In this document: positions 1 to 53,562 of the stretch, in pieces
How positions within the stretch are numbered: the first letter of the stretch is position 1
Layout of the letters: each line of letters starts with the position of its first letter
DNA from: a virus
Taxonomy: Duplodnaviria; Caudoviricetes
Strand: one strand, 5' to 3'
DNA: 53,562 bases
Virus record (IMG/VR): IMGVR_UViG_3300010413_000045
Coordinates: 1 to 53,562 of that record
Made by a program: the position numbers and the translations under genes
The notes under the pieces: generated by a model
The model's input: the letters and a program-made list of their open reading frames with translations, nothing else
The model's database searches: none
What the model was told of the DNA's origin: nothing

Positions 1-144
1 ATGCTAGAGGGGCATCAAACTTGATAGTAGCCACACACCACGGGAAACCCACGTAGGACAAAATGATAGAACCGATTGAATCAATGCGGTTCCGTTGAAA
101 GAGTTGATAAAAGCCATATAGAGATAATGCAATTAAGGAATAAA
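1..144 (+). repeat. Terminal direct repeat, copy 1 (circularisation overlap)
   Basis: atgctagagggg...aaggaataaa identical to 53419-53562. Confidence 0.97.
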
Positions 145-146
145 AA

Positions 147-260
147 ATGAAAATATTCTGCTACCACTGCCGGACAAAAAGAATAATGACTGAACTAATC
201 CGCACTGAAAAAGGCTGGTATTGCCCTAAGTGCGACAAGGAAAAGGAGGTTGTGAGGTGA
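147..260 (+). CDS. Zinc-ribbon microprotein (37 aa, MKIFCYHC...WYCPKC)
   Basis: Hand-translated; AAGGA RBS; two CxxC motifs; GTGA overlap with next gene. Confidence 0.65.
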   Translation: MKIFCYHCRTKRIMTELIRTEKGWYCPKCDKEKEVVR

Positions 261-472
261 AAAGAGAACCGATTGAAGATAGATGGAAAAGTCCGTTATG
301 GGAGAATAATCCCGAGCTTTTGGAATACACATCATCCCTTGAGCGCAAACTCAAGATTGCGGAGGATATTTTATACGCAATAAAAAGGACTGAAAGATAT
401 TTTCTGAAAGATGGGTATTATGAGTTGATCAATTCTACCAATGAAGCCCTGTCAGCTATAAAAGAGGAGTGA
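257..472 (+). CDS. Hypothetical protein
   Basis: GGAGG RBS before GTG 257; operon packing. Confidence 0.65.
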   Translation: MKREPIEDRWKSPLWENNPELLEYTSSLERKLKIAEDILYAIKRTERYFLKDGYYELINSTNEALSAIKEE

Positions 473-475
473 GAG

Positions 476-658
476 ATGGAATGGATTTTTATGTTATCCG
501 GGGTAAATAATATAATAATGGGTATCATTGGAGTATATAAAGGAGCAACGCAATTTACATATCTTAATCTTGTGACCGGTCTTATCTGGTTGGTCGTTGC
601 GTTTATTATCCAGAATTACAAAATTAGTCATATACAGGATGAAAATGATGAAGTGTGA
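476..658 (+). CDS. Small 2-TM membrane protein
   Basis: GAGGAG RBS; two hydrophobic segments. Confidence 0.6.
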   Translation: MEWIFMLSGVNNIIMGIIGVYKGATQFTYLNLVTGLIWLVVAFIIQNYKISHIQDENDEV

Positions 659-1316
659 GAGATGCGGAGGAAGCGGAAAATATTTTCAGGAAAATCCTGA
701 TTGTTCCAATTGCCCATCTAAAGATGAATGTGATGATTTTGGAAAACAATTTTGTACTGTTCCATCAGACTGCCCAAACTGTCTCGACACAGGCACCAAG
801 CCAGAACCGGGACAGGATGAGAGGATCAGGGATGATTTTGAAGAAGTAAATCCAGACGTTATATTGAATGAACATGACAAAGAATATTACAGCATTGAGG
901 TGCGGGCTTCGTTTGAGCATTTCAAAGCCGGCTACACCTCCCGCAATGCCGAAATCGAAGCGAAAGATAGGACAATAACTGATCTACAGAAACTCAGTTC
1001 AGAGCATGTTAGTTATCTTTCTGAGTTGTCGAAAAAAGAAACCGAAATCGAAGCCCTGAAAGCAGAGATTAAATCAATGCGCGATTTTCTAGAGCTTGTT
1101 GAAAGATGGAAAGATGCCTACCCAGAAGATGTTTTTCCTCCAATTGGAAAAGATCCATATTTTATGATGTGCAAAGTTGCAGGATTTTCTGTTGATAGGG
1201 TTTCGGCTCACGTCTTAAGGGGGATTGTTAAGAATTATTCAGATCAAGCATCAATATTTCTAAATAAATCACAGACTCAACCCCGCAATAATCCCCCCAA
1301 TAAATCCAATAACTAA
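645..1316 (+). CDS. Hypothetical protein with DnaJ-like Zn finger (CERCGGSG...CPNCLDTG) and coiled coil
   Basis: CxxCxGxG motifs; heptad region; start reassigned from 597. Confidence 0.7.
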   Translation: MMKCERCGGSGKYFQENPDCSNCPSKDECDDFGKQFCTVPSDCPNCLDTGTKPEPGQDERIRDDFEEVNPDVILNEHDKEYYSIEVRASFEHFKAGYTSRNAEIEAKDRTITDLQKLSSEHVSYLSELSKKETEIEALKAEIKSMRDFLELVERWKDAYPEDVFPPIGKDPYFMMCKVAGFSVDRVSAHVLRGIVKNYSDQASIFLNKSQTQPRNNPPNKSNN

Positions 1317-1748
1317 TCCTGAAGCGGTCCCGATAATGGCCGCTTTTTTCCATCTATTCAGCTTGATCAATATACGATTGTATTCTTCCTCTAATTTCTG
1401 ATACTGATCCGATATCGTCTGAAAGTCCGTTTGCAGTTTCTGAAAGTCCTGATTCAATCCCTGATAATCCAGATTCAATGACTGAAAGTCCTGATTCAAA
1501 GATTGATAGTCTGTTCTCCATTTCTGTATATCGATTTTCAAGGTCTGAATATTTACTTTCAAGCTCTCTATTTCGCTCGATTGCGCTGTCAAGCTCTGCT
1601 GTTTTAGACTCAAGCTGATCTCCAAGTTCGCCAACTTCTGATCTAAGCTTTTCAGCTCGTCTACCAGGACCAATACTTCCTGCGAAAAAGAAGACAGCAC
1701 ACAGAACAATAAGAACAACAATGTAAATAATCGTTTTTTTATCCACAT
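1269..1748 (-). CDS. Spanin-like protein A: signal peptide, long coiled coil, C-terminal Gly-rich TM
   Basis: MWIKKRLFTLLFLLFCVLSSFSQE N-terminus; heptads; AAIIGTASGLVIGFIGGIIAG; last gene of lysis cassette. Confidence 0.7.
   Translation of the reverse strand: MWIKKRLFTLLFLLFCVLSSFSQEVLVLVDELKSLDQKLANLEISLSLKQQSLTAQSSEIESLKVNIQTLKIDIQKWRTDYQSLNQDFQSLNLDYQGLNQDFQKLQTDFQTISDQYQKLEEEYNRILIKLNRWKKAAIIGTASGLVIGFIGGIIAGLSL
1354..1746 (-). CDS. Spanin-like protein B (i-spanin topology), fully nested in protein A in another frame
   Basis: MDKK + hydrophobic TM, then continuous coiled coil; GTG start 2 nt from ATG of A. Confidence 0.65.
   Translation of the reverse strand: MDKKTIIYIVVLIVLCAVFFFAGSIGPGRRAEKLRSEVGELGDQLESKTAELDSAIERNRELESKYSDLENRYTEMENRLSIFESGLSVIESGLSGIESGLSETANGLSDDIGSVSEIRGRIQSYIDQAE
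1420..1511 (-). repeat. Imperfect 21-bp tandem repeat (one heptad per unit in both frames)
   Basis: Units tgaaagtcctgattcaatccc / tgataatccagattcaatgac / tgaaagtcctgattcaaagat. Confidence 0.85.
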
Positions 1749-1750
1749 TG

Positions 1751-1996
1751 TCAGCCCTTTAGATCTTTGAGTATTTCCAGCCATTTAATAGCCTCTCGAC
1801 CGAATACGACTATCAGAAATGTTACGAGAAGAAGAACAACGGCGTACCATCCTGTAATTTTCCCAGTCCAGACAAGCCAACCGGAAAAAGCCATGCCAGC
1901 GAACTTTATAGATAACATTTTCCATATCAGAGTCGTTATCCTATTTGGGAGGTCCTTTACTGTCTCGACGAAGTTCATTTCCTTAATATCTTTCAT
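1751..1996 (-). CDS. Putative holin (2 TM)
   Basis: 81 aa, two TM segments, charged C-terminus, adjacent to endolysin. Confidence 0.7.
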   Translation of the reverse strand: MKDIKEMNFVETVKDLPNRITTLIWKMLSIKFAGMAFSGWLVWTGKITGWYAVVLLLVTFLIVVFGREAIKWLEILKDLKG

Positions 1997-2622
1997 TCTA
2001 TAGCTCCTTTTCCCTTATATACCTTTTCATTGCTCCATGAGCTATTTACCATAGCATTGGAAACCCAGCTTTTAAAAGACCTCCACAGGTCATCGGGGTC
2101 GTTATCATCCTCAAAAAAAGCGCGCGGACATGGAATAGCTTTTTCGTTGGTCAGATCGGAATGACGGAGTAAATCTGTTTCAGGATTGAGATTATATTTA
2201 TTGCATAGATTAGCTGCGATCTGAATTAGAGAGTTCATAGTGTCGGCATCGTACCCGCCTGTGTCCTCGATGTCATGGAGTCCGCATACACCGATAGTGT
2301 AATTGTTCGGAGAATCCTGGCTACTGCATACACGATCGCCGAAGAACTCCTTCGCCTTTTTCCGATATGTTTTGTGGCCGCAATGAATAGCCCTGTTCGG
2401 AGATTCGCATGTCTCGTAGATTTTATCGTGGGAAACAAGAAAATGATAATATGGCGCTGTTTCTCCGTTTGCTTTCATGGCTCTACCCCTGTTATCCATC
2501 CACCGCCATAGAGAATCGATATTCGGCAGACCCCGCGAAGCATCCCAGTGCACAATAATGGCCTTGACGGACTTCAGTTTTCTTCCGCCGGTCCAGGAAA
2601 ATAATTTTTTTTGGTAATCCAT
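1993..2622 (-). CDS. Endolysin, N-acetylmuramoyl-L-alanine amidase (Amidase_2)
   Basis: IIVHW, YHFLV, AIHCG, NNYTIGV, LLRHSD, PCP zinc-amidase motifs. Confidence 0.9.
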   Translation of the reverse strand: MDYQKKLFSWTGGRKLKSVKAIIVHWDASRGLPNIDSLWRWMDNRGRAMKANGETAPYYHFLVSHDKIYETCESPNRAIHCGHKTYRKKAKEFFGDRVCSSQDSPNNYTIGVCGLHDIEDTGGYDADTMNSLIQIAANLCNKYNLNPETDLLRHSDLTNEKAIPCPRAFFEDDNDPDDLWRSFKSWVSNAMVNSSWSNEKVYKGKGAIE

Positions 2623-2643
2623 GGCGTTCGACCCCCTTTAGGA

Positions 2644-3036
2644 TTAAATAAAATATACTACTATTCCGGTTACAGTAGCTACGACAGCACACATCCCGGC
2701 AACTTTACCCCATGTCAATTCTGATTCGGCCCTTTTGATTCCTCCGACGGTATCCCTTCCGGATCGATCTCCTTCATCTCTCGATTGTCTTTGCTCAAGA
2801 GCGCCAACACGATCACGCATTGATCTTTCTTTTTCATACAGATCCGCTACGTCATTACGAAGCCTGGTGACATCATCTTTAACCGGAGAGACGTGTAGGT
2901 TGATATATTCTTTGATATCTAATGTCGTATTGGCGAGCATGGAGCTCATCTGCGATATGACTTCTTTATTGCCTTCTTGTATGGCAAGCAATGTTTCAGC
3001 ATCCACGTTGCTAATCCCCTTTTTTGGCACTGACAT
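2644..3036 (-). CDS. Lysis-cassette coiled-coil protein with C-terminal TM (holin/antiholin-like)
   Basis: Coiled coil plus C-terminal hydrophobic helix; precedes endolysin. Confidence 0.6.
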   Translation of the reverse strand: MSVPKKGISNVDAETLLAIQEGNKEVISQMSSMLANTTLDIKEYINLHVSPVKDDVTRLRNDVADLYEKERSMRDRVGALEQRQSRDEGDRSGRDTVGGIKRAESELTWGKVAGMCAVVATVTGIVVYFI

Positions 3037-3064
3037 ATCGTTCGTTCCCCTTGAGTCTCAATAT

Positions 3065-3106
3065 AAAAAATCCGGGCAGAACGTGGTAAAAACGAAGCTG
3101 CCCGGA
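3065..3106 (-). terminator. Intrinsic terminator upstream of lysis genes
   Basis: TCCGGGCAG-18nt-CTGCCCGGA then TTTTTT on minus strand. Confidence 0.7.
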
Positions 3107-3119
3107 CGGGATCGAACAA

Positions 3120-3842
3120 CTATAATTTATCACGTCTATTCGCCACCTTTTCGCATTCTGTCTTTTCCGACGTAATTATGCCGTTTTCAAACAACCAGAA
3201 CATAAACTGATCCTGGGTTTTGAATCCATGTTTATTTCTTTCATCCCTCACTTTCCTCGGTAGATTCTGATCAGTTACATTTAATTCTAGTTTATCATTG
3301 ATTTCTGGCCAATCAAAGCCCTTTGATCTCAGTTGTAGGATATCGACGACATCGGAGTTAACCATTGAGGGGTATGGCGTTTTATGTTCAGTATACTTTT
3401 TATCCGCGTTTTTCGACGGATGTATGTAATGGTGGTATAGGACAAAAAGAAATGAGGATCCAGCTAAATATGTCGCTGCCTGAGCGGGATTTTGTCCAGT
3501 AAATGTAAACCTTATAATAAAAAGAAGTAACGATACCCCGGAATATAAATAGATTCTTTTTGGGTTTTTTGACAAATAAATTGAATATGTGAGCAATGAT
3601 GTTCCGGCCAAGCTCGAATCCCCATTAAACCAAAATCCAACCATCGACAAGATCAATAAAATCAAAGATATTTTTTCATTTTTTAATTCTTTCTTTACAA
3701 ACCAAAACAGGAATATTATAGGAATGAAAATTATCGAGTAAAATAAATAATACTCGAAATCTTCACCCCTATATAATCCATTAACGAGATTCCCTACCGA
3801 AATTATTGATAGAGGTATACTGAGTTTTTGTCCGATCCTCAT
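3120..3842 (-). CDS. Multi-pass membrane protein with C-terminal LuxR-like HTH
   Basis: ~5-6 TM segments then DVVDILQLRSKGFDWPEINDKL...RNKHGFKTQDQFMFWLFENGII. Confidence 0.7.
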   Translation of the reverse strand: MRIGQKLSIPLSIISVGNLVNGLYRGEDFEYYLFYSIIFIPIIFLFWFVKKELKNEKISLILLILSMVGFWFNGDSSLAGTSLLTYSIYLSKNPKRIYLYSGVSLLLFIIRFTFTGQNPAQAATYLAGSSFLFVLYHHYIHPSKNADKKYTEHKTPYPSMVNSDVVDILQLRSKGFDWPEINDKLELNVTDQNLPRKVRDERNKHGFKTQDQFMFWLFENGIITSEKTECEKVANRRDKL

Positions 3843-3855
3843 ATTTCCTCATAGC

Positions 3856-4194
3856 CTAGCCCTTCCACCAAGCCCTTGATGATACTTTAGCACCGGAAGC
3901 CTTTAAAAGTCCATCTATTTTATTCAATTCTTCACTTCTGTCCTCGTGGTGATTCTTTATCCTATGGGATGCAATCATGTATGCGAACACTCGAATTGCT
4001 GTTTCAATCGCTTCGTGCATCATGTCCTTGGCTCTATCCATGCACGTAGAAAACGATTCCTGAGACATATATCCAGGCTCTTTGACTTCCCTCATTAGTG
4101 TTTTCCATAGTCCTTTCCGAATCCATTTCATCAATACGACGAAAATTATTAAGATATGAAAGAACTCCAGAATATTGTTGATAATTTTTTTCAT
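3856..4194 (-). CDS. Hypothetical protein, N-terminal TM
   Basis: GGAG RBS; hydrophobic N-terminus. Confidence 0.65.
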   Translation of the reverse strand: MKKIINNILEFFHILIIFVVLMKWIRKGLWKTLMREVKEPGYMSQESFSTCMDRAKDMMHEAIETAIRVFAYMIASHRIKNHHEDRSEELNKIDGLLKASGAKVSSRAWWKG

Positions 4195-4212
4195 TTTATT
4201 CTCCGTGTGTGT

Positions 4213-5055
4213 TTAATATCCGGGCTGACCTATTGCCGTCAGATAGGCATCGCTAAAACGGTCTTCGTTTACAAGCATTATATCAAATGTTCCCCACGCC
4301 CCCATGTTGTCGGCACTGACGCTGACTACTGTTAGTTTTATATCGGTCTTTGCCGGTATGACATCAGCAAACGACCTCCTGTCTTTATAGTTGCTACTAC
4401 CGGCCAACATCAAAGTGATTACTTTTTTAACTGTAAATACCTTGCCAAACCTTCTGCTTTTATAGTGTGCTCTCAATAATTGTTGATCTGTTGACGGTAA
4501 AGTGTCAAGTTCCATTCCGATCTCGCCACGATACAAAAATCCTACTTTACCGGCAGGTATGGTATACACAGCCATAAGGGTCTGATTATTCCCATCGTCC
4601 ACCACCGCCTTTACTACCGATGCGCCGGATGGTACTCCTAAAGTAGCTTCTGTTCCCGAGTACACATAAACCGTTCCTGCAAAATTAGAAATACCATTAT
4701 TTTCAATTCTATAAACACGGATCAGTGGTGTGCTTAAAGCAACTCTAGTTTGCCCCTGTAAAGTGACTACCTGTCTCGTGTCTGCCCAGTTCTCATCTAA
4801 TCCATAAACGACTATTTCTTGAGTGTCTGAATTATTGCTAGAACTTGCTGATACTATATCAGCTGTCGAGCTGAATGGATATTCGCCTCCACCCTCCCAG
4901 ATATCTTCAGGGACTGACGCTATATCAATATCAAGATTTACTCCAAACTTGTCTATGACGCTGTACCCCGGAAGAAATCCCATATTGACCGCAGTAACAA
5001 TATCAAAACTAGACTCAATCGAAGGCAATTGAGCCCTTATTATTTTTTCACCCAT
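4213..5055 (-). CDS. Conserved phage beta-rich protein, probably virion-associated
   Basis: KFGxNxDID...IWEGGGEY, GLDENW, QTLMAVYTIPAG pattern recalled from uncharacterised phage proteins; follows tail tube. Confidence 0.6.
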   Translation of the reverse strand: MGEKIIRAQLPSIESSFDIVTAVNMGFLPGYSVIDKFGVNLDIDIASVPEDIWEGGGEYPFSSTADIVSASSSNNSDTQEIVVYGLDENWADTRQVVTLQGQTRVALSTPLIRVYRIENNGISNFAGTVYVYSGTEATLGVPSGASVVKAVVDDGNNQTLMAVYTIPAGKVGFLYRGEIGMELDTLPSTDQQLLRAHYKSRRFGKVFTVKKVITLMLAGSSNYKDRRSFADVIPAKTDIKLTVVSVSADNMGAWGTFDIMLVNEDRFSDAYLTAIGQPGY

Positions 5056-5094
5056 AAATCACTCCATATGGATTGTCCGACCCCATACAAAGTG

Positions 5095-5113
5095 AAAACC
5101 GCCCGAAGGCGGC
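5095..5113 (-). terminator. Terminator after tail tube
   Basis: GCCGCC-TTCG-GGCGGT-TTT. Confidence 0.7.
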
Positions 5114-5120
5114 CCCGAAA

Positions 5121-5516
5121 TTAGGTGTTATCCCCGAGAGGATCACCCTGGAACTCGACGGTTACAACACCATCGGCTGAATCTTCAAAATCAGGATCGT
5201 TTGTCACACTCATAAAAGTACCGACAATCGGACCGATACCGGACTGAACGCCCTTAACGACATTCGCCCCGATATTCTGTTTCCATCCTCTGATCAAAGA
5301 CTCTGTATCCGGCGTGTTGTACATATCGAAGGAAATCATGGAGACTTTTGTCTCTGCATCCTCTGTATGAATTGTTCGACCTCCACCGCCCCCTGTAGAG
5401 GCAAATCGGACAGTCGTCTCACCGGCTCCTATTTTATGTTTGGATGAGTTGGGAACAATCTCTATAGGGACATCATTCACCGACCATCCTGGTGTGCTTC
5501 GTGCAATATTAGACAT
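5121..5516 (-). CDS. Tail tube protein
   Basis: 131 aa directly after sheath; C-terminal ADGVVTVEFQG. Confidence 0.85.
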   Translation of the reverse strand: MSNIARSTPGWSVNDVPIEIVPNSSKHKIGAGETTVRFASTGGGGGRTIHTEDAETKVSMISFDMYNTPDTESLIRGWKQNIGANVVKGVQSGIGPIVGTFMSVTNDPDFEDSADGVVTVEFQGDPLGDNT

Positions 5517-5519
5517 TTA

Positions 5520-7094
5520 TCAGCCTCCCACAGAAAACGCCAGCTGGAATGTGACGTTGCCTTCTCTAAATTGCGTTACAATCGGGAGATCCCCGCTTGA
5601 TGTTACAGAACCTGTCGCCAGATCGAGCGTTACCGTCAGGTTGGAAAAGAAATATTTTTCAGCCTCACCGCCTGCCTGAGTAAGAGTGTAATCGGGACCG
5701 GCCAGAAGGTTGTAAATCTCGGCGTATTTCGCTTTCATTCCGTCCTGATTTTCAATCGCTCTTCCGGCAACCTTAACGCCGCTTGTCAACCTGAATTGTT
5801 TGTATGTGGCTTTCAGTGTCTTGAAGAAAATCTCCAAAGCAAGGAATCCCGTTCGGATATAGTTAAGATATTTGAAAGAGGTATTCGGCAGCCCCTGGGC
5901 GTCGAATTTATAGGTGCTGATAACCTCACCCATGATCGTAGTCGCGGCATTTTCATCCACACCGATAATGGTGTATCCATCGTCAGCCAGGTTCTGCTGC
6001 TCCTGCTCATCAAAAAGCAAATCGGGAGGAGTCGAAGAAGTCTGCGCAAGAGGGGTACTGTAGTATCCCAGTGAAGCCGTACCGCCGCCGCCTACCGTAT
6101 CGAGAGGCGCTGATGTTGCGACATACTGTCCTATAGGAACACCGTCAGTAAGCCTCAATCCTTCAATGGCCGCAAACTCGACAGTCATCCAGTCATCAGG
6201 CTCAATAATCGCCCGCGCTCCGTCTACAACCCTGTTACCCATAAAGAACAGGTTCGGGGAGTTGAGAGGCGTTACGCCGTTAACCTTACTTGATATATTC
6301 GCCTCGGTATCGGAATAACCGATGTATGCGACTCCATGGAGAAAGGCGTTATTGATAACGTTTCTACCCTCAAGAAAGCTCTTGACTTCTGTGAAATTAT
6401 CCTGCCACGGCCACGCTATAACATGAAATCTCGTTGAAGACACATTGTCGAAAATCCCTGTAACAGTCGGGTCGGTAGCGCCAGAAGCGAACTGTGAGCG
6501 GTCTTCTTTGGTGTTTCCGTTAACTGTGATACCAGCAGGCACGTTGGTGTGCTTAACCGTATATTTATTTCCGAGCGTACCGGAATCTGTCGCTGTCAGA
6601 GTAACGGTTCCAGAAAGGTTGTCAACCGAAGTCGCGGGGAATGTTGAAGCGAGAGCGTCAAGCCCGGCTTTTACTTTGGTAGCAACATCCGTTCCGGTAT
6701 CGCCTGTCTCGATGGAAACATTGAAAGAATACTGATATTTACTGATCGCCTCGACGGTCATCACTCTGTCTTCGTTCGCGGCTCCGGCGTATACAATCGC
6801 ATTGGAAGCGGCTGTTCCGGCAACTGGATCGAGAGCTATAACCCAAATCGTGAATCGGGATTTACAGATACTTCTTGCTTTGACGATCTGATGAGTCAGA
6901 TAAGACTTGCTCCCGAAAAGGCTTTTTACTTCGGCGTCGGTCATAGACTCGACATCTTGGTAAGTTGCCCCCGAAGTGGCTCCCCCGTCAGATCCGATCT
7001 GACCTGTGATCATCATCCGAAAAGGATCGGGACCGATCAGGCCAGCGGCAGCGAGGAGCTGCATAAATAAACGTGGTACTGAGGTAACACCCAT
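5520..7094 (-). CDS. Tail sheath protein (Mu gpL-like)
   Basis: 524 aa; ITGQ, LFGSKSYL, VTLTAxxxGxLGN, GATDP motifs. Confidence 0.9.
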   Translation of the reverse strand: MGVTSVPRLFMQLLAAAGLIGPDPFRMMITGQIGSDGGATSGATYQDVESMTDAEVKSLFGSKSYLTHQIVKARSICKSRFTIWVIALDPVAGTAASNAIVYAGAANEDRVMTVEAISKYQYSFNVSIETGDTGTDVATKVKAGLDALASTFPATSVDNLSGTVTLTATDSGTLGNKYTVKHTNVPAGITVNGNTKEDRSQFASGATDPTVTGIFDNVSSTRFHVIAWPWQDNFTEVKSFLEGRNVINNAFLHGVAYIGYSDTEANISSKVNGVTPLNSPNLFFMGNRVVDGARAIIEPDDWMTVEFAAIEGLRLTDGVPIGQYVATSAPLDTVGGGGTASLGYYSTPLAQTSSTPPDLLFDEQEQQNLADDGYTIIGVDENAATTIMGEVISTYKFDAQGLPNTSFKYLNYIRTGFLALEIFFKTLKATYKQFRLTSGVKVAGRAIENQDGMKAKYAEIYNLLAGPDYTLTQAGGEAEKYFFSNLTVTLDLATGSVTSSGDLPIVTQFREGNVTFQLAFSVGG

Positions 7095-7303
7095 CAGTTA
7101 TCCCCCTTGTTTTCAGCGGAAAAATCCGGCTGCATTTTATTTTTGGCGTCGTCTTTCGCCTTTTTGGATTTGGAGGATTCAGGAGCCATTTTCTCAAGGC
7201 AGCCGCCCTCCCTCAGTTTTCTGCGAACTTCACGGGACTCTTCGAGGATTTCTCCTACAGTGTGTTTGCCCCATGCTTTCGTGACTTTGTATTTATCTGC
7301 CAT
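7094..7303 (-). CDS. Small basic pre-sheath protein
   Basis: AAGGAG RBS; position typical of Mu-like tails. Confidence 0.65.
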   Translation of the reverse strand: MADKYKVTKAWGKHTVGEILEESREVRRKLREGGCLEKMAPESSKSKKAKDDAKNKMQPDFSAENKGDN

Positions 7304-7330
7304 TTTTAATGACTCCTTATGGTTAATTCG

Positions 7331-7359
7331 ATTATACACCTATAAAAATCACGTTTCAA
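7331..7359 (-). promoter_or_regulatory. Sigma70-type promoter for sheath/tube
   Basis: TTGAAA-N17-TATAAT. Confidence 0.7.
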
Positions 7360-7362
7360 GTG

Positions 7363-8460
7363 CTATGCGTCTTCATCCAAGTCCTCACTTGATCCGGCCT
7401 GAATCTCGTTAAAGACAATACCTGTGTCACGATAGGCTCTGGACTCAATAAATGTTGTCAGGAACTCCTGCTCTGTTGTCACTTCGAAATTGTATTCAAA
7501 ATCATACACGTGGGAATAATAGGCTTTATCATACCGACCGGCATCATGGCCTATAAGTGACGTGAGGTATTCAGTATTCCCGAAATCGTCAAAGGAAATA
7601 CCAGAGGCAACGGAGAGCATAAGCTGGTATATTTCATCATATGACAACTTGACAGCTAAAGCCGCCGCCGTTTCATTCGCCGTAGGGTAAAATACCACTA
7701 TTGAAAAAGTATTGATATTCAGCGGTCTGTCGGTCTGTCCGGCGACATTTAATTGATTCGCATCATTTTTCAGCGTCCTGGATTTTGATGTAACTGAGCC
7801 TCCCATAATTACATACATCCATAATTCATCTTTGGAGGCTACGGGCGTGTAAAGGGAAACGGCGCGATCAGCATCAACCGCTACGGCTATACGGAAATCT
7901 TTAGACCGGATATACCCCGGAGGGACAGTGCCCGGTGTTAATTCAGCAATTCCGATAAGATCGATTTCATAGGTATCCTGATCAATTACTCGGGTAATAT
8001 TCTTTAACCCATTGATCCCGATTTCTCTGATTTCCCGTAAAACTTCATTGCCATTCAATACAGGCTGTGAGGTTCCCGATATTTCAAAAGTTTTTCTATC
8101 TGGAACAGACAACAAAGGGAACTCACCATTAAATTGTGAATCGGTGAATCCTTCAAGTGTTATAGTCTCAATATTTATGTAATCCTCAGTCAGATCGTGA
8201 GGCAGAGAAGTTGTGAAGCGTATCGTATCATCAGCCGAATTATATACCGCCGCCGTGATAGGATTATCGACTCGGCCACGAGACAAGACAACCGGATCAC
8301 CGGCAGATAGTCCGTGAAGAGTATCGGTAATTCTCAAAACCTGTGGATCCCCATCAACAATGACAGCCGTTATATCAAGGTTCGTTGAGAATCGGCTCGA
8401 CAGCACAGGAACGTACTTCTGTAAATGCGTTAAAATATCATAGGGAGAATAAAAGCTCAT
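7363..8460 (-). CDS. Tail terminator/neck protein with inserted beta-domains
   Basis: Position before sheath; HGLSAGDPVVL and FNGEF...TFEI inserts. Confidence 0.65.
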   Translation of the reverse strand: MSFYSPYDILTHLQKYVPVLSSRFSTNLDITAVIVDGDPQVLRITDTLHGLSAGDPVVLSRGRVDNPITAAVYNSADDTIRFTTSLPHDLTEDYINIETITLEGFTDSQFNGEFPLLSVPDRKTFEISGTSQPVLNGNEVLREIREIGINGLKNITRVIDQDTYEIDLIGIAELTPGTVPPGYIRSKDFRIAVAVDADRAVSLYTPVASKDELWMYVIMGGSVTSKSRTLKNDANQLNVAGQTDRPLNINTFSIVVFYPTANETAAALAVKLSYDEIYQLMLSVASGISFDDFGNTEYLTSLIGHDAGRYDKAYYSHVYDFEYNFEVTTEQEFLTTFIESRAYRDTGIVFNEIQAGSSEDLDEDA

Positions 8461-8879
8461 GCGATACTCCATAAATCACGCTCTAAAAGCATGTGTAAAT
8501 CTTCAATTGTGTTCGTCCAGTAGGGTCGTGGCGACATTTTACTGGTTCCTTCCTCAAGGAATAGGGGATATGGTGCGCCATTCTGTGAACGGGCATTGTT
8601 GTAAAGCAATAATTCCATAGGGCGGGAGGTATACCGGAAACTTTTTGCCAACATCCCCGATCTTTTAGCCGGTGGTTCGCCCGGTGCGGAAGCCCTGTAT
8701 TTACGGCCTCGGTAGGAATAAACACGGCCAGAGCGGGGTCCGGTGGTTACAACTTTCTCAAGTTGCGTTTTAACCTCCTTCCCGTGCCTCCTGAGTGACC
8801 GACCTATATTCTCTTCGTGCTTATAGATTTCTTTGCTAACGAGAATAGTGGTTTCATTCTTGCCGGTAGCGTAAGCCAT
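8457..8879 (-). CDS. Tail completion protein (HK97 gp10-like)
   Basis: RASAPGEPPAKRSGML, LEEGTSKMSPRPY motifs. Confidence 0.85.
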   Translation of the reverse strand: MAYATGKNETTILVSKEIYKHEENIGRSLRRHGKEVKTQLEKVVTTGPRSGRVYSYRGRKYRASAPGEPPAKRSGMLAKSFRYTSRPMELLLYNNARSQNGAPYPLFLEEGTSKMSPRPYWTNTIEDLHMLLERDLWSIA

Positions 8880-9328
8880 TATCCCTCACTTGCCGCGTTT
8901 TCAGTAAATCCGGTTTCGGCTAATCGTAAGATCATCCATTCATCATCGGTTCCGTAAGCCTCAGGAGCATATTTCAGTTTAAACCGGCGTGTTTTTCCGG
9001 ACGGTCCTTCAACTTCAACGTAACAGCGGTTTATATCCAGCTCGTAAACAGTATCGTCATAGGCGATATACCCGACATGAGTGTAATTCTCTGCTGACTG
9101 ATCAACCATAGAAACGCCATTCCAGCGGCGTGTAGGGCGAACTCTTTCAAGGTATCCATCATAAACACCTACGGTAGTAAATTGCTCGGAGGGTTGATAA
9201 GTATGCCCCGGATTTGTTCCTTGCTGCGTCCTGGTTTTAACGGTCAGAATATCGTCTAGCGTTCCAGCGCAAAGAGTTTCTTTATCGAACATGGTGTAAA
9301 CACACCGGCCTTTTCTTTTTGTTGCCAT
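8879..9328 (-). CDS. Head closure / head-tail joining protein
   Basis: Synteny and size; start may be 9292. Confidence 0.65.
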   Translation of the reverse strand: MATKRKGRCVYTMFDKETLCAGTLDDILTVKTRTQQGTNPGHTYQPSEQFTTVGVYDGYLERVRPTRRWNGVSMVDQSAENYTHVGYIAYDDTVYELDINRCYVEVEGPSGKTRRFKLKYAPEAYGTDDEWMILRLAETGFTENAASEG

Positions 9329-9379
9329 AGGATAATAATAACAGGTTTGAAATTATTTGCAATATTATTAAATTAGTGC

Positions 9380-9408
9380 TTGCATTGTGTGATAGTGTGT
9401 GGTATATT
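9380..9408 (+). promoter_or_regulatory. Promoter of GNAT moron
   Basis: TTGCAT-N17-TATATT with extended TG. Confidence 0.75.
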
Positions 9409-9431
9409 AAATATAGATAGGAGATATAGAG

Positions 9432-9740
9432 ATGACAAAAACAGGATACAGCCTGGATGTATATGACAATAGCGAAGAGGATATGATCGATGATTGTAGA
9501 GCCGAAAAGTACGTTAGAATCGATTATATTACAGTAGCAGAAGAAGATCGCGGACAGGGCAAAGCAAGGCAGCTCCTCAAGGATGCTATCTCCGAAGCAA
9601 AAACTTACGGCCTCCCCATTTACATGGTAGCTTGTCAACTTGAAAAAGACACAGACCTTGAAAGGCTTGTTGCTTTCTATGAGTCGGAAGGTTTCGACGT
9701 TGTCGGCCAAGCAGGTGACGGCGTTTTGATGAGTCTGTAG
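9432..9740 (+). CDS. GNAT-family acetyltransferase (antisense moron)
   Basis: VAEEDRGQGKARQLL motif A; LVAFYESEGF; AGGAG RBS. Confidence 0.88.
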   Translation: MTKTGYSLDVYDNSEEDMIDDCRAEKYVRIDYITVAEEDRGQGKARQLLKDAISEAKTYGLPIYMVACQLEKDTDLERLVAFYESEGFDVVGQAGDGVLMSL

Positions 9741-9767
9741 GTTATCAGCCCTCACGCGATGGCTTTT

Positions 9768-10517
9768 TTAATCAGCAAACCCAAAATTAAACTCAGATCC
9801 AAGTATACCATTTTTCACAGAATACTGATTCGCAATAGACACCGCTTCGCAGGGAATTGGCGTCCCGTTCATATCGCACTCACAGCCCCCGCAGTCTCCC
9901 CGGTTGGTGTAGTAATAAGCTATCGCAACGAGCATAGCGTGAATCAACGGCTGTGGTATATCAGTAACGAGAGGCGTTACACCGTCGTAAGTCGTGTATC
10001 CAGCGGTATAAGTCACGCGCATCCTGAACACATTCGCTCTATCAGCATCGAAAGGAGCCGCCTCACGAAGATACACCGAAGCCCATCCCCGCTGTTCTTT
10101 CCGTTCGGTTACATTTTCAAATAACCCCGTTGCCGCCTCCGTTCCTTTATCCAGAGTCTGATAAACACCGTTTGTATCCAAGTACTCGATTATCCCGATA
10201 TCGTCAAGCGACAGGACAGGAGATCGGTTTAACTGTAATTTGACATTAGAATCAAGGAAAGCAGAGAATAGGCCATCTGACAGCTCATATTCGGCAATAT
10301 AGGTCTTACGGCGGAGATCAACCCACATATAATTTTCAAAAGTCTCGACCACCATTTTAATCAGCCGGTCAATAGTGGCCTGATTCCGTGTTTTCTTCTG
10401 GTCGGATAAGCGAAGCCATGAAGCCACATCGTCAACGGTTATAGGGTATCCAGCTGCGACACTGGAAAGATTTGTGATAAGCGGAGAAATTGTAACCGCT
10501 GGATTTTCGTATGACAT
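9768..10517 (-). CDS. Head-tail adaptor (gp6/gp15-like)
   Basis: PITVDDVASWLRL, VTYTAGY, IPQPLIHAML...YYTNRGD. Confidence 0.85.
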   Translation of the reverse strand: MSYENPAVTISPLITNLSSVAAGYPITVDDVASWLRLSDQKKTRNQATIDRLIKMVVETFENYMWVDLRRKTYIAEYELSDGLFSAFLDSNVKLQLNRSPVLSLDDIGIIEYLDTNGVYQTLDKGTEAATGLFENVTERKEQRGWASVYLREAAPFDADRANVFRMRVTYTAGYTTYDGVTPLVTDIPQPLIHAMLVAIAYYYTNRGDCGGCECDMNGTPIPCEAVSIANQYSVKNGILGSEFNFGFAD

Positions 10518-10533
10518 TTATTCCTCCACAAAA

Positions 10534-10606
10534 AGCCCTCAGTGGGACTTGAACCCACAACATACGGTTTACAGGACCGCAACTCTGCCAATTGAGCTAC
10601 AAGGGC
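10534..10606 (-). tRNA. tRNA-Thr(TGT), no encoded CCA, C at position 33
   Basis: GCCCTTG/TGAGGGC acceptor, GCTC/GAGT D-stem, GCGGT-CCTGTAA-ACCGT, GTGGG-TTCAAGT-CCCAC. Confidence 0.88.
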
Positions 10607-10612
10607 GTGTTC

Positions 10613-10639
10613 AAAAAAGACGAGCCTTTCGGCCCGCCT
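10613..10639 (-). terminator. Terminator after capsid-accessory genes
   Basis: AGGCGGGCC-GAAA-GGCTCGTCT-TTTTT. Confidence 0.75.
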
Positions 10640-10642
10640 CAT

Positions 10643-10966
10643 TTATGCCTCAAGGGCGTTCTGGATCACTTCCAGGATTTCAGCCTTTTTACTGGCCTCT
10701 CCGAGATCAATCGGAGGATCATGCTTTTCAGCGAACTCTTTAAGCTCACCGACTTTCATATCTTCCAATCCAGCAGAACTGAATCCGGCGGTCGGTTCCT
10801 CTACGGGTTTCCCACCAGCTTTGGCAACTCCGGCCTCAAGAAAATATTTAGCGTATCCGTCAGCGATAGGGTAGACTTTTTCAGCCTTCACATCTTCGAC
10901 AGTTACCTCAACAGATTCTTTCGGAGCGGATCCATATTTACCGGCCTTCGTGAATATAATATTCAT
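10643..10966 (-). CDS. Head-associated protein with C-terminal Rho-N/HeH-like motif
   Basis: LEDMKVGELKEFAEKH...KKAEILEVI. Confidence 0.7.
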   Translation of the reverse strand: MNIIFTKAGKYGSAPKESVEVTVEDVKAEKVYPIADGYAKYFLEAGVAKAGGKPVEEPTAGFSSAGLEDMKVGELKEFAEKHDPPIDLGEASKKAEILEVIQNALEA

Positions 10967-10976
10967 CGGCTACCCC

Positions 10977-11450
10977 TTATCTCTTAGGAGCAGTTACATC
11001 AGCATCGGCAAGAGGTCCGGGAGCGATCATGTCAGCATCAGCCACTACAGAAGACTCTTTAACCTGGGGTTTAACCATGGAATCCTGAAGGAGTCCGACT
11101 CCGGCAACGGTTCCGGTAGGTCCTGTACATGTCAGCACTGGGCGAACATATCTTTCTTTGGCTACACAGCCGATATGGATGTTTCCGTCTGCTGAGATCG
11201 GGAAGGATCCTGGGTAATACAGATTTTCGCTTTCTGGAATGTCTGCCCATGCATCAGCTACGCCGTTATCGCTGGACTCCTGCCATTTTACAGAGTCAAC
11301 TGAACCGGCGGAAATGGCGATAACAAGAGCGAGTGTAACGCTTCTATAGTTGAGTGTATCAATACTGTTCCCTGTCACTGAAGCCGCGAGGGCTGTTGCA
11401 GGATCGAATCCTACCGCGGGAGCACTGTTTGAAAACTGTTCTTTATCCAT
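10977..11450 (-). CDS. Putative capsid decoration protein
   Basis: Follows MCP; GNSIDT, WQESSD, ERYVRPV beta-sandwich pattern. Confidence 0.65.
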   Translation of the reverse strand: MDKEQFSNSAPAVGFDPATALAASVTGNSIDTLNYRSVTLALVIAISAGSVDSVKWQESSDNGVADAWADIPESENLYYPGSFPISADGNIHIGCVAKERYVRPVLTCTGPTGTVAGVGLLQDSMVKPQVKESSVVADADMIAPGPLADADVTAPKR

Positions 11451-11509
11451 TTTAATCTCCTATTATGGATTTAGCCGGATATTTCACCGGCTATAAAATC
11501 ACGCCAGAA

Positions 11510-12844
11510 TTAGGCTTTAACCTTCATTCTGACACCGGCTTCATGAATCTTCACTTTACCGACACTGTATTTGTGAGTTGCATATTCGGTTATAGCAGCA
11601 GCTTTCTGAGTTACTTCGTCGATAATGATGGAAATATCAGCACGGTCAACGATCTGGTAGAACTTTCTCATGTCTGCGAACAGAACAGGGAACTTACCAG
11701 CACCAGCGTCAGCATCGTCGAACTCTATAAACTCAGAAGAATATCTGTAACCGTTGATCGTTGCCGGAGCTCCGGAGGCGGCATCACCGAAAGCGGGGTT
11801 CCATAGGTAACGACCTGATCCATCCTGAAGCAGTCTGAAAAATACAAGGGATTTCCGGTTGAACATATACATCGGATCGTATCCGCGTTTCAGCTCGCCT
11901 GTGATTTTAATCATATCGTCAAAATCGATTGCTCCGGATGCAGCGGTTGTGAACTCAGGCACGTTCGCGTCAACTGACCATCCCAGACCTTTATTTACTC
12001 CGTCGCCATCAAAAAACTCCTGACCTTCGAGTACTGCGAACTGCTCAGCAGAATCCATCATAATTTCATTAACGATATCATAGGCGTTGAACAGAAGCAT
12101 ATCCTGAGTTACGGGAGTGATCGAAGTCATTCTCTGAGGGCTGAAATCGTTTTCGCCGTATTTGGATGTAGAGCTATCAGCGCTTCTGGCCTCACCTGGT
12201 CTAAATGCTTTACCGATAGAAGTTCTAATAGGCTCAGTATAGGTTTTGGAAGAAACCTGTTTAACCGTTGCGAATCTTCTGATAGGTCCAGATTCGATAA
12301 TAACTTTATTGAGCATATCCGCATATTCGGGAGGACATAGGAAACTGCCATATTCACCGATATCTGTCCTGAGCAGATCGGAAGATGCCTTCTCATTATA
12401 CCGTTTAACGAACTGACCCATTGTTTTAGCGTCAGCACTCTGGAAATCGAAGTTCTTCATTGAACCGAATACTCTGGCGGCTTTCTGCTCGTTCTGGGGA
12501 TCGCTGATAAACTCAGGCCAGCTCTTAACGAGCATAGCACCCATAACTGCCATAGCGTCTTTCTTCATGGCTTCGCCATCGGATCCAGTGGAAGCGCCAG
12601 CAGCGGCGAGACCTTCAAGGCCTTTAATTCGGTCTTTCAATTCTTCAGAAGCTTTCTGAGCTTCAGCATATTTTTGGTTAGCTTCTTCGTTCGCTTTCTC
12701 GAATCTTGCCTCGATATCAGCGGACTTTTCAGCCAATGCTTTAAACTCAGGGGAGTTGACACCATTTTCCTCGGCGAACTTCCTCTGCTTGTCAGTGACC
12801 TGCTTCATTTCTTTGATCAGATCATCAAGTTTTTCATCTGCCAT
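11510..12844 (-). CDS. Major capsid protein, HK97 family
   Basis: Coiled-coil delta domain; GSFLCPPE, FFDGDGVNKGLG, LQDGSGRYLW, VLFADM. Confidence 0.95.
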   Translation of the reverse strand: MADEKLDDLIKEMKQVTDKQRKFAEENGVNSPEFKALAEKSADIEARFEKANEEANQKYAEAQKASEELKDRIKGLEGLAAAGASTGSDGEAMKKDAMAVMGAMLVKSWPEFISDPQNEQKAARVFGSMKNFDFQSADAKTMGQFVKRYNEKASSDLLRTDIGEYGSFLCPPEYADMLNKVIIESGPIRRFATVKQVSSKTYTEPIRTSIGKAFRPGEARSADSSTSKYGENDFSPQRMTSITPVTQDMLLFNAYDIVNEIMMDSAEQFAVLEGQEFFDGDGVNKGLGWSVDANVPEFTTAASGAIDFDDMIKITGELKRGYDPMYMFNRKSLVFFRLLQDGSGRYLWNPAFGDAASGAPATINGYRYSSEFIEFDDADAGAGKFPVLFADMRKFYQIVDRADISIIIDEVTQKAAAITEYATHKYSVGKVKIHEAGVRMKVKA

Positions 12845-12845
12845 T

Positions 12846-14012
12846 TCATTCTCCTTCAAATGACTTTTTCAAATCCGCAAATGCTTTCCCGAGTTTATCG
12901 CCATCACTTGACACCGAACCTTCCGAAACCGGAGAGCGAAGCGCCTCGACAATCACCTCTTTCGCACCTGTCGAAAGAATTACATTTTCATTACCTAGGA
13001 TGTATTCAACATCTTCCGGATACATGGACTTCAAGGTCATTTTATCAACAAAGAACTTCCCTGCTGATTTAAACGGCTCCTCTCTGCCCAATTTCTTGTA
13101 TACTCTGTTAATATATCCCTTAATTGCGCTCTTGTCACCCTCCGGGATATTCACACCGCCACGGGAACCGGCCAGAACTCCGGCAATCGCGTAAATGGCG
13201 CGGGGAACGATTTTGAAACCTCCGTCCATGTAATAGACATAGGGGAGTTTATACCCGCCGAACTTATCCGCATTTTCGGGATCGTAGTACATAAACCCCT
13301 TGCGGTAATTCTTGCTCGGGTTTTCTTCCGATCCGGTATTTGCGCGGATATCCGATACGGATTTATTCGAATCCCATTTTGTCGCCTCGTCAGCAAAGGG
13401 ATACATTGTGAAGTTGGTTGATTTTGATTGAACCTCGCTATCGAGAGTTATTTCACCAGATTTGATAAAATCCATAACAGCCGATTTGACACCATCATCC
13501 ATGTCTTTCGTGTTTCCAGACATAATACTTTTCGCCTGTTTTCGGACAGAAAAAACGGAAGCTTTTGGGTTCATCGGAAAAGTTACAAATGATGACTCGC
13601 GTAATGCACCCTTTATCAAATCGTTGCACTTATCAACCACGTTATACTTCTCTTCAAATGTCCAATATCCGATAGATGCCGCCTTAACTGATCCGACTCT
13701 CATTTGAGGATACACTCTACCCATTACAAAAGTATCATCCATCGGCATTTTTGCGATAAATCTCAAACCATTATTATCTGATTCGTAAAACTTAATACCA
13801 ATAGGCTCTGAAGAGTTATGTTGCCACAGCGCAGGCCGCTGGTTACCGTTTTCTCTCAGGTCATCTACAAAAAAAGAAGGGAGTACACGATCACCGCCAA
13901 GGTCTATGTTGTTGTAAAAAGAAGCATACCCTTCCACGATTATCATATTTTCTCCGGAATCTTCTTTTACGCTCTTTATCTCGCAGGGAACGAGCATATA
14001 ATCTTTTTTCAT
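12846..14012 (-). CDS. HK97-family prohead protease with extra C-terminal domain
   Basis: EGYASFYNNIDLGGD, LWQHNSSEPIG, SIGY, ESSFVTFPMNPKA. Confidence 0.92.
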   Translation of the reverse strand: MKKDYMLVPCEIKSVKEDSGENMIIVEGYASFYNNIDLGGDRVLPSFFVDDLRENGNQRPALWQHNSSEPIGIKFYESDNNGLRFIAKMPMDDTFVMGRVYPQMRVGSVKAASIGYWTFEEKYNVVDKCNDLIKGALRESSFVTFPMNPKASVFSVRKQAKSIMSGNTKDMDDGVKSAVMDFIKSGEITLDSEVQSKSTNFTMYPFADEATKWDSNKSVSDIRANTGSEENPSKNYRKGFMYYDPENADKFGGYKLPYVYYMDGGFKIVPRAIYAIAGVLAGSRGGVNIPEGDKSAIKGYINRVYKKLGREEPFKSAGKFFVDKMTLKSMYPEDVEYILGNENVILSTGAKEVIVEALRSPVSEGSVSSDGDKLGKAFADLKKSFEGE

Positions 14013-14030
14013 TATTCCCCCATTGATTTA

Positions 14031-14059
14031 ATATTATCGGTTGATTTGTCGGTTGTCAA
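14031..14059 (-). promoter_or_regulatory. Promoter for protease/capsid operon
   Basis: TTGACA-N17-TAATAT; CAACCGA repeated twice within it. Confidence 0.7.
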
Positions 14060-14064
14060 TTGCA

Positions 14065-14922
14065 TCACAATATCACCTCACTACACCGGCAATTAGCCAC
14101 ATTAGCCATAGATGCGCCCATAGACGTATCGCCAGGGTACCGCAAATACTCCCCGTTCACGATAAACGGCTCTGTACGTGGAACAGTCTGAAAATTAGCC
14201 GCCTGATGCCATGGCCTAACCTTCGCATCACCCATAGTCACCCATGTGTGAGAGACCACAGCCAGTAAAGCGAATAAATCAGCATTATCAACACGGCCTA
14301 TATCGTCAGCGATTTCCTGATGAGTCAACGAACCGGATAAATCGGCAGCTTCCCGGGCAAGCGCTCTATTGCCGTCAACAATGGCATCATTCATCATATC
14401 ATCGGCGATAGACTGCATCGTCTTTTTCACTTCCTCGGTCAGCATTTGGGTTTCAGTAACAGAAATATTGCCGACACGCCCGCCGTTTTTCACTTTGAAG
14501 ATATTCGCCGCCGTCCGGTTTATCGCTCCCTGATCGGGGTTAATCATCCCTTCGGCTATAAGCTGTTGTAACGCTTCCTCTCGTGATTCCCTGATGAGCT
14601 TTTTTGTGGTCCGGTCTATAATTCCCGATTGCCTTACAGCTCGACCGGCAAGAATAGCTAGTATAGCCTCTTCCAGTCCGTACTCATCCTCTTCCTGTTT
14701 TAATCTGACCCCTGTCAGATTGCGCACAACTCGCCTGTAATTCTTATTCAGTAAGGGCTCGATTGGGTCCGGAAATCCTCCGGAAGCTACTGAGCGCCTC
14801 GCCTTGGCAAAGTACGAAATAAGATCACGCTTGAAAGGTTTTTCCGATTGCAGTTTTATCCGCAGGAGTTTGCGGGCTTGCTTTAGGGCGTGTTGTTTTT
14901 GGCGGGGGGTTAGGTCAGGCAT
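14065..14922 (-). CDS. Head morphogenesis protein (MuF/SPP1 gp7-like)
   Basis: WVTMGDAKVRPWH, PFIVNGEYLRYPGD, NCRC. Confidence 0.9.
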   Translation of the reverse strand: MPDLTPRQKQHALKQARKLLRIKLQSEKPFKRDLISYFAKARRSVASGGFPDPIEPLLNKNYRRVVRNLTGVRLKQEEDEYGLEEAILAILAGRAVRQSGIIDRTTKKLIRESREEALQQLIAEGMINPDQGAINRTAANIFKVKNGGRVGNISVTETQMLTEEVKKTMQSIADDMMNDAIVDGNRALAREAADLSGSLTHQEIADDIGRVDNADLFALLAVVSHTWVTMGDAKVRPWHQAANFQTVPRTEPFIVNGEYLRYPGDTSMGASMANVANCRCSEVIL

Positions 14923-15228
14923 TTATATTAAAGTTTTCTCACTTTCTGGTATTGACTCTATTTCTCCATTCTCGTTTGTATACAATTCAGGAGGAGGAAT
15001 ATATTCCGTTTTTTCAAAACGCTTACAGCTACAATCTTTGTTCCATTTTCGGTTAACCCCAAGTCCAGACTTGATTAATTTTATCGTTTTATGTCCATAA
15101 ACAGGGTCTATGCTCAAAGATTTTATATTGTCAGGATGTATACAACCTTTCGGGCTGTTTCTTAAATAATTGCCCGCGTTCACCATTCCCATATGTACAT
15201 GTTTGCACTTTTCACAAATATTATTCAC
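14923..15228 (-). CDS. Cys-rich hypothetical protein between portal and MuF
   Basis: CEKCKH, GCIHP, NKDCSCKRFE; translationally coupled. Confidence 0.6.
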   Translation of the reverse strand: MNNICEKCKHVHMGMVNAGNYLRNSPKGCIHPDNIKSLSIDPVYGHKTIKLIKSGLGVNRKWNKDCSCKRFEKTEYIPPPELYTNENGEIESIPESEKTLI

Positions 15229-16520
15229 AACTCATCCTCCAAATCATCCCCAGTCAAATTATCTTCCTCGGCATCCATATTGTCCGGCATCCATGTTGTC
15301 TGTTTGAAAGTCATATTCCCCATTCCGTCAGGTCTATCTCCGTGTCCGGTTGTCGCCCTGATTTCATCGTCAGTGTATGCCTGAATCTCCCGCATTTTCT
15401 TCGCTGTTTCCATCATACGGAACCGGAGAGCGGGGAGGGTCTTCTCGTCAAATGTCAGTTCAAATCTATCCCCGTCTTTATACCGAGGGAGAAGGAAATC
15501 CCCCAGACGCTTTAACACGATATAAGAGTTCGGAATAACAGACAGGTCAAACAGTGCCAGAATAGCATTTTCCATATTCGCCATGGTCATTGTCTTTTCA
15601 GATACCAAAGGCATTGGGATTTTATAGACTTTGAAAATATCCTTTTCGGATTGGTCTATCAGGTTAAAAAAGTCCATGTCCTGCGGTGTAAGCATGAAGT
15701 TTTCGTACTTTACAGCTACCGGGGCAATAATATCACGTCCTGAGTTGGACGGGCCGGTAAACTTATCCTGAACCTCTTTTTTGAACGCTTCAAACTGCCA
15801 CTGGCTCATATCGTTACCGGGAGCCCATAAACCACCTGGGCGGGAGCCGTTCTTCAGAATCGATGAATTATGCTGATTGCCGAAGTATTTGGAATACACC
15901 TGATAAACAACACGCGATAACGGAGATGTTCCCTGAACACCGGACCTAGTTTTCGCTTTTAATATCTGTATCGTTTCAGCCATTCCGTTTTGAGCTTGAT
16001 ACACGGCTGTCTTCCTTTTCGGTATCATCTGACGGATGTAGTTGTTGGAATCCTCGTTATCGGAAAAAGTAATAGCTTGGATATAGTTATTTTTATCAGG
16101 GATAAGATTGACTTTGTTCGGATAGACCTGTCTTAATTCATTCGGCTCATACTTCACATTTCCGATAGCTTTCGGGTAAGCAGCCCCGCAAGTGAGAAAG
16201 GAAGTCATGAGAGAGTACATCATTTCCGTACTGTCCATGAGATAACCAGGATTATCCAATAGATTCAACAGTGGGTGAGCGTCGGCACCAGATATATATT
16301 CGTGAGTCTTTTTGTCCTTAAGTGCATAGGTCATTTGGGAGAATGGCGTAGCGATATAGTCTACTGCAGTAAATATACTATCGGATATGCTCCAAAGAAA
16401 CAAACTGGAGCTAGCACTTATCAATCCAGTGCTACTTTGACCGAAAAGCATATTGATCACATACGGGCTTAATCCTCCGGCTGATTTCGTTCTGATATTG
16501 GACGCTGATTTTATTTCCAT
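15225..16520 (-). CDS. Portal protein, HK97 family
   Basis: HPLLNLLDNP, GTSPL, NGSRPGG, PQDMDF, VYKIP. Confidence 0.93.
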   Translation of the reverse strand: MEIKSASNIRTKSAGGLSPYVINMLFGQSSTGLISASSSLFLWSISDSIFTAVDYIATPFSQMTYALKDKKTHEYISGADAHPLLNLLDNPGYLMDSTEMMYSLMTSFLTCGAAYPKAIGNVKYEPNELRQVYPNKVNLIPDKNNYIQAITFSDNEDSNNYIRQMIPKRKTAVYQAQNGMAETIQILKAKTRSGVQGTSPLSRVVYQVYSKYFGNQHNSSILKNGSRPGGLWAPGNDMSQWQFEAFKKEVQDKFTGPSNSGRDIIAPVAVKYENFMLTPQDMDFFNLIDQSEKDIFKVYKIPMPLVSEKTMTMANMENAILALFDLSVIPNSYIVLKRLGDFLLPRYKDGDRFELTFDEKTLPALRFRMMETAKKMREIQAYTDDEIRATTGHGDRPDGMGNMTFKQTTWMPDNMDAEEDNLTGDDLEDEL

Positions 16521-16699
16521 GATCTACCGGTCCTTTCCCATCCAGTTACGGAAATATTCTCCCCGATAGACTCGGAAAGCGACTTCTCGATGGCTCTGAT
16601 ATTTTCTATTTTACTCGGCAGCTCTGATCTTTTTAGAATCAATTCGCTGTTTCCGTGGCCGTTTGCGCTGGCATAAAAAACGATATATCGATATTTCAT
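16511..16699 (-). CDS. Hypothetical protein (possibly leaderless)
   Basis: TTGATT-N17-TACAAT ends 6 nt before ATG. Confidence 0.6.
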   Translation of the reverse strand: MKYRYIVFYASANGHGNSELILKRSELPSKIENIRAIEKSLSESIGENISVTGWERTGRSWK

Positions 16700-16760
16700 A
16701 AATTGATTGTATATCCTTTGCGGCTAAGAATCAAGAAAAGCCCCGGATGGGGCTGGTGTG

Positions 16761-16994
16761 TTACGATCCTCCACCGTAATATTTTAGTTTGTAATAATTA
16801 TCTCCATTTGTCTCTAGTATTTCAAACTGTTCAAATGCGGTAGAATGATCTTCCCGAAATAAAGTTACCAATTCTCCTTTTGAGTATTTGTTCATTTTGA
16901 AATCTTCCAAAAGTGATTGTATTACTTTGTCTTTCATGTCTTCATTACCTAAATCTTCTAAATAACAATTATTCCAATATATCTGCATTTGCAT
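16761..16994 (-). CDS. Hypothetical protein
   Basis: GGAGG RBS; followed by hairpin and T-run at ~16735-16754. Confidence 0.6.
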   Translation of the reverse strand: MQMQIYWNNCYLEDLGNEDMKDKVIQSLLEDFKMNKYSKGELVTLFREDHSTAFEQFEILETNGDNYYKLKYYGGGS

Positions 16995-16996
16995 AC

Positions 16997-17209
16997 TTAT
17001 ACTTCCTCCCACCACTCACTAAGATTTTTCATGTTAATCCCGAGATACGCACTCAGCTTCAAACAGCTTTTTATACTCATTTTCATAGTCTTTTCCTGGC
17101 TTCCGACGTAATTGTACAGAGCGGCGCGGCAGATACCTGTTGAATTGGATACCGCTTCGACTCCGTTGTTCCGTATAGCTTCCTGTAGTTTTTTTCGGGC
17201 TTTGGTCAC
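16997..17209 (-). CDS. Small HTH DNA-binding protein
   Basis: VEAVSNSTGICRAALYNYV; LKLSAYLGI. Confidence 0.7.
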   Translation of the reverse strand: MTKARKKLQEAIRNNGVEAVSNSTGICRAALYNYVGSQEKTMKMSIKSCLKLSAYLGINMKNLSEWWEEV

Positions 17210-17505
17210 AACTCCACCTCCATAACTCTCTTGAAAAATGTCCCGTTCGGTTTCTTATCAACCAGCTTCCCATTCTGCAAATCATCCAGCCGGTACATAT
17301 CTTCAATCCCGAACTTCTTAACAACCTTCCGCGCCTGTTCGACCGTCAGCGGCGTGGATAAGGCCAGCGATACGGCAACCGCTTTACGATAGATAATACG
17401 CTTGAAAAACCCCCTGTGAGGATAATCTTTCAGTACACAAAGATAACAGCTATGCCCTACGATGTAGGACGGTGGATAGTCTTTTTGACAGGTTGGGCAG
17501 GTCAT
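17206..17505 (-). CDS. Zn-finger hypothetical protein
   Basis: CPTC...CYLC; ATGA coupling. Confidence 0.6.
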   Translation of the reverse strand: MTCPTCQKDYPPSYIVGHSCYLCVLKDYPHRGFFKRIIYRKAVAVSLALSTPLTVEQARKVVKKFGIEDMYRLDDLQNGKLVDKKPNGTFFKRVMEVEL

Positions 17506-17669
17506 GAGTTGACCTCTTTGCATTTATCGCAAACACATTTTTGTTTTTTTGATTTAAAATCCTGATAACCCTTATTTCTATCTCCGGAATACCAATAATC
17601 CTGCCTATGGCCACACTTCATTGTAATTCCGAAAAGACCAGAAATAACATTTCCGCTTACAGTTCTCAT
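17502..17669 (-). CDS. Small Cys-containing protein (55 aa, MRTVSG...KCGH...CDKC), not in ORF track
   Basis: Hand-translated; preceded by TTAAGCGAGGTA and promoter TTTACA-N17-TACAAT (17701-17729). Confidence 0.65.
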   Translation of the reverse strand: MRTVSGNVISGLFGITMKCGHRQDYWYSGDRNKGYQDFKSKKQKCVCDKCKEVNS

Positions 17670-17737
17670 AAAAATACCTCGCTTAATCTTTATATTGTCT
17701 ATTGTAATGGAATTAAGAAAGATTGTAAAGGATTATT

Positions 17738-19282
17738 TTAGACAGCTGCCCATGAAATCCAGTCGGGGGTGACTTCGGCGCGGCAGATCACATAAGCGTC
17801 CGCAAGGTTTGGTGATTTTGTCCCTTTCGGCTTTTTATCTATCATGAGTTTTCCGGATTTACTGGTCGTGTATTGAGGCTGTGATAATTCAAGTAAAAGT
17901 TTTTCCATCTTCTGGCTTGTTTGCTCACATATGGAGATCAATTCACCGGCTTCATAATCTTTACCGTTCAGAAATCGGTAGGTGTTCAACATTTCATGGC
18001 GGACAGACCACCAAGCTTGAGCTTTGGCGTTTTCAAAGAAATCTTTATTGTTCGTTTCGGCGTAATCCTGATCAGCAGGACGGACAACAGCACCGCCAGA
18101 ATTCCACGGTACAATACGCATTTTTCTGACAGGGTGATTTTCCGGTAAATCTCCGCCCTCTGATGGCATTCTCAAAATCTCTTTTAATCGGACAGCAACA
18201 GCAGCACCAACACCAATCGGGTCATAACGAAACTCTTTACAGCCCATCTCGTGAGCTTTCCAGAAATATTTATCCGTAGCGTCTCCAGGATCTCCCTCTC
18301 CTGATTCATCAGCATAGATAAACTGATTCCCGTCAATAACACAGAATCCATGAGTGTCCCCGCCCTCGTTTGCCGGGTCAAGTGCCGCTATTCTGGCGCC
18401 GTTGATGATATTATCATTCCGTTTAATCGACGATACCCATTCAGGAGGACAGCAGACAGATTCAAGAGAAGCGGCAGCGTTACGCTCAACTTCCTGCATG
18501 AAGATATGGAGCGTTCCTTCTGCTTCGGCTTTGGCTCGTTCAGCGTCGTACCACTCCTGATTGTACATAGGGATTTCCCACCAGTCGAATACGTAGACCG
18601 GATTAACCCCGCTTGTCGTTTTCCTGTAAAAAAGTGTACTAGTCCCGTGATGAGTTGATCCCCAGATCTTACAATCGGCGTTCCGTGATACGGCAGCTTC
18701 AATAGAATCAGCTCGGGGATAAAAAGCGCACTCATCTAGGAAATAAATTGAAGAACGGCCGCCACGCCCTGGAGAGTCCCCGGACTTACCGACGATAATA
18801 GAGCCATTGCGATGATTTTTAACCTGCATCAGCTTATCATCAACGCCCTCAGTGAATAATTTCGGGAGGTGAGCGCAGATAAAAATACATTTTTCAAGTA
18901 ATGTGTCGATATTTCCTTTCTCGTGGCATTCGTCAGCTTTGTACGTGTACATGGAGATCGTGACAGATTCGTGAAACAGGAACAGGAACACAGAAAAAGC
19001 CGCATTCATCCAAGACATTCCAACTCCACGGCATTTATCTACTACACCATCTTCCCGATTGGTATACCGATCCCATAGCCACCGGATATACTCTTCCTGT
19101 TTATCGAAAAGCTCGAAAGGGATAACACGGTCATCAGTCCGGCGCGGGTCCATCGTAAAGCACCAGCGATTGATAAAATCGATAGCCGCTTCTGCCGTAG
19201 GAATATGGTAGGCTTCGTAATATTTTTGTATTTCAGATGGCGAATTGATTAAGTGGGCGCGTTCTGACCAGGGGTGTTTCAT
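17738..19282 (-). CDS. terL: Terminase large subunit
   Basis: DKCRGVGMSW Walker A variant, GRGGR, FLDECAF, LDPANEGGD, SPNLADA. Confidence 0.92.
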   Translation of the reverse strand: MKHPWSERAHLINSPSEIQKYYEAYHIPTAEAAIDFINRWCFTMDPRRTDDRVIPFELFDKQEEYIRWLWDRYTNREDGVVDKCRGVGMSWMNAAFSVFLFLFHESVTISMYTYKADECHEKGNIDTLLEKCIFICAHLPKLFTEGVDDKLMQVKNHRNGSIIVGKSGDSPGRGGRSSIYFLDECAFYPRADSIEAAVSRNADCKIWGSTHHGTSTLFYRKTTSGVNPVYVFDWWEIPMYNQEWYDAERAKAEAEGTLHIFMQEVERNAAASLESVCCPPEWVSSIKRNDNIINGARIAALDPANEGGDTHGFCVIDGNQFIYADESGEGDPGDATDKYFWKAHEMGCKEFRYDPIGVGAAVAVRLKEILRMPSEGGDLPENHPVRKMRIVPWNSGGAVVRPADQDYAETNNKDFFENAKAQAWWSVRHEMLNTYRFLNGKDYEAGELISICEQTSQKMEKLLLELSQPQYTTSKSGKLMIDKKPKGTKSPNLADAYVICRAEVTPDWISWAAV

Positions 19283-20373
19283 TTTATCCCTTTAAAAATA
19301 TGACAAATAACGTCTACCGTCCATCCGTCACCGAGGCAAGAATAAATCTGGTTATCTGAAATATCAGCACCTTCAAAAAAATCATCAGGCACTGTTTGAA
19401 GCCTACAGCATTCTATTGGTGTTAACTTCCTTACTCTCATTAAGTCTAGATCGTAAGCTATTGATTGTCTGTCTACCGTATTAAGAGTGTACGACTTGTC
19501 CGGGTCAACCTTCATCCCCATTCCGTTTTGATTTTTGTTTATGAATTGGTCAGAGATTAGATAATATGCCTTGTTGCCAGACTCAACGAGCGTTGCAGCT
19601 TTTCCCTCTATCCCGTATACACGGTTAGTGCTTTGATCTTTTTCGTTTAAATTGAACAGCTTTCCTGATATAAAAGTCCCATTCCATGACTCACTATATC
19701 TTTCCTGCAAAGCCCTGGCCTTTTCTGGGTTTAAATTACAAAACTTTTCATTCTCAAGAATACGCTTTTTTACATATTCCCATGCTTTATCTTTCAGGTA
19801 GTATTTTTCATCAACTTCACTTTCGGGCTGTAAAACATCTTTCAGTAAAATACCTTTATCTTCTGGTTGCTGTATTTCATTTCCAAAAAGATCATCTCCC
19901 AATCCGGGTATGTTTGTCCAATAAATCCGCTTTCTATTCTGAGCAGAAACGAGAGCTGAATTGATTTTTACAGGAAGAACACCAAGACGCCTGGAAATCT
20001 CAATCTCACACTGTTTATCCATTGGTACATTTTCAAGCAAAAATAAAACATCAGGATTCTTTTCCTGCAATTCTTCTAATATTCGGAAATAATCCATTAT
20101 CAATCCTGAACGAGGATCGTCAAAATTAAGACGGTCTCCCATTATAGAAAAACCTTGGCAAGGACTGCCACCTATAAGCATATCAATATCGTAATCATGT
20201 CCGCAAACTTCTGTTACAGATCCGATGTGGATATTGTCTGGATAATAATTTTTACTGGCTTTTATTTTTGATTCGGATATTTCCGAAGCATAGTATTTAT
20301 CAACTTTGATTCCTGATCTCTCAAGAGCTAATCTACCACACGACATACCGTCAAATAAGCTTAATACTTTCAT
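19279..20373 (-). CDS. DNA cytosine-C5 methyltransferase
   Basis: LSLFDG, GGSPCQG, LLENV, QNRKRIYW, LTPIECCRLQ, GDGW. Confidence 0.95.
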   Translation of the reverse strand: MKVLSLFDGMSCGRLALERSGIKVDKYYASEISESKIKASKNYYPDNIHIGSVTEVCGHDYDIDMLIGGSPCQGFSIMGDRLNFDDPRSGLIMDYFRILEELQEKNPDVLFLLENVPMDKQCEIEISRRLGVLPVKINSALVSAQNRKRIYWTNIPGLGDDLFGNEIQQPEDKGILLKDVLQPESEVDEKYYLKDKAWEYVKKRILENEKFCNLNPEKARALQERYSESWNGTFISGKLFNLNEKDQSTNRVYGIEGKAATLVESGNKAYYLISDQFINKNQNGMGMKVDPDKSYTLNTVDRQSIAYDLDLMRVRKLTPIECCRLQTVPDDFFEGADISDNQIYSCLGDGWTVDVICHIFKGIK

Positions 20374-20455
20374 AGACAAGTCCTTAGTCCTGTAAAATAA
20401 TCTGGATTGGGAGAGAAGGACTAAAACTCTCCCCAGGGTGGCCGCCCTGCCAGAT
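20374..20455 (-). ncRNA. Structured leader RNA, copy 1 (three-way junction plus anti-RBS loop)
   Basis: ATCTGG/CCAGAT; CAGGG/CCCTG; GGGAGAG/CTCTCCC; loop TAGTCCT vs AGGACTA-AGGACTT; promoter CTGACA-N17-TATTAT at 20461-20489. Confidence 0.8.
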
Positions 20456-20469
20456 ATTGAATAATATCA

Positions 20470-21120
20470 TCAATCGCCGTTATTGTCAGCACCGGAAATC
20501 TTATCAAAGAAAAGTTTCTTCGCTTCTTCGGGAGGGAGATCGGTGTAGTTGATAGTTTTATTTTCGGTTTCCAGTTTGCCCTTAACGGTAATTTCCTGCT
20601 TATCAGTCCACAGTCCACCATGACGGCCCAAAAGCTCAAGGGCGGACTTTTTATCATGAAACTTGATTTCAATAGCTCCCTTTGCGTCCTGCTTAATGCT
20701 GGCAATTCCCCGCCGCTGTTCCGTAGTGAGATTTTTTGTATCGGCAATTTCGACAATCTGCCGAGTTTTGGTTACGGTATCGATTATGTTCCCGTCAATG
20801 TCACGGATGTTCTCTTCATACTCTTCAGTTCTGACATTCACAATATCGGTAATATCGCTTGTGGCTATCGGTATAAGCTCGGAAAGTACTTTATGCCGTA
20901 TTTGAGACTTCATTGCGCCGAGAGACTTGTCCACACATTCGTCTAAATATCTGACCACCTTGTCATTTTTAAGCATACGAGAGGCGGTTGTAGCTGCTGA
21001 TTTCGGACTGTATCCGGCAGCTATGGCGGCATTCGTTTGGTTCCAATCCAGCTCTATGAGTTTATGGCAAAAAGCCTGTTGTTTCGGTGTCAGTGATTCC
21101 ATATTGCTTTTCTTTGGCAT
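20470..21120 (-). CDS. terS: Terminase small subunit
   Basis: LTPKQQAFC...NQTNAAIAAGYSPKSA...; KKSALELLGRH. Confidence 0.92.
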   Translation of the reverse strand: MPKKSNMESLTPKQQAFCHKLIELDWNQTNAAIAAGYSPKSAATTASRMLKNDKVVRYLDECVDKSLGAMKSQIRHKVLSELIPIATSDITDIVNVRTEEYEENIRDIDGNIIDTVTKTRQIVEIADTKNLTTEQRRGIASIKQDAKGAIEIKFHDKKSALELLGRHGGLWTDKQEITVKGKLETENKTINYTDLPPEEAKKLFFDKISGADNNGD

Positions 21121-21428
21121 ATTCAATCCTCCCTATCAGGATAACGATTTGCATGGTTAATCGTCAAGGTTCTCCCCCTTATCGTACAACTCCTGATTTT
21201 TACAGACAATACAAGCTCCGGTCAAAAAGTGTTTGCATTTGTAGCAGTCTTTATCGCGCATAATCCCTCACTATCAAAATGGAGCCAATTTATCAACAGG
21301 CTCTAATCTGTAATCGTGTGATTTATCTTCAATCACGCCATAGACAACACATTTACCGGATCTTTTATGCCGGCAACCAGCTGATGATCTACATTGGTCT
21401 TTAAATCCGTTGTAGTGTGTGCATTTGC

Positions 21429-22142
21429 TCATTTATACTCCTTTGGACTGAAAACCTCATATTTTATTGGCTCTGGATTTTTCCGCTTATCAATATCCTT
21501 AACCATCAATTCAACTGTTTTATTGAGAGGATCGACACTATAAAGCCATGGTTGCGCCAATTCTCCTGTATGATATTTTTCTATAGCTTGCCTGGGATCT
21601 GCATTGTAAAGCATCATTTGCTTACAACACTCTCTGCATTGGCACGGCCTGCACTCTGGTGTCTGTTTTACGCCATAATCTCCGCAGTCTTTGAAAGTCA
21701 TCCATTTAGGATTTTTTTTGATCTCTGGATATATAGTACAATAAGCGCAATCTTCTTTTACATCAACAAATGACTCTGGGTATACATCTGATTTCCATAC
21801 TGTAGCTTTTTTTTCTCTACACCTAGGACACATTCTTCCTCTTGTAGAATAATGAGTTCCACAACTAACGCATGTAAACCAAGAAACTTTATGATCCTGT
21901 TGCTTTTGCTTTGAAATGTATCCCTGTTCTTCTGCATAATCGTAGATTTTATACAGCTGAAAAGGGGTTGAGTATTTGTGATTGATCGATACCCACCGGA
22001 AAACATCTTCAAGGTGCTGTTCTGGACATTTTGAAGTGAAGTAAAAAAGATCATCAACAAAAGCTCTATTCCTTTCATCGTCATCTTTGGCTCTGAACTT
22101 GGCAGACAACAGGCTTATGAAATCTTCAGATGATATCGGCAT
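21429..22142 (-). CDS. Cys-rich protein coupled to initiator (possible helicase loader)
   Basis: Directly downstream of initiator; several CxxC motifs. Confidence 0.5.
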   Translation of the reverse strand: MPISSEDFISLLSAKFRAKDDDERNRAFVDDLFYFTSKCPEQHLEDVFRWVSINHKYSTPFQLYKIYDYAEEQGYISKQKQQDHKVSWFTCVSCGTHYSTRGRMCPRCREKKATVWKSDVYPESFVDVKEDCAYCTIYPEIKKNPKWMTFKDCGDYGVKQTPECRPCQCRECCKQMMLYNADPRQAIEKYHTGELAQPWLYSVDPLNKTVELMVKDIDKRKNPEPIKYEVFSPKEYK

Positions 22143-23160
22143 GTTCTTTCATCCACTCCTCTCGTTGTTTTCTAATATTCTCTACGCTATAGGGATTGTC
22201 TTTTTGTGGCTGAAAATACTTCTCTATTGTAACTGGTGATAGCCAATTCTCAATATGTTTCATTTTCATAAAATGTGTGAACGTCGGAGGCTTCCAGTCT
22301 TTTTCCTGATCGATTTTATCATAGCATTTTGAAAGATTGTCAATTGCTATGAAAATATCTTCATTCGGGAAAACTGTCATTATTTCCAGAACTTCACTAT
22401 CGACGCTTGTATTAACATAAAGTCTTTTTGATTGAGGAAGATTCGGTTTTGATTTCCAGTATTCTTTGATTTCTTTAAATCTCTGTCCGGTTACATTTTG
22501 GTTTCTATTAGGCTTTGACGAATCGGAGAAAGTCGGAAGTGTTTCATAATTTGGATTGTAAATTGAAAATGATTCGAACTTTTGAGATTGAAAATTGTCC
22601 GTCATGATTTTGTCATGACTATTCTCTTTCTTATTCTCTTTCTTATTCTCTTTCTTATTCTCTTTCTTATTCTCTTTCTTATTTCTAATTTCTTCTTCTT
22701 GTTCTTCTTCTTTCATGACTGCATCATGACCTTGCCATGACGGTATCATGACGGTATCATGATTATTGTCTGAAAGTGCATTTAATTGCTGTTTCACGTC
22801 CTGAATCTGTTTTCTGAATGCTGTGTTTGAAGTCATGCTAGAATCAAGCCTTGCGGCCAATTTAAAGCAGAAGATTCTATTTGATGATGATTCAAAAAGC
22901 CTCAACTCGATAATCGTAGCCATTATTTTGTTAACTATATCGACTCCGGCTTCTGTTCCCGATCCTGTTATTTTTAAATTGTCAGCAATTATTTCAGCAT
23001 CATGCTCAAGCTCAAAAGTGATATTATCTTTCCCTACATCACTCATAATAAGTTCAAGGCAGTGAAAGTATACGGCATATCCAACCGCACCATGCTTCAT
23101 AATTAGTTTACGTATTCTGGCGTCTGATGAGGCATCAGAGTCGTGTTTAAACCATTCCAT
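22126..23160 (-). CDS. Replication initiator (DUF4373/Lin1244-like N-terminus)
   Basis: MEWFKHDSDASSDARIRKLIMKHGAVGYAVYF; internal iterons. Confidence 0.8.
   Translation of the reverse strand: MEWFKHDSDASSDARIRKLIMKHGAVGYAVYFHCLELIMSDVGKDNITFELEHDAEIIADNLKITGSGTEAGVDIVNKIMATIIELRLFESSSNRIFCFKLAARLDSSMTSNTAFRKQIQDVKQQLNALSDNNHDTVMIPSWQGHDAVMKEEEQEEEIRNKKENKKENKKENKKENKKENSHDKIMTDNFQSQKFESFSIYNPNYETLPTFSDSSKPNRNQNVTGQRFKEIKEYWKSKPNLPQSKRLYVNTSVDSEVLEIMTVFPNEDIFIAIDNLSKCYDKIDQEKDWKPPTFTHFMKMKHIENWLSPVTIEKYFQPQKDNPYSVENIRKQREEWMKEHADII
22602..22762. repeat. Putative origin: 11-bp-phased CATGA iterons flanking 5x12-bp ttattctctttc
   Basis: (T/C)CATGA at 22602, 22613, 22713, 22724, 22735, 22746, 22757; 12-mers at 22619-22678. 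Confidence 0.8.
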
Positions 23161-23169
23161 TACTGATCC

Positions 23170-23475
23170 TTATTCAATTATTTCTGCGTCGATTCCAACA
23201 CTGTTAAGAGTTTCTTTTAATTCAGATACTTCCCTATCTCCGTAAAGGCATAACGTATATTGCATTCCGTTTAAAGAACATATTACAGTCCTTTCATTAG
23301 GATCATGATTTTTAAAATCAATTCCTATTTCTGAGCAAAGCCATTCAATTAAAGTCGGTATCTGGTCTTTAGTGAAGAATACATAATCCTGACCATCTTC
23401 TGCGTTAGGATTATCCTGTGCAAAATAAAGCCCGTTATCACCATTTCCAAACTCAACATGTTTCATCTCTTTCAC
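23170..23475 (-). CDS. Hypothetical protein
   Basis: ORF with AAGGTAG RBS in replication operon. Confidence 0.6.
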   Translation of the reverse strand: MKEMKHVEFGNGDNGLYFAQDNPNAEDGQDYVFFTKDQIPTLIEWLCSEIGIDFKNHDPNERTVICSLNGMQYTLCLYGDREVSELKETLNSVGIDAEIIE

Positions 23476-23724
23476 TTCAAACTACCTTAATTTTATCGTT
23501 GTAATATTTATTCCCGGAACCCTTCCGCCGAATACCAGCCTCATCGATCAACTTCATTAAGGTTGGATAGGATATACCCAATTCCTTGCAAAGATCATCG
23601 TTGCTCATAGAGTTGTATTTTAACTCTAAATCTTTCTTTGAAATCTCCATAATTCTCCTCTTAGCTTTGTTTAGTTTAGTATATCATATATGAAATAACA
23701 ATCAAGTCCCACAAAATAAAATCC

Positions 23725-23919
23725 TCACCTCTTCCTCCCCATACTGGTTAGATGCCACATCCCACATTCCGGACACCTATACGGAGATTTTAACTTATCG
23801 CCACGAGGACACTTTCGCATCCTCATGAATTGATTGATCTCCTGCATAGCCGTGTGAGCGTGTTGATAGCTGTCATAGCATTGTTTGCCAGTAGGGCATG
23901 ATTTATCTGATTGGATCAT
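23725..23919 (-). CDS. Small Zn-finger protein
   Basis: CPTGKQCY...YRCPECGMWHLTS. Confidence 0.75.
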   Translation of the reverse strand: MIQSDKSCPTGKQCYDSYQHAHTAMQEINQFMRMRKCPRGDKLKSPYRCPECGMWHLTSMGRKR

Positions 23920-24113
23920 TGGTAACCCTCATACATAATCCTCCATAAAATAATAATCCTGGGATTGAACACATCACCGGATATGAAAGTCCACTGGCTA
24001 CCATCAAAGTATACAGGCAACCATGGACCGCGAATCCATCCTATTCGTACAAGATATTTACCTGGTAATTGCGGGGTTAATTTGTCCATGCGGTGGATTT
24101 TTTCGAAGTTCAT
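23916..24113 (-). CDS. Hypothetical protein
   Basis: PGKYLV...YFDGSQW; coupled to neighbours. Confidence 0.55.
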   Translation of the reverse strand: MNFEKIHRMDKLTPQLPGKYLVRIGWIRGPWLPVYFDGSQWTFISGDVFNPRIIILWRIMYEGYQ

Positions 24114-24123
24114 GGTTCAGTCC

Positions 24124-24870
24124 TTAAAAATCCAGCATATTCTGAAGACACTCTATGTCGTATCTTTCAACACCGGCTTTAAAATAATCGGGGTCTTTTT
24201 CACAGCCTAGCCACTTGAGGCCGTAATGATGACAGGCAACGGCTGTTGTAAAGCTACCAAGGAAAGGATCGAAGACTATTGCATTTTCAGGTGCGTATTT
24301 TTCTAGGCACCATTTGAAGAGTTTTAATGGTTTTTGGGTTGGGTGGAACTTTGTCTCTGAATTGGATCCACCTGTGTTTGAAAGCCTATAAATAGATGCC
24401 GGTTTATCAAAAGAAGTATAAGCAAGCTCAACCTGAGAAAAGTTTTCCCACGGCTGACACTTATCCCAAACAGCAATACCCCTTGTTGGAGGTAAATTGA
24501 AATAATTATATCCCCAAATTATTTGATTCTTTGATATTCTAAATATTTGATCGAACACTTCTTTTGATGGTGCTATATCCCAAGAACAATCCGAATTATT
24601 CAAAACTCTATCTTTAAGTTTACCGGATCCGGAATTAAGCCGGTTCTTTTTTGCTTTTACTGCGGTTGATGTTCCTGGATATTGACCTTTTCCTTTTCTG
24701 TTTGGCGCGGATCCCATTTGCATGTTGTCGGCACCTATCCCATAAGGCGGATCGGTCAAAACAAGATCAATACACTTATCCGGCAACTCACGCATGAAAT
24801 CAAGACAATCTCCTTCATAAGCTGTATTTAAAGGCCACACCTTACCCGATTTCAATATTATACTTTCCAT
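24124..24870 (-). CDS. DNA N6-adenine/N4-cytosine methyltransferase (beta class)
   Basis: GDCL, LTDPPYG, HPTQKP, DPFLGSFTT. Confidence 0.93.
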   Translation of the reverse strand: MESIILKSGKVWPLNTAYEGDCLDFMRELPDKCIDLVLTDPPYGIGADNMQMGSAPNRKGKGQYPGTSTAVKAKKNRLNSGSGKLKDRVLNNSDCSWDIAPSKEVFDQIFRISKNQIIWGYNYFNLPPTRGIAVWDKCQPWENFSQVELAYTSFDKPASIYRLSNTGGSNSETKFHPTQKPLKLFKWCLEKYAPENAIVFDPFLGSFTTAVACHHYGLKWLGCEKDPDYFKAGVERYDIECLQNMLDF

Positions 24871-24896
24871 ATCTACCTCGCTTAAAAATATACTTC

Positions 24897-24970
24897 ATCC
24901 TAATATCACCATTCGATAATGTCAACACAATAAATATATTATTGACATTTTTTGTAATACGTGCAAAAAT
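24897..24970. promoter_or_regulatory. Divergent promoter pair
   Basis: Minus: TTGACA-N17-TAGGAT; plus: TTGACA-N17-AAAAAT. Confidence 0.65.
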
Positions 24971-24975
24971 GGGTT

Positions 24976-25152
24976 ATGGCTAAGAAAAAGAAAGAAACAA
25001 AGAAAAACATTATTCCCCTAAGGATGTCAGACGACCTGTATTCGAAAGTTTGTAAATCTGCTGAAGAAAGACAACAGAGTTTAAGCGACTGGATACGTCA
25101 GACTATTATTAACAGGCTGATTGATGAGGAAAGATGTGAGAACAAAAGATAA
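24976..25152 (+). CDS. Ribbon-helix-helix (Arc/CopG-like) regulator
   Basis: IPLRMSDDLYSKV...QSLSDWIRQTI. Confidence 0.8.
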   Translation: MAKKKKETKKNIIPLRMSDDLYSKVCKSAEERQQSLSDWIRQTIINRLIDEERCENKR

Positions 25153-25861
25153 TGTAATCGGTGAAGTTTACGGAGAACTGAAAATAGTAGATGATGCTGA
25201 AAACGAAATAATTAAAGTCAGCTACCGAAAGTGTGGATATGCCGTAAAAAGACAAGTTGTCTGTAAATGTTTAATATGCGGAGCAATAGGAAAAGTAAGG
25301 CTTTCATCTCTTAGGTATGGAAACACGTCTTCTTGTCAAATGTTTCATAACAGAACAGAGATGATAGGCGATACTGTTAAAATCTTTTTCCACGATGGAG
25401 GATACGGTCTTATCGACGCTGAAGATCATGACATTATTTCCGGAATGCGTGTTGTTCACGAGAAAAAGAACCACGGCTATGTAAGACTAATGATTAACAG
25501 CAAAAAAATAATGCTTCATGTTTTAATTATGAAAAAACATCATGGAGATATTTCTGGGCTTTCCGTAGATCACATAAATCACATAACTTCTGACAATAGG
25601 AAGTGTAATTTAAGACTAGTAACTCATGCAAATAATATGAAAAACCTATCAATTCGAAAGGCTAAAAAAACATCAAAATATAAAGGCGTTTATTTCGACA
25701 AATCAAACAACAAGTTTGCATCTAAGATAAGTTCAAACAATAAAGAATATTGGCTTGGGTATTTTGTTAATGAAATAGATGCCGCTTTCGCTTATGATAA
25801 GGCCGCATTAAAGCATCATGGCGAATATGCTTTAACAAATAAAATGTTGGGGTTGTTATGA
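25121..25861 (+). CDS. HNH endonuclease with AP2 domain
   Basis: VDHINHITSDNRKCNLR; SKYKGV...WLGYF...AAFAYDKAA. Confidence 0.92.
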   Translation: MMRKDVRTKDNVIGEVYGELKIVDDAENEIIKVSYRKCGYAVKRQVVCKCLICGAIGKVRLSSLRYGNTSSCQMFHNRTEMIGDTVKIFFHDGGYGLIDAEDHDIISGMRVVHEKKNHGYVRLMINSKKIMLHVLIMKKHHGDISGLSVDHINHITSDNRKCNLRLVTHANNMKNLSIRKAKKTSKYKGVYFDKSNNKFASKISSNNKEYWLGYFVNEIDAAFAYDKAALKHHGEYALTNKMLGLL

Positions 25862-26886
25862 AAAAAATACTCGGCTCCTCACCTCTCGTGGTTTTATGCC
25901 TATCCGCAATCATTGCCAACGGTGGATATTACCAGAAATCTTTCACTGATTCAGGTTATCCACTTTTTTACACGTGGCTTCTTTCCGCTATCTTTATATC
26001 GATGGAAGCTGTTTTGTGGTATTACCCTAGTAAAAAATGGTATCTGGTTATCCTTAAGTTCTCACTGGTGATTTACAGTGTCCTCATTACCCTGGGTGCA
26101 CAGTATTTCAGCACTTCTCAACTTGAGTCATCCATATCGGAAAAGGTTTACGATAGCATCGATGTCGGCGGAGAGATTGAATATTACCGAGAGCAAATCA
26201 AAATACAGGATGATCGAATTAACCAGATTTACCGGCAGCGGGAAAATGATTTCGTCTTTACAAAAACAGAGGATTCTTTAAAAAGTGCGGAAGAGGCAAA
26301 GGCTAAATACGAGGCCAAAATTGACCAGTTGACATCAAAAAAAGAGACAGCTATTGAAGAGATTGAAAAACCCTTAAGTGTCTATAGTTGGTATGCCTAC
26401 GAATTGCCTAAAATCTTTAAAGGCGAACTGAATGATAATTTTATTCGGGTCATGTTTCAGTTTTTTAGCTCAATGCTTCTCGCTCTCGTTGCGCCTATCA
26501 CTCTGACGATGTTAAGAGGCATGAATCTACCATCCGCCCCGGAAAAGCCTGTCAGCGAAGCTCCTACGCAACCTGAGAAGGAAATAAAGCCGGAGCCTAA
26601 AAAGGTAGAGCGTAAACCGGCTAAAAAGAAAACCGCATATGAAAAACTATCGGATCATGAAGTGTCTGATATTTTAAAAATGATGTTCTGGCCGGTTGTG
26701 CAACGAACAGGGGAACCCATGGAGCCGGAAGCTATGGTATCAGGATTTCACAAAGTGCGCGAGACACAGCCTTATGTGAAAGAGTATTCCTTGGAGGAGT
26801 GTAAGGCTGTTTATGATGAGGTTGTACGGCGTGAGTTGATGGATAGTGAGAGTGATAAAGTTGTTATGAAGGAGTTGAGAGTATGA
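25858..26886 (+). CDS. Membrane protein (3 TM, coiled coil, TM, soluble domain)
   Basis: Hydrophobicity and heptad pattern. Confidence 0.7.
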   Translation: MKKILGSSPLVVLCLSAIIANGGYYQKSFTDSGYPLFYTWLLSAIFISMEAVLWYYPSKKWYLVILKFSLVIYSVLITLGAQYFSTSQLESSISEKVYDSIDVGGEIEYYREQIKIQDDRINQIYRQRENDFVFTKTEDSLKSAEEAKAKYEAKIDQLTSKKETAIEEIEKPLSVYSWYAYELPKIFKGELNDNFIRVMFQFFSSMLLALVAPITLTMLRGMNLPSAPEKPVSEAPTQPEKEIKPEPKKVERKPAKKKTAYEKLSDHEVSDILKMMFWPVVQRTGEPMEPEAMVSGFHKVRETQPYVKEYSLEECKAVYDEVVRRELMDSESDKVVMKELRV

Positions 26887-27028
26887 TAGTTGAATTGAGT
26901 AAAATAACTTACATGGAACTTTTTAAGCTTCAAAGACAGATTGGGCTTGAGATGTTTAAACGGTCTTGGTGGGTTCTGATTATTGTTGCGATAGTAATGG
27001 TTGCTTTGTGGTTGTGGGCTAACCGATA

Positions 27029-27379
27029 ATGCCTAAATCAGAAACCCAAATATCAAAAGAATGTGGCGATTTCCTCAGCCTTAACCACATTCCAAACTGG
27101 CGGACGGGCGTTTATCACGGAAAGTTTACACCATTCGGAAGTAAGAAATCCAGGGTAATTAAAACAGGGGTTGCCGGTCTCTCAGATCGTCAATTCTTAA
27201 TGCCTGATGGAAAGACTGCTTACCTTGAAATTAAAACAGAAAAGGGCAAACAGAGCCAAGAGCAACGTGATTTTGAGACTACCTGCATAAAGTGGAATGC
27301 GCCCTATTTTATCGTTAGAAGCGTGAATGATCTTGCTGAAATATTGCAGGAATTAAATATGTTGAAAGTGAGGTTTTAA
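27029..27379 (+). CDS. VRR-NUC (PD-(D/E)XK) nuclease
   Basis: SETQI, GVAGLSD, LEIKTEKGKQSQEQ, YFIVRS. Confidence 0.88.
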   Translation: MPKSETQISKECGDFLSLNHIPNWRTGVYHGKFTPFGSKKSRVIKTGVAGLSDRQFLMPDGKTAYLEIKTEKGKQSQEQRDFETTCIKWNAPYFIVRSVNDLAEILQELNMLKVRF

Positions 27380-27724
27380 ATGGACAATAAAGATTTTTAT
27401 GAGAAGATGACAGAGTGTATTGAAAATAGCCTTTTTAAGTTTATTTCTAAGGGTGAGTTTTTCCAGAACAATTACAGTGACAGAATAGATGTTATGCCAC
27501 TAGTAAAAAACGTTTACAAAAATATGGATCATGAAAGGCTTGAGAAGCTTATTGTTTCTAATTTAGAAGAAGCTGTTGCTAAAAAAATTGTAGACAAACT
27601 TACAACAGAAATGGGTACTGACATAAAGCAATTAATGTCTAATGCTACAATAAGAGACGATTTTAGGTTTTATATGAGAACTGAAGTTCAGAATATTTTA
27701 GACAAGGTGAGAGAGGAACAATGA
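27380..27724 (+). CDS. Hypothetical protein
   Basis: GAGG RBS; operon packing. Confidence 0.65.
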   Translation: MDNKDFYEKMTECIENSLFKFISKGEFFQNNYSDRIDVMPLVKNVYKNMDHERLEKLIVSNLEEAVAKKIVDKLTTEMGTDIKQLMSNATIRDDFRFYMRTEVQNILDKVREEQ

Positions 27725-27903
27725 GCAACAAAACAGCAAAAAAGTACAGGCGAATAGCCAAAAAGGTTATGATCGGTGAACATCATGAAGTCATAAAGCG
27801 GTATCTTGACGGGTATTGTGATATGAAACTGAAAAACCGGATCCGTTTTGCATGGATGATTGTAAAAGGGAAAAATCCTATTCGGATAATGGAGGAAATA
27901 TAA
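27721..27903 (+). CDS. Hypothetical protein
   Basis: ATGA coupling, GAGGA RBS. Confidence 0.6.
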   Translation: MSNKTAKKYRRIAKKVMIGEHHEVIKRYLDGYCDMKLKNRIRFAWMIVKGKNPIRIMEEI

Positions 27904-28193
27904 TGGCGGCAGCGGACTATATTTTGTGTGATAACTGTGATCAAAAAGTTATTTACGATGGAAATGACAACGCAAGGGATTCATTAGAGAATAAATATGG
28001 AGAAGAGTATATTTTTTATTGCCCGAAATGCTTAAAAGAGCTTTTAGAAAAATATGAATCTTTGAGGAATATTGCCAATAAATCTTGCTTCAAATTGAAG
28101 CCACTTTCTCTTGGAATTGTGGATGAAAACGAAACTCCTTATGATGTCGCTGATTCAATTATGAGAGATCTTTACGAGGAGGCAAACAAATGA
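27903..28193 (+). CDS. Zn-finger hypothetical protein
   Basis: CDNC...CPKC; GGAGG RBS. Confidence 0.65.
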   Translation: MAAADYILCDNCDQKVIYDGNDNARDSLENKYGEEYIFYCPKCLKELLEKYESLRNIANKSCFKLKPLSLGIVDENETPYDVADSIMRDLYEEANK

Positions 28194-28375
28194 AAGACCT
28201 ATGCCCTCATTGCTCAAAAAGCATCGACCCAGATTCCATAACATGGAAATACAACGCCAAAGTAGGGCGGGAAGGAAAGTGTCCTCATTGTAAAAAGCGC
28301 ATCTACCTACACCGACAACCCCGCGGACTCGTAAACGGAAAGGACGGCAATCTAGTGCGGAGGTTTCGGAAGTGA
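28190..28375 (+). CDS. Zn-ribbon microprotein
   Basis: CPHC...CPHC. Confidence 0.65.
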   Translation: MKDLCPHCSKSIDPDSITWKYNAKVGREGKCPHCKKRIYLHRQPRGLVNGKDGNLVRRFRK

Positions 28376-29007
28376 GTGAAGAAACAATTAAGAGGTTTAT
28401 CAAAGAAGCGCATGACAATGCTATTAAGAAAGGGTTTTATGATTGTCCGGAGTGTGGATGGTTAGGACGTATAGATTCAGAGCCTTTAGAAGGCGTTGGA
28501 AGAATGATACAAATGACAAAAGAATGCCCCTCATGTGGTGGCCTAAAAATCGACCCCAACAAAAATATCGGCGAACTTCTCATGTTGATTGTCTCTGAGC
28601 TTGGAGAGGCTTTAGAGGCGCATCGGTGTGGACGGTTTGCCGATTGGGATAATTATAATATCAAATATCCAATATCAAAATATGACAAAACAGAAAGGTT
28701 TGAAAAATATATCAAAGACACATTCGAAGACGAAATAGCCGATGTATTTATCCGGATCTTTGATTTGTGCGGGTATCAAGATAGAAAATTGATGATACTG
28801 AGTTCCGAGGAATGGATAACCAAATCGGACAATATTGGCAGGCTTTTGCTCGAAATAACTAAATATGTATGCAATGGACATATAAATGAAGCATTAAACG
28901 GGCTCATCCAGTTTTGCGATAGATTCAACATCCCAATCGAAAAACACATTGAAGCAAAAATGGCATATAACCGGACACGGCCACATAAGCACGGTAAAAA
29001 ATATTAA
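28372..29007 (+). CDS. MazG-like nucleotide pyrophosphohydrolase with Zn-finger insert
   Basis: LMLIVSELGEALEA, FEDEIADVFIR, KMAYNRTRPHKHGKKY; CPEC/CPSC insert. Confidence 0.85.
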   Translation: MSEETIKRFIKEAHDNAIKKGFYDCPECGWLGRIDSEPLEGVGRMIQMTKECPSCGGLKIDPNKNIGELLMLIVSELGEALEAHRCGRFADWDNYNIKYPISKYDKTERFEKYIKDTFEDEIADVFIRIFDLCGYQDRKLMILSSEEWITKSDNIGRLLLEITKYVCNGHINEALNGLIQFCDRFNIPIEKHIEAKMAYNRTRPHKHGKKY

Positions 29008-29107
29008 ATCCAGTCTCCCAGCTCATAACCTCATTGGCACGGTAAATAACCGGAGAAGTGTGCATGCTGTCAAGTCAGCGGTTGGGAGGCTTTAAAGCGA
29101 GGATAAA

Positions 29108-30673
29108 ATGCCACTCCGTCCACACCAACAACGCTTTTCAGAAATATGCCAACAAATTAACGACGGTGCCAAAATTACAGATGTTATAGCATTCGTCGTT
29201 CCAGGTGGAGGAAAATCAACTTATTGCCCGATAGCCTCACAGCTTATTCATGATGATTATACAAAAATATTATGGGTATGCCCGCGAGAATCTCTTATGA
29301 AGCAAGCCGAACAGGGATTCAGAGGAGACGGGATAGTCGATGTCGGAAACCATGATATAAGGCTGGCGAATAATTCGGGAGACGATCCTTTCCGAGGATG
29401 TTCCGGCGCTGTCACATCCTATCAGGGAATTGTCGCACGCCCTGAATATTGGATAAAAATATCTAAGAAATATAAAATTATCCTTTTTCTCGACGAGTAC
29501 GATTCTTTGATCGAAGAAGGGGCATGGTCCGAACCAATAAAGCAGATTTACGGAAACGCTTTTTTTAGGGTATGCGCTACAGGTACAATCGACCGATCTG
29601 ACGAACTGCCTTTACTGTTTACTCCGTACAACGATGACGGATCAATCGATTTCAGAGATACGGAATCAAGAAAGTGGATCATCTACGGCAAAGAGGAATC
29701 AATCCGTGATGGTTCAACAGTACATTTTACAGCCACTCTGATATCAGGATCTGGGAAATATGTCGATCTTGACGGTATAACGAGAAGTTTTAAAAAGTTT
29801 ACCGGGAAAGGTGATGAACTGATTACAGCTTTCCGCACCGACTTTGCCTATCAAATGTTTTTGCTATGCCTGAAAGACTGGAACGAATACAGAAAAGATC
29901 ACCCATGGGCGAAAATAATCATACTGGCAAACAATATTGACATAGCTGAAAAATATAACAGATGGTTCAAAGAAAACGGTTATGATTTTGACATAGCCAC
30001 ATCGGGAGATGAAAAGCTATCAGCTGAAACTATCAGACGTTTTAAAATGCCTAACGGTTATTTCGGAGCGTTAGACGGGATGGTTGGCATCGGCAAGGTA
30101 TATAAGGGCCTTGATATAAAACCGGCCACATTCCTTGTTTTTCTCACTCGCATCCGTGGTAAATCCTGGGTTGATCAGGCGGTCGGAAGGGTTCAGCGGG
30201 CATTCAAAGGAAAGACTGAGGCTTTTGTTTATGCTCCAGATGATCCAAAAATGAGGAAAGTATTACAGGAAATATCAGATTGTGTTATCCGTAACGCCAC
30301 AGCCGACCCACCAGAGAAAAAAGGAACCTACACATCAGATGAAGAAGCCGGACCGGCACGAACTATCCAGGCTTTATACTCAAAAGCAAATATAGACATT
30401 CCTCAACCCGACCTACCGCTAATTACCGAACATCATGAAACTCAGTCCGAGATCGAGAAGAGGCTTAGAGTAGAAATAAATCACACAATATCTAGGATAA
30501 TATCAAAAGAAGATCAAGGTAACATCAAAACAAAACAAAGAATTATATTTATGAGAATAAGACAAATTGTGAATAATGGAAGAGACGAAAATGGCAAACT
30601 TATTAAAAAATCATTTGATGAGATGTCTATAAAAGAGCTTAAAGCTGTTAAGTTATTTGTTGAAATGTTTTAA
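29108..30673 (+). CDS. Superfamily 2 helicase
   Basis: LRPHQ, PGGGKS, LDEYD, TGT, GLDI, QAVGRVQR. Confidence 0.88.
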   Translation: MPLRPHQQRFSEICQQINDGAKITDVIAFVVPGGGKSTYCPIASQLIHDDYTKILWVCPRESLMKQAEQGFRGDGIVDVGNHDIRLANNSGDDPFRGCSGAVTSYQGIVARPEYWIKISKKYKIILFLDEYDSLIEEGAWSEPIKQIYGNAFFRVCATGTIDRSDELPLLFTPYNDDGSIDFRDTESRKWIIYGKEESIRDGSTVHFTATLISGSGKYVDLDGITRSFKKFTGKGDELITAFRTDFAYQMFLLCLKDWNEYRKDHPWAKIIILANNIDIAEKYNRWFKENGYDFDIATSGDEKLSAETIRRFKMPNGYFGALDGMVGIGKVYKGLDIKPATFLVFLTRIRGKSWVDQAVGRVQRAFKGKTEAFVYAPDDPKMRKVLQEISDCVIRNATADPPEKKGTYTSDEEAGPARTIQALYSKANIDIPQPDLPLITEHHETQSEIEKRLRVEINHTISRIISKEDQGNIKTKQRIIFMRIRQIVNNGRDENGKLIKKSFDEMSIKELKAVKLFVEMF

Positions 30674-30688
30674 TAAAAAATATATAAT
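30660..30688 (+). promoter_or_regulatory. Promoter for leader RNA and HNH gene
   Basis: TTGAAA-N17-TATAAT, 6 nt before P1. Confidence 0.7.
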
Positions 30689-30694
30689 TTATAT

Positions 30695-30774
30695 ATCAGG
30701 CGGTAGGCATACCGGGGGGAGTTCAACACCTTCTCCCCCAAACCTGATTATTTTACAGGTGTTAGGTGTTGTCT
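30695..30774 (+). ncRNA. Structured leader RNA, copy 2
   Basis: ATCAGG/CCTGAT; CGGTA/TACCG; GGGGGAG/CTCCCCC; loop AACACCT vs AGGTGTT-AGGTGTT. Confidence 0.8.
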
Positions 30775-31551
30775 ATGTCAAATAAAATCTGTTCAGTTGA
30801 TGGTTGTTTTTCTAAAGTTTTATGCAAAGGTTTTTGTGTCAAACACTACCAGAGGAACAAAAGGCACGGAGATCCACTTTATTATGAATACAAATCAACA
30901 TGTTCTATTGATGGTTGTAATAATAAGCATGTTGCTTTTGGATATTGCATGAAACATTATTCAAGGTATAGAAATAATGGAGATGCTAAAATATCTTTAA
31001 TAAACAAAGACCATGATGAATTATGTTCTGTCAATGGATGCAGTAATAAGTATTTCTCTAAAGGTTTATGCAAGAAACATTATGAAAGGTTTAAAAAATA
31101 TGGAGATGTAAATTATACAAAGTTAGGAAGAGATCTTGAATGTCATGGAATGACTAGCTCTCCAGAATATGTATCGTGGAGAGAAATGAAGAATAGATGT
31201 ATAAACAAGAAGTCAAATAGGTATTATAGATATGGTGGCAGAGGGATAAAGGTTTGTGATAGGTGGTTAGAGTCGTTTGCAAATTTCTATGAAGATATGG
31301 GTCCAAAGCCTTTTCCTAAAGCTCAAATAGACAGGATAGACAATGATGGAAACTACGAACCTAGGAATTGCAGATGGATAAGCTTGCTTGAAAATATGCG
31401 TCATACATCTAGAGTAAAGTTGTCTATTGAGAAAGCTAGGAGAATAAGAAGTCTATGTAATAGCGTTTCTACTAAGGATTTAGCTAAAATGTATGGAGTT
31501 TCTGAATCTTTGATATCAAAAGTAATAAAAAACGAAATATGGATAGAGTGA
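30775..31551 (+). CDS. HNH homing-type endonuclease with three CSxxGC-CxxHY repeats and C-terminal HTH
   Basis: YGGRGIKVCDRW, IDRIDNDGNYEPRNCRW. Confidence 0.9.
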   Translation: MSNKICSVDGCFSKVLCKGFCVKHYQRNKRHGDPLYYEYKSTCSIDGCNNKHVAFGYCMKHYSRYRNNGDAKISLINKDHDELCSVNGCSNKYFSKGLCKKHYERFKKYGDVNYTKLGRDLECHGMTSSPEYVSWREMKNRCINKKSNRYYRYGGRGIKVCDRWLESFANFYEDMGPKPFPKAQIDRIDNDGNYEPRNCRWISLLENMRHTSRVKLSIEKARRIRSLCNSVSTKDLAKMYGVSESLISKVIKNEIWIE

Positions 31552-31577
31552 TTTAGTGAAAATGTTTTAATTTATTA

Positions 31578-31606
31578 TTGCATTGTGTGGTATGGTGTGA
31601 TAGTAT
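31578..31606 (+). promoter_or_regulatory. Promoter of tRNA-like RNA / recombination operon
   Basis: TTGCAT-N17-TAGTAT, closely similar to GNAT promoter. Confidence 0.7.
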
Positions 31607-31614
31607 TGATATTA

Positions 31615-31765
31615 GGCAAGGTGGCGAAATTGGTAGACGCCGTTGACACCTTTAACGAAAATGCTGGGGATATGAGCCATCCGCCTGAACCGAGTGGTGT
31701 AGGTCACATAAAGTGGGTAATGCTGATCCTTAACCGGCTTGTAGGTTCGAGTCCTGCCCTTGCCA
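31615..31765 (+). ncRNA. tRNA-Leu-like RNA (151 nt) with degenerate anticodon arm and giant variable arm
   Basis: GGCAAGG/CCTTGCC-A; GCG-AAATTGGTAGA-CGC; GTAGG-TTCGAGT-CCTGC. Confidence 0.8.
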
Positions 31766-31794
31766 TCACTATATTTTTATTAAGCGAGGTATTT

Positions 31795-32217
31795 ATGACC
31801 AAAGAAACTCTTATCGAACTGAGAGACGCTCAGAAGGAAGCCGATAAACTGGCTGAAACTCTCAAAGAAAAACGGGACGCATTCGCAAAGACCATTGAAT
31901 CGGAATCGGCGAATTATGCGGAACTCAACAATCTGATTTCTTCCCTGAAGCTGGAACTCACCGCCGAAGCTCTTTCCGACTACGAAGCGAATCCGGCAAG
32001 CAAAACTCTGAATGGTGGGATTAAAATCCGGTCAAGCCAGTCCGTCGAGTATGATGATTCTGACGCTCTGAAATGGGCAAAAGAAAAGGATATGTTCCTG
32101 ACTCTGGATAAAAAAGCCTTTGAAAAAGCGGCTGCCGGTATGGATCTGGATTTCGTGAAAACCGTCACGGTCAATAAAATAGCTTTCCCGACTGCTGGCG
32201 TTGTGGTGGAGGATTAA
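31795..32217 (+). CDS. Gam/Gp157-like protein (tentative)
   Basis: Coiled coil then KTLNGGIKIR...ALKWAKE...LDKKAF; true start after the ncRNA. Confidence 0.55.
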   Translation: MTKETLIELRDAQKEADKLAETLKEKRDAFAKTIESESANYAELNNLISSLKLELTAEALSDYEANPASKTLNGGIKIRSSQSVEYDDSDALKWAKEKDMFLTLDKKAFEKAAAGMDLDFVKTVTVNKIAFPTAGVVVED

Positions 32218-32218
32218 G

Positions 32219-32785
32219 ATGGTTGCGGAAATCGGTGATTCTGGAAAGGTGTGTAATGGTTGCGGAATATATTTACCATTAAAAAACTTTTCAAAGCACA
32301 AATACAGTAGAGATGGTTACAAATCTACATGTAAAAAATGCATTGCTGCGAAAAGAGCAGAAACTGCTGATTGCGAGAATGCAAAAAGAAGATCCGATTA
32401 CGCATCAGATCCAGAAAAGTATAAAAAAAGATCAAAGGATTATGCAGAAAGAAACCAAGAAAAGGTCAGGTCAAGAAAGAGACGGTATTCCGAGCTGAAT
32501 AGGGAAAAGATTTTAAGAAAGCATAGAGAGTACAATAAATCTCACCCTGAAAACAAAAGAAAACGGTACACAGCATATCCTGAAAAATCAAAAGCAAGGT
32601 CAATTCTTCAACACGCAATAAGGAGAGGAGAAATAAAAAGATTGCCATGTTGTGTGTGTGGAAACATCAAATCTGAAGGGCATCATGATGACTATTCAAA
32701 GCCTCTTGAAGTTGTTTGGCTTTGTAGGAAACATCATTCTGAAAGACATATTGAAATAAGAGACAAGGAGAATAAATATGAGTAA
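32219..32785 (+). CDS. HNH-like Zn-finger protein
   Basis: CNGC...CKKC; PCCVCG...EGHHDDYSKPLEVVWLCRKHH. Confidence 0.8.
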   Translation: MVAEIGDSGKVCNGCGIYLPLKNFSKHKYSRDGYKSTCKKCIAAKRAETADCENAKRRSDYASDPEKYKKRSKDYAERNQEKVRSRKRRYSELNREKILRKHREYNKSHPENKRKRYTAYPEKSKARSILQHAIRRGEIKRLPCCVCGNIKSEGHHDDYSKPLEVVWLCRKHHSERHIEIRDKENKYE

Positions 32786-33791
32786 TATCATAGAAGAATA
32801 TAAAGACAAAGCTCTTGTTCTCACACGCCGTGAAGAGCAAGTTGATAATGACATATGGAAGACATTAAACACAATTATTCCTGTAACTCCAGACATGTTC
32901 CATAATATGGGATCGGATAAAAAGCCCCAGTACTACCCGTCCAAACAGCTAACCAATCTTATTGGTTCAGCCATGGGAATCGAGTTTTCTTCCGACATTC
33001 GTGTGGAATACGTTTACGGAACCGAAACAATTCATCCCGACGGAACAAAAACAAGAGAGCCTGTCGGAATCCGCTGTATTAAACAGGGGAAACGCCGTAG
33101 ACCTGATGGGACATGGCAGACATCTTCCCCTTGCTCCTACACTTTTAACTGGGCTGACCGCGCCGAAGAGGATTTCCTGAAAGATATGGATTATATCGGT
33201 CAGAAGTGGCCTGACGGAAACGATAAGGCAAAATACAACTTTCCCGATAATCCCCAGAAGGAGAAAATCGCACAGCGGCGTCATGTCCTGGAACTGAAAA
33301 AACACGCTGAGCAGAGAGCTTCTACAGGTGCAGAGCTTATAGTCATCCGTGAGCTTTCCGGTATGCAGACCTCTTTCAAACCGGGAGACCTCAAGCAAGG
33401 GATTATCGTTGTTTCTCAGATTGCCAAGTCTGAAGAGTACCAGGCTCTTGAGGCACGTGCTAAGTTGGATAGTCTCCGGCTCGGTGGTAAAGTTGCTGAA
33501 TCTGTCAATGAAGCGTCAAACCTACTGACTGGTAATGGGTTCAACATCCACGAACCGACCGAAAACCATGAAGAGCCAGATCAGCCAAGCGGGGAAGTGC
33601 CTGAGTATTCGGAGAGCGAAGAGAGAACTCCACTCGAAACAGAGTACTATGAACTCATCGAGAAGGTTTCTGAAGACCTTAAAAACTTTTTGGAAGAGCA
33701 GCGCAAGACTAACGCCGACGCGATAAAGGACCCTGAAAAGTACTACAAATGGGCTGTCGAAACTCACGGGAATCAGGCAAAAGGAGCGTAA
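32778..33791 (+). CDS. Hypothetical protein, possible recombinase/annealing protein
   Basis: 337 aa between Gam-like and SbcCD genes; acidic linker; family not recognised. Confidence 0.45.
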   Translation: MSNIIEEYKDKALVLTRREEQVDNDIWKTLNTIIPVTPDMFHNMGSDKKPQYYPSKQLTNLIGSAMGIEFSSDIRVEYVYGTETIHPDGTKTREPVGIRCIKQGKRRRPDGTWQTSSPCSYTFNWADRAEEDFLKDMDYIGQKWPDGNDKAKYNFPDNPQKEKIAQRRHVLELKKHAEQRASTGAELIVIRELSGMQTSFKPGDLKQGIIVVSQIAKSEEYQALEARAKLDSLRLGGKVAESVNEASNLLTGNGFNIHEPTENHEEPDQPSGEVPEYSESEERTPLETEYYELIEKVSEDLKNFLEEQRKTNADAIKDPEKYYKWAVETHGNQAKGA

Positions 33792-33792
33792 G

Positions 33793-33999
33793 ATGGCAGA
33801 ATTAACAGGACTTGAAATCAAAACCATCAGGGGAATGACTGGATTAACTCAAAGAGAGTTTGCCGAAAAGATGAAAGTAAGCTATTCCCTTTTATCAAAA
33901 GTGGAAATTGACCAGAAAAAGCCCCGTCCCGTTTTCTATGAGCTTGTCCGGCTTATTTTCCCCGAAGAATACAAGAAATTGATGGACAGCAAAAAGTAA
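33793..33999 (+). CDS. XRE-family HTH regulator
   Basis: IRGMTGLTQREFAEKMKVSYSLLSKVE. Confidence 0.9.
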   Translation: MAELTGLEIKTIRGMTGLTQREFAEKMKVSYSLLSKVEIDQKKPRPVFYELVRLIFPEEYKKLMDSKK

Positions 34000-34038
34000 T
34001 TATAGGGCTGAAATATGCCCTATTCTATAATATTATTG

Positions 34039-34067
34039 TTGCACGTTGTGTTGCGCTGTGATATTAT
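34039..34067 (+). promoter_or_regulatory. Promoter
   Basis: TTGCAC-N17-TATTAT. Confidence 0.7.
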
Positions 34068-34092
34068 AAGATATATTAAGCGAGGTATTTAT

Positions 34093-34275
34093 ATGAAGAA
34101 AAATTGGATTCATTTATTCATAAAGTCTGTATTTTCAGCTCTTGCTATTTTTGGATTTATTTCAGCTTTTCTTGTTGCTTTCGGTAAAACAGAATATAGC
34201 AAATGGATTTATTCTATAGCCCTGTTTTATGCTGGTGGATATTTTTTAAAAGAATCTGAAAGGTACAAGCCATGA
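34093..34275 (+). CDS. Small 2-TM protein
   Basis: GAGGT RBS; two hydrophobic helices. Confidence 0.65.
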   Translation: MKKNWIHLFIKSVFSALAIFGFISAFLVAFGKTEYSKWIYSIALFYAGGYFLKESERYKP

Positions 34276-37200
34276 ATAAACTACTCGAACTTTCAGACAT
34301 TCACCTTGACGCTTCGTGGATCGATGAATCCGAAGCGGATATGAATAGAGCTTGTGAAGTAGCCTTACAGGAAAAGATTGACGCTTTTACCATATCCGGT
34401 GATTTCTTCAACAAGGCTCCTATGGCTACAGAGCATTCAAAGTGGCATAGAATGTTAAGAATTGCCAGAAAACTACAGCAGACTGCACAGGTGTTCTATG
34501 TCAAAGGAACTCCGAGCCATGACGCACCAGGAGTCTATGAAGCTCTTGAGGATATCGGATGGAAAGAAATCAATATCGGGAAATCCCATGAAGTCGGAGA
34601 TCTGCTGATTATGGGAATCCAGGAAATTACACCGGCTTTTATCATGGCGAAATATCCGGAACTGAGCAAACAGGATGCAATTGCCAAACAGTACGATCTT
34701 GTGAATCAGATTATTTCTGATTATTACATTCCCGTATCAACCGGCCATGATGGCCCTGTCCATTTCATGCTCCACGGTCATGTCTCCGGCGCAAAGTTCA
34801 AATCGGACCAGAAGCCCCGGACAAGCGAGTTCATGTTCTCGGAGCAGCTTTTATCCACAATCGGAGCGGATAGAATACAGGCTGGACACATTCATTTCCC
34901 GCAGGATTTCAAAGAGATTTCAGGCGGTTACGTCGGTTCCTCTCACCTAACATGGGGAGATACTGGATTTATTCCCGGTTTTAATGTCGTGACATACTCA
35001 CAGCACGAAGAACCTACCGACAGACCATTTGATGACGACGGTTTTAAAATGGTATGGAAAACCGATGTTAAAAGATTTGACTACGGAAAACCGGAACGCC
35101 AGAAAATTGTTGTTGATGATCTCGATATCTTCGTTGATATTCGCGGAAAACTCAGAGAAGGCGTTGATACTTGGATCGAGGTTAAATGTGATCGAGCCTT
35201 TGCTGACCAGTTCGATTGCAACGAATCTCTTTCTCAGATTATGAGAGACGTAAAGCTCGGCCAACTCTCAAAAATCACCTGCGACGTTCAGCACGAAGAG
35301 CACACCAGAATTGACACGGAGACTTACGAAAAAGCGAAAACCGTTGAAGAGCTGTATAAACTCTACGACCCCGATGTAACAGATTCTATCCTCCTGAAAG
35401 TCCTGGAAGCGGAAGAGGCTACATCTCAGGATAAAGCATCAGCCGTGCAGCATACTTTTGAGCTTATGGATGTATATCTGAAAGGATCAAAAGCCGGACA
35501 TGAGAACGGCGTTGAAGAAATCCGAATGGACTGTGATGAAGTCGCCAATGGTTTAACATTGCTCACAGGCCCCAATGGTATAGGGAAATCATTCACTCTC
35601 GGTTTTTGCACCCCTTTTTCTGTACACCTACCTACTGGCATAGACCTTAAAAAACTGTTTGAATCAAAAGATTCTCAGATTATCAGACGTTTCCGTATGG
35701 ATGGCAACAAGGTGATTACTCAAAAGATCGTCATAGACCCCACTCTGGCCAGTCCTACGGCGAAATGGTACATGGATATTGACGGAGCGCCTTGCGATAA
35801 TGTAACGGGCAACCTGGCACCATTTAACGATGCTGTTATTGACCTATTCGGCTCTCAGGAAATGTTTATGACATGCGCTTTCCGAGGGCAGAAAGACAAC
35901 CCGAAAATCCCGAGCCTTGAGAAAGCATCAGAATCGGACTTGCGCGGTATTTTTATGAGCCTGGCCGGGATTGACCGTGGACCGATGAAAGATTACGCTC
36001 ATGGGAAGGTAGTTGATTTGAATCGGGAATCTGAACTGAATGCCAGGGAGATTGAGACTATCGGCGGTATGATTATTGATGAATCAGTAATCGAAGCAGA
36101 TATCTACAACACTGAATGCAATATTGATAAATCGAAGACTGATAAAGACAATCACTCACAGTCTCTTGAATCTCTACGCGCGAAACTCTCATCCATGGAT
36201 CGGATAAAATCTGAAAACGAAATAAAGCAGAAACAGATTGACGGACTGAACCAGGAGCTAAAAACCATAGAGTCCAGAATCTCAGAACTTACATCAGAAA
36301 GATCCAGACTGCAAGCCTCAGCTGATTCCTTAGAATCAAATCAGAAAAAACGAAACGAGCTTATTGTAATTCGCAACGATTACACCGAAACAAGCCAACA
36401 GTATTTTAATCTGCAGGAAAAACACAACCAAGCTATAAATGATTATCGGGTTAAGCGTGAGGCCATAGAAAAGCAGCTGAACGAGATTAAGGAAAATGGG
36501 GCGAAACTTCGGGAGACTGAGAAAGATTTAAATATGGCTTACGGCTCAATCGGCCTCACAATCACCCATCTTAAAGAAGCAAAGGAAAGAGAAAATCAAC
36601 CTTGTGAGCATTGCGGTAAACTGTCAAGTAATTCGGCTCAGAAAATGACAGAATATCAGAATCAGATAATAGAGAATCAGAAGAAACTCGAAAAGACTGA
36701 TAAGCAGATAGATGAAGTCAAAGAGTTAATCAATAAAGCCCTGTCTGAATACCGTACCACCGAAGCAACTCTACCAACAGAACCGCCCGAACCTTACGGA
36801 TTATCTGACCTGAAAGCCAAATATCAGAACGCACCGGATTTATCAAAGCTGTCCACTCTTGAAGCTGAAATAAAAGCCGCTGAGACATCCGCATCAGAGA
36901 TAATGAAGATTGACACGGAAGAACGGGAGAAAGTCGCGCAGGCATCCAATATTAAGTCAAAAATTGAGGAATTGACTGTTTCTGTTGTGGAGTTCAACGA
37001 AAATACATACTCTTCTGTAAAATGGAGCATCACAGAAGCTGAGAACGCCATCAAGGAGGCTGACAGGCTCATCACTCAGTCAGAATCCGAAATCAAAAAT
37101 CTCAGATCTAAACTGGAAGAGAACGCAGGACGTAAAGCGAAAATAGCCGAACTGGAAAAAGTTAACGGTAAGATTACGGCGGATATATCGGAATGGAAAG

Positions 37201-37703
37201 CTGTGGAAGCGGCATTTGCACCAAAGGGAATAAGTGCTATGGAACTATCAATGGTTGCCCCTATCGTCTCCAGAAAGGCAAATAGCCTTCTTAAAATCTA
37301 CGGCACGCGATTTTCTGTAGAGATCGTGACTCGGGATTTGGACTCAAAGAATAATCTGGCAGAGCGCTTCCGGATCTTCGTGCACGATTCTAAAGCATCA
37401 GATGTGAAACTTCTCACTGATCTCTCCGGTGGTCAAGCTGTATGGGCGACTACGGCAATCAGGGAGGCAATAGCTGATTTATCTTCTGAGCGTTCCGGTC
37501 GGTCGTTTCTATGGTCTATGCTCGATGAAGCCGATGGTGCATTGGATCATGATACAGTTAGTGTATTCTACGATTTAATGAATAAATCTGCAGATGGAAA
37601 GAAGAAAGTAATATCGGTATCGCACAGCCCAGCAGCCAAAGAGGTTGTGGATAATAACATCAGTATAACGGATTTTTTCGTTGATTATGAAGGAGATAAA
37701 TAG
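34272..37703 (+). CDS. Fused SbcD(Mre11)-SbcC(Rad50) nuclease-ATPase
   Basis: SDIH, GDFF, SHD, GHIH; GPNGIGKS; CEHC hook; LSGGQ, LDEADGALD, SH. Confidence 0.92.
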   Translation: MNKLLELSDIHLDASWIDESEADMNRACEVALQEKIDAFTISGDFFNKAPMATEHSKWHRMLRIARKLQQTAQVFYVKGTPSHDAPGVYEALEDIGWKEINIGKSHEVGDLLIMGIQEITPAFIMAKYPELSKQDAIAKQYDLVNQIISDYYIPVSTGHDGPVHFMLHGHVSGAKFKSDQKPRTSEFMFSEQLLSTIGADRIQAGHIHFPQDFKEISGGYVGSSHLTWGDTGFIPGFNVVTYSQHEEPTDRPFDDDGFKMVWKTDVKRFDYGKPERQKIVVDDLDIFVDIRGKLREGVDTWIEVKCDRAFADQFDCNESLSQIMRDVKLGQLSKITCDVQHEEHTRIDTETYEKAKTVEELYKLYDPDVTDSILLKVLEAEEATSQDKASAVQHTFELMDVYLKGSKAGHENGVEEIRMDCDEVANGLTLLTGPNGIGKSFTLGFCTPFSVHLPTGIDLKKLFESKDSQIIRRFRMDGNKVITQKIVIDPTLASPTAKWYMDIDGAPCDNVTGNLAPFNDAVIDLFGSQEMFMTCAFRGQKDNPKIPSLEKASESDLRGIFMSLAGIDRGPMKDYAHGKVVDLNRESELNAREIETIGGMIIDESVIEADIYNTECNIDKSKTDKDNHSQSLESLRAKLSSMDRIKSENEIKQKQIDGLNQELKTIESRISELTSERSRLQASADSLESNQKKRNELIVIRNDYTETSQQYFNLQEKHNQAINDYRVKREAIEKQLNEIKENGAKLRETEKDLNMAYGSIGLTITHLKEAKERENQPCEHCGKLSSNSAQKMTEYQNQIIENQKKLEKTDKQIDEVKELINKALSEYRTTEATLPTEPPEPYGLSDLKAKYQNAPDLSKLSTLEAEIKAAETSASEIMKIDTEEREKVAQASNIKSKIEELTVSVVEFNENTYSSVKWSITEAENAIKEADRLITQSESEIKNLRSKLEENAGRKAKIAELEKVNGKITADISEWKAVEAAFAPKGISAMELSMVAPIVSRKANSLLKIYGTRFSVEIVTRDLDSKNNLAERFRIFVHDSKASDVKLLTDLSGGQAVWATTAIREAIADLSSERSGRSFLWSMLDEADGALDHDTVSVFYDLMNKSADGKKKVISVSHSPAAKEVVDNNISITDFFVDYEGDK

Positions 37704-37704
37704 A

Positions 37705-38148
37705 ATGGCAAACGAAGAAAAGATTTATATCGGAAGTGGGAAATCTTTCCGGTTTGATAATGGCGGTGGTATCGTAAGAATTACGGTAGATGTTGACAGT
37801 ATTCTCAAATACTTTGATCAATACGGATTTACAACAGATCAGGGTAAGCGGAAGATTAAACTGAATGTAACGGAAAGAAGGGAAGCGGACAGTTACGGGA
37901 ACACTCATGCTGTTACAGTCGACACATGGAAGCCTGATGGAAATAGACAGTCTTCAGGCGGTTCCAATTTCGGCGGTCAATCATCCGGTGGATTCGGAAG
38001 TCAGCAATCCGGTCAGTCTTTCGGGCAAAGTCAACCGGCTCAAAATAAATCTTTCGGCGGCAATAGCGTTCCGAAGTTTGAAGGGTTTGGGAGTCAGAGC
38101 GGAAATGATAAGGGGCCAGAACCATTTGAAGACGAAATCCCCTTTTGA
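37705..38148 (+). CDS. Single-stranded DNA-binding protein-like
   Basis: G/S/Q-rich linker ending EDEIPF. Confidence 0.75.
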   Translation: MANEEKIYIGSGKSFRFDNGGGIVRITVDVDSILKYFDQYGFTTDQGKRKIKLNVTERREADSYGNTHAVTVDTWKPDGNRQSSGGSNFGGQSSGGFGSQQSGQSFGQSQPAQNKSFGGNSVPKFEGFGSQSGNDKGPEPFEDEIPF

Positions 38149-38151
38149 TAT

Positions 38152-38215
38152 AAAAAAACCCGTCTACATTGTAGGCGGGCCAAGCGTGGTATTTTCCTTA
38201 TGACGAGAAAATGTT
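38152..38215 (-). ncRNA. Candidate small antisense-strand RNA
   Basis: Minus promoter TTGCTT-N17-TATCCT (38222-38250) and terminator CCCGCCTACAATGTAGACGGG-T7, no sizeable ORF between. Confidence 0.5.
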
Positions 38216-38263
38216 GATATAAGGATAATACGGATTTAAAATAAAAGCAAGAGAGGTATTTTT

Positions 38264-38602
38264 ATGAGTGATATTATTGAGAAATTGGGGATTACGCCGG
38301 GGCCGTGGGAGAAATCAGAAAAGGTTTGCGACGTTGTTATTTCTAAAAATGTGAAAGAGCTTGACGATGAAGCAAAAAGACGCGGACATGCAGATATAGA
38401 TTATTATGGAGGATTTTGTGTTGCTGAAAGCATATTTGAAAAAAACAGAGGAGTTATCGCCGCCGCTCCCGAAATGCTTGAGACATTGATAAAGCTATGT
38501 GTTGATCCTCCATTAGACAGCTCTGTTATAGTAGAAATAATAGAACCAATCATAGAGAAATCTATAGGGATGTCTATTCATGAGATCAAGGAGCTATTAT
38601 GA
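38264..38602 (+). CDS. Conserved phage hypothetical protein
   Basis: TPGPW...IAAAPEMLE pattern. Confidence 0.75.
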   Translation: MSDIIEKLGITPGPWEKSEKVCDVVISKNVKELDDEAKRRGHADIDYYGGFCVAESIFEKNRGVIAAAPEMLETLIKLCVDPPLDSSVIVEIIEPIIEKSIGMSIHEIKELL

Positions 38603-39525
38603 AAAAACTATCAATCCTAATTATTTTAATCACTATCACCCTATCAAGCTGTGATCAGATCGCCGCTTTTTTCGCCACCCTTACTGCCAATCGTACCGAG
38701 GGGAGCGTTGAGGACGAGTTTACATTCACTGTAGACACCAATGATACTATAATCGGATGGTATGTAGACGATCAGTCTATTCCTTACTCATCTCGTTCGG
38801 CAGTATCCGAATCATTTACCTTTGAACCGGGGAATCATACAATTACGGTCGAAACGGAAAATGTCGATCCGGTCAGCATAGAGGTTTATGTTTATGAACC
38901 GCAGATTATATTCAATGTAACGCTTGAAGAGTGGGGAGGTTTTGTCTCGGTTTCATACGATCATCCCATATTGAAATATGAAATGGTTCAAGGCAATCTA
39001 TACGAAATATCTGATTCTATGGCAAACGGCCTTGTAACGGTAGATGATAACGGAAGCATTATATCTGTTGATGTAAAGATAAAAGCATGGTCATGGGCTG
39101 TCAATGGGATGGCCGGTATCAAAGCTACAGGATTGTCAGAATCAGAGTTTATAGATTATCTGGACACTTTATACTCTATCGAAGAGCCGATTGAATCATG
39201 GAGCTCTACGGTGTTCTATTTGCGGGGTATAACATCAACCAGTCCTGATAGCTTTTATATTTATGATAATTATCTGGTAATTTCTGGAATATTAACAAGT
39301 TTTGAAAACGTACCTTATACTGTTGCGGCCGATGTGCGAACTCTAAACATCGAAATCAAGGTTGATACCAGTGATGCTACAATTTTTACAGGAAACAATC
39401 TGATCAATATTTTCGGTATGGATTATAGAAATCTGACACTGGAAGAATTGAAAGATGTTGCGGAGATATTGAGGCGATTTCCTGAAGAGGGGATATGGGA
39501 TCTGGCGATGGAGTTTAATTCATGA
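38599..39525 (+). CDS. Lipoprotein with Ig/PKD-like N-domain
   Basis: MKKLSILIILITITLSSC lipobox; WYVDD...FEPGNHTITV. Confidence 0.75.
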   Translation: MKKLSILIILITITLSSCDQIAAFFATLTANRTEGSVEDEFTFTVDTNDTIIGWYVDDQSIPYSSRSAVSESFTFEPGNHTITVETENVDPVSIEVYVYEPQIIFNVTLEEWGGFVSVSYDHPILKYEMVQGNLYEISDSMANGLVTVDDNGSIISVDVKIKAWSWAVNGMAGIKATGLSESEFIDYLDTLYSIEEPIESWSSTVFYLRGITSTSPDSFYIYDNYLVISGILTSFENVPYTVAADVRTLNIEIKVDTSDATIFTGNNLINIFGMDYRNLTLEELKDVAEILRRFPEEGIWDLAMEFNS

Positions 39526-39704
39526 TAAGTAAAAAGAAATATATCAGAAAAGCTGCAAAAATATTCAGAAGAAAATACAAGCTGAATAAAAGGTTTGCAA
39601 GAGAAACTGCAGAAATATTGTACGACAATAATTTTGATGATGACAATATAGACGATGACGTTGAATATGCTGTTGATCAAGAAATGAGTGTTTGGGGAGA
39701 TTAA
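39522..39704 (+). CDS. Hypothetical protein
   Basis: ATGA coupling; basic N-half, acidic C-half. Confidence 0.6.
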   Translation: MISKKKYIRKAAKIFRRKYKLNKRFARETAEILYDNNFDDDNIDDDVEYAVDQEMSVWGD

Positions 39705-39713
39705 TGCAACCAC

Positions 39714-39738
39714 AGACCGGATTTCTCCGGTCTTTTTT
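39714..39738 (+). terminator. Terminator at convergence of early and tail operons
   Basis: AGACCGGA-TTTC-TCCGGTCT-TTTTT. Confidence 0.8.
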
Positions 39739-40156
39739 ACGCTTTACCCTTATCAATCCATTCTTTTACGGTATGTCCCGCATCAAGAAAAGCCTTTCTG
39801 CGCTCAAGCCTGATTTTTCTAGTCTCTTCTTCTGGAAGTGCCAAGAAATCTACCAAACCCATAAACTCATCAAGTTCTAACTGTCCATTATTATTAAGGT
39901 CGTGGATTCTCATAAGGTTTCTGTGAGAAAGATCATCGAATTGATTAGTGTCGGCATGGAAGAATACGAAAATATCAATACCGTCTGTACAAATCGGCCC
40001 ATTATCAGGATTAGGATTTTCTTCTGTAGGCTCAATTTTCTGAGGAAGTGATGAGAGATCGAATAAATCATAATCTATCCCGTTAAAAGCCAGAATATTT
40101 CCCGATCTGGTTATTTTGTCGGCTGTTGCCGATAGTTGGTGTGTTAGTTTTATCAT
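39737..40156 (-). CDS. Tail fibre assembly-like protein
   Basis: MIKLTHQ...GNILAFNGIDYDL; follows fibre gene. Confidence 0.6.
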   Translation of the reverse strand: MIKLTHQLSATADKITRSGNILAFNGIDYDLFDLSSLPQKIEPTEENPNPDNGPICTDGIDIFVFFHADTNQFDDLSHRNLMRIHDLNNNGQLELDEFMGLVDFLALPEEETRKIRLERRKAFLDAGHTVKEWIDKGKA

Positions 40157-40158
40157 AA

Positions 40159-41295
40159 TTAATATCTCCCTCTTGAAACATAAAACGCCTTAATAAACGA
40201 TGATACTGTTGCTCCAAAAACTCTTATCGTAACGCCTGTCGCCGTATTGCTGTAGTAGTGAGTTGCTATAGAATCTTGTTGTCCGCTAAATATTCGCGGT
40301 GTAGCCGCAAAAGGAACTGGATATAAGCGTGAGCTGTCGCCATAATAGACGGTTCCGGAGGAAGTCCCAAAAAAATTATTTACAGCAGAAGTAACTGGTT
40401 GATCAACGAAGGCTTCTTGCTCCATGTTACCAATCGATAATTGTTGGATTCTATAATCCCCACTAACATAATCCGCAGTAAGCGCATAAACAGGAATCCA
40501 CTGACCCAGCTTCTCACTACCTTCTAAATCCAACCGGCTAACCTGATCATCTTTAAACACAGGAGTCCCGAGCGACGAACCGCCGACATAGATACCATCC
40601 TGAATATTATTGACAACAGCCCCTACTCCAGTGACATATAATATCCCGACAGCATCATCAGGAGTTACGAACTGAACTTTCTGGCCATCAAAGATATGGG
40701 TATTGAGAGCTACAGTAAACCCTCCCGCCGAAGTGTCGCAATGTATTCTATGATTCATTCCTGCCTTCGGGGTGAATGTCGTACCGGCTGAAAGATATTC
40801 GTTAAAATAACCAGATCCGTTGATTAGCAATACCCATTCATCATTGGCATTATCCCACTGGACACGACACCGACCATCAACGTCACCCGGCTGACAAACT
40901 GATCCATCGGGACGTACAAGGTTTTTAGCTCCAAGCTCTGATCCGGAAGGCCCGAAGTTGACCGTTACCGATGTTGTCGTGTTCGGAGCTGATTTCTCAA
41001 ACTCCAAAACAGCCCCATCAAGACCTAGGTAGGTAGAACTTACAGCTAGCCCAGAAGATCCAGTAAGCGGGGATAGTATCACGCTGTTCGCGGTTCCCGA
41101 ATCAACTACTGTCTGAGCCGCAACCCCGTTGATAAACATCGCCTGAGCCAGCTGATTCGTTATCAACTCGTTGAGCGACAACCCCGCCCGAGTAACTGAC
41201 AACTGCAGTTCATTTTTGTGGTTGTTATATTCTGCTGCCGTGAGTTCTCCGGTAGCCCCTGCGGTGTTATCCGCTTTATCTGTTATATTAAGCAT
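40159..41295 (-). CDS. Tail fibre protein 1
   Basis: After gp48-like gene; LTAAEYNN...ELQ N-terminus; YPVPFAATP C-domain. Confidence 0.8.
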   Translation of the reverse strand: MLNITDKADNTAGATGELTAAEYNNHKNELQLSVTRAGLSLNELITNQLAQAMFINGVAAQTVVDSGTANSVILSPLTGSSGLAVSSTYLGLDGAVLEFEKSAPNTTTSVTVNFGPSGSELGAKNLVRPDGSVCQPGDVDGRCRVQWDNANDEWVLLINGSGYFNEYLSAGTTFTPKAGMNHRIHCDTSAGGFTVALNTHIFDGQKVQFVTPDDAVGILYVTGVGAVVNNIQDGIYVGGSSLGTPVFKDDQVSRLDLEGSEKLGQWIPVYALTADYVSGDYRIQQLSIGNMEQEAFVDQPVTSAVNNFFGTSSGTVYYGDSSRLYPVPFAATPRIFSGQQDSIATHYYSNTATGVTIRVFGATVSSFIKAFYVSRGRY

Positions 41296-41318
41296 ATATT
41301 CCTATGCCTCCATGCTTT

Positions 41319-42002
41319 TTATACGAAAATAGCCTCGTAATCCCAACGACAAAACGATGGAATAACTCTATCTAATACCTGATCTAACAACTCTATTGTA
41401 GCCTGTGGAATCACCGGTGTAAAGAACGACACAGGAAAAGACAACGGAAAGAAGTTGTTTGATGTATTACCAGCTACTGGAACCTCTATAACAAACAAAA
41501 AGTTTCCTATTGGCGCACCGATACCAAACTGTACAGGGAAACTCCATGGAAATTGACTTCCCGCCCCATCTATCTTCGCCGTTCTTATATTAACTTCGAT
41601 TCCTGTAAGACATTTTACATAATACTCAAAGGTCGTTTCTTCAGGAACAACACCGTTATCTATATTGTACACTGGGACTTTGCTTATTAGGCATTCGACT
41701 GCTTCACGCCGTCCTTCTATAGTTGATCGCCTAGGTATTTCCTCCGGTATTTTGACCGATTTTTCCCAGTCCTCAAGGTATACATCAGCTTTTTGAATAT
41801 CACGCTCTTGAGCGAATATAAAGACCTGACTGGAAATATATGTGATAAATCGCGCAAGAGCTTTTATGTAGTCATATATCTTTGACCCGCCTTTAAATCT
41901 TTTAGCCGTCAATTTACCCTTCGGCCAGTGCTCGGCGAGATAGTTCTGAGCCTCGTCTTCTCTAAAATATTGATAATCTCGGATTGATTTTTTATCAGCC
42001 AA
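41319..42002 (-). CDS. Baseplate wedge protein (Mu gp48-like)
   Basis: WPKG, LEDWEKSVKIP, TIEGRREAV. Confidence 0.8.
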   Translation of the reverse strand: MADKKSIRDYQYFREDEAQNYLAEHWPKGKLTAKRFKGGSKIYDYIKALARFITYISSQVFIFAQERDIQKADVYLEDWEKSVKIPEEIPRRSTIEGRREAVECLISKVPVYNIDNGVVPEETTFEYYVKCLTGIEVNIRTAKIDGAGSQFPWSFPVQFGIGAPIGNFLFVIEVPVAGNTSNNFFPLSFPVSFFTPVIPQATIELLDQVLDRVIPSFCRWDYEAIFV

Positions 42003-43323
42003 ATGTCACATCTCCTAGTACAGGAAACTCTCCGGAAGATGTCGATATATCTCCCACAGGAGCCGAGTATGTAAAGTCTGTCAAAAAAGCACCAGAAGAA
42101 TCTTGGATGGTTTTAAGAAAAGAGTTCACATCTTCAAGTTTAAGAGTGCTGTTTTGATCTCCATTATCAATAAAGAATGCGGGTAATTGCGCTTTTATGG
42201 CATTTCGCATTGTCACTGTGTTGGGTGTTATTGATGTGAAAAAGAAATCCACTTCTAAAAGATTGGCTGCGATTACGTAGAGTAAATCATCATCTATAAA
42301 CGACGGCCAATGACCATCGGCTATAATCTGATCTTTTGTCTCTTTCAGTCTGGCTGCAGACGGCTGTATGCTTGAATCATTGTCCCTGAATACATATACA
42401 ACTGTCTCGCCTAACTCCGGCTTGTATCCGGCCTGTCCTGCTGTTCCTCCCGATTCACCATTAGGGCGAACGACAAATACTCGGGTATTCCCTGCAATAG
42501 ATTTAGCACTCTGTTTAATACTCTGGGGCGTAGCGATTCCAGGTGTCGTATTGTGCGCTTCTCCTATCCTTTCCCTATACGCTTCCTGATTCTCTTCTCC
42601 CGACCCTCCAAGGATACCTGACACACCGGCCAGAACTGTATTATCAATATCTGTAAGAGATATAGTCAGTGTTCCACCAGAATCAATATTAACGGATTCT
42701 CCTGTTCCGACCGATTCGATTTCTAAAAGTGCGTATTCGGATGAGTAGACTCCTGAGTCTGTCGTCAACGACGCTATGAGGTTGTAGGTGAACGTATTTT
42801 CATCCAGTGCGATAATCTCAAATGTCCCGTTGTAGTCCGCCTGAACAGCTCCTGAGATCGTTACCTGTAATCCTGTTGAAAGCGTATGAGGTATAGTGGT
42901 TACGGCGGTCACAATTCCAAGTTCATAAGACAGACTTATATCTCCTGAAAACTCCTGAACGATAGAATCCTGAGTAACGATATAAGAGTTTCCATTGGCT
43001 ATAAGCGGTGTATCCTGCGGTATTGGTGTTCCGAGCACACCGGTTGCGGCGGCCTGACCTGATGAAATCTGAGGATCGAACCGAAAAACCTTATCGTATT
43101 CCCCTATTTTTTCCAGAAACTCGCCGTCTGCGTCCTGCCAGAATGACTGCCTGAGTGCATCGTCGATCCCATCATCGAGCGATACAGTAGCAGCTGCAGC
43201 CGAGACAACCGAACCACGGGCTAAACTGGCCTTGATAGTCGGGTCTATGGTTGGGACTTCGCTACGGAAAAATCCATTTAGTAATTTAATTATATCCTGG
43301 AACGATTTACGAGTTCGTGCCAT
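41995..43323 (-). CDS. Baseplate J-like (Mu gp47) with inserted beta-domain
   Basis: QSFWQDADGEFL, GGSGEENQEAYRERI. Confidence 0.88.
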   Translation of the reverse strand: MARTRKSFQDIIKLLNGFFRSEVPTIDPTIKASLARGSVVSAAAATVSLDDGIDDALRQSFWQDADGEFLEKIGEYDKVFRFDPQISSGQAAATGVLGTPIPQDTPLIANGNSYIVTQDSIVQEFSGDISLSYELGIVTAVTTIPHTLSTGLQVTISGAVQADYNGTFEIIALDENTFTYNLIASLTTDSGVYSSEYALLEIESVGTGESVNIDSGGTLTISLTDIDNTVLAGVSGILGGSGEENQEAYRERIGEAHNTTPGIATPQSIKQSAKSIAGNTRVFVVRPNGESGGTAGQAGYKPELGETVVYVFRDNDSSIQPSAARLKETKDQIIADGHWPSFIDDDLLYVIAANLLEVDFFFTSITPNTVTMRNAIKAQLPAFFIDNGDQNSTLKLEDVNSFLKTIQDSSGAFLTDFTYSAPVGDISTSSGEFPVLGDVTFG

Positions 43324-43358
43324 TTATACCGCCTTTAGTTCTTCGTTTTCATATCTAG

Positions 43359-43895
43359 TTACAAATCCAAAATATTTGCATATATTATTGGCTCGATTAT
43401 ATCATATCCCTCTTGTATCAAATGGGTTCCGTCGTATGTATACGGATTATTCCCTCCGGGGCCAATCGCTAGAGAGTCGTAGCAGTTGATGAAGTTGCCT
43501 AATTGTAAAAGTAGAGCGTTTGTTTCCTGTATTAACGAATTTAGAGGAGTTGGCTTCTGTACATTGTCTAATGGCAAAATAGAAATAATGTATGTATTTC
43601 GATATTTCACAGCATCCAAAAATAATAGAGCATCATCGCGCACCTCTTCTGCTGTGTCTCCACTGTTTAAATTATTAATCCCTAGCAGAATAAATATGTT
43701 TTTATAGGCGTCTAAATTAGGCAAATTCCCGGCTACTTGGGAAAATGTAGCACCAGGTATCCCGTATGAATCAATTTGCCATGTGCCGGTGAATCGATCC
43801 TGATAATTAATTTTATATTGATATGTAATTGAGTCGCCTATGATTATGCTTTCAGCAGCGTATGCTGGGCGTGAAAATGATTTTTGTAAAAACAT
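43359..43895 (-). CDS. SGNH/GDSL esterase
   Basis: IGDSIT, GIPG, LLGINN, DGTHL blocks. Confidence 0.9.
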   Translation of the reverse strand: MFLQKSFSRPAYAAESIIIGDSITYQYKINYQDRFTGTWQIDSYGIPGATFSQVAGNLPNLDAYKNIFILLGINNLNSGDTAEEVRDDALLFLDAVKYRNTYIISILPLDNVQKPTPLNSLIQETNALLLQLGNFINCYDSLAIGPGGNNPYTYDGTHLIQEGYDIIEPIIYANILDL

Positions 43896-45262
43896 TACCA
43901 TTTCCCCACAAAATAAACTGTTGCGTTTGCAGTTTGTCCCGTCAGAGATGTATATAATATTACATTGTATCCGGCTGCTGCACTCACTCCGAGCCTGGCC
44001 GATATTGCAGACACCAAAACCCCTGTCAAATAATCCGGTGCCGATGTAAACGGAACAGAAAACGAATTTATAGCAGTATATGTATAAGTTGTTCCAGAAC
44101 TGGAGCCAAAAATATTAGATGCGGAAGCAGATGAAACACCTGAAAGTGAGCAAATTATTTCCATGTCGCCATTCGAGCTCTGTATTATTCTCTGTTCTAC
44201 ATCTTGGTAATCGGCTGTTACAGCATCGGATACAAGCCATATATTATTATCTTCACTCCATTCAAGTTCAATAATTTTTCCATCAGATATCGGCACCCCG
44301 GTGGAAGATCCACCATCCCATATCCCAGATTTCCTTCCACCTGTTAATGATCCGCTGCCTCGTAAATAAGCAAGATTGGCCCCAGAACAGAAAAGTTTTT
44401 CTTTCTGCCCCTCTTTTGCCCCATCTGATAGCGTGACTGTGACATCTGCTGATGCGGTGTTTATTTTTATGATATGATCATCAACTCCAACATCGAATGA
44501 CCCTGTTGCCGATATAGTTGATTCGACAGGATAAACATACCTCGCGTTTAGGTATGTCGCGGATGTTATCCCATCGGGAAGTGTTGGGGTGTTGTCTAGG
44601 TAGGGTGTAACGAGAGACAATCCAGCACTACTACCAGAAGCCACCGCGGCTAGATTTCTAATACCTGATAATAATTTACCTGAATTGGGATCCATATAAA
44701 GCTGAACTTTAATTCCTGCATTGATAACGTTTGAATATGCAAGACGAATAGAACCTAATGGGACTCCTACAGAGTTTTCTATCGATAATAATTCACAAGA
44801 TGGATTATCAATGCTTGTATCAGCGCAAAACCCAATATGAGCTTTCAGTCTACCCACTCTTGCTGAGCCTCTAAATACAAAAGATAAATCAGAATCTATA
44901 ACTTCATAACTTACAGCTGTACTTTCTGCTACAGTATACCACCCGATATCTGTCCCTAATGTAGATGCCTTCTCCTGTATCGTAATGCGCCCGGAAGTGA
45001 GGGATAATGTTCTATCAATAGGGTCAATTATATCCTCAAGAGCGTCTATATCGCTTGCGTTTTGTGATATATCAGAAGTATTTGTACCTATCTGTACAAT
45101 TTCAGAGAATCCAAGAATCCACGACTTTACAACGCTTGCTAACACGCCTTTTAATCGCCTTGTTCCGGTTTCGTATGTTGGTTTAAGGGCTGCAAACTCA
45201 GTAGAATCTGTTATTTCTGGAGTCGGTTCTAAATTATCCCATTGTACTTCGCCTTTAGCCAT
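43895..45262 (-). CDS. Tail fibre/spike protein 2
   Basis: Short coiled coil, beta domains; C-terminus paralogous to fibre 1. Confidence 0.75.
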   Translation of the reverse strand: MAKGEVQWDNLEPTPEITDSTEFAALKPTYETGTRRLKGVLASVVKSWILGFSEIVQIGTNTSDISQNASDIDALEDIIDPIDRTLSLTSGRITIQEKASTLGTDIGWYTVAESTAVSYEVIDSDLSFVFRGSARVGRLKAHIGFCADTSIDNPSCELLSIENSVGVPLGSIRLAYSNVINAGIKVQLYMDPNSGKLLSGIRNLAAVASGSSAGLSLVTPYLDNTPTLPDGITSATYLNARYVYPVESTISATGSFDVGVDDHIIKINTASADVTVTLSDGAKEGQKEKLFCSGANLAYLRGSGSLTGGRKSGIWDGGSSTGVPISDGKIIELEWSEDNNIWLVSDAVTADYQDVEQRIIQSSNGDMEIICSLSGVSSASASNIFGSSSGTTYTYTAINSFSVPFTSAPDYLTGVLVSAISARLGVSAAAGYNVILYTSLTGQTANATVYFVGKW

Positions 45263-45825
45263 TATAGCGGTACCTGCCTTTTGGTAAATGTCGTTATTAC
45301 TTCGCCCTGATCGGTAAGCAATATCTCGCCCTGATCGGTAGTTAAAGCGTCTACTGATGTAACAGTTTTAAACTGCTGAACTTTAATCGGACATGGAGTT
45401 GCTTTCCATAATCTACTATATCGGTTTACATCGTTATCGTCCACTATGATCTGACCTTCGATATTACTGCCAAGAATACGGGACGATATTTCTTTAGCGG
45501 CTCCAATGGAGACAAAATACTGTAGAGCCGTCTTGGCAAACTCAGCCGATTCGTTATTATCTTCCCTTCTATCTCTGGCCTGTTGTTTAAGATGAAGTAA
45601 TGATCCTACCTGATATCCTTCTCCACGAGTTTCAAGATCACCTATCCACCCCTGTCGGTCAAGAGCGTTTGCCCTGTCCTCTTTGGTGACTCTCTGGTCG
45701 ATAAATAACTGAAAATCTACGGCGGTATCCAGTCCTTCGCAAACATAATATATCATATTCTCTTCGTCGATCACCAGATCAAAAGTGCCGTCGTTGCTTT
45801 GGAAAACCGCGAAATCCTGTGTCAT
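45262..45825 (-). CDS. Baseplate protein (Mu gp46-like) with TDQGE repeat tail
   Basis: LFIDQR, RQGWIGD, GSLLHL; LTTDQGEILLTDQGEV. Confidence 0.82.
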   Translation of the reverse strand: MTQDFAVFQSNDGTFDLVIDEENMIYYVCEGLDTAVDFQLFIDQRVTKEDRANALDRQGWIGDLETRGEGYQVGSLLHLKQQARDRREDNNESAEFAKTALQYFVSIGAAKEISSRILGSNIEGQIIVDDNDVNRYSRLWKATPCPIKVQQFKTVTSVDALTTDQGEILLTDQGEVITTFTKRQVPL

Positions 45826-46355
45826 AATTCTGGAACCTCTATATCATCTATCTTAGCATTATCAATTGAAGCTGTCGAGCTTGAGCCTGTAATAGTCGGA
45901 GGTGTAGGTGGTCCTGCTGCTGCTGTCGGATGCTGATGCAAATTATATGTGGCCGTTACAAAATTATTGTAGTCTGATTTAAGCTCATCAAACCCCGCTT
46001 TAAGCTCATTAAACCGGGCCATATAATCACCGCCCTCACTATTTGAGTCACGGAATACTATTTTATTACCAGATTTAAATAATACCCTTGATAATTCTTC
46101 TGGAATACCGAGAGCAATTTCCCCCGATTCCAACTCTTCAATCTTGTCAGCCTTAACGGTAAAAGGAATCCCATACAAAGCCGCCTCATTGCACTGATCA
46201 GCCAATACGCCAACCGCCGAATCAACAGATGCATTAGCAAACATGCCATAAGGCAAGATCACGACGACCGGAGTATTTGATTTACCCTGCAAATCCACAA
46301 GGTCAACTTTCTTTGTTTTCTTTCCTGATTTTTTACCTATTCGGAAAGGATTCAT
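45822..46355 (-). CDS. Baseplate spike (Mu gp45-like)
   Basis: PYGMFAN, LESGEIAL, YNLHQHP metal-binding tip. Confidence 0.82.
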   Translation of the reverse strand: MNPFRIGKKSGKKTKKVDLVDLQGKSNTPVVVILPYGMFANASVDSAVGVLADQCNEAALYGIPFTVKADKIEELESGEIALGIPEELSRVLFKSGNKIVFRDSNSEGGDYMARFNELKAGFDELKSDYNNFVTATYNLHQHPTAAAGPPTPPTITGSSSTASIDNAKIDDIEVPEL

Positions 46356-47611
46356 GTCGTTGTTCCTCCTACATTTTTAGCCGGTATAGCTATCTGTTGA
46401 TCAGGGAAAATCAGATCGGGATTTTTTATCTGAGGATTAGATGATACCAGAGACGAAAGACTGACCCCGAAGTTAACCGCTATCTGAGAGAGCGTATCAC
46501 CCGACTGTACAATATACTGGCTGTTCTGCTGCATTTTATAGGTGCTGGATGGTACGGCTATTCTATCTGTTGACACGGTCGGACTCGGCTGAGCGGTTGT
46601 TTTATCAGGCAATGATATTTCACAAGAGACATTTTCTCCCCCATCTCCAAAACCCCATTTAACAGAGTTCAGCAAGAATATTCCAGATATTCCCTTTACA
46701 GTATCAATGACTTTAACATTCGGACCGGCTTCCCATAATTCTCCATTGGCTGAGAATCCGGCAATTTCGGCGCTATAGGAAAAGCTCCGCGCTCTTCTGA
46801 TATTCGCTTCCTCTTCCGCCGCCCGTTTACACTCTTCGGAGGTCATAGGCTCTTTAGCTGTTATATCGAGCACTCTGGTTTTCCGAATTTCATTATCAAA
46901 AGCCGATCCTTCGTTATTAAGGCTGTCCACATCGGCATCATCAGAAGCGAGGGAAGAATTACTGTGAACCGTGTATTTATAGAATCTCTGAGTATAGTCA
47001 ATCTTTACGTTTGAGGATTTGACATTATTATTATCGGCACCTGGTACGTTTTGAATAATTGTTTTTAATTTTCCGGACGGCTTCCGGATGAAGATATTAC
47101 CATCTCCGTTATCACCTAAAAATACATTGACAATACGAGCGTTCTCTGTGAGAAAAGACTCGCAGGAATCTCCTGTCTCTGCAGCTTTTATTTTTTCAGG
47201 ATCCGCAAATTTAGCCCCGACTTCATCGATTACTTTTATGGTGTTCCCGAACCCCAGACCATCAACGCACAGCTGAACTAATTCGGCGTAATTGGAGACC
47301 CCCTCCAGATTACGGGCATTTTCCGGCACGGAGGAATCAAGTAAGTCTGCAATCATAGACCGAGCCCTGAACTCTATATCATGGCTGGACCGATCTTCTG
47401 AGTCGGAAATATCATCGATGTACCCGGTAAAATCTTTCACATTATCCCTGTACACCTCAATAAATGACTGAGCACCGAGAACAGATTGATTATTCTGCTG
47501 TTGACTTAATGTAATCCTTACCTCTCGAGCTATCGTATCAATAGAGGATACACCGTCTACCGACTTAAAGAGATTGTAAGTTTGTCCATCAACCCTGAGC
47601 TCACTAGCCAA
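46352..47611 (-). CDS. Baseplate hub (Mu gpP/gp44-like) with C-terminal LysM
   Basis: FTGYIDD, RSMIADLLDSS, EEANIRRARS; YIVQSGDTLSQIA...NPQIKNPDLIFPDQ. Confidence 0.88.
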   Translation of the reverse strand: MASELRVDGQTYNLFKSVDGVSSIDTIAREVRITLSQQQNNQSVLGAQSFIEVYRDNVKDFTGYIDDISDSEDRSSHDIEFRARSMIADLLDSSVPENARNLEGVSNYAELVQLCVDGLGFGNTIKVIDEVGAKFADPEKIKAAETGDSCESFLTENARIVNVFLGDNGDGNIFIRKPSGKLKTIIQNVPGADNNNVKSSNVKIDYTQRFYKYTVHSNSSLASDDADVDSLNNEGSAFDNEIRKTRVLDITAKEPMTSEECKRAAEEEANIRRARSFSYSAEIAGFSANGELWEAGPNVKVIDTVKGISGIFLLNSVKWGFGDGGENVSCEISLPDKTTAQPSPTVSTDRIAVPSSTYKMQQNSQYIVQSGDTLSQIAVNFGVSLSSLVSSNPQIKNPDLIFPDQQIAIPAKNVGGTTT

Positions 47612-48917
47612 TCTCTACCGCCTTGACGATACCATTCAGTCTGTACGCCGGTTGCTGACGATTTAATCCTATCAATATATCGCGCATAAAATTAAGCTGC
47701 GCTTCATTCTGGATGTGCTCACCGTATAGTTCATAAGCGAGGAGTGTTCCCGACATAGGCCGAGGTATTCGGATTTCGATAACCGTGAAAGACTGTTGTC
47801 TTTTAATATCCAATACGGAAAATGTCCGATTTTTCAACTCAGCCAATACATTTTTCATGAAAGGAACAACTTCGGCGTAAATAGAGTTGGCAACAATAGA
47901 CTCATAATACCGGTTCAATTCAGAGACGACCGTATCAATCTGTTCTGTGGTCGTGTAAGTCTGAGCTGCTGCGCTTTCAAACATGCTAATCAGCCCGGCC
48001 AGACGGAAAGTCATAACCAGAGTAACCCTATTCGCATTTCTAGCCTGTCGTTCTGCCGTGTCGTTATCCCATAGTTTGATAGTCGTATCGATGGCATTAG
48101 AGCGCGGAGGCGTAGGATTTGGAATGTAGGCTGACTGAACAGGGATAACTCCGCTTTTAATATCGTTCATCGAGTTCGGTAACGTCTTGCCAATCGTTGA
48201 GAGCTGTTTGAATATGGCATATCCTGCAGTGTTTTGTATGCTCAGTGCAATAGACTGTAAAAACCCTAAAGGCTGACCATCATTTAGTAATAAAGCCGCA
48301 TACCGCTCTACGCTTCGAATTGCCCCGTCAACCTTCCGCACGAAATTGCGAACATCCCTCACTTTGCCAGTTATTTTTTTCACTTGGTCGGCGAGCTCTT
48401 TAGAATCAGATATAGCAGTCTCTATATTATTCAGTTCTGTAGGTGGCGTATAGCTCTCTGCAAAAGACTCCTGTAGGGTGTTCCTCGCTTCCTGCGCCTT
48501 TTCGCTGACATCCTGTTCCGTGATGCTTGTATCGGTCGGTGCTGGCCTCTCTGTGGTCTGCTCAAAGGTGACAGATATTTTTATCTCCCCTAGACTATTC
48601 TGAGACGCTTCCGCTTCAAAGGGGAGACAGATTACATTATTAAAAACCCCGAACGTCGGCATGTACAGTCGCCCTGGAGCCGGATCGTTAACAGCCCGTT
48701 CAAACTTCGCATAATCGTCCCTGTAATTTTCCCCAGCAAAAAATATTTCCATAGGACCGGAAAAAGGCTCTATCCCCATAGGCTCATGATACTGTACGCC
48801 CGATTTAGGGTAAGTGTGCTTTACGCGTGACTGCCCGGCTTTTTTACGCTCTGACCGAGTATAGAACGGAACGCCTTTATATTTACCCTGGATTTGCTGA
48901 TCGAGATATGACGGCAT
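47604..48917 (-). CDS. DNA circularisation / tube initiator protein (Mu gpN-like)
   Basis: YKGVPF, HTYP, PGRLYMPTFG, LAYELYG. Confidence 0.85.
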   Translation of the reverse strand: MPSYLDQQIQGKYKGVPFYTRSERKKAGQSRVKHTYPKSGVQYHEPMGIEPFSGPMEIFFAGENYRDDYAKFERAVNDPAPGRLYMPTFGVFNNVICLPFEAEASQNSLGEIKISVTFEQTTERPAPTDTSITEQDVSEKAQEARNTLQESFAESYTPPTELNNIETAISDSKELADQVKKITGKVRDVRNFVRKVDGAIRSVERYAALLLNDGQPLGFLQSIALSIQNTAGYAIFKQLSTIGKTLPNSMNDIKSGVIPVQSAYIPNPTPPRSNAIDTTIKLWDNDTAERQARNANRVTLVMTFRLAGLISMFESAAAQTYTTTEQIDTVVSELNRYYESIVANSIYAEVVPFMKNVLAELKNRTFSVLDIKRQQSFTVIEIRIPRPMSGTLLAYELYGEHIQNEAQLNFMRDILIGLNRQQPAYRLNGIVKAVEIG

Positions 48918-50788
48918 TATCTTCTGCTCCTACTGGACATATTGTATCCCAGATTCCCGCGAGGATTAAACGGTCTAGCGCTCATCCCTTCTTCGGTGTA
49001 GACAGATACTGAGGCTTCAGCGTTCGCGTTGGCAGCGTATCCCATAGGAATAGGGGCAGAGGCTGACGGCATCGGGGCGGTTGGGACTTCTCCACCAATC
49101 CCGAAAAAGCCTCCGAGCTTTTCACCTACTCCACCGAAGAAATCTCGCACTTTTCCAACACCGGCACCAATCTTATCAATCAGCATTGTGAAAAAATCCA
49201 TAATTGGCTGCCAGTACTGAAGTATCAATCCAGGTATTGTTTTAGCTATCTCTACAAATGCCTGAAAAACTCCCCAATTTGCTATTTTGTCGGCTATTGA
49301 TTTTAATACATTTAAGAATGACAATGCAGGAGCAATTAGTCCTTCAAGCAGTGCAGAGCCTATAGCTTTTATACCAGCTACAAACCCACCGTCAGTAAAC
49401 GCCGCCTTTATCTCGTCAAAGTTGTTAATCAACGATCTTATCATATCAATAACAGCGGCTATAGCATAAACCATTGGGCCACCATATATAGCTACAACGC
49501 CTTTTATAGTATCATAAAAGTTAACAAACCATGTCCACGCTCTTTTGATGGCTGCCGTTATTTGATCCCAGTATTTTATTACTATAACTACGATGGCTAT
49601 CAGTGCGGCAAATCCGGCAATTACAAGTCCTACTGGGTTCGCTGTCAATAAGGCATTTTGAACTACCTGTACAGCGTTGTATACCAACATCGCGGCTGCT
49701 GCTGTATACATTGTGGCTTGATATGCAGCAAATGCGGCAACCAATGGTATAATTATCGGGGAGAGAATCTTTAAGACTTTTACGATTGTAGACACAACAG
49801 TATACGCACCTATTACGGCCTTTGTTACGCCTGTAAATACTTTCTTTGCCGTTGTCAAATACTCATTTATTTTAGATTTTATCAAATCCCCATTCGCCTC
49901 TGCAAATGCTTTCATATTCTGAGCGCCTATTATCATCTTATCAATTAAAGGTTTTAGAATAGGCAGCAATTGAGCTCCGAGAGCTGCACTGGTTAATGCG
50001 ATATTATCTTTAAGCGTTGACATTTTACCGCTGAAAGTCATCGATGCAATTTCCATTCCTTTGAAGAAAATTCCACCCTCTCCCGTCATTTTCTGGAATG
50101 CTGCCGTTAAATCGCCGGAACTTATCGCCCCTGCAGATGACATTTTCATCATTTCGGAGACAGATACACCCATGGACGAAGCAAGTTCGGAATAAATTGG
50201 GACCCCTGCTTCGGCAATCATGTTGAGCGATTCCATATCGACCTTGCCTTTCAGCATGGCCTTTGTGTATCCACGGGTTATAGAATCAAGTTTCTGAGCA
50301 TTCCCTCCGGCAGTATCTCCTAACATTCGGAACGTATCGACGGTTTTTTCTATATCCTGATTCATTACTGGTAGCAACTGTTTTGCCGCTGCCGATATAT
50401 TAGCGAACTGAAAAGGGGTTGTAGAGGCTGTTTTATTTAATTCATCAACAAGTTGATTTGCTTTTTCAGCTCCACCCATAAGAGGTGTAAATCCGGATAC
50501 AGCGTCCTCTATAAAAGAGGCTTGCCTTATGAATGATCGTATAGCTATGGTTCCAGTTGCAATAGCTCCGACGAATCCAACCTTTATAGCGGTTCCGAGT
50601 CCGTGTTGTATTCGGCTCCCTAGTTGGCTTAATTTCTTCTGATATTTTTCTGTAGCCGCACCGAGATTCTTAAATCCAGCCGACATTCTCGCGTCAAATG
50701 AAGCAGCGGATCTCTTCATTCTTTCAAGAGTAGGGGAGAATCTATCAACGATTCGATATAAATAATCTATAGACCGTGTTCCTGCCAT
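48917..50788 (-). CDS. Tape measure protein
   Basis: TPFQFANI, GKVDMESLNMIAEAGVPI, ANPVGLVI, YWDQI. Confidence 0.92.
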   Translation of the reverse strand: MAGTRSIDYLYRIVDRFSPTLERMKRSAASFDARMSAGFKNLGAATEKYQKKLSQLGSRIQHGLGTAIKVGFVGAIATGTIAIRSFIRQASFIEDAVSGFTPLMGGAEKANQLVDELNKTASTTPFQFANISAAAKQLLPVMNQDIEKTVDTFRMLGDTAGGNAQKLDSITRGYTKAMLKGKVDMESLNMIAEAGVPIYSELASSMGVSVSEMMKMSSAGAISSGDLTAAFQKMTGEGGIFFKGMEIASMTFSGKMSTLKDNIALTSAALGAQLLPILKPLIDKMIIGAQNMKAFAEANGDLIKSKINEYLTTAKKVFTGVTKAVIGAYTVVSTIVKVLKILSPIIIPLVAAFAAYQATMYTAAAAMLVYNAVQVVQNALLTANPVGLVIAGFAALIAIVVIVIKYWDQITAAIKRAWTWFVNFYDTIKGVVAIYGGPMVYAIAAVIDMIRSLINNFDEIKAAFTDGGFVAGIKAIGSALLEGLIAPALSFLNVLKSIADKIANWGVFQAFVEIAKTIPGLILQYWQPIMDFFTMLIDKIGAGVGKVRDFFGGVGEKLGGFFGIGGEVPTAPMPSASAPIPMGYAANANAEASVSVYTEEGMSARPFNPRGNLGYNMSSRSRR

Positions 50789-50815
50789 ACCTCTATTATA
50801 CGATTTTATAGGGAC

Positions 50816-50842
50816 AAAAAAAAGCCCCTAATAATAGGGACT
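50816..50842 (-). terminator. Terminator after tail chaperone
   Basis: AGTCCCT-ATTATT-AGGGGCT-T7. Confidence 0.75.
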
Positions 50843-50843
50843 C

Positions 50844-51074
50844 TTATTTCTTCTTTGCCGCTTTATCTCGCTCACGGCCTATCTTTTCCAATTCTTTAAT
50901 TATCACGTTCCTGCGCGCCATAGGTAGGTCGGCGGCCTCCTGAAAGCTGATACCCCCCTCCATGAATATAGAAATCCTTACCGCGTCTTTAGTGCGCCTG
51001 TTCGATCTTTTAAGCCCCGGTCTACCGTCTACTAAGCCATGCTCTGCAGAGTAGCCAAGGGCCGGACGAAAAAA
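50844..51074 (-). CDS. -1 frameshift extension of tail assembly chaperone (gpGT-like)
   Basis: T TTT TTC slippery site 51068-51074; -1 frame open to TAA 50844 (...MEGGISFQEAADLPMARRNVIIKELEK...). Confidence 0.8.
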   Translation of the reverse strand, partial: FFRPALGYSAEHGLVDGRPGLKRSNRRTKDAVRISIFMEGGISFQEAADLPMARRNVIIKELEKIGRERDKAAKKK

Positions 51075-51550
51075 GCGCAGTACCGGAACATAATTCTTTT
51101 TTTATCTTCACGGCTTACAGATTCCCATCTGGGCGCAGTCATAGGAAGATCCCCTTGAGCGTTAACAAGTCCGGCGGCGATAAGCTGAGAGAACTTATCC
51201 ATAAGCTCAGAAGTCTTTCCGGCCATTCTGATAAGTAGCTCATGATTCATTTCCTGGGTTTTCATTTGCTCTTCTGACGGACAGTCAGACTCGTAAAAAT
51301 CTTTCTCGTCTTTCTCATCCTTTTTCAGCTGAGCCTTAGTAGCCTTAGACGCTCCTGTGCTTCGCTCTGCCATATCCATAGCGGAACTTATGAACATATC
51401 CTCAATTTCAAAGACAATGTTCTCCATTTTTGAGGTAGGTTCACGGCAGATAATTTCATGCTTATCATTTTCGAGTCCTCCTTCAATAGCCATTTCATAG
51501 GGTTTAATGGTGTTGATTACCAATATCCCGTCATTTCTGCTTGTTGTCAT
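51032..51550 (-). CDS. Tail assembly chaperone (gpG-like)
   Basis: Upstream of TMP; IICREP; ends near YCAFF slippery site. Confidence 0.8.
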   Translation of the reverse strand: MTTSRNDGILVINTIKPYEMAIEGGLENDKHEIICREPTSKMENIVFEIEDMFISSAMDMAERSTGASKATKAQLKKDEKDEKDFYESDCPSEEQMKTQEMNHELLIRMAGKTSELMDKFSQLIAAGLVNAQGDLPMTAPRWESVSREDKKRIMFRYCAFFVRPLATLQSMA

Positions 51551-51558
51551 GTTCGCTC

Positions 51559-52044
51559 CTATTTCCCATAAAATAAAATTACATTATCACCGTCAAAATT
51601 GGCAGTCATTTCCAGTCTTTCTTTATTGATTATTTCGGCAATATCGGTTCTCGATGTTCCTCGAATCGCCCTCTTTCCGAAATCCCGCTGCGCTTCCGTA
51701 CAATCAAAATAATAAACCTGTTTATCGCCTATTGTATCATATTCCAACGATCTTTGGTGATGCAATTTTTGAACATTTTTACCCTTATCGAATCCGAGCA
51801 CTTTGTAGGTCGGGTAAATATCCTGGAATCTGGTATCATATCCTCCCGCTGAAATATGCTTCGGATTGCGGACTTTATACTGCCGGATCAATTTCAGGAT
51901 AGTCCGCTTATGATGCTGATCACAGTAAATCCAGAGTTTGCCGGATAATTCGATCTCGATTAAAAGCCTGATTTTTAAGATACGGGCTTCATCGATGATA
52001 GATTTAATTTGTGGGATGACGGCTATTTGGTGTTTTGATTTCAT
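51559..52044 (-). CDS. Hypothetical protein
   Basis: AGGAG RBS; first gene from leftward promoter. Confidence 0.7.
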   Translation of the reverse strand: MKSKHQIAVIPQIKSIIDEARILKIRLLIEIELSGKLWIYCDQHHKRTILKLIRQYKVRNPKHISAGGYDTRFQDIYPTYKVLGFDKGKNVQKLHHQRSLEYDTIGDKQVYYFDCTEAQRDFGKRAIRGTSRTDIAEIINKERLEMTANFDGDNVILFYGK

Positions 52045-52064
52045 TTTAATATCTCCTGACAATA

Positions 52065-52138
52065 AATATAAATCTGTTTAATTATTCTGTCAACAGTTAA
52101 AAACATTTGTTGACAGCCTAAAACATATGGATTATGTT
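52065..52138. promoter_or_regulatory. Divergent promoter pair with inverted repeat CTGTCAACA-N12-TGTTGACAG
   Basis: Minus TTGACA-N17-TATATT; plus TTGACA-N17-TATGTT. Confidence 0.75.
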
Positions 52139-52155
52139 TAATCAAGAGGTAAATT

Positions 52156-52308
52156 ATGAGTGAAAGATTAGTGATTCAGATGAGTCCGAAGAAAGAAGAG
52201 AAAGAAAAAATTACCCGCATATATAAAGAGCACGGTATCAAAATGGCCGGTAGAGTGTTAAAGCTCATTCTTTCTGATGTGGAAAAATTGGAGGAAATGA
52301 AAAAATGA
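52156..52308 (+). CDS. Small putative ribbon-helix-helix regulator (50 aa), not in ORF track
   Basis: MSERLVIQMSPKKEEKEKITRIYKEHGIKMAGRVLKLILSDV; GAGGT RBS. Confidence 0.55.
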   Translation: MSERLVIQMSPKKEEKEKITRIYKEHGIKMAGRVLKLILSDVEKLEEMKK

Positions 52309-52595
52309 AGAACCGTGAAAAACAAATCCATGAAAGCGAAAAAATAATGATGGCCTGCCTAATGTGTGGTGCCTTTATTTTTACTTTCGCTGTCCTTAAT
52401 GCAATTGTTGAGGTGCTGATAAAATGACTGCCGAAAAAATAAAGCTCGATTGCCCGTGTGAACTCTCCGGGCCGGAAGAGTGTCAGGCTTGCAATGACCG
52501 AAAAAATGCATCGATAATCGAGACTCAACAGGAGCTTATCCAGAAACTATTCTTTGAAAACCAGATGCTTAAGCGGGCGGTTCGGGAGTTGAGAA

Positions 52596-52814
52596 GTGTC
52601 TAGCTGGAAATCGAAGGACAGAGGAACCAAAGAGTATGACGCTCCATGTAAAGATTGCCTTGTCCTTGATCATATTGTGTGCCCTATTGCAGAAGAGGCC
52701 TATGAGCGAGGCATAACGATGATAAAATGTGAGTTCGCTAAAGGATTCGGAGAAATGATAATAAGGTCTATTACATCGAAATACGGAAACCATAAAGACA
52801 GGATGGCTATATGA
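52596..52814 (+). CDS. Cys-containing hypothetical protein
   Basis: PCKDC...VCP; operon packing. Confidence 0.55.
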   Translation: MSSWKSKDRGTKEYDAPCKDCLVLDHIVCPIAEEAYERGITMIKCEFAKGFGEMIIRSITSKYGNHKDRMAI

Positions 52815-53032
52815 TAGAAATTAAAAATAGCAAGGGGTTCTATAGACCGAAATACGAAATAGAACAAGATGTCAAAGATTTTGAAAACAATATCCTGGAT
52901 TTTATCGATAACTTGATTGATCAGGTTCGGAAAGCGAAAACAGATTATGCGGAAGGCTTGGATTTAACCGGTAATTTCAGGCAAATGGAATTAAATCTTG
53001 TCATAATGGCGAACGAGATAACGGGGAAGTGA
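52811..53032 (+). CDS. Hypothetical protein
   Basis: ATGA coupling. Confidence 0.6.
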   Translation: MIEIKNSKGFYRPKYEIEQDVKDFENNILDFIDNLIDQVRKAKTDYAEGLDLTGNFRQMELNLVIMANEITGK

Positions 53033-53033
53033 T

Positions 53034-53159
53034 ATGAAATTATACTACTGCCCGATCTGCCACAAGCGATACCACGAGATAGTGTACAATAATATCAAGA
53101 ACAACTGCTGCTGTCCCTGTGGTGTGCCGTTAATATATTTTTTGGAGGAAGTGGAATGA
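53034..53159 (+). CDS. Zn-ribbon microprotein (MKLYYCPICH...CPCG)
   Basis: Hand-translated; GGGGA RBS. Confidence 0.55.
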   Translation: MKLYYCPICHKRYHEIVYNNIKNNCCCPCGVPLIYFLEEVE

Positions 53160-53474
53160 GAGATAAATTGAGAGAATTTATATGTACAGGCTGTAATAAT
53201 CCATGCATTATCCATGTATTAGAATCTGATGGAATACCATCAAAATGTATATATGGAATAGAAAACAAGGTGGGATGAGGTAGGATATGTTAATGATATT
53301 TTACCAAAATACGAAACAGTAGAACAATGGGAATCGAGAACAGGAGATACTTATCCTGGTGATGGGCCGGTGTGGGCTCGGTATGATAAAAAGTGGCATT
53401 TATATGAATATAATGGATATGCTAGAGGGGCATCAAACTTGATAGTAGCCACACACCACGGGAAACCCACGTAG
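53156..53474 (+). pseudogene. Hypothetical gene split by 1-nt frameshift
   Basis: Removing one A at 53262-53265 joins MRDKLREFICTGC... to ...PKYETVEQWESRTG...HGKPT*. Confidence 0.5.
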
Positions 53475-53562
53475 GACAAAATGATAGAACCGATTGAATC
53501 AATGCGGTTCCGTTGAAAGAGTTGATAAAAGCCATATAGAGATAATGCAATTAAGGAATAAA
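53419..53562 (+). repeat. Terminal direct repeat, copy 2
   Basis: Identical to 1-144. Confidence 0.97.

What the first reader, a model, noticed from the sequence alone, without database searches (positions are those of the whole stretch)
1269..1748. Two fully nested spanin-like genes sharing one RBS, with dual-coded membrane anchors and coiled coils
Seen: AAAGGGCTGACA-ATGTGGAT provides ATG (1748) and GTG (1746) 2 nt apart. Both frames stay open (159 and 130 aa), both start with a hydrophobic export/TM segment and both are coiled coils. Established: in lambda the lipoprotein Rz1 is nested in the i-spanin Rz, and T1 gp11 is a unimolecular spanin (lipoprotein N-terminus, C-terminal TM). Here the i-spanin-like ORF is the nested one, and the outer ORF has a signal peptide (SFS-Q cleavage, or lipidation at LLFC) plus a C-terminal Gly-zipper TM. 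Inference: an undescribed two-component outer-membrane disruption architecture with stoichiometry set by start-codon competition.
Basis: partly seen in the sequence, partly recalled or inferred. Interest (0 to 1): 0.72.

Follow-up and report, generated by a model that had tools for sequence, protein, structure and literature searches.

The report
Two overlapping phage lysis genes
At the end of a phage's cell-bursting gene set, one stretch of DNA appears to encode two different membrane-anchored rod-like proteins in two reading frames from start codons two bases apart; one protein is certainly real, the other is probable but unproven.

Summary
On the minus strand an ATG (1748) and a GTG (1746) open two frames of 159 aa (A, 1269-1748) and 130 aa (B, 1354-1746), right after an Amidase_2 endolysin and an 81-aa holin-like gene in a complete 53.6-kb myovirus genome.

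Frame A is a real gene. It scores 121 bits (E 2e-36) against a profile built from seven ~160-aa proteins found elsewhere. All share a signal peptide, a coiled coil with a W-x-x-[KD]-Y-Q motif and a glycine-rich C-terminal membrane helix.

Frame B (N-terminal membrane helix plus coiled coil, Rz-like topology) is probably also coding. It is the longest alternative-frame ORF in the genome (permutation P 0.0013, top of 116 tests, Bonferroni 0.15). Given A's protein it has far fewer prolines, stronger heptads and a better membrane helix than expected. It is intact in 3 of 3 relatives in the protein database.

Lipidation at LLFC, and hence o-spanin or u-spanin membership, is not supported. A spanin-like role is inferred only from gene position and topology. 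I never obtained DNA of distant homologues, and nothing tested translation. I rate it a new variant of embedded lysis genes, of moderate to high interest.

The parts
1993..2622 (-). Endolysin, 209 aa, N-acetylmuramoyl-L-alanine amidase (Amidase_2), with no wall-binding domain.
   Evidence: Pfam PF01510 E 2.8e-15. PHROG endolysin families down to E 5e-16. Family search in own genome. Among the relatives' SNPs that were listed, 20 of 22 fall on third codon positions.
1751..1996 (-). Holin-like gene, 81 aa. Its stop codon TGA (1753-1751) lies 2 nt before A's ATG.
   Evidence: Position between endolysin and A/B. Hydrophobic segment at residues 44-73. No family match, so the holin role is an inference. 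Conserved in relatives (P0004/P0005).
1269..1748 (-). Frame A, 159 aa. It has a signal peptide (residues 1-23, SFS|Q), a coiled coil (about 24-134), a basic cluster NRWKK and a glycine-zipper membrane helix (135-159). It is a member of an unnamed ~160-aa family.
   Evidence: ORF. phmmer full-length hits P0018, P0020, P0031, P0042, P0054, P0085, P0046. 121.3 bits against a profile built without A; controls reach at most 28 bits. Heptads and GxxxG.
1354..1746 (-). Frame B, 130 aa, GTG start, in the +2 (= -1) frame relative to A. It has an N-terminal membrane helix (about 5-24) then a coiled coil with ESGLS repeats, giving Rz/i-spanin-like topology.
   Evidence: ORF. Called as a 130-aa gene in three relatives at 93, 93 and 85% identity. 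Weak PHROG 739 'Rz-like spanin' match, E 4.2e-4. Randomisation tests.
1744..1748 (-). Overlapping start codons ATGTG (ATG for A, GTG for B).
   Evidence: Sequence. In contigs of run X3 the base at 1748 is G, so A would start with GTG there. The holin stop sits at the same place in those contigs (loose end at 1747).
1755..1759 (-). SD-like AAGGG, 6 nt before the ATG and 8 nt before the GTG.
   Evidence: Sequence. The phage uses SD-type sites: GGAG occurs upstream of 33% of 57 starts against 5% background.
1718..1751 (-). 13-nt inverted repeat (arms 1718-1730 and 1739-1751, 8-nt loop). As RNA it pairs the end of the holin stop and both start codons.
   Evidence: the repeat finder. RNA fold -31.4 kcal/mol, z -2.7, with 1 of 200 shuffles folding as well. 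Function is inferred.
1734..1740 (-). Run of seven A, which reads A_AAA_AAA in frame A. A -1 slip here would lead into frame B.
   Evidence: Sequence only. No downstream stimulatory structure was seen. This is an idea, not a finding.
1272..1353 (-). A-only tail (A residues 132-159: basic cluster plus membrane helix), downstream of B's stop.
   Evidence: Relatives keep similarity up to 1262 or 1275, that is to A's stop and not B's. In two contigs A ends at the same codon with a different stop. No indel occurs in 1269-1748 in any laid contig.
1440..1567 (-). Two 21-nt (heptad-length) tandem repeat arrays (1440-1511 and 1523-1567). They encode DYQxLNQDFQ-type repeats in A and ESGLSxI repeats in B.
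   Evidence: Tandem Repeats Finder.
2644..3036 (-). 130-aa coiled-coil protein with a C-terminal membrane helix and no signal peptide, upstream of the endolysin. It may be part of the cassette.
   Evidence: ORF. Hydrophobic segment 109-130. A 4-member 90% cluster among relatives. No family match.

Best explanation
The last 480 bases of this myovirus's lysis cassette are dual-coding.

**Frame A** is the older gene. It is a Sec-exported protein, probably cleaved after SFS. It has a periplasmic coiled-coil stalk and is held in the inner membrane by a glycine-zipper C-terminal helix.

**Frame B** runs through A's signal-peptide and coiled-coil codons, shifted by two bases. It stops exactly where A's membrane anchor begins. 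It encodes a type II membrane protein (N-terminal helix, periplasmic coiled coil) with the topology of an i-spanin.

**Initiation.** Both frames are reached by ribosomes at overlapping ATG/GTG codons 2-4 nt after the holin stop and behind one SD-like site. The region can fold into a hairpin, so initiation is probably coupled to holin translation. The A:B ratio would then be set by start-codon choice.

**Shown:** both ORFs, A's family membership, the lysis context, and the statistical signs that A's codon choices accommodate B.

**Inferred:** that B is translated; that the two oppositely anchored stalks act together on the envelope in the last step of lysis as a lipoprotein-free analogue of a spanin; and the translational coupling.

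My odds are about 0.95 that A is real, 0.65 that B is a functional product, and 0.35 that the pair does a spanin-like job.
For: **Context.** The window is a complete virus record with terminal repeats. It encodes sheath, baseplate, portal and terminase. An Amidase_2 endolysin and a small membrane protein lie immediately upstream.

**A is real.**
- A phmmer search of 1.84 billion representatives gave 177 hits at E<=1e-3. Most are coiled-coil noise.
- Seven are 155-164-aa proteins aligned end to end, E 2.5e-15 to 3e-5. They share a signal peptide, a W-x-x-[KD]-Y-Q motif, EYQKL and a C-terminal helix.
- A profile of these seven, built without A, scores A at 121.3 bits.
- Controls score far lower: B 10.5; 500 shuffles at most 12.8; 500 shuffles keeping signal peptide and helix at most 28; reversed A 17.9. 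No other ORF of the window ranked among the top 25 matches, that is above about 15.7 bits.
- The best single-domain score of long coiled-coil proteins is 48.7.
- The L28P change seen in runs X3, X5 and X7 restores the family's consensus Pro.

**B looks selected.**
- With A's protein fixed and its own codons permuted, a 130-codon open +2 run occurs in 0.13% of trials. This is rank 1 of 116 tests.
- Its stop count has z = -2.95, also rank 1 of 116. It is the only case with proline z < -2.
- There are zero Pro in B residues 30-125, where 4.5 are expected (P 0.001).
- Heptad power has P 0.0014 and membrane-helix hydropathy P 0.019. All are stronger under genome codon usage.
- A uses 0 CTY leucine codons of 28, against 38% in the genome.
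- Leaving out extra repeat copies still gives P 7.8e-4 for no stop.
- B is a full 130-aa ORF in 3 of 3 database relatives, with mostly conservative replacements.

**Relatives.**
- Of the 15 SNPs listed for 1269-1748, 7 are synonymous in B and 3 in A.
- No indel occurs in 1269-1748 in any laid contig of 4 runs. The one indel listed lies in the spacer at 2637.
- Similarity ends at A's stop.

**Other.** No canonical lipoprotein ORF exists near the cassette. Embedded genes are common at exactly this position in lysis cassettes: 182 embedded and 228 overlapped among 677 phages (PMC6139136, passages).
Against: **No direct evidence of translation of either frame.** No RNA run holds the locus, and no proteomics or ribosome profiling was available.

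**The ORF-length test is not significant after correction.** P 0.0013 times 116 gives 0.15. The other B features were chosen after seeing the sequence.

**Much of B's protein-likeness is a by-product of A.**
- B-frame codon score under permutation has a mean of 0.250 against 0.297 observed (P 0.04).
- B-frame heptad power is already 2.0 on average under permutation, against 0.2 for random sequence.

**The SNP evidence is thin.**
- It rests on 15 of an unknown total; only 40 of 278 differences were shown.
- Its distribution over codon positions does not differ from uniform (P 0.25).
- B-synonymous enrichment is marginal (P 0.057).

**Divergence is not reduced in the overlap.** It is 9.3-9.6% in run X5, against 10.3% and 6.2% in the neighbouring genes. 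Any double constraint is therefore weak.

**Retention of B in relatives is only mildly unlikely under neutrality.** The chance is roughly 0.07, and the sample is biased because relatives were found by searching with B.

**One relative could close A.** In P0002 the B change R58L closes frame A unless the Leu codon is CTC or CTT. Its DNA could not be obtained.

**DNA of the seven distant A homologues was never obtained.** Whether they carry a B-like frame is unknown.

**Against a spanin role.**
- Neither protein has a lipobox or a periplasmic Cys.
- The basic cluster before A's C-terminal helix sits on the predicted periplasmic side, against the positive-inside rule.
- The host, and hence its envelope type, is not identified. 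TerL is at most 36% identical to cultured phages, and the 12 best-ranked have Gram-negative hosts.
Confidence: 0.55

Rival explanations
1. Only frame A is a gene. B is an untranslated alternative-frame ORF. It stays open and looks helical because A is a repetitive coiled coil rich in Q, D, E, L, F and Y, whose codons read in the +2 frame give S, G, E, L and I, with help from recent 21-nt tandem duplication.
For: - A's family membership is secure.
- Under permutation, A's composition alone gives long open +2 runs (mean 59.5 codons, maximum 159). The corrected ORF-length P is 0.15.
- B's codon score and most of its heptad signal follow from A's protein.
- Two 21-nt repeat arrays cover about 117 nt.
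- GTG is a weaker start, 2 nt after a good ATG.
- The listed SNPs are not significantly non-uniform over codon positions.
Against: - B is the most extreme alternative frame of 116 on two measures.
- It has zero prolines (P 0.001), enhanced heptads (P 0.0014) and a better helix (P 0.019) beyond the by-product level.
- The signal survives removal of repeat copies.
- B opens with a start codon 5 codons after a stop, inside the SD window.
- It is intact in 3 of 3 relatives.
- Only 3 of 15 listed SNPs fall on A's third positions, against 20 of 22 in the endolysin (Fisher P 1.8e-5). That is odd for a single-frame gene.
- No A-frame protein from close relatives is in the protein collections searched, though B-frame ones are. 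The search of representatives of about 15 billion proteins gave 0 hits at E<=1e-30, and the two searches of the 5.8-billion-cluster collection gave no A-frame protein.
Confidence: 0.27
2. Both proteins are made, but B is reached from A's ATG by a -1 ribosomal slip on the A_AAA_AAA run (1734-1740), giving MWIKK-TIIY..., rather than by initiation at the GTG.
For: The seven-A run is a slippery heptamer in frame A, and the -1 frame from it is exactly frame B. B has no other ATG, GTG or TTG until residue 76.
Against: - No stem-loop or pseudoknot follows the run at the usual 5-9 nt.
- The run lies in the loop of a hairpin whose other arm is upstream.
- KK after the initiator Met is the ordinary n-region of a signal peptide in this family.
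- The GTG sits at a normal distance from the SD-like site.
- Conservation of the run in relatives could not be seen, because the SNP list was truncated.
Confidence: 0.07
3. Only frame B is functional in this phage lineage. Frame A is a recently silenced remnant of the ancestral family gene that has not yet picked up stops.
For: - All gene calls found in close relatives are B.
- B has the more genome-like codon usage: 0.297 against 0.139 per codon.
- Of the 15 listed SNPs, 12 change A's protein, some radically.
Against: - A keeps an intact signal peptide, motifs and anchor, and scores 121 bits.
- About 6% of substitutions would create a stop in A, yet none of the 15 listed do.
- A's start stays a valid codon (ATG or GTG), and its stop position is kept with a different stop codon.
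- Similarity and indel-free alignment run through the A-only tail to A's stop.
- L28P moves towards the family consensus.
Confidence: 0.04

Closest known systems
Lambda Rz/Rz1-type embedded two-component spanins
   Same: - They are the last genes of a lysis cassette after holin and endolysin.
- One gene lies wholly inside another in a different frame.
- One partner is a type II inner-membrane protein with a periplasmic coiled coil, and B has this topology.

Definitions are taken from passages of PMC6139136.
   Different: - Here the i-spanin-like ORF is the nested one.
- The two ORFs start 2 nt apart and overlap for 130 codons, rather than the inner one starting at 0.4-0.5 of the outer.
- The partner (A) is not a small proline-rich outer-membrane lipoprotein. 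It is a 159-aa coiled coil with a signal-peptidase I type signal and a C-terminal membrane helix.
- There is no lipobox and no periplasmic Cys.
- Sequence similarity to Rz-like PHROGs is weak: E 4.2e-4 for B and 3.9e-3 for A.
Phage T1 gp11 unimolecular spanin
   Same: [quoted passage not shown]
   Different: - gp11 is defined by a lipoylation signal, with lipobox LSGC (PMC6139136).
- A has LLFC with Phe at -1, and the Cys is not conserved in its family.
- A's periplasmic part is a heptad coiled coil. The paper's figure legend describes predicted beta structure for gp11.
Overprinted (out-of-frame overlapping) virus genes, for example phiX174 E inside D (recalled)
   Same: A second protein is read from an alternative frame of an older gene. 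The detection logic is the same as the single-genome codon-permutation ORF-length tests (PMC6188560; only the search listing and the start of the abstract were seen).
   Different: - The overlap covers 82% of the older gene and starts at its own start codon.
- The candidate new protein is not disordered. It is a regular helix-forming membrane protein.
- By codon usage the nested frame looks the more adapted, the opposite of the usual tendency.
Lambda S105/S107 dual-start holin/antiholin (recalled, not checked in a paper here)
   Same: Two lysis proteins come from start codons a few bases apart, and their ratio is set at initiation.
   Different: S105 and S107 are in the same frame and differ by two residues. 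Here the two starts are in different frames and give unrelated sequences.
Membrane-anchored coiled-coil stalks such as chain B of PDB 8QOX
   Same: The architecture of an exported N-terminus, a long coiled coil and a C-terminal membrane helix is shared. The profile match is E 1.2e-7 over A2 positions 31-153.

The papers listed for 8QOX concern the Sulfolobus S-layer (listing only). That chain B is SlaB is my inference.
   Different: The match is low-complexity coiled coil plus a hydrophobic tail. It is an analogy of build, not evidence of common descent, and the organism and function differ.

Membership tests
Unnamed ~160-aa family (P0018, P0020, P0031, P0042, P0054, P0085, P0046) | Full-length sequence similarity to a profile of the family | tested here: met
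   A scores 121.3 bits, E 2e-36, as a single domain covering the profile. Shuffled, partly shuffled and reversed controls reach at most 28 bits. Coiled-coil decoys reach at most 48.7 bits per domain.
Unnamed ~160-aa family (P0018, P0020, P0031, P0042, P0054, P0085, P0046) | Signal peptide with small residues at -3 and -1, usually followed by Q; W-x-x-[KD]-Y-Q motif; basic cluster then a Gly-rich C-terminal helix | tested here: met
   The alignment and sequences show Q at +1 in 7 of 8 including A. A carries WRTDYQ, DQYQKLEEEY and NRWKK followed by a GxxxG x4 helix.
Two-component spanin, i-spanin subunit (Rz-like) | N-terminal transmembrane domain with a periplasmic, often coiled-coil, domain, encoded next to holin and endolysin | tested here: met
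   B has a hydrophobic segment at 1-29 and heptads over 30-130. It lies directly after the holin-like gene. The topology itself is predicted, not measured.
Two-component spanin, i-spanin subunit (Rz-like) | Sequence membership in a known Rz-like family | tested here: inconclusive
   PHROG 739 gives E 4.2e-4 (21.5 bits) and PHROG 2466 gives E 0.013. There are no Pfam or NCBIfam matches above cut-off. The precomputed PF28175.1 on relatives is not in the local library.
Two-component spanin, o-spanin subunit (Rz1-like) | Lipoprotein signal with lipobox [LVI][ASTVI][GAS]C, embedded in, overlapping or following the i-spanin gene | tested here: not met
   A has LLFC with Phe at -1. A six-frame scan with a relaxed lipobox found only 38599-39525, 37 kb away. 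The Cys is present in 4 of 8 family signal peptides and is never canonical.
Two-component spanin | Periplasmic cysteines for intermolecular disulfides (proposed as universal in PMC6139136) | tested here: not met
   A's only Cys (16) is in the signal peptide. B's only Cys (16) is in the membrane helix.
Unimolecular spanin (T1 gp11-like) | N-terminal lipoylation signal plus C-terminal transmembrane domain | tested here: not met
   The C-terminal helix is present. The lipoylation signal is absent.
Functional spanin (any class) | Required for outer-membrane disruption; complements a lambda Rz/Rz1 defect | not testable with these tools
   This needs a lysis assay.
Dual-coding (overprinted) gene pair | Alternative-frame ORF longer than expected from the known gene's protein and codon usage | tested here: inconclusive
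   P 0.0013, rank 1 of 116, Bonferroni 0.15. P 2.5e-4 for no stop in the 130 codons, but that window was chosen after the fact.
Dual-coding (overprinted) gene pair | Both frames kept open and under purifying selection in relatives | tested here: inconclusive
   - B is intact in 3 of 3 database relatives.
- No indels in 4 runs, and A's start and stop are kept.
- Only 15 SNPs of the region were visible: 7 synonymous in B and 3 in A.
- Full relative sequences were not obtainable.
Dual-coding (overprinted) gene pair | Both products translated | not testable with these tools
   No RNA holder was listed, and no proteomic or ribosome-profiling data were available.

The most novel reading that the evidence does not exclude
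The pair is a new, lipoprotein-free class of envelope-disrupting lysis system. It consists of two coiled-coil stalks anchored in the inner membrane by opposite ends, a type I stalk (A) and a type II stalk (B). Both are written in the same DNA and made in a fixed ratio from overlapping start codons coupled to holin translation. The arrangement would be ancient: other members of the A family would also hide a B-like frame, which gene callers report as one or the other.
Probability: 0.15. Interest if true: 0.85.

Novelty: new variant of a known kind. Interest (0 to 1): 0.6.

Why it matters
About one phage in seven of Gram-negative hosts has no recognisable spanin: 91 of 677 in the survey PMC6139136 (passages seen). 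How those phages breach the outer membrane is mostly unknown.

This cassette has no lipoprotein candidate. At the spanin position it carries a member of an uncharacterised exported, membrane-anchored coiled-coil family, apparently overprinted by an Rz-like protein.

- If both are made and act in lysis, this would add a new architecture to the known spanin classes.
- It would give a function to an unannotated protein family.
- It would provide a rare bacterial-virus case of two structured proteins encoded over 130 shared codons from start codons 2 nt apart.
- It would be a compact system for studying start-codon competition and how far one sequence can satisfy two helical proteins.

There is also a practical warning. 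Gene callers report only one frame: B in the three database relatives, and neither frame on record for this genome. The conserved family gene is therefore missing from annotations.

Tried and rejected
**Searches for related DNA that found nothing**
- blastn against phages.
- Peptide-pattern scans of viral contigs with A, B, the endolysin, P0018, P0085, P0042 and P0020.
- A degenerate DNA motif in viral and metagenome contigs.
- Alignment A1 in metagenome and genome contigs.
- P0085 in genome contigs.
- tblastn of A, B and P0085 against phages.

As a result I never saw the DNA of any homologue. The only exception is what read laying printed, which listed 40 of 278 differences.

**Protein searches**
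- The word-based search with A found nothing at near or shorter lengths.
- Pfam, PHROG and NCBIfam gave only sub-threshold coiled-coil matches for A and B.
- PDB sequence search gave only coiled-coil analogues.
- Rfam found nothing in 1000-2200.

**Sequencing runs.** No RNA holder was listed. This says nothing on expression.

**Readings I dropped**
- I first leaned towards "B real, A chance" from the SNP subset and from the fact that 100-118-codon open runs occur in +1 frames of other genes. The family hits overturned that.
- I considered a Bacteroidota host because Q follows the signal-peptide cut (Q-rule; PMC5837995 and PMC10653852, listing and start of abstract only; PMC10367356, passages). 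The phage uses SD sites at a third of its starts, so I make no host claim.
- I rejected codon-usage score as evidence for B after showing it follows largely from A's protein.
- I considered a -1 frameshift at the A-run. It is kept only as a minor rival.

**Literature.** None of the listed papers describes one. Supplementary tables of PMC6139136, which list all spanins, were not seen and may hold unusual cases.

- The search of earlier findings.
- ESM Atlas.
- Complex prediction.
- Structure prediction.
Full report
**What is there.** The window is a complete virus record of 53,562 bp with direct terminal repeats. It encodes a tail sheath, baseplate, tape measure, portal and large terminase, so it is a myovirus. 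Its terminase is at most 36% identical to any cultured phage, and the 12 best-ranked have Gram-negative hosts.

On the minus strand near the left end lie these genes:
- A 130-aa coiled-coil protein with a C-terminal membrane helix (2644-3036).
- An Amidase_2 endolysin (1993-2622; Pfam E 2.8e-15).
- An 81-aa membrane protein in the holin position (1751-1996).
- The region of the finding.

The sequence reads TGA CA ATGTG G ATA AAA AAA CGA. TGA is the holin stop. The ATG at 1748 opens frame A (159 aa, stop at 1269-1271). The GTG at 1746 opens frame B (130 aa, stop at 1354-1356). The third frame has 19 stops.

**Anatomy of the two products.**

*Frame A* begins MWIKKRLFTLLFLLFCVLSSFS|QEVLV.
- It continues as a heptad coiled coil to about residue 134.
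- It ends NRWKK-AAIIGTASGLVIGFIGGIIAGLSL, a helix with four successive GxxxG motifs.

*Frame B* begins MDKKTIIYIVVLIVLCAVFFFAGSIGPGRR, a membrane helix.
- It continues as a coiled coil that includes ESGLSxI repeats.

Both central parts have 3.5-residue hydrophobic periodicity that 0 of 5000 shuffles reach. B stops exactly where A's basic cluster and anchor begin, so A's C-terminal helix (1272-1353) is single-coded. Two 21-nt tandem arrays (1440-1511, 1523-1567) underlie the repeats in both frames.

**Frame A is a real gene.**
- The word-based search found no relative.
- A phmmer search of 1.84 billion cluster representatives gave 177 hits at E<=1e-3. Most are long coiled-coil proteins.
- Seven are 155-164-aa proteins aligned nearly end to end: P0018, P0020, P0031, P0042, P0054, P0085 and P0046.
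- They share A's build: a signal peptide ending in small-x-small followed by Q (7 of 8 including A); a conserved LVP near the mature N-terminus; W-x-x-[KD]-Y-Q; EYQKL; a basic cluster; and a Gly-rich C-terminal helix.
- A profile built from the seven without A scores A at 121.3 bits (E 2e-36).
- Controls score far lower: frame B 10.5; 500 full shuffles at most 12.8; 500 shuffles that keep signal peptide and anchor at most 28.0; reversed A 17.9. No other ORF of the window ranked among the top 25 matches, that is above about 15.7 bits.
- Long coiled-coil decoys reach at most 48.7 bits per domain.
- With B's protein held fixed and its codons randomised, the A frame scores 62.7 bits on average (maximum 88.3) under permutation and 18.9 (maximum 51.9) under genome usage. 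A is therefore not a by-product of B.
- One member is named "chromosome segregation ATPase" by its source, a generic coiled-coil label. No curated family covers them.

**Is frame B more than a shadow of A?** I held A's protein fixed and shuffled its synonymous codons.

| Feature of B | P, own codons permuted | P, genome codon usage |
|---|---|---|
| No stop in the 130 B codons | 2.5e-4 | 5e-5 |
| No stop, extra repeat copies ignored | 7.8e-4 | not run |
| Zero Pro in residues 30-125 (4.5 / 6.9 expected) | 0.001 | 4e-4 |
| Heptad power 3.7 (mean 2.0 under permutation) | 0.0014 | <2e-4 |
| Helix hydropathy | 0.019 | 4e-4 |

- The 130-codon window was chosen after the fact, so I also used the longest open run as the statistic for every gene and both alternative frames.
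- A's +2 frame gives P 0.0013, the smallest of 116. The null is calibrated (median 0.49; 3 of 116 below 0.05). The Bonferroni value is 0.15.
- On stop counts it is again the most extreme of 116 (z -2.95). It is the only case with a proline deficit of z < -2.
- A uses none of the CTY leucine codons (0 of 28, against 38% in the genome), a choice that gives B its hydrophobic positions.
- The longest alternative-frame runs in other genes (83-118 codons) translate to junk and cover at most 62% of their gene.

Two caveats apply. Much of B's heptad signal and nearly all of its good codon score follow from A's protein: the permutation mean is 0.250 against 0.297 observed, P 0.04. The features were also picked after seeing the sequence.

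**Relatives.**
- B-frame proteins of 130 aa at 93, 93 and 85% identity are on record from three short contigs (P0001, P0003, P0002). Their replacements are mostly conservative.
- No A-frame protein from a close relative is on record: 0 hits at E<=1e-30.
- Thirteen public runs from six studies hold part of the stretch. I laid four of them, from four studies.
- Their contigs are 0.3-14% diverged. In run X5 the divergence is 9.3-9.6% in the A/B region and 10.3% and 6.2% in the neighbours, so the overlap is not unusually conserved.
- No insertion or deletion is reported in 1269-1748. The single one listed is at 2637, in the spacer between two genes.
- Similarity ends at 1262 in one contig and at 1275 in two others. 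These points are at A's stop, not B's (1354).
- In the latter two contigs A would end AGT TTT TAG instead of AGT CTG TGA. That is the same length with another stop codon (loose ends).
- In X3 contigs the base at 1748 is G, so A would start with GTG. The holin stop (TAA) is in the same place.

**SNPs.** Only 40 of 278 differences were printed.
- Of the 15 in 1269-1748, 8 fall on B's third position, 3 on B's first (which is A's third) and 4 on B's second.
- Seven are synonymous in B and 3 in A. None makes a stop in either frame.
- In the endolysin, 20 of 22 listed SNPs are on third positions.
- The A/B region thus behaves like neither frame read alone. The Fisher test against the endolysin gives P 1.8e-5 for A's third positions and 0.017 for B's.
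- The 15 SNPs do not differ from a uniform spread (P 0.25). B-synonymous enrichment is marginal (P 0.057).
- L28P in A, seen in three runs, restores the family's consensus proline.
- About 6.1% of substitutions would make a stop in A and 4.1% in B. B's survival in three relatives has a chance of roughly 0.07 under neutrality. That sample is biased, because relatives were found by searching with B.
- In P0002 the change R58L in B would close A unless the leucine codon is CTC or CTT. I could not get that DNA.

**Initiation.**
- AAGGG lies 6 nt before the ATG and 8 nt before the GTG. The phage uses SD-like sites: GGAG upstream of 33% of 57 starts against 5% background.
- A 13-nt inverted repeat (1718-1730 and 1739-1751) can pair the last base of the holin stop and both start codons in a hairpin. 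The fold is -31.4 kcal/mol, z -2.7.
- This suggests coupling to holin translation, which is an inference.
- The seven-A run at 1734-1740 is a slippery heptamer in frame A whose -1 frame is B. No downstream stimulator is evident, so I keep frameshifting only as a minor rival.

**Comparison with known systems.** By the definitions in the spanin survey (PMC6139136, passages):
- B has the build and position of an i-spanin.
- Its match to Rz-like PHROGs is weak: E 4.2e-4.
- A is neither an o-spanin nor a u-spanin. LLFC has Phe at -1. The Cys occurs in 4 of 8 family signal peptides and never in a canonical lipobox. The family follows a signal-peptidase I pattern.
- A six-frame scan with a relaxed lipobox found one lipoprotein in the whole genome, at 38599-39525.
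- Neither protein has a periplasmic cysteine.

The locus therefore works like an embedded lysis-gene pair but is not a member of the described spanin classes. Three literature searches turned up no description of this arrangement. The survey's supplementary tables were not seen.

**Verdict.**
- A is a genuine, unannotated family gene, with odds of about 0.95.
- B is probably a second product, about 0.65. The case rests on converging but individually modest or post-hoc statistics and on a small, biased set of relatives.
- A joint role in envelope disruption is an inference from position and topology, about 0.35.

It is a new variant of a known kind (embedded lysis genes). It is worth a bench test, because separate knock-outs of the two frames are easy to design.

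Noticed in passing
window 1718-1751: A 13-nt inverted repeat whose RNA hairpin would enclose the end of the holin stop and both start codons of A and B, with the A-run in its loop (z -2.7). It may be a translational coupling or timing device.
   Followed up: partly
window 1269-1750 and the protein collection: Neither A (159 or 171 aa) nor B of this contig is in the 15-billion protein collection, although the holin, the endolysin and the 2644-3036 protein of the same contig are. The same gap holds for a 3,074-nt relative contig. What the gene callers did here is unknown.
   Followed up: partly
proteins P0001, P0002: B's relatives carry a precomputed Pfam accession, PF28175.1, that is absent from the local Pfam copy. 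Its identity could not be established.
   Followed up: partly
window 597-1316 (+): A convergent ORF of up to 239 aa, with CxxC...CxxC motifs and a coiled coil, overlaps the last 48 nt of frame A. In three relative contigs the sequence beyond A's stop is unrelated, so this neighbour is not part of the conserved module.
   Followed up: partly
window 2644-3036 (-): A 130-aa coiled-coil protein with only a C-terminal membrane helix (tail-anchored build) lies just upstream of the endolysin. It is conserved at >=90% in four contigs and has no family match. It may be a further lysis-cassette component such as a holin regulator.
   Followed up: no
window 2637: The only indel among the laid relatives in 1100-2700 is a 1-nt deletion in the 21-nt spacer between the endolysin gene and the upstream gene.
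   Followed up: no
window 38599-39525 (+): The only ORF in the genome with a canonical lipoprotein signal (MKKLSILIILITITLSSC), 308 aa, with no PHROG match.
   Followed up: no
proteins P0008, P0009 (one 7,703-nt contig): The 90% cluster of the endolysin holds two short members (68 and 81 aa) from the same contig. The endolysin may be split or broken in that relative.
   Followed up: no
window 3120-3842 (-): A 240-aa ORF with several N-terminal hydrophobic segments and a polar C-terminal part, and only sub-threshold Pfam matches. A terminator-like hairpin lies at 3096-3121, between it and the lysis genes.
   Followed up: no
window-wide: Q follows the predicted signal-peptide cut in A and in 6 of its 7 homologues, a pattern described for Bacteroidetes. 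Yet the phage has SD-like sites before a third of its genes. The host phylum remains open.
   Followed up: partly

What the first reader, a model, noticed from the sequence alone, without database searches (positions are those of the whole stretch)
20374..20489. Covarying leader-RNA switch shared by two unrelated cargo genes (copy 1: C5 methylase)
Seen: the minus strand reads ATCTGG CAGGG-CGGCCA-CCCTG GGGAGAG-TTTTAGTCCTT-CTCTCCC AAT CCAGAT TATTTTAC AGGACTA AGGACTT GTCT ATG. At 30695 (+) it reads ATCAGG CGGTA-GGCA-TACCG GGGGGAG-TTCAACACCTT-CTCCCCC AAA CCTGAT TATTTTAC AGGTGTT AGGTGTT GTCT ATG. All three helices differ in sequence but keep pairing. The 11-nt loop changes together with a tandemly duplicated 7-mer (TAGTCCT/AGGACTA vs AACACCT/AGGTGTT), the second copy of which is the Shine-Dalgarno. 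Each element begins 5-6 nt after a sigma70-like -10 box. Inference: a portable promoter plus three-way-junction RNA cassette with a variable specificity loop. It could be a two-register pseudoknot (upstream 7-mer paired = RBS free, downstream 7-mer paired = RBS blocked) or a processed antisense RNA acting on its own target. Known conceptual parallels are the P1 C4 and P4 CI RNAs, whose loops bind repeated targets, but those control immunity operons, not methylase or HNH cargo.
Basis: partly seen in the sequence, partly recalled or inferred. Interest (0 to 1): 0.88.

Follow-up and report, generated by a model that had tools for sequence, protein, structure and literature searches.

The report
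Portable promoter-leader RNA on mobile phage genes
Two unrelated add-on genes in this phage, a DNA methylase and an HNH nuclease, each carry the same kind of promoter plus folded RNA leader, whose loop matches two tandem copies of the gene's own ribosome-binding sequence; it is an undescribed RNA motif that probably sets how much protein these mobile genes make.

Summary
Both window copies (20371-20455 minus, 30695-30777 plus) fold as the same three-way junction. Each lies 5-6 nt after a near-consensus sigma-70 promoter. Each is followed by two tandem 7-mers complementary to the P3 loop.

Two more distinct versions were found in other uncultured phages (L034, L131), both ahead of HNH genes. 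Across the four sequences:
- 71 of 71 stem cells pair, and 10 of 18 stem pairs show compensatory changes.
- The loop pairs with the upstream 7-mer in 28 of 28 positions and with the downstream, Shine-Dalgarno-like 7-mer in 26 of 28.
- Four of the seven loop-target columns covary.

No Rfam family matches. Near-complete relatives of the phage lack the element. One metagenome contig joins across the HNH cassette, and another keeps the leader ahead of a different cargo. So promoter, leader and gene behave as a mobile unit.

Mechanism is inferred, not shown. The most likely is cis translational tuning by mutually exclusive pseudoknots, with one 7-mer a decoy and the other the ribosome-binding site. 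A processed C4/CI-like antisense RNA is the main rival. The family is small. I rate it a new variant of RBS-masking leaders.

The parts
20461..20489 (-). Sigma-70-like promoter of cassette 1 (CTGACA, 17 bp, TATTAT, with TG before the -10). The -35 lies in the last codons of the small terminase gene.
   Evidence: 10 of 12 matches
20400..20455 (-). Three-way-junction core of copy 1 (P1 6 bp, P2 5 bp, P3 7 bp with an 11-nt loop at 20416-20426)
   Evidence: (MFE -24.3 kcal/mol, z -2.37)
20392..20399 (-). Single-stranded A/U-rich linker of copy 1
20385..20391 (-). Target T1 of copy 1, the upstream 7-mer; 7 of 7 complementary to the P3 loop
20378..20384 (-). Target T2 of copy 1, the Shine-Dalgarno-like 7-mer; 6 of 7 complementary to the loop. 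AGGA lies 7 nt before the ATG at 20371-20373.
19279..20373 (-). Cargo 1: C5 cytosine DNA methylase, lying between the small (20470-21126) and large (17738-19282) terminase genes. Its stop overlaps the large terminase start.
30660..30688 (+). Sigma-70-like promoter of cassette 2 (TTGAAA, 17 bp, TATAAT). The -35 lies in the last codons of the helicase gene.
   Evidence: 11 of 12 matches
30695..30748 (+). Three-way-junction core of copy 2 (P3 loop at 30722-30732)
   Evidence: (MFE -25.3 kcal/mol, z -3.59)
30749..30756 (+). Single-stranded linker of copy 2
30757..30763 (+). Target T1 of copy 2; 7 of 7 complementary to the loop
30764..30770 (+). Target T2 of copy 2, Shine-Dalgarno-like; 7 of 7 complementary to the loop, and the following G gives an eighth pair (read)
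30775..31551 (+). Cargo 2: free-standing HNH endonuclease

Best explanation
The element is the transcribed 5' leader of a self-contained mobile expression cassette (own sigma-70 promoter, leader, one selfish or accessory gene).

Transcription probably starts at or next to the first base of P1, so the mRNA begins with a stable 54-57-nt three-way junction. The P3 loop is an anti-Shine-Dalgarno mimic: its 3' end is always CCUU, and it carries four variable bases. It can pair with either of two adjacent 7-mers that start with AGG. Pairing with the upstream one (T1, a decoy too far from the ATG to serve as a ribosome-binding site) leaves the downstream one (T2) free. Pairing with T2 masks the Shine-Dalgarno sequence, and in one relative part of the start codon too. 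The balance of the two mutually exclusive pseudoknots would set a fixed, context-independent translation level for a gene that lands in arbitrary places in phage genomes.

Shown here: the structure, three-way covariation, promoter register, cassette mobility and absence from Rfam.

Inferred: the transcription start, that the pseudoknots form, that T2 is the ribosome-binding site, and the direction of the effect on translation.
For: Structure:
- All four cores have the junction as their MFE fold.
- It is also the MFE fold in 3 of 4 full leaders.
- Stems: 71 of 71 cells paired, 10 of 18 pairs with changes on both sides, 0 of 500 shuffles as high; slid controls give 38-56% paired and at most 2 such pairs.

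Loop and targets:
- T1 pairs in 28 of 28 positions and T2 in 26 of 28.
- Columns 4-7 all covary.
- The true loop-target assignment is the single best of 24 permutations, 28/26 against at most 24/24.
- Own duplex energies are -8.3 to -15.2 kcal/mol, against -2.0 to -7.9 for foreign pairs. The two window copies are mutually orthogonal at -2.0 to -3.7.
- In L034 the whole 11-nt loop segment is complementary to T2 plus the next four bases, including the A of the ATG.

Strand: two G-U pairs in P2 (L034, L131) fit only the sense strand.

Promoters: they are in register in 4 of 4 elements. Only the two hexamers are conserved upstream.

Mobility:
- L131 is a relative (large terminase 52% and portal 59% identical) that carries the HNH cassette at another locus.
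- G002 has no detectable homologue of the window's large terminase yet carries the cassette.
- Near-complete relatives G005 and G007 have no copy, part of 0 of 7 records. The terminase junction is empty in L175 and filled by another nuclease gene in L177.
- One contig of run X6 joins 30642 to 31550 with 10 letters between. X6 contig 23 keeps the leader but has about 1.17 kb of unlike sequence in place of the methylase.

Precedent: T4-type homing endonuclease genes are translationally limited by RNA structures that hide the ribosome-binding site (PMC2988022, passages read).
Against: - There is no RNA evidence. No listed sequencing run is RNA, so the transcription start and the very existence of the leader RNA are inferred.
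- The thermodynamic preference is not uniform. T1 is favoured in copy 1 (-11.4 against -8.6 kcal/mol) and L131 (-9.3 against -8.3). T2 is favoured in copy 2 (-9.1 against -11.5) and L034 (-12.2 against -15.2). A single on or off logic therefore does not fit all members.
- A plain hairpin would be enough to mask a ribosome-binding site. The model does not explain why P1 and P2 are conserved.
- Copy 2 has a more stable alternative fold, -32 kcal/mol, that breaks P1 and P2.
- Only four distinct sequences exist, and the stem alignment was fitted to the model.
- The contig joints come from metagenome contigs laid at 80% likeness and low depth.
Confidence: 0.48

Rival explanations
1. Processed antisense RNA acting on its own message, like P1 C4 or P4 CI. 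The junction is cut from the leader in the A/U-rich linker and accumulates as a stable RNA of about 55-60 nt. It then binds T1 and T2 of newly made transcripts in trans, giving cassette-specific negative feedback.
For: - The junction is compact and stable, with a paired 5' end, and is followed by a conserved single-stranded A/U-rich linker.
- There are two tandem targets for one loop.
- The loops of the two cassettes in one genome are orthogonal, -2.0 to -3.7 kcal/mol across cassettes. Orthogonality matters only if the RNA can act in trans.
- From recall, no paper read: C4 and CI are cut from their own operon leaders and pair with repeated targets.
Against: - There is no match to any Rfam family, C4 models included, at E<=10.
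- The linker is not A/U-rich in L034.
- There is no evidence of processing.
- No further targets stand out in the window. The 7- and 8-mers occur at about chance numbers, and the others I read lie in coding sequence or are ordinary ribosome-binding sites.
Confidence: 0.2
2. Positive 5' module. The junction protects the 5' end from RNases and insulates the ribosome-binding site from the insertion context. The loop pairs constitutively with T1, keeping T2 single-stranded and translation high.
For: - T1 is perfectly complementary in 4 of 4 elements (28 of 28 positions), while T2 has a mismatch in 2 of 4.
- P1 pairs the likely 5' end.
- The cassettes land in varied contexts.
Against: - T2 still covaries with the loop at columns 4-6 in 4 of 4 elements, and it is the better partner in copy 2 and L034. 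A pure decoy-free model does not predict this.
Confidence: 0.14
3. Operator for a protein or small ligand. The junction is bound by a phage or host factor, or by the cargo protein, which stabilises one of the two pseudoknots.
For: - P1 and P2 are conserved although not needed for simple masking.
- From recall: ribosomal protein S15 leaders combine junctions or pseudoknots with the ribosome-binding site.
Against: - The junction strands are nearly absent (0, 0 and 3-4 nt) and few unpaired bases are conserved.
- The two cargo proteins are unrelated.
- No Rfam leader or riboswitch matches.
Confidence: 0.08
4. DNA-level element: a recombination or homing site, or a single-stranded DNA hairpin, that marks the cassette's 5' end. 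The complementarity would then be a by-product of DNA mechanics.
For: - The element sits at the 5' boundary of a mobile unit.
- A tandem 7-bp repeat can recall a target-site footprint.
Against: - Promoter register is conserved in 4 of 4 elements.
- The G-U pairs fit only the sense strand.
- Homology among cassettes starts at the promoter hexamers, not at an inverted repeat.
- The repeat covaries with a loop, which a footprint would not explain.
Confidence: 0.05

Closest known systems
RBS-sequestering RNA structures of T4-type homing endonuclease genes (I-TevI, I-TevII, I-TevIII, segB, mobE); PMC2988022, passages read
   Same: - An RNA structure in the leader of a phage homing endonuclease gene is complementary to its ribosome-binding site.
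- The presumed purpose is to limit translation of a selfish nuclease.
   Different: - There the Shine-Dalgarno sequence lies inside a hairpin stem that forms only on read-through transcripts, and an internal late promoter gives transcripts that lack it.
- Here the promoter lies upstream of the whole structure.
- The Shine-Dalgarno sequence pairs with a hairpin loop (a pseudoknot).
- There is a second, tandem target.
- The fold is a three-way junction, and the module also serves a methylase.
P1/P7 C4 antisense RNA and P4 CI RNA
   Same: - A structured RNA encoded in the leader of the transcript it controls.
- Loop bases are complementary to repeated downstream targets at a ribosome-binding site.
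- Loop and target covary between relatives.
   Different: - No sequence or structure match to Rfam models.
- One loop with two tandem copies of one target, not two loops with two targets or distant repeats.
- The cargo is a methylase or HNH gene, not an immunity operon.
- Processing is unknown.
PeSL promoter-early stem-loop cassettes of T4-type phages (PMC2839356; abstract and section 14 read)
   Same: - A short repeated module with a strong sigma-70-like promoter and a stem-loop next to variable, non-essential genes.
- The module is implicated in modular gene shuffling.
   Different: - The PeSL stem-loop lies within or upstream of the promoter, or just downstream of the -10 box before the transcription start. 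It acts as a terminator.
- PeSLs have no loop-target complementarity and no three-way junction.
Engineered cis-repressed and toehold riboregulators (recalled; PMC9071393 seen in a search listing only)
   Same: - A programmable anti-RBS sequence in a 5' hairpin gives orthogonal, sequence-addressable control.
   Different: - This is a natural element.
- The anti-RBS sits in a loop, with a built-in tandem decoy.
- No known trans activator.

Membership tests
C4 antisense RNA family (Rfam models) | Match to the family covariance model | tested here: not met
   Rfam 15 was searched at the gathering threshold over the window and at E<=10 on both 191-nt regions. Only chance miRNA/snoRNA-type matches with E>1 came back.
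C4 antisense RNA family (Rfam models) | Loop bases complementary to repeated targets at the ribosome-binding site of the same transcript | tested here: met
   T1 pairs in 28 of 28 positions and T2 in 26 of 28 across four sequences.
C4 antisense RNA family (Rfam models) | Processed from the leader (by RNase P) and acts in trans on an immunity (icd-ant) operon | not testable with these tools
   No RNA run is listed. The cargo genes are a methylase and an HNH nuclease, so the operon type differs.
T4-type homing endonuclease RBS hairpins | Shine-Dalgarno sequence buried in a hairpin stem | tested here: not met
   In the MFE folds T2 is unpaired or only weakly paired in 3 of 4 leaders. Its complement lies in the P3 loop.
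T4-type homing endonuclease RBS hairpins | A promoter inside the structure gives transcripts that lack the inhibitory half | tested here: not met
   The only well-matched sense promoter ends 5-6 nt upstream of P1 in 4 of 4 elements. Phage-specific late promoters could not be scanned.
T4-type homing endonuclease RBS hairpins | Sits ahead of a free-standing or intron-borne homing endonuclease gene | tested here: met
   3 of 4 distinct elements precede HNH genes of phrog_3377. One precedes a C5 methylase.
PeSL cassettes | Sigma-70-like promoter combined with a stem-loop that overlaps or precedes the promoter, or lies just before the transcription start, and terminates upstream transcription | tested here: not met
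   The structure lies downstream of the -10 box, in the transcribed leader. No terminator-like site was called at the element in the window. The linker is not U-rich in L034.
Known riboswitches, ribozymes and r-protein leaders (Rfam 15) | Match to any curated covariance model | tested here: not met

The most novel reading that the evidence does not exclude
The junction is released as a stable small RNA, and its four variable loop bases act as an address code. Each mobile cassette would carry its own orthogonal riboregulator. That RNA would feed back on its own tandem targets, and it would silence any incoming cassette with the same address during co-infection. This would be an immunity or incompatibility system among homing-endonuclease cassettes, with the decoy/RBS pair allowing the address to evolve stepwise without loss of control.
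Probability: 0.1. Interest if true: 0.85.

Novelty: new variant of a known kind. Interest (0 to 1): 0.6.

Why it matters
If the mechanism holds, this is a natural, compact (about 85 nt), sequence-programmable translation controller that travels with selfish phage genes. One fold would come with at least four different loop/target addresses and a built-in decoy. It would add a pseudoknot-plus-decoy design to the known ways phages restrain homing endonucleases. It would show that promoter-leader modules can be exchanged between unrelated cargo genes. It would also offer ready-made orthogonal parts for synthetic biology.

All of this is directly testable with reporter fusions and compensatory mutations. 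The limits are that the family is small (four distinct sequences) and that no expression data exist.

Tried and rejected
Further copies in the window:
- Three near-matches to the linker (44022, 24176, 9522) lie in coding sequence and have no structure.

Pattern scans:
- Viral contigs, five patterns. The counts below give element-bearing loci over all loci matched.
  - 1 of 25.
  - 1 of 3.
  - 2 of 26.
  - 4 of 32.
  - 3 of 7.
- Every element-bearing locus belongs to contigs of the four known sequences. The rest were chance matches.
- The single metagenome scan gave 1 locus and the single genome scan gave 2. All were chance. That pattern was too strict, because it required the copy-1/2 type linker, so absence there means little.

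Other searches:
- BLAST of both copies against named phages matched only methylase motif I or A/T-rich promoter sequence.
- The methylase has no relative in viral contigs other than the fragment of this same phage.
- The nearest named phages share at most 36% identity in the large terminase, so no host was assigned.

Weak model hits not counted as members:
- L115/L134: a single hairpin with a CUCCUU loop ahead of a portal gene (22.6 bits, E 0.004).
- L155: E 0.02.

Ideas considered and dropped:
- An antisense promoter inside the element is called in both window copies at 10 of 12. The corresponding sequence in L034 does not look promoter-like by eye, and no promoter was called at that place in L034.
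- CsrA sites, an intrinsic terminator, and hammerhead or pistol ribozymes were considered from recall. I dropped them because GGA, a U-tract or core motifs are not conserved and Rfam gave no hit.
- Trans targets in the window: none convincing.

Expression: no RNA holder is listed for this phage. Parts without contig cover are not used as evidence.

Supplementary files of papers were not consulted. PeSL supplementary figures might bear on the comparison.

Literature: searches found no description of this motif.

Full report
What the window is. The window is a complete 53,562-bp virus record with direct terminal repeats. The finding lies between the small terminase gene (20470-21126, minus; PF03592) and the large terminase gene (17738-19282, minus; phrog_2). 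A C5 cytosine methylase gene (19279-20373, minus; PF00145) sits between them. The second copy follows a helicase gene (29108-30673) and precedes a free-standing HNH endonuclease gene (30775-31551; phrog_3377).

Each has a 6-bp P1 that encloses a 5-bp P2 hairpin and a 7-bp P3 hairpin with an 11-nt loop. An 8-nt linker follows, then two tandem 7-mers beginning with AGG, four more bases and the ATG. The exact linker 14-mer occurs only at these two places (2 exact among 15 matches with up to 3 mismatches). The three nearest other matches have no such structure. A covariance model built from copy 1 alone finds copy 2 at E 3e-15.

More members. Pattern scans and a search around HNH homologues found two further distinct versions.
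- L036/L131 lies ahead of an HNH gene 41-50% identical to the window's.
- L034 (also L035, L144, L160) lies ahead of one of two HNH paralogues in a complete 58-kb phage, G002. The other paralogue has no element.
- L004 is a fragment of the window's own phage.
- Of the 80 best HNH loci, kept from 581 relatives, 3 carry the element. These represent 2 distinct sequences.

Structure and covariation. All four cores have the three-way junction as their MFE fold, at -24.1 to -26.7 kcal/mol with z -2.4 to -3.7. On the model-fitted alignment, 71 of 71 cells form standard pairs and 10 of 18 pairs change on both sides. None of 500 shuffles reaches these values. Sliding the partners by 1-3 columns gives 38-56% pairing and at most 2 such pairs. 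The alignment was fitted to the structure and has only four rows, so these figures lean towards the structure.

The loop-target pairing was counted separately.
- T1 is complementary in 28 of 28 positions and T2 in 26 of 28.
- Columns 1-3 (AGG with CCU) never vary.
- Columns 4-7 all covary, and with T2 as well at columns 4-6.
- The true assignment of loops to targets is the unique best of 24 permutations.
- Own loop-target duplexes are -8.3 to -15.2 kcal/mol, and foreign ones -2.0 to -7.9.
- The two window copies do not cross-react, at -2.0 to -3.7 kcal/mol.
- In L034 eleven loop bases are complementary to T2 and the following bases up to the A of the ATG.
- Two G-U pairs in P2 fit only the sense strand.

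Promoter. In 4 of 4 elements a sigma-70-like promoter with a 17-bp spacer and 10-11 of 12 consensus matches ends 5-6 nt before P1. Upstream of P1 only the two hexamers are conserved among the four. This fits function rather than shared descent of that stretch. The -35 hexamer lies in the last codons of the upstream gene in each case.

Mobility.
- L131 comes from a relative of this phage (large terminase 52% and portal 59% amino-acid identity). Its HNH cassette lies between the large terminase side and the portal gene, not after the helicase.
- At the DNA level the two phages share only 61 bp around the element's 3' part and the gene start.
- G002 has no detectable homologue of the window's large terminase.
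- The model finds no copy in 7 of 7 records of large terminase relatives. These include two near-complete genomes with 67-72% identical large terminase.
- In L175 the large terminase gene directly follows the upstream gene. In L177 the same gap holds a different AP2-type nuclease gene. Its 175-nt leader folds so that its own Shine-Dalgarno sequence lies in a long stem.
- In G005 the helicase is followed by a 270-bp gap without an HNH gene.
- Metagenome contigs add two points. A contig of run X6 joins 30642 to 31550 with 10 letters between, which removes promoter, leader and HNH gene together. X6 contig 23 runs from the large terminase gene (to 19283) through about 1.17 kb of unlike sequence into 20368-21170. 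It therefore keeps the leader and small terminase gene but carries another cargo.
- In run X4 the reading frame after the shared first codons continues differently from the window's methylase.
- Runs X3, X4 and X6 show one extra base between T1 and T2, as in L131.
- These contigs were laid at 80% likeness and low depth, so they are supporting evidence only.

What it is not. Rfam 15 gives no match at the gathering threshold or at E<=10. Named phages give no match. Six literature searches found no description of it.

How it probably works. The best-supported reading is a cis-acting translational tuner, described under Best explanation. It fits several facts:
- the anti-Shine-Dalgarno character of the loop;
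- the position of T2, with AGGA or AGGU 7 nt before the ATG;
- the perfect T1;
- the retained T2 complementarity;
- the documented habit of phage homing endonuclease genes to hide their ribosome-binding sites (PMC2988022, passages read).

Against a simple switch, the preferred partner differs among members: T1 in copy 1 and L131, T2 in copy 2 and L034. The need for P1 and P2 is unexplained. The main rival is a processed antisense RNA in the manner of P1 C4 or P4 CI (recalled, not read). The orthogonal loops within one genome speak mildly for it. A stabiliser or insulator role, a protein operator and a DNA-level role rank lower.

Verdict. This is a real, previously uncurated RNA motif of a small family, with strong covariation and clear linkage to mobile gene cassettes. 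Its mechanism is inferred. I rate it a new variant of a known kind (RBS-masking leaders of selfish phage genes), with interest 0.6.

Noticed in passing
window 31615-31765 (+): A tRNA-like gene lies directly after the HNH cassette. The Rfam tRNA model scores 32.9 bits in a local search, with an 82-nt insertion in the anticodon region, and ARAGORN misses it. Contigs of runs X2, X3 and X4 skip 108 nt (31634 to 31743). Read by eye, the loop of its anticodon-like stem equals the last 7 bases of the copy-2 P3 loop, which may be chance.
   Followed up: partly
L182 about 1230-1345 (minus strand), record G005: The gap after the helicase gene in a relative holds a similar tRNA-like sequence. Its acceptor, D and T arms are recognisable and its middle part is long. 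ARAGORN does not call it.
   Followed up: no
L177 3138-3311: In a relative, the small-to-large terminase gap holds a different nuclease gene (C-terminal AP2-like region by eye) with a 175-nt leader. In that leader's MFE fold the Shine-Dalgarno sequence is buried in a long stem (-45.5 kcal/mol, z -2.6). The logic is the same but the RNA is different, and the gap looks like an insertion hot spot.
   Followed up: partly
L115 8814-8882 (also L134): A high-GC phage has a single hairpin with a CUCCUU loop, the same ATTTTACAGG linker and an AGGAAGGAGG run ahead of its portal gene. It matches model R2 weakly (22.6 bits, E 0.004). It is not counted as a member.
   Followed up: partly
window 20373-20401 (+) and 30747-30775 (-): A promoter-like site (TAGACA, 17 bp, AATAAT; 10 of 12) is called on the antisense strand inside both window copies, overlapping the start codon and linker. 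In L034 no promoter was called at that place and the sequence does not look promoter-like by eye.
   Followed up: partly
window 19279-19282: The methylase stop codon overlaps the large terminase start codon (ATGA). The inserted cargo is therefore likely to be translationally coupled to an essential packaging gene.
   Followed up: no
window 24113-24885: Contigs of runs X2 and X3 join 24113 to 24885 with 16 other letters between. This removes the 248-aa ORF at 24124-24870, whose C-terminus reads like a DNA methylase by eye. It may be another variable accessory gene.
   Followed up: no

Follow-up and report, generated by a model that had tools for sequence, protein, structure and literature searches.

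The window, meaning the whole 53,562-nt stretch of DNA that was analysed, is a complete phage genome of 53.6 kb carrying two copies of a structured leader on opposite strands (Table 1). Copy 2 precedes a gene for a 258-aa HNH-like protein, which is followed by a tRNA-like element, and copy 1 precedes a DNA methylase gene. The leader alone spans about 83 nt, and the promoter and leader together form a module of about 115 bp. Both copies have in common a three-way junction of helices P1, P2 and P3, and in both the 11-nt loop of P3 is complementary to the ribosome-binding region.

Table 1. Positions of the two leader modules and the genes that follow them
Feature	Position	Strand	Details
Copy 2 promoter, sigma-70-type	30660-30688	+	-35 TTGAAA 30660-30665; 17-nt spacer; -10 TATAAT 30683-30688; 11/12 consensus matches
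Copy 2 leader	30695-30777	+	
Copy 2 three-way junction	30695-30748	+	P1 30695-30700 with 30743-30748; P2 hairpin 30701-30714; P3 30715-30721 with 30733-30739; J3/1 30740-30742
Copy 2 P3 loop (L3)	30722-30732	+	anti-Shine-Dalgarno-like code at 30724-30731
Copy 2 linker	30749-30756	+	A/U-rich; conserved UAC at its end
Copy 2 R1, upstream heptamer (putative decoy)	30757-30763	+	7 pairs with L3, -8.6 kcal/mol
Copy 2 R2, downstream heptamer + G, Shine-Dalgarno region	30764-30771	+	8 pairs with L3, -11.1 kcal/mol; AGG to ATG 8 nt
HNH-like endonuclease gene, 258 aa	30775-31551	+	phrog_3377, E 2e-41
Copy 1 promoter, sigma-70-type	20461-20489	-	CTGACA; 17-nt spacer; TG-n-TATTAT; 10/12 matches, TG before -10
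Copy 1 leader	20371-20455	-	P1 20455-20450 with 20405-20400; P2 20449-20434; P3 20433-20427 with 20415-20409; L3 20426-20416
Copy 1 linker	20399-20392	-	
Copy 1 R1	20391-20385	-	9 pairs, -9.5 kcal/mol
Copy 1 R2	20384-20377	-	6 pairs, -7.6 kcal/mol
Copy 1 start codon (ATG)	20373-20371	-	
C5 cytosine DNA methyltransferase gene	19279-20373	-	PF00145, E 1e-36; between terS (20470-21126) and terL (17738-19282)

Direct reading of copy 2 bears out a pairing proposed in the original prediction, in that CAACACCT in the loop (30724-30731) and AGGTGTTG (30764-30771) form eight contiguous Watson-Crick pairs just ahead of the ATG at 30775. The heptamer complementary to the loop is present in this copy as a tandem pair, R1 at 30757-30763 and R2 at 30764-30770, and tandem AGG-heptamers occur nowhere else in the genome. 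The minimum-energy fold of copy 1 recovers the junction, and a covariance model based only on copy 1 has copy 2 (74 bits, E 3e-16) as its sole match in the 53.6-kb window, in agreement with the earlier description of a second leader of the same architecture. The copies differ by compensatory changes in P1, P2 and P3 and in the loop/tail pairing. Their loop codes differ too, as had been proposed: loops and tails, read together, yield only about three cross pairs, which makes the codes orthogonal. The suggested purpose, to prevent cross-talk between the copies, is conjectural. The R1/R2 balance of each copy is given in Table 1.

The 258-aa protein has three Cys-rich repeats at its N-terminus, an HNH-like core and, at its C-terminus, a helix-turn-helix supported by helix-turn-helix matches. 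PHROG families labelled HNH endonuclease match the protein (best E 2e-41), and none of the Pfam and NCBIfam HNH models does. In all 14 aligned HNH-like proteins, D-R replaces the usual D-H, which leaves the protein a candidate nuclease and its proposed toxicity tentative. In the structure model, residues 118-214 show a weak alignment with PacI, an HNH enzyme (Z 5.7, rmsd 4.0, 82 residues aligned); a Foldseek search of the PDB with the 258-aa protein gave nothing at E <=0.001, and I-HmuI appears weakly at E 0.56.

A covarying RNA family with an upstream promoter

A covariance model recovered at least 13 further distinct leaders in viral and metagenome contigs, where the metagenome scan was limited to a pattern and leader counts are those among the matches listed. 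With the window copies there are 15 distinct leaders, which align to one model at 55-98 bits. The metagenome pattern preset the CCU/AGG core and the 7-nt spacing, so that the four variable code positions and P1-P3 are the unbiased part of those 11 sequences. Of the IMG/VR pattern matches, L003, a near-identical fragment, and three loci, those of L009, L010 and L011, were kept, while L004 and L005, read directly, and L097, L098, L336 and L337, which have no model match, were discarded as chance. No count includes the weak model matches (L104, at 20.8 bits and with no downstream gene, L177, L188 and L213). The 116 pattern matches in bacterial and archaeal genomes all fail the model, the best reaching 17.8 bits against at least 55 for true members.

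In the alignment, which was fitted to the model's P1-P3, standard pairs occupy 98.3% (with R1) or 97.7% (with R2) of the cells of P1-P3 and the pseudoknot, compared with 83% in shuffles and 44-58% in slid controls. Thirteen of the 24 pairs change on both sides, and the observed values were reached by none of 500 shuffles. All four helices covary, including the pseudoknot, although it is absent from the model; pseudoknot pair 37/73, for instance, is GC in nine leaders, AU in four and CG in one. Nested folding at minimum energy yields the junction for 14 of the 15 leaders, and the loop stays unpaired (P 0.71-1.0). With each heptamer the loop keeps 6-10 contiguous pairs in every leader, the pairing read before ATG 30775 included, and this conservation, together with the covariation, excludes a chance match between loop and heptamer. 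The distance from R2 to the start codon, read directly from tails and sequence, is 7-9 nt. On comparative sequence evidence, the leader is a real, conserved structured RNA. The supposedly invariant linker TATTTTACAGG is not invariant in the family, where UACAGG alone is kept in 15/15 leaders, and the GTCTATG end, once viewed as a functional constraint, proved particular to the two window copies.

At gathering thresholds, Rfam 15 returned only tRNA-Thr for the whole window, and under permissive filters its best matches to both leaders had E 1.9-2.2 at 11-15 bits, far under the thresholds. Deposited phage records contained only short chance matches to the 4-kb region and the leader, and a literature search of main texts outside subscription journals found no description of such a leader. 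With 15 members and four covarying helices, the candidate RNA family, which is absent from Rfam, is well supported.

A sigma-70-type site, defined as -35 and -10 hexamers separated by 16-18 nt, lies upstream of P1 in all 15 leaders with at least 9/12 consensus matches (at least 10 in 13 of them), whereas 10/12 is reached at 0.4% of control positions. Its -10 element ends 4-6 nt before P1 in 15/15 leaders, a placement from which transcription is predicted to start at P1. No RNA run containing the region was among those listed. Between loop and R2, the sense strand of either window copy holds no sigma-70-like site in this sigma-70-type scan, beyond whose reach phage-specific late promoters lie. 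Shine-Dalgarno sites accompany 28 of the 43 long ORFs of the phage (background 0.17), which indicates that its host uses them.

Several other candidate signals were rejected. An antisense promoter (TAGACA-17-AATAAT) on the opposite strand of both window copies has bases that are not kept in the other 13 leaders. An intrinsic terminator would require a U-rich linker after P1, present in only 3/15 leaders, and copy 2 has no terminator-like site. The heptamers also occur elsewhere in the window, away from gene starts, and these sites were dismissed as targets of the loop codes in trans. The UACAGGA stretch, which we take to resemble a GGA-centred CsrA-type site, was set aside because two codes (AGGU...) lack GGA.

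Downstream genes and distribution among relatives

The gene after the leader belongs to one HNH-like protein family in 14 of the 15 cases and is the C5 DNA methylase in the remaining one (copy 1). All 11 leaders found with a DNA pattern containing no coding sequence precede this HNH-like family. When loci of HNH homologues were searched for the leader (80, then 77 of those and 10 others), only L009, L010 and L011 carried it. The HNH-like gene does not need the leader, since L009 contains a second gene, a close paralogue, without it, and the best-matching homologues (L006-L008) also lack it. For the methylase, the search for relatives found only the near-identical fragment. The tandem heptamer R1, the sigma-70-type promoter and the essential restriction of the leader to one HNH-like family are features absent from the original prediction.

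Gene neighbourhoods vary, with different flanking genes among the 13 other leader loci. Interruption of the terS-terL module by the methylase, as first proposed, agrees with a relative in which terS and terL are contiguous (L087) and another in which a different HNH-AP2-like gene lies between them (L089). The parallel proposal for the HNH gene, placed between a helicase gene and a tRNA-like RNA, also held: in relative G001 the helicase is not followed by the HNH gene, and the tRNA-like element was confirmed. The closest relatives by terminase possess neither the leader nor its cargo, so that comparison of related phages sustains the view that the leader accompanies inserted genes. Presence or absence at the same site and varied neighbourhoods fit a free-standing mobile cassette, for which homing itself is presumed.

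Candidate translational control and its alternatives

Sequence comparison establishes the covarying structure, the promoter, the link to particular genes and the presence or absence in relatives; translational repression and a decoy role for R1 are inferred. The reading favoured here, which we regard as probable without great confidence, is a portable module of promoter and leader in which a pseudoknot covering the Shine-Dalgarno site limits translation and R1 competes as a decoy. Such a module would consist of a host-type (sigma-70) promoter, the approximately 83-nt leader, beginning at or adjoining the transcription start, and the gene. The leader is predicted to fold into a three-way junction in which the loop of the third helix resembles an anti-Shine-Dalgarno sequence and may pair with either of two adjacent, near-identical heptamers starting with AGG, forming a pseudoknot of 6-10 bp. 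R2, located 7-9 nt before the start codon, would be the ribosome-binding site, and pairing there would block initiation. R1 would be too far from the start to act in this way and would serve as a decoy, leaving R2 free whenever R1 is paired. Translation of a strongly transcribed mobile HNH-like gene would in this manner be held down at a level set by the R1/R2 balance, and ahead of the DNA methylase gene of this phage a copy whose loop code differs would have been inserted. Because R1 pairing is about as stable as R2 pairing in 8 of the 15 leaders, translation might on balance be affected only mildly, or even raised.

A related and more tentative proposal is that the leader is a self-contained bistable rheostat, in which the loop toggles between the decoy and the real heptamer and single base changes in R1 or R2 set the amount of translation from a strongly transcribed mRNA, or its duration after synthesis. 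The four free code positions would then provide orthogonal copies that can be tuned independently in one genome, with the methylase copy biased on and the HNH copy biased off. If this is true, the on and off biases correspond to the order of expression that a modification and nuclease pair needs.

It is unlikely that the leader acts as a sensor, whether as a riboswitch or as an operator bound by the HNH-like protein itself or by some host or phage factor, with a ligand placing the loop on R1 (on) or R2 (off). Two near-isoenergetic pairing sites look like a switch in need of an input, and autoregulation through a leader pseudoknot is known from T4 gene 32 (as far as PMC3014915 describes it). 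Conservation of the P3 stem sequence and of UAC across leaders, and recurrence of the P2 loop in three types (GGCA or GGCG in nine, UAGCU-like in four and CGGCCA in two of the 15), could reflect such recognition, but a conserved pocket is missing: P2 adjoins P1 and P3 without any unpaired base between them, and the only single-stranded stretch of the junction, J3/1, consists of 3-5 variable A/U. Rfam riboswitch models gave no match to the leaders even at E 10. The methylase copy, moreover, shares no protein with the HNH copies and differs from them in P2 and in code.

Stems at the 5' terminus stabilise mRNAs, and the leader might mainly aid expression, its paired 5' end countering 5'-end-dependent decay while the loop-R1 pseudoknot keeps R2 open. 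This account, which we consider improbable, draws on the start of P1 at the predicted +1, on the A/U-rich linker of fixed length (7-8 nt, ending in UAC before R1, in 15/15 leaders) and on R1 being transcribed first and lying nearer to the loop. It leaves unexplained why R2 positions 4-7, which are dispensable for ribosome binding, covary with the loop, and why R2 pairing equals or exceeds R1 pairing in 13 of the 15 leaders.

It is very improbable that the repeats act in DNA, as three heptamers (one inverted, two direct) forming an operator for the helix-turn-helix domain, or that the leader is an N-terminal coding extension. In favour, the protein ends in a helix-turn-helix, a work cited in PMC3014915 names I-TevI as an autorepressor, and in several contigs an open frame runs from the leader into the gene. 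Against this, compensatory changes in P1, P2 and P3 would be meaningless for an operator or a peptide, and the 1-2 nt indels by which leaders differ, located in P1, L3, the linker and the loop of P2, would shift any reading frame. Both window copies have the frame closed, and the methylase copy has another code and no helix-turn-helix protein of its own.

If the pseudoknot-and-decoy reading is true, mobile phage genes carry along a compact, portable and sequence-programmable module of translational control, and uncultivated phages come under the T4 rule of translationally quiet homing-endonuclease genes, with another RNA architecture as the means. Decoy and Shine-Dalgarno sites in tandem, with their free code positions, would then offer a simple case from nature of RNA regulators that are both tunable and orthogonal. 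As the promoter and ribosome-binding site are of a common bacterial type, the module is directly testable in E. coli reporters.

Comparison with known systems

Pseudoknots that sequester the Shine-Dalgarno site are found in the SAM-II, SAM/SAH and preQ1 riboswitches, which resemble the leader in that the pseudoknot helix takes in the Shine-Dalgarno sequence just before the start codon. The leader differs from them in having no Rfam match, no conserved unpaired junction bases and a pairing code that varies freely. With respect to riboswitch traits, its junction strands are absent or variable A/U and its downstream genes encode an HNH-like protein and a methylase. We know of no counterpart to the tandem decoy site among these riboswitches. 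HEARO, the omega RNA of IsrB, is an HNH-associated structured RNA of a mobile element, where it occupies the 5' region of a gene with the HNH label. In contrast, the leader has no Rfam match to it, is 83 nt long and has a variable code that is paired internally and not free as a guide; the protein encoded with it, a small Cys-repeat/HNH-like/helix-turn-helix protein, also differs from IsrB.

The leader pseudoknot of T4 gene 32, an autogenous translational operator (PMC3014915), is likewise located in a phage 5' leader and followed by an A/U-rich stretch ahead of the ribosome-binding site. As described there, however, it lies 67 nt upstream and nucleates protein binding, with no Shine-Dalgarno pairing and no link to a mobile gene.

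The closest likeness in principle is to the hairpins that sequester the ribosome-binding sites of phage homing-endonuclease genes. As stated in the original prediction, such occlusion in T4 is in print: PMC3014915, within its scope, gives it as shown for T4 I-TevI, I-TevII and I-TevIII and Aeh1 mobE and as implied for T4 segB. In these systems too, a mobile endonuclease gene lies inserted among phage genes and has its ribosome-binding site covered by an RNA structure in cis, presumably to keep the enzyme low, and the cis pairing with the Shine-Dalgarno region has its candidate equivalent here in the loop-R2 helix, which spans 6-10 bp in 15/15 leaders and covaries. The T4-type elements, on that account, are simple hairpins, whereas the leader combines a three-way junction with a loop-to-tail pseudoknot and two tandem sites, and there is no sequence relation between them. 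In I-TevI, relief comes from a later promoter inside the hairpin (PMC3014915, in the part concerned), whereas the sole conserved promoter of the leader lies upstream of the whole structure. The leader is a new architecture for a known principle, the T4-type occlusion of ribosome-binding sites of homing-endonuclease genes.

Anatomy of the two leader copies

At 53,562 bp and with direct terminal repeats, the window is an entire viral genome, and a search of deposited phages with a 4-kb region of it and with the leader returned no close relative. It carries two leader RNAs, copy 2 before an HNH-like gene and copy 1 before a methylase gene. Read directly, the copy 2 loop CAACACCT (30724-30731) is exactly complementary to AGGTGTTG (30764-30771), which ends 3 nt upstream of the ATG at 30775, as the original prediction held. 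The copy that it placed at 20374-20455 follows the same plan on the minus strand (20455-20371) and ends at the methylase ATG. The heptamer at the ribosome site (R2) is present as described, while the tandem heptamer upstream of it (R1) had been missed.

Features of the leader copies, their surroundings and related contigs
Feature	Position	Strand	Details
Copy 2 P1	30695-30700 with 30743-30748	+	
Copy 2 P2 hairpin	30701-30714	+	
Copy 2 P3	30715-30721 with 30733-30739	+	11-nt loop
Copy 2 junction			closed by three A's
Copy 2 linker			8 nt, A/U-rich, UAC at its end
Copy 2 tandem heptamers	30757; 30764	+	AGGTGTT; AGGTGTT(G)
Copy 2 end			TCT, then ATG, after second heptamer
Copy 1 code		-	loop UUAGUCCU; heptamers AGGACUA and AGGACUU
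Antisense promoter-like sites	30747-30775; 20373-20401	-; +	
tRNA-like gene	31615-31765	+	Rfam tRNA model, 32.9 bits (threshold 29)
Endonuclease VII-like gene	32201-32785	+	phrog_2340
L009, second HNH-like gene	2998-3534		
L089, HNH-AP2-like gene	5255-6004		249 aa
L089, large terminase	6001-7409		pieces 6001-6411 and 6420-7409; first ORF ends 6432

A covariance model built from copy 1 alone has a single further match in the genome, copy 2 (74 bits, E 3e-16), and tandem AGG heptamers are likewise confined to the two leaders. The copies differ in P1 (one pair), P2 (three), P3 (one) and the code, the variable pairing letters of the loop. Their likeness runs from about the -10 box to the ATG and ends there, which argues that the module rather than the gene was duplicated or exchanged. 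On the opposite strand, both copies contain a promoter-like sequence (TAGACA, 17-nt spacer, AATAAT; 10/12 matches) directed back into the leader; its bases are not conserved in the other 13 leaders.

A leader family with a conserved promoter and variable loop codes

The leader matches no Rfam family, and no description of such a leader was found in open-access literature text. Relatives were sought by running the model on loci encoding relatives of the HNH-like protein, and by model-checking matches to degenerate DNA patterns in IMG/VR, in metagenome contigs and in a set of prokaryote genomes with one per species; the family is defined within these loci and pattern matches. Among viral contigs, L009 (identical in L010) and L011 gave confident leaders, as did L003, a fragment nearly identical to the copy 1 locus; at least 11 came from metagenomes (11/119 among the matches listed, 55-78 bits). 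None was found in a bacterial chromosome among the 116 model-checked genome matches. In all, there are at least 15 distinct leaders, and those listed use four codes once wobble-compatible ones are merged.

In the 15-row alignment, which is fitted to P1-P3 and hence favours these helices while the pseudoknot is absent from the model, standard pairs fill 98.3% of cells with the pseudoknot drawn to R1 (83.0% in shuffles) and 97.7% with it drawn to R2. Both-sided changes occur in 13/24 pairs, none of 500 shuffles attains the observed values, and sliding the partner lowers pairing to 44-58%. The loop pairs contiguously with both heptamers (6-10 pairs) in every leader listed, with cognate means of 6.9 (R1) and 7.0 (R2) pairs against 4.9 for mismatched codes. 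For the metagenome leaders, the search pattern fixed the CCU/AGG core and heptamer spacing, leaving the four variable code positions as free evidence; L009 and L011 were found independently of it. Since both heptamers follow the loop code across the family, we conclude that both pairings are under selection. Nested folding alone recovers the junction with a free loop in 14/15 leaders, the sole exception being copy 2, where a rival fold competes.

A -35/-10 pair with at least 9/12 consensus matches precedes 15/15 leaders (at least 10 in 13/15), a level of 10 being reached by 0.4% of control positions. The -10 box ends 4-6 nt before P1; the transcript thus most likely starts at P1, with the promoter belonging to the module.

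Downstream genes and mobility

Tabulating genes downstream of model matches, a check proposed with the original prediction, places the gene start of one HNH-like family directly behind 14/15 leaders listed. This includes 11/11 leaders found without coding information, one gene being truncated after 29 residues, where its contig ends. The protein has one to three Cys-rich repeats at its N-terminus, a conserved core and a C-terminal helix-turn-helix. The copy 2 gene falls into PHROG families that bear the HNH endonuclease label (phrog_3377, E 2e-41), as the original prediction named it. The nuclease identity is putative: D-R replaces the usual D-H of HNH enzymes in 14/14 cores, Pfam HNH models give no match, and residues 118-214 of a predicted structure only weakly resemble PacI. 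The term "nuclease" thus reflects annotation rather than a finding.

Copy 1 precedes a C5 cytosine methylase gene (PF00145, E 1e-36) that separates terS from terL, the genes of the small and the large terminase. The proposal that both cargo genes interrupt contiguous modules is supported by relatives: terS and terL adjoin and overlap in L087, and other genes, with no HNH homologue, follow the helicase in G001. No leader occurs anywhere in the two relatives that are nearest by terminase (67% and 72% identity). In the relative L089, the terS-terL gap holds a leader-free HNH-AP2-like gene that is related neither to the methylase nor to the leader-linked proteins; this junction has the look of a hot spot for insertions. 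The large terminase of L089 is matched in two pieces, which could stem from a frameshift, from misassembly or from an intervening element. Flanking genes vary between contigs; one gene family, for instance, precedes the cassette in L102 and follows it in L168. The leader is not obligatory for HNH-like genes, as the 58-kb phage L009 carries a second one, a close paralogue starting 9 nt after an SSB gene, without leader or own promoter and very similar to the leader-linked gene of L108.

The tRNA-like RNA predicted beyond the HNH-like gene was found; 82 nt are inserted at its anticodon arm, and neither ARAGORN nor the Rfam run over the whole window reported it. The mechanical ORF 31585-32217 overlaps it over the initial third of its length, and the true start of this ORF probably lies near ATG 31796. 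The endonuclease VII-like gene has no counterpart between the neighbours' homologues in G001 and may be a further insertion.

Predicted control of translation

Shine-Dalgarno sites precede 28/43 long ORFs of the window (background 0.17), indicating that the host uses them. R2, 7-9 nt before the start codon, would be the ribosome-binding site, and R1 lies 7-8 nt upstream of R2. A loop on R2 would repress translation; on R1 it would be parked. Computed duplex energies are similar (R2, -7.6 to -13.1 kcal/mol; R1, -8.6 to -11.2 kcal/mol), and R2 pairs better than R1 in 5, equally in 8 and worse in 2 of 15 leaders. The simplest reading of these sequences is that a strongly transcribed gene would be constitutively tuned down, the R1/R2 balance being the setting. 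By computation, the methylase copy favours the decoy R1 and the HNH copy the true site R2, a single case that fits this down-tuning. A trigger may also be involved, for example a protein or ligand, the time elapsed since synthesis, or the ribosome; conserved unpaired junction bases are absent, which speaks against a small-molecule pocket.

In L102, L131 and others, CUGUAAA in the Ile-Cys-Lys codons 3-5 is the complement of the conserved linker UUUACAG, and nested folds pair the two; this complementarity is absent in L009, L168 and the methylase copy. The reading frame of the gene also extends without a stop through the leader, back to a start codon inside the -10 box, in nine contigs (L009, L102, L108, L121, L131, L168, L175, L185 and L205). 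A coding role was rejected, as indels of 1-2 nt shift the frame between members; the open frame is thus read as a by-product of G/C-rich helices.

Covering of the ribosome site has a precedent in T4-type phages, where hairpins occlude the ribosome-binding sites of I-TevI, I-TevII, I-TevIII and mobE, and probably that of segB (PMC3014915). This agrees with the simple stem-loops cited in the original prediction. Relief by a promoter inside the hairpin, as described for I-TevI, is a feature that the leader family lacks; the two systems share the principle of ribosome-site sequestration but differ in architecture.

What the first reader, a model, noticed from the sequence alone, without database searches (positions are those of the whole stretch)
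31615..31765. 151-nt tRNA mimic: Leu-type body, broken anticodon arm, ~80-nt branched variable arm
Seen: perfect 7-bp acceptor GGCAAGG/CCTTGCC with A discriminator, Leu-like D-arm (TGGCGAAATTGGTAGACGC) and canonical T-arm. The anticodon arm (CGTTGA-CACCT-TTAACG) has no canonical 7-nt U33 loop. The variable position holds a long insert closable by GCTGG/CCGGC and GGAT/ATCC, with internal hairpins. It lies 8 nt after its own promoter and heads the recombination operon; the ORF track mistranslates it as a protein N-terminus. Established: bacterial LeuRS reads A73 and the elbow rather than the anticodon. Inference: a chargeable or processed decoy (e.g. against anticodon nucleases or stringent-response sensors), a tRNA scaffold presenting an RNA domain, or an RNase P/Z processing signal. 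The insert is too short for a group I intron.
Basis: partly seen in the sequence, partly recalled or inferred. Interest (0 to 1): 0.8.

Follow-up and report, generated by a model that had tools for sequence, protein, structure and literature searches.

The report
Anticodon-less Leu-type tRNA scaffold RNA
A phage gene keeps the upper half of a leucine tRNA intact but replaces the anticodon part with a long, fast-changing insert, and it belongs to a widespread, unannotated class of such phage genes whose job is still unknown.

Summary
Window 31615-31765 (+) has a perfect 7-bp acceptor stem, A73, a Leu-type D-arm, a canonical T-arm, no canonical anticodon loop and about 100 nt between D- and T-arm.

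It is not a one-off. A motif scan found 86 distinct sequences of the same build, 69 from viral contigs and 17 from bacterial genome contigs, 103-162 nt long. Three lie unannotated in cultured phages. Across the 86, scaffold pairs covary strongly: 98.3% of cells are paired and 0 of 500 shuffles reach this. U8, G9, the base before the T-stem and A73 are conserved. The middles share no motif, and none has a canonical anticodon arm.

In close relatives of this phage, and in a second lineage, the flanks and scaffold are kept while the middle is replaced outright.

Best reading (0.55): a non-decoding tRNA-Leu-derived scaffold RNA carrying an exchangeable cargo. Processing and possible leucylation are inferred. 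The cargo's function is unknown, and no RNA data were available. Eight literature searches found no description of the class.

The parts
31578..31606 (+). Possible promoter: -35-like TTGCAT (31578-31583), 17-nt spacer, extended -10 TGaTAGTAT (31598-31606). It ends 8 nt before the element.
   Evidence: Read by eye. It does not pass the consensus scan. 31549-31613 is identical in a contig of a close relative (record 9).
31615..31621 (+). Acceptor stem, 5' strand (GGCAAGG)
   Evidence: 7 of 7 pairs with 31758-31764. Pair probability 0.92-1.0. This helix covaries across the class.
31622..31640 (+). U8-G9 and the Leu-type D-arm (3-bp stem GCG/CGC, 11-nt loop with A14, A15, G18, G19)
   Evidence: In the class, T8, G9 and G12 are 86 of 86, and D-stem pairs 10-26 and 11-25 covary.
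31641..31657 (+). Hairpin in the anticodon-arm position: 6-bp stem CGTTGA/TTAACG with the 5-nt loop CACCT. There is no U33 and no 7-nt loop.
   Evidence: pair probability 0.79-0.90
31641..31739 (+). Exchangeable middle ('cargo'): everything between the D-stem and the U48-equivalent. It is replaced by unrelated sequence in close relatives.
   Evidence: contigs of other metagenomes match 31584-31634/31640 and 31743/31745-31830, with 102 or 66 other letters in between. No similarity to any other class member or to the rest of the genome.
31663..31738 (+). About 76-nt branched arm in the variable-arm position, closed by GCTGG/CCGGC and GGAT/ATCC
   Evidence: MFE and centroid structures. Thermodynamic prediction only; no covariation data exist for this cargo.
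31740..31740 (+). T in the position of U48 (partner of A15 in the tRNA core)
   Evidence: T at this position in 84 of 86 class members. The search pattern did not impose it.
31741..31757 (+). T-arm: GTAGG, loop TTCGAGT, CCTGC
   Evidence: T-stem positions 49-51 covary in the class.
31758..31765 (+). Acceptor stem 3' strand (CCTTGCC) and discriminator A73. CCA is not encoded (trailer TCA...).
   Evidence: A73 in 62 of 86 class members.
31795..32217 (+). First gene downstream (140 aa, no family match). Its homologue sits downstream of the L002 element.
30766..31551 (+). Free-standing HNH homing endonuclease gene directly upstream. It is absent from the related phage L002.
   Evidence: phrog_3377, E = 2.2e-41

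Best explanation
The element is a gene for a non-decoding RNA derived from tRNA-Leu. It belongs to a large, so far unannotated class of phage genes.

The class keeps the acceptor stem, the D-arm core and the T-arm of a bacterial tRNA-Leu, together with U8, A14, A15/U48, G18G19 and usually A73. It replaces the anticodon and variable arms with a 50-110-nt lineage-specific 'cargo'.

Proposed mechanism:
- Inferred: the RNA is made from a promoter just upstream, at the head of the recombination operon.
- Shown by covariation in the class: the conserved half folds into the tRNA elbow and acceptor helix.
- Inferred: host RNase P, RNase Z or exonucleases and the CCA-adding enzyme treat it as a tRNA. 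This releases a stable RNA of about 151 nt and cuts it from the downstream mRNA.
- Inferred from identity elements: LeuRS may charge it.
- Shown: it has no anticodon loop. That it therefore cannot read a codon follows from established knowledge of decoding.
- Shown: the cargo is replaced wholesale between close relatives.
- Inferred: the swap happens by recombination within the shared D-loop and T-loop segments.

In short, the scaffold acts as a natural 'tRNA scaffold' for a variable effector RNA. The target of that effector is unknown.
For: 1. The anatomy is confirmed.

2. A distant relative carries a 115-nt element with a near-identical D-loop and T-arm but an unalignable middle. Its helicase is 42% identical and the downstream gene 39% identical. 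The element sits in the same place, after the helicase.

3. The pattern AATTGGTAGAC, 57-117 nt, GGTTCGAGTCC matched in 109 stretches in the viral collection; with earlier loci, 114 matches were analysed, and 78 of them had 7 of 7 acceptor pairs. The chance of 7 of 7 is about 0.1% per match (my calculation). After filtering there are 86 distinct sequences with 66 different acceptor stems.

4. On alignment A6, 98.3% of 1290 cells form pairs, against 68.7% in shuffles; 383 cells show changes on both sides; 0 of 500 shuffles reach this; slid controls give 38-42%.

5. Conserved positions that the pattern did not impose: T8, G9 and G12 in 86 of 86; T before the T-stem in 84 of 86; A73 in 62 of 86. 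C74 occurs in 56 of 72 (background C is 19%), and the tail is C-N-A in 46 of 72. The stem extends past 7 bp by at most 1 pair in 61 of 72.

6. These positions match the reported LeuRS determinants: A73, U8-A14, G18-U55 and G19-C56. Deleting the anticodon arm costs only 2.5-fold in affinity (passages of PMC2377443).

7. None of the 86 has a canonical anticodon arm. ARAGORN -i assigned an anticodon to 55 of the 72 viral sequences it was run on (nothing found in 17). These scatter over many amino acids; Leu in 7 of 55, about 5 expected by chance (my estimate).

8. Cargo swap. In this lineage, contigs with flanks 92-100% identical carry 102 or 66 other letters in place of 108 or 104. In a second lineage (L057 against L026), flanks and the 5' scaffold are 96-100% identical while the cargo is 76 against 95 nt and unalignable.

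9. The cargo is not mere filler. Three cargo types are kept across acceptor stems that differ at 4-6 of 7 positions.
Against: - There are no expression data. No RNA run holds the stretch, so transcription, ends, CCA addition and charging are all inferred.
- The promoter fails the consensus scan.
- The cargoes are on average barely more structured than shuffles: mean z = -0.63, and -0.70 for this one. No shared motif was found, and no complementarity to the phage's own genome beyond chance. So no effector function is demonstrated.
- No partner protein is enriched among the neighbours.
- A73 is absent in 24 of 86.
- The D-loop and T-loop motifs were fixed by my search pattern, and acceptor pairing of at least 6 of 7 was my selection criterion. 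Those features therefore cannot count as independent evidence.
- One row of A6 (L165) is a composite of two tRNA genes that escaped my filter.
Confidence: 0.55

Rival explanations
1. Only the tRNA-like top half is functional. It could be an RNase P/RNase Z processing ('punctuation') signal, a 5'-terminal stabiliser of the operon mRNA, or a sponge for an enzyme that reads the tRNA elbow or acceptor end (LeuRS, RNase P, a tRNA-targeting defence nuclease). On this reading the middle is tolerated filler, shuffled by recombination between paralogous elements.
For: - Only the scaffold is conserved.
- The middles lack shared motifs and are weakly structured.
- Most elements sit in short gaps between co-oriented genes.
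- This one sits at the very start of an operon.
- Tandem copies recombine at the scaffold: L057 differs from L031 by one whole unit.
Against: - Filler should shrink, yet the middles analysed are 52-109 nt (my pattern set the lower bound).
- Three cargo types are conserved across different acceptor stems.
- Neutral sequence in relatives whose flanks are 92-100% identical should be similarly alike, not replaced.
Confidence: 0.2
2. It is an interrupted tRNA gene. The 76-82-nt insert in the anticodon loop is an intron of an unknown small type, removed by host or phage enzymes to give a working tRNA.
For: - Infernal and ARAGORN -i both parse it this way.
- A minority of class members keep a 5-bp anticodon stem at the canonical place, a Leu-type variable hairpin, an encoded CCA and a loop ending in TTAAAA or AAAAAAA. 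They sit in tRNA clusters (L024, L046, L061, L068).
Against: - For this element the spliced product would have loop CTGATCC, with a pyrimidine at position 37, and a Leu-type D-arm joined to a short variable loop.
- The required fold is 8.9 kcal/mol worse than the MFE.
- No group I intron model matched.
- The phage encodes no RtcB, Rnl2-type ligase or tRNA-intron endonuclease.
- L002 has no distal anticodon stem at all.
- Across the class, ARAGORN's anticodons look random, and a closing helix is no commoner than in shuffles: 54% against 43%.
Confidence: 0.1
3. It is a decaying pseudo-tRNA-Leu with no function.
For: It has no anticodon loop, the insert is not conserved in relatives, the whole-molecule z-score is not significant, and standard finders miss it.
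Against: - The acceptor stem is perfect, and the core is intact here and in 86 sequences with compensatory changes.
- The element is kept at the same locus in a phage only about 40% identical in protein.
- The scaffold ends are kept while the middle is swapped in close relatives.
Confidence: 0.05
4. The main constraint is at DNA level. The conserved tRNA-like segments would be targets of homing endonucleases or recombination anchors, and the insert would protect against cleavage.
For: An HNH endonuclease gene lies 63 nt upstream. Several upstream neighbours in the class are homing endonucleases: families phrog_314, 59, 19446, 99 and 7168 have 2 members each of 67 scanned. The exchange boundaries coincide with the shared D-loop and T-loop segments.
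Against: Compensatory changes in 66 different acceptor stems point to selection on an RNA helix, not on a DNA site. L002 has the element without the endonuclease. Most class members have no endonuclease neighbour.
Confidence: 0.05

Closest known systems
Bacterial tRNA-Leu (class II tRNA, Rfam RF00005)
   Same: 7-bp acceptor stem, A73, U8, 3-bp D-stem with the AAUUGGUAGA-type loop, U48-equivalent, and T-arm with UUCGAGU.
   Different: There is no 7-nt anticodon loop and no Leu anticodon. About 100 nt lie between the D- and T-arms, against roughly 40 in an ordinary tRNA-Leu (recalled; the 82-nt tRNA-Leu seen is consistent with this). Standard finders do not call it.
Phage T4 stable RNAs rnaC and rnaD (species 1 and 2 RNA)
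   Same: Phage-encoded stable RNAs of 139 and 119 nt, annotated in record AF158101 directly beside tRNA genes. rnaC has a tRNA-like T-arm near its 3' end (sequence). That their function is unknown is recalled, not read here.
   Different: Neither contains the Leu-type D-loop motif (sequence). Homology was not tested further. I know of no report of cargo exchange for them (recalled).
YrlA (bacterial and phage Y RNA-like RNAs, RF02553)
   Same: Non-coding RNAs that mimic the tRNA D-arm, T-arm and acceptor stem. M. smegmatis YrlA is cut by RNase P and receives CCA (passages of PMC4201824).
   Different: YrlA is encoded next to Ro60 and binds it. Its tRNA-like module is internal and permuted. Here there is no YrlA match and no TROVE protein, and the RNA ends lie in the acceptor stem.
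tmRNA
   Same: A tRNA-like acceptor and T-arm domain whose ends enclose a large non-tRNA insert; chargeable without an anticodon (passage in PMC4201824; remainder recalled).
   Different: ARAGORN's tmRNA search found nothing. There is no G3:U70, and pair 3-70 here is C-G. It is far shorter, and no conserved reading frame is present (for one cargo type).
Engineered 'tRNA scaffold' for RNA expression, and the tRNA-linked small RNAs of murine gammaherpesvirus 68
   Same: What it would work like: a tRNA body used to process and stabilise an unrelated RNA. Both are recalled. [quoted passage not shown]
   Different: One is man-made and the other belongs to a eukaryotic virus. Neither is Leu-type, and no natural phage example is known to me.

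Membership tests
Canonical tRNA (RF00005) | Cloverleaf with 7-bp acceptor stem, D-arm and T-arm | tested here: met
Canonical tRNA (RF00005) | Anticodon arm with a 5-bp stem and a 7-nt loop (U33, purine 37) | tested here: not met
   The proximal hairpin has a 5-nt loop. The alternative parse gives loop CTGATCC only after removing 76 nt.
Canonical tRNA (RF00005) | Detection at curated thresholds | tested here: inconclusive
   32.9 bits against a gathering score of 29 in the local scan, with an 82-nt insertion. Not reported in the whole-window gathering scan or by default ARAGORN.
tRNA-Leu identity set (bacterial LeuRS substrate) | A73, U8-A14, G18/G19 with the T-loop, and a regular acceptor helix. 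The anticodon is not required. | tested here: met
   All are present in the sequence. The determinants come from passages of PMC2377443. Actual charging cannot be tested with these tools.
tRNA gene with group I intron | Intron with a group I catalytic core (usually over 200 nt) in the anticodon loop | tested here: not met
   No intron family among matches up to E = 10 in 31500-31900. The insert is 76-100 nt.
tRNA gene with protein-spliced (bulge-helix-bulge) intron | Splicing endonuclease and ligase available; exon ends rebuild a canonical anticodon arm | tested here: not met
   No PF01974, PF01139 or PF09414 in the phage. The rebuilt loop is non-canonical. Host enzymes are unknown.
tmRNA | tRNA-Ala-like domain plus a tag reading frame | tested here: not met
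   ARAGORN -m found nothing. Pair 3-70 is C-G.
YrlA / Y RNA | Match to RF02553 and a neighbouring Ro60 (TROVE) gene | tested here: not met
   no match at E up to 1; no TROVE
Class defined here: anticodon-less Leu-type tRNA scaffold RNAs | Exactly 7-bp acceptor stem, Leu-type D-arm, T before the T-stem, canonical T-arm, at least 50 nt of non-tRNA sequence between them, no anticodon arm | tested here: met
   The window element is row 1 of A6.
Class defined here: anticodon-less Leu-type tRNA scaffold RNAs | Middle exchanged between close relatives while the scaffold is kept | tested here: met
   for this lineage (contig summaries only; those sequences were not seen). for a second lineage, at sequence level.

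The most novel reading that the evidence does not exclude
Phages carry a family of leucylatable, anticodon-less tRNA chimeras. Their hypervariable cargo domains are traded between phages as cassettes, making a natural tRNA-scaffold display system for RNA effectors. These effectors could be decoys, sponges or guides aimed at host RNA-binding defence or translation factors, evolving in an arms race. The Leu body would be used because LeuRS, RNase P and the CCA enzyme all ignore the anticodon region.
Probability: 0.25. Interest if true: 0.85.

Novelty: new variant of a known kind. Interest (0 to 1): 0.72.

Why it matters
If these RNAs are expressed, phages have turned a tRNA body into a carrier for interchangeable RNA modules.

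- This would add a class of phage non-coding RNAs that current annotation misses. The examples in three cultured phages have no feature at the site.
- It would give a natural precedent for the tRNA-scaffold trick used in RNA engineering.
- It would raise the question of what a charged but non-decoding Leu-tRNA mimic does in an infected cell.
- The wholesale cargo replacement between near-identical phages suggests diversifying selection, as seen at defence and counter-defence loci.
- Cultured phages of Bacteroides, Lactobacillus and Weissella carry members, so the question can be tested directly.

Tried and rejected
- Relatives of this phage. The phage collection gave no DNA match. Protein-guided scans of viral and metagenome contigs found only one related contig. 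Covariation of this particular cargo could therefore not be tested.
- A strict pattern that included CTGAT found only that same contig.
- RNA evidence. No RNA holder is listed among the 13 runs returned. All four runs laid were DNA contigs, so nothing can be said about expression.
- Cargo targets. No complementarity or similarity to the phage's own genome beyond shuffles: best 11 nt, 22.3 bits, against 20.3-26.3 in shuffles. A 19-nt exact match of the L057 cargo in genome G003 (E = 0.007) lies in the same sense inside an ORF, so I treated it as chance.
- Shared cargo features. No enriched k-mer. No excess of a closing helix, 54% against 43%. No excess of a proximal hairpin, 21 of 86 against a shuffle mean of 16.
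- Partner proteins. PHROG scans of 67 upstream and 66 downstream neighbours showed no family in more than 2 members.
- Upstream hairpin. No Rfam match for the conserved hairpin found upstream in one subgroup.
- Bacterial genome scan. Most of the 127 matches were tandem or partly duplicated tRNA-Leu genes; 17 were kept.
- Phage-encoded enzymes. None found in the window for RtcB, RNA ligase, tRNA-intron endonuclease, CCA enzyme, TROVE or reverse transcriptase.
- Literature. Searches listed no paper describing this class. I read passages only of PMC10690425, PMC2377443 and PMC4201824. The supplementary tables of PMC10690425, which list 10,006 candidate viral RNAs, were closed and may include members.
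Full report
**What is there**

The window is a complete 53,562-bp virus record with direct terminal repeats.
- a 7-bp Watson-Crick acceptor stem, GGCAAGG/CCTTGCC, followed by A
- U8-G9
- a 3-bp D-stem with the 11-nt D-loop typical of bacterial tRNA-Leu
- a T-arm, GTAGG-TTCGAGT-CCTGC
- about 100 nt between the D- and T-arms that hold no 7-nt anticodon loop

Rfam's tRNA model reaches 32.9 bits (gathering score 29) in a local scan, but only by placing 82 nt in the anticodon loop. That alternative fold is 8.9 kcal/mol worse and has about zero ensemble probability. Default ARAGORN and the whole-window Rfam scan miss the element.

It fails the consensus scan.

**Surroundings**

Upstream lie a helicase gene (29108-30673) and a free-standing HNH endonuclease gene (30766-31551). 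Downstream lie a gene with no family match (31795-32217), an endonuclease VII-like gene and an SbcC-like gene.

The ORF 31585-32217 that runs through the element is unlikely to be real in that part. In relatives the middle changes length by amounts that are not multiples of three, for example 104 against 66 letters.

**Relatives of this phage**

Only one related contig exists in the viral and metagenome collections. Its helicase is 42% identical. It carries, directly after the helicase and a good promoter (10 of 12 matches), a 115-nt element with:
- the same D-loop
- a nearly identical T-arm
- a 7-bp acceptor stem of different sequence, and A73
- a middle that cannot be aligned with the window's

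Its D-stem is weaker, and there is no HNH gene.

Contigs from other metagenomes show the same pattern at much closer range.
- Two contigs of run X3 match 31584-31634 or 31584-31640, and 31743 or 31745 to 31830, with 1-6 differences. Between these they carry 102 or 66 other letters where the window has 108 or 104.
- One contig of run X8 matches 31550-31613 and 31743-31775 with 390 letters between.

The break points fall at the edges of the D-loop and T-loop segments. I did not see the replacing sequences, only the tool's summary.

**A class, not a singleton**

- With earlier loci, 114 matches were analysed; 78 had 7 of 7 acceptor pairs at the positions a tRNA predicts, and 7 more had 6 of 7. 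Chance for 7 of 7 is about 0.1% per match (my calculation).
- This gave 72 distinct sequences of 103-162 nt.
- The same scan of bacterial genome contigs also hit its limit at 120 stretches. Most of those were tandem or partly duplicated tRNA-Leu genes.
- After I removed middles that contain a second tRNA motif, 69 viral and 17 genomic sequences remained, 86 in all, with 66 different acceptor stems. One of the 86 (L165) is still a composite that escaped the filter.

On their alignment (A6) the acceptor, D- and T-stems are paired in 98.3% of 1290 cells, against 68.7% in shuffles and 38-42% when partners are slid. There are 383 cells with changes on both sides, and 0 of 500 shuffles reach this.

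Two caveats apply. Acceptor pairing was my selection criterion, and two T-stem pairs and the loops were fixed by the pattern. The D-stem pairs and T-stem positions 49-51 were not, and they covary (CG 67 and UA 17 at pair 11-25).

Other features not imposed by the pattern:

| Feature | Count |
|---|---|
| T8, G9, G12 | 86 of 86 each |
| T just before the T-stem (U48 position) | 84 of 86 |
| A73 | 62 of 86 |
| C74 (background C is 19%) | 56 of 72 |
| C-N-A tail | 46 of 72 |
| Encoded CCA | 6 of 72 |
| Helix stops at 7 bp (extension of 0-1 pair) | 61 of 72 |

**The middle**

- The middles share no enriched k-mer; 65 of the 72 viral ones are non-redundant.
- They are on average only slightly more stable than shuffles: mean z = -0.63, with 12.5% below -2.
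- They show no excess of a closing helix or of a hairpin in the anticodon position.
- None of the 86 has a 7-nt loop with U33 and a purine at position 37 at the expected place.
- ARAGORN with introns allowed, run on the 72 viral sequences, assigns an anticodon in 55 (nothing found in 17). These anticodons are spread over many amino acids.

A minority (L024, L046, L061, L068), all inside tRNA clusters, keep a canonical anticodon stem and a Leu-type variable hairpin. L024, L046 and L061 also encode CCA; L068 does not. They have an enlarged loop ending in TTAAAA or AAAAAAA. These could be genuine interrupted tRNA-Leu(UAA) genes, so the class may be a continuum.

**Exchange shown at sequence level**

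In a group of gut-type phages the elements occur in tandem arrays. L057 and L031 are 99.5% identical and differ by exactly one unit, as expected from recombination between scaffold repeats.

L057 and L026 share about 97% identical upstream sequence, an identical 26-nt 5' scaffold and about 96% identical downstream sequence. Their cargoes, 76 and 95 nt, cannot be aligned.

Conversely, three cargo types recur on quite different acceptor stems, with 4-6 of 7 positions changed:
- L025/L057 and L168
- L174 and L206
- L034 and L082

At least some cargoes are therefore under purifying selection.

**Context and cultured examples**

Neighbouring genes are diverse, mostly DNA replication and recombination genes. 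No family occurs in more than 2 of 67 upstream or 66 downstream neighbours. Several upstream neighbours are homing endonucleases. Twenty-two of the 72 viral loci have ordinary tRNA genes within 3 kb (script tally; the listing shows a few more), always on the same strand.

Unannotated members lie in three cultured phages:
- Bacteroides phage BS-TP2, between a DUF2303 gene and a NinG/Rap junction endonuclease gene
- Weissella phage WC29P3
- Lactobacillus phage phiJL-1

The last two have variant D- and T-loops.

**How it most likely works**

The conserved parts are the parts that enzymes blind to the anticodon read.
- Passages of PMC2377443 report the critical elements for a bacterial LeuRS as A73, the U8-A14, G18-U55 and G19-C56 interactions, and the orientation set by U48.
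- The same passages report that deleting the whole anticodon stem-loop lowers affinity only 2.5-fold.

I therefore infer that the RNA is processed like a tRNA, is stable, and may be leucylated, but cannot decode. The scaffold would serve as a carrier for a variable module.

None of this is shown experimentally. No RNA run holds the stretch.

The phage itself encodes none of the following:
- RtcB
- Rnl2-type ligase
- tRNA-intron endonuclease
- CCA enzyme
- Ro60
- YrlA
- reverse transcriptase

**Comparison with known systems**

It fails membership of:
- canonical tRNA, because it has no anticodon arm
- intron-bearing tRNA genes
- tmRNA
- YrlA

The nearest functional analogues are the T4 stable RNAs rnaC and rnaD, annotated beside tRNA genes in AF158101, tmRNA and YrlA as tRNA mimics, and engineered tRNA scaffolds (recalled).

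Eight literature searches listed nothing that describes Leu-type, anticodon-less phage RNAs with exchangeable middles. A survey of 10,006 candidate viral RNAs mentions tRNA-like candidates only in general terms in the passages I read, and its supplements were closed.

**Verdict**

I rate it a new variant of a known kind (tRNA-mimic RNA) with an unusual cassette-like behaviour. Interest is 0.72, limited by the lack of expression data and of any cargo function.

Noticed in passing
window 30766-31551 (+): A free-standing HNH homing endonuclease gene (phrog_3377, E = 2.2e-41) sits between the helicase gene and the tRNA-like element. The related phage L002 lacks it at this place.
   Followed up: partly
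window 10534-10606 (-): An ordinary tRNA-Thr(TGT) gene, 58.1 bits. It is the only canonical tRNA in the genome.
   Followed up: no
L002:2250-2300: Between the promoter and the L002 element lie a Shine-Dalgarno-like GGAGG, a 7-codon mini-ORF (ATG at 2261, stop at 2282-2284) and a hairpin whose loop repeats the D-loop motif (GATAATGGTAGACG). MAFFT aligned the window's D-arm to it.
   Followed up: no
L094, L008, L006, L091, L012, L047, L072 (the 25 nt before each element); L238:371-394 in Bacteroides phage BS-TP2: A conserved hairpin directly 5' of the element: GAC(A/G)G, a 4-6-bp stem with compensatory changes, loop GAAAGA, then (C)AAAT (CATCT in BS-TP2). It has no Rfam match. It could be a processing or regulatory signal.
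   Followed up: partly
L057:9254-9385 (-) and the same region of L026: Between two Leu-type elements lies a 133-nt RNA-like unit. It has a 7-bp acceptor stem, an Ile/Ala-type D-arm and a long stem, and inside these a second T-arm plus D-arm that gives a weak YrlA match (22.2 bits, gathering score 69). This is a tRNA-like body carrying a tRNA-elbow-like cargo. The scaffold idea may therefore not be limited to Leu-type bodies.
   Followed up: partly
L057 oriented 655-690 and 935-965: A repeated hairpin with loop GTCTGTGAAGAT precedes each tRNA-like unit of the array. The first copy resembles a stretch of Bacteroides phage BS-TP2.
   Followed up: no
L242:395-476 (Xanthomonas phage Xoo-sp13, MN047793.1): An apparently normal 82-nt tRNA-Leu gene with encoded CCA has no feature in the record.
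   Followed up: no
L119, L131, L144, L153 and similar loci (Flavobacteriia genomes): The 5' third of a tRNA-Leu gene is duplicated about 75 nt upstream of a complete copy. This is the pattern left by an element integrated into the tRNA gene.
   Followed up: no
L151:563-676 (-) (Dehalococcoidia chromosome): A chromosomal class member whose anticodon arm is extended into a hairpin of about 18 bp, while the Leu-type variable arm is kept.
   Followed up: no
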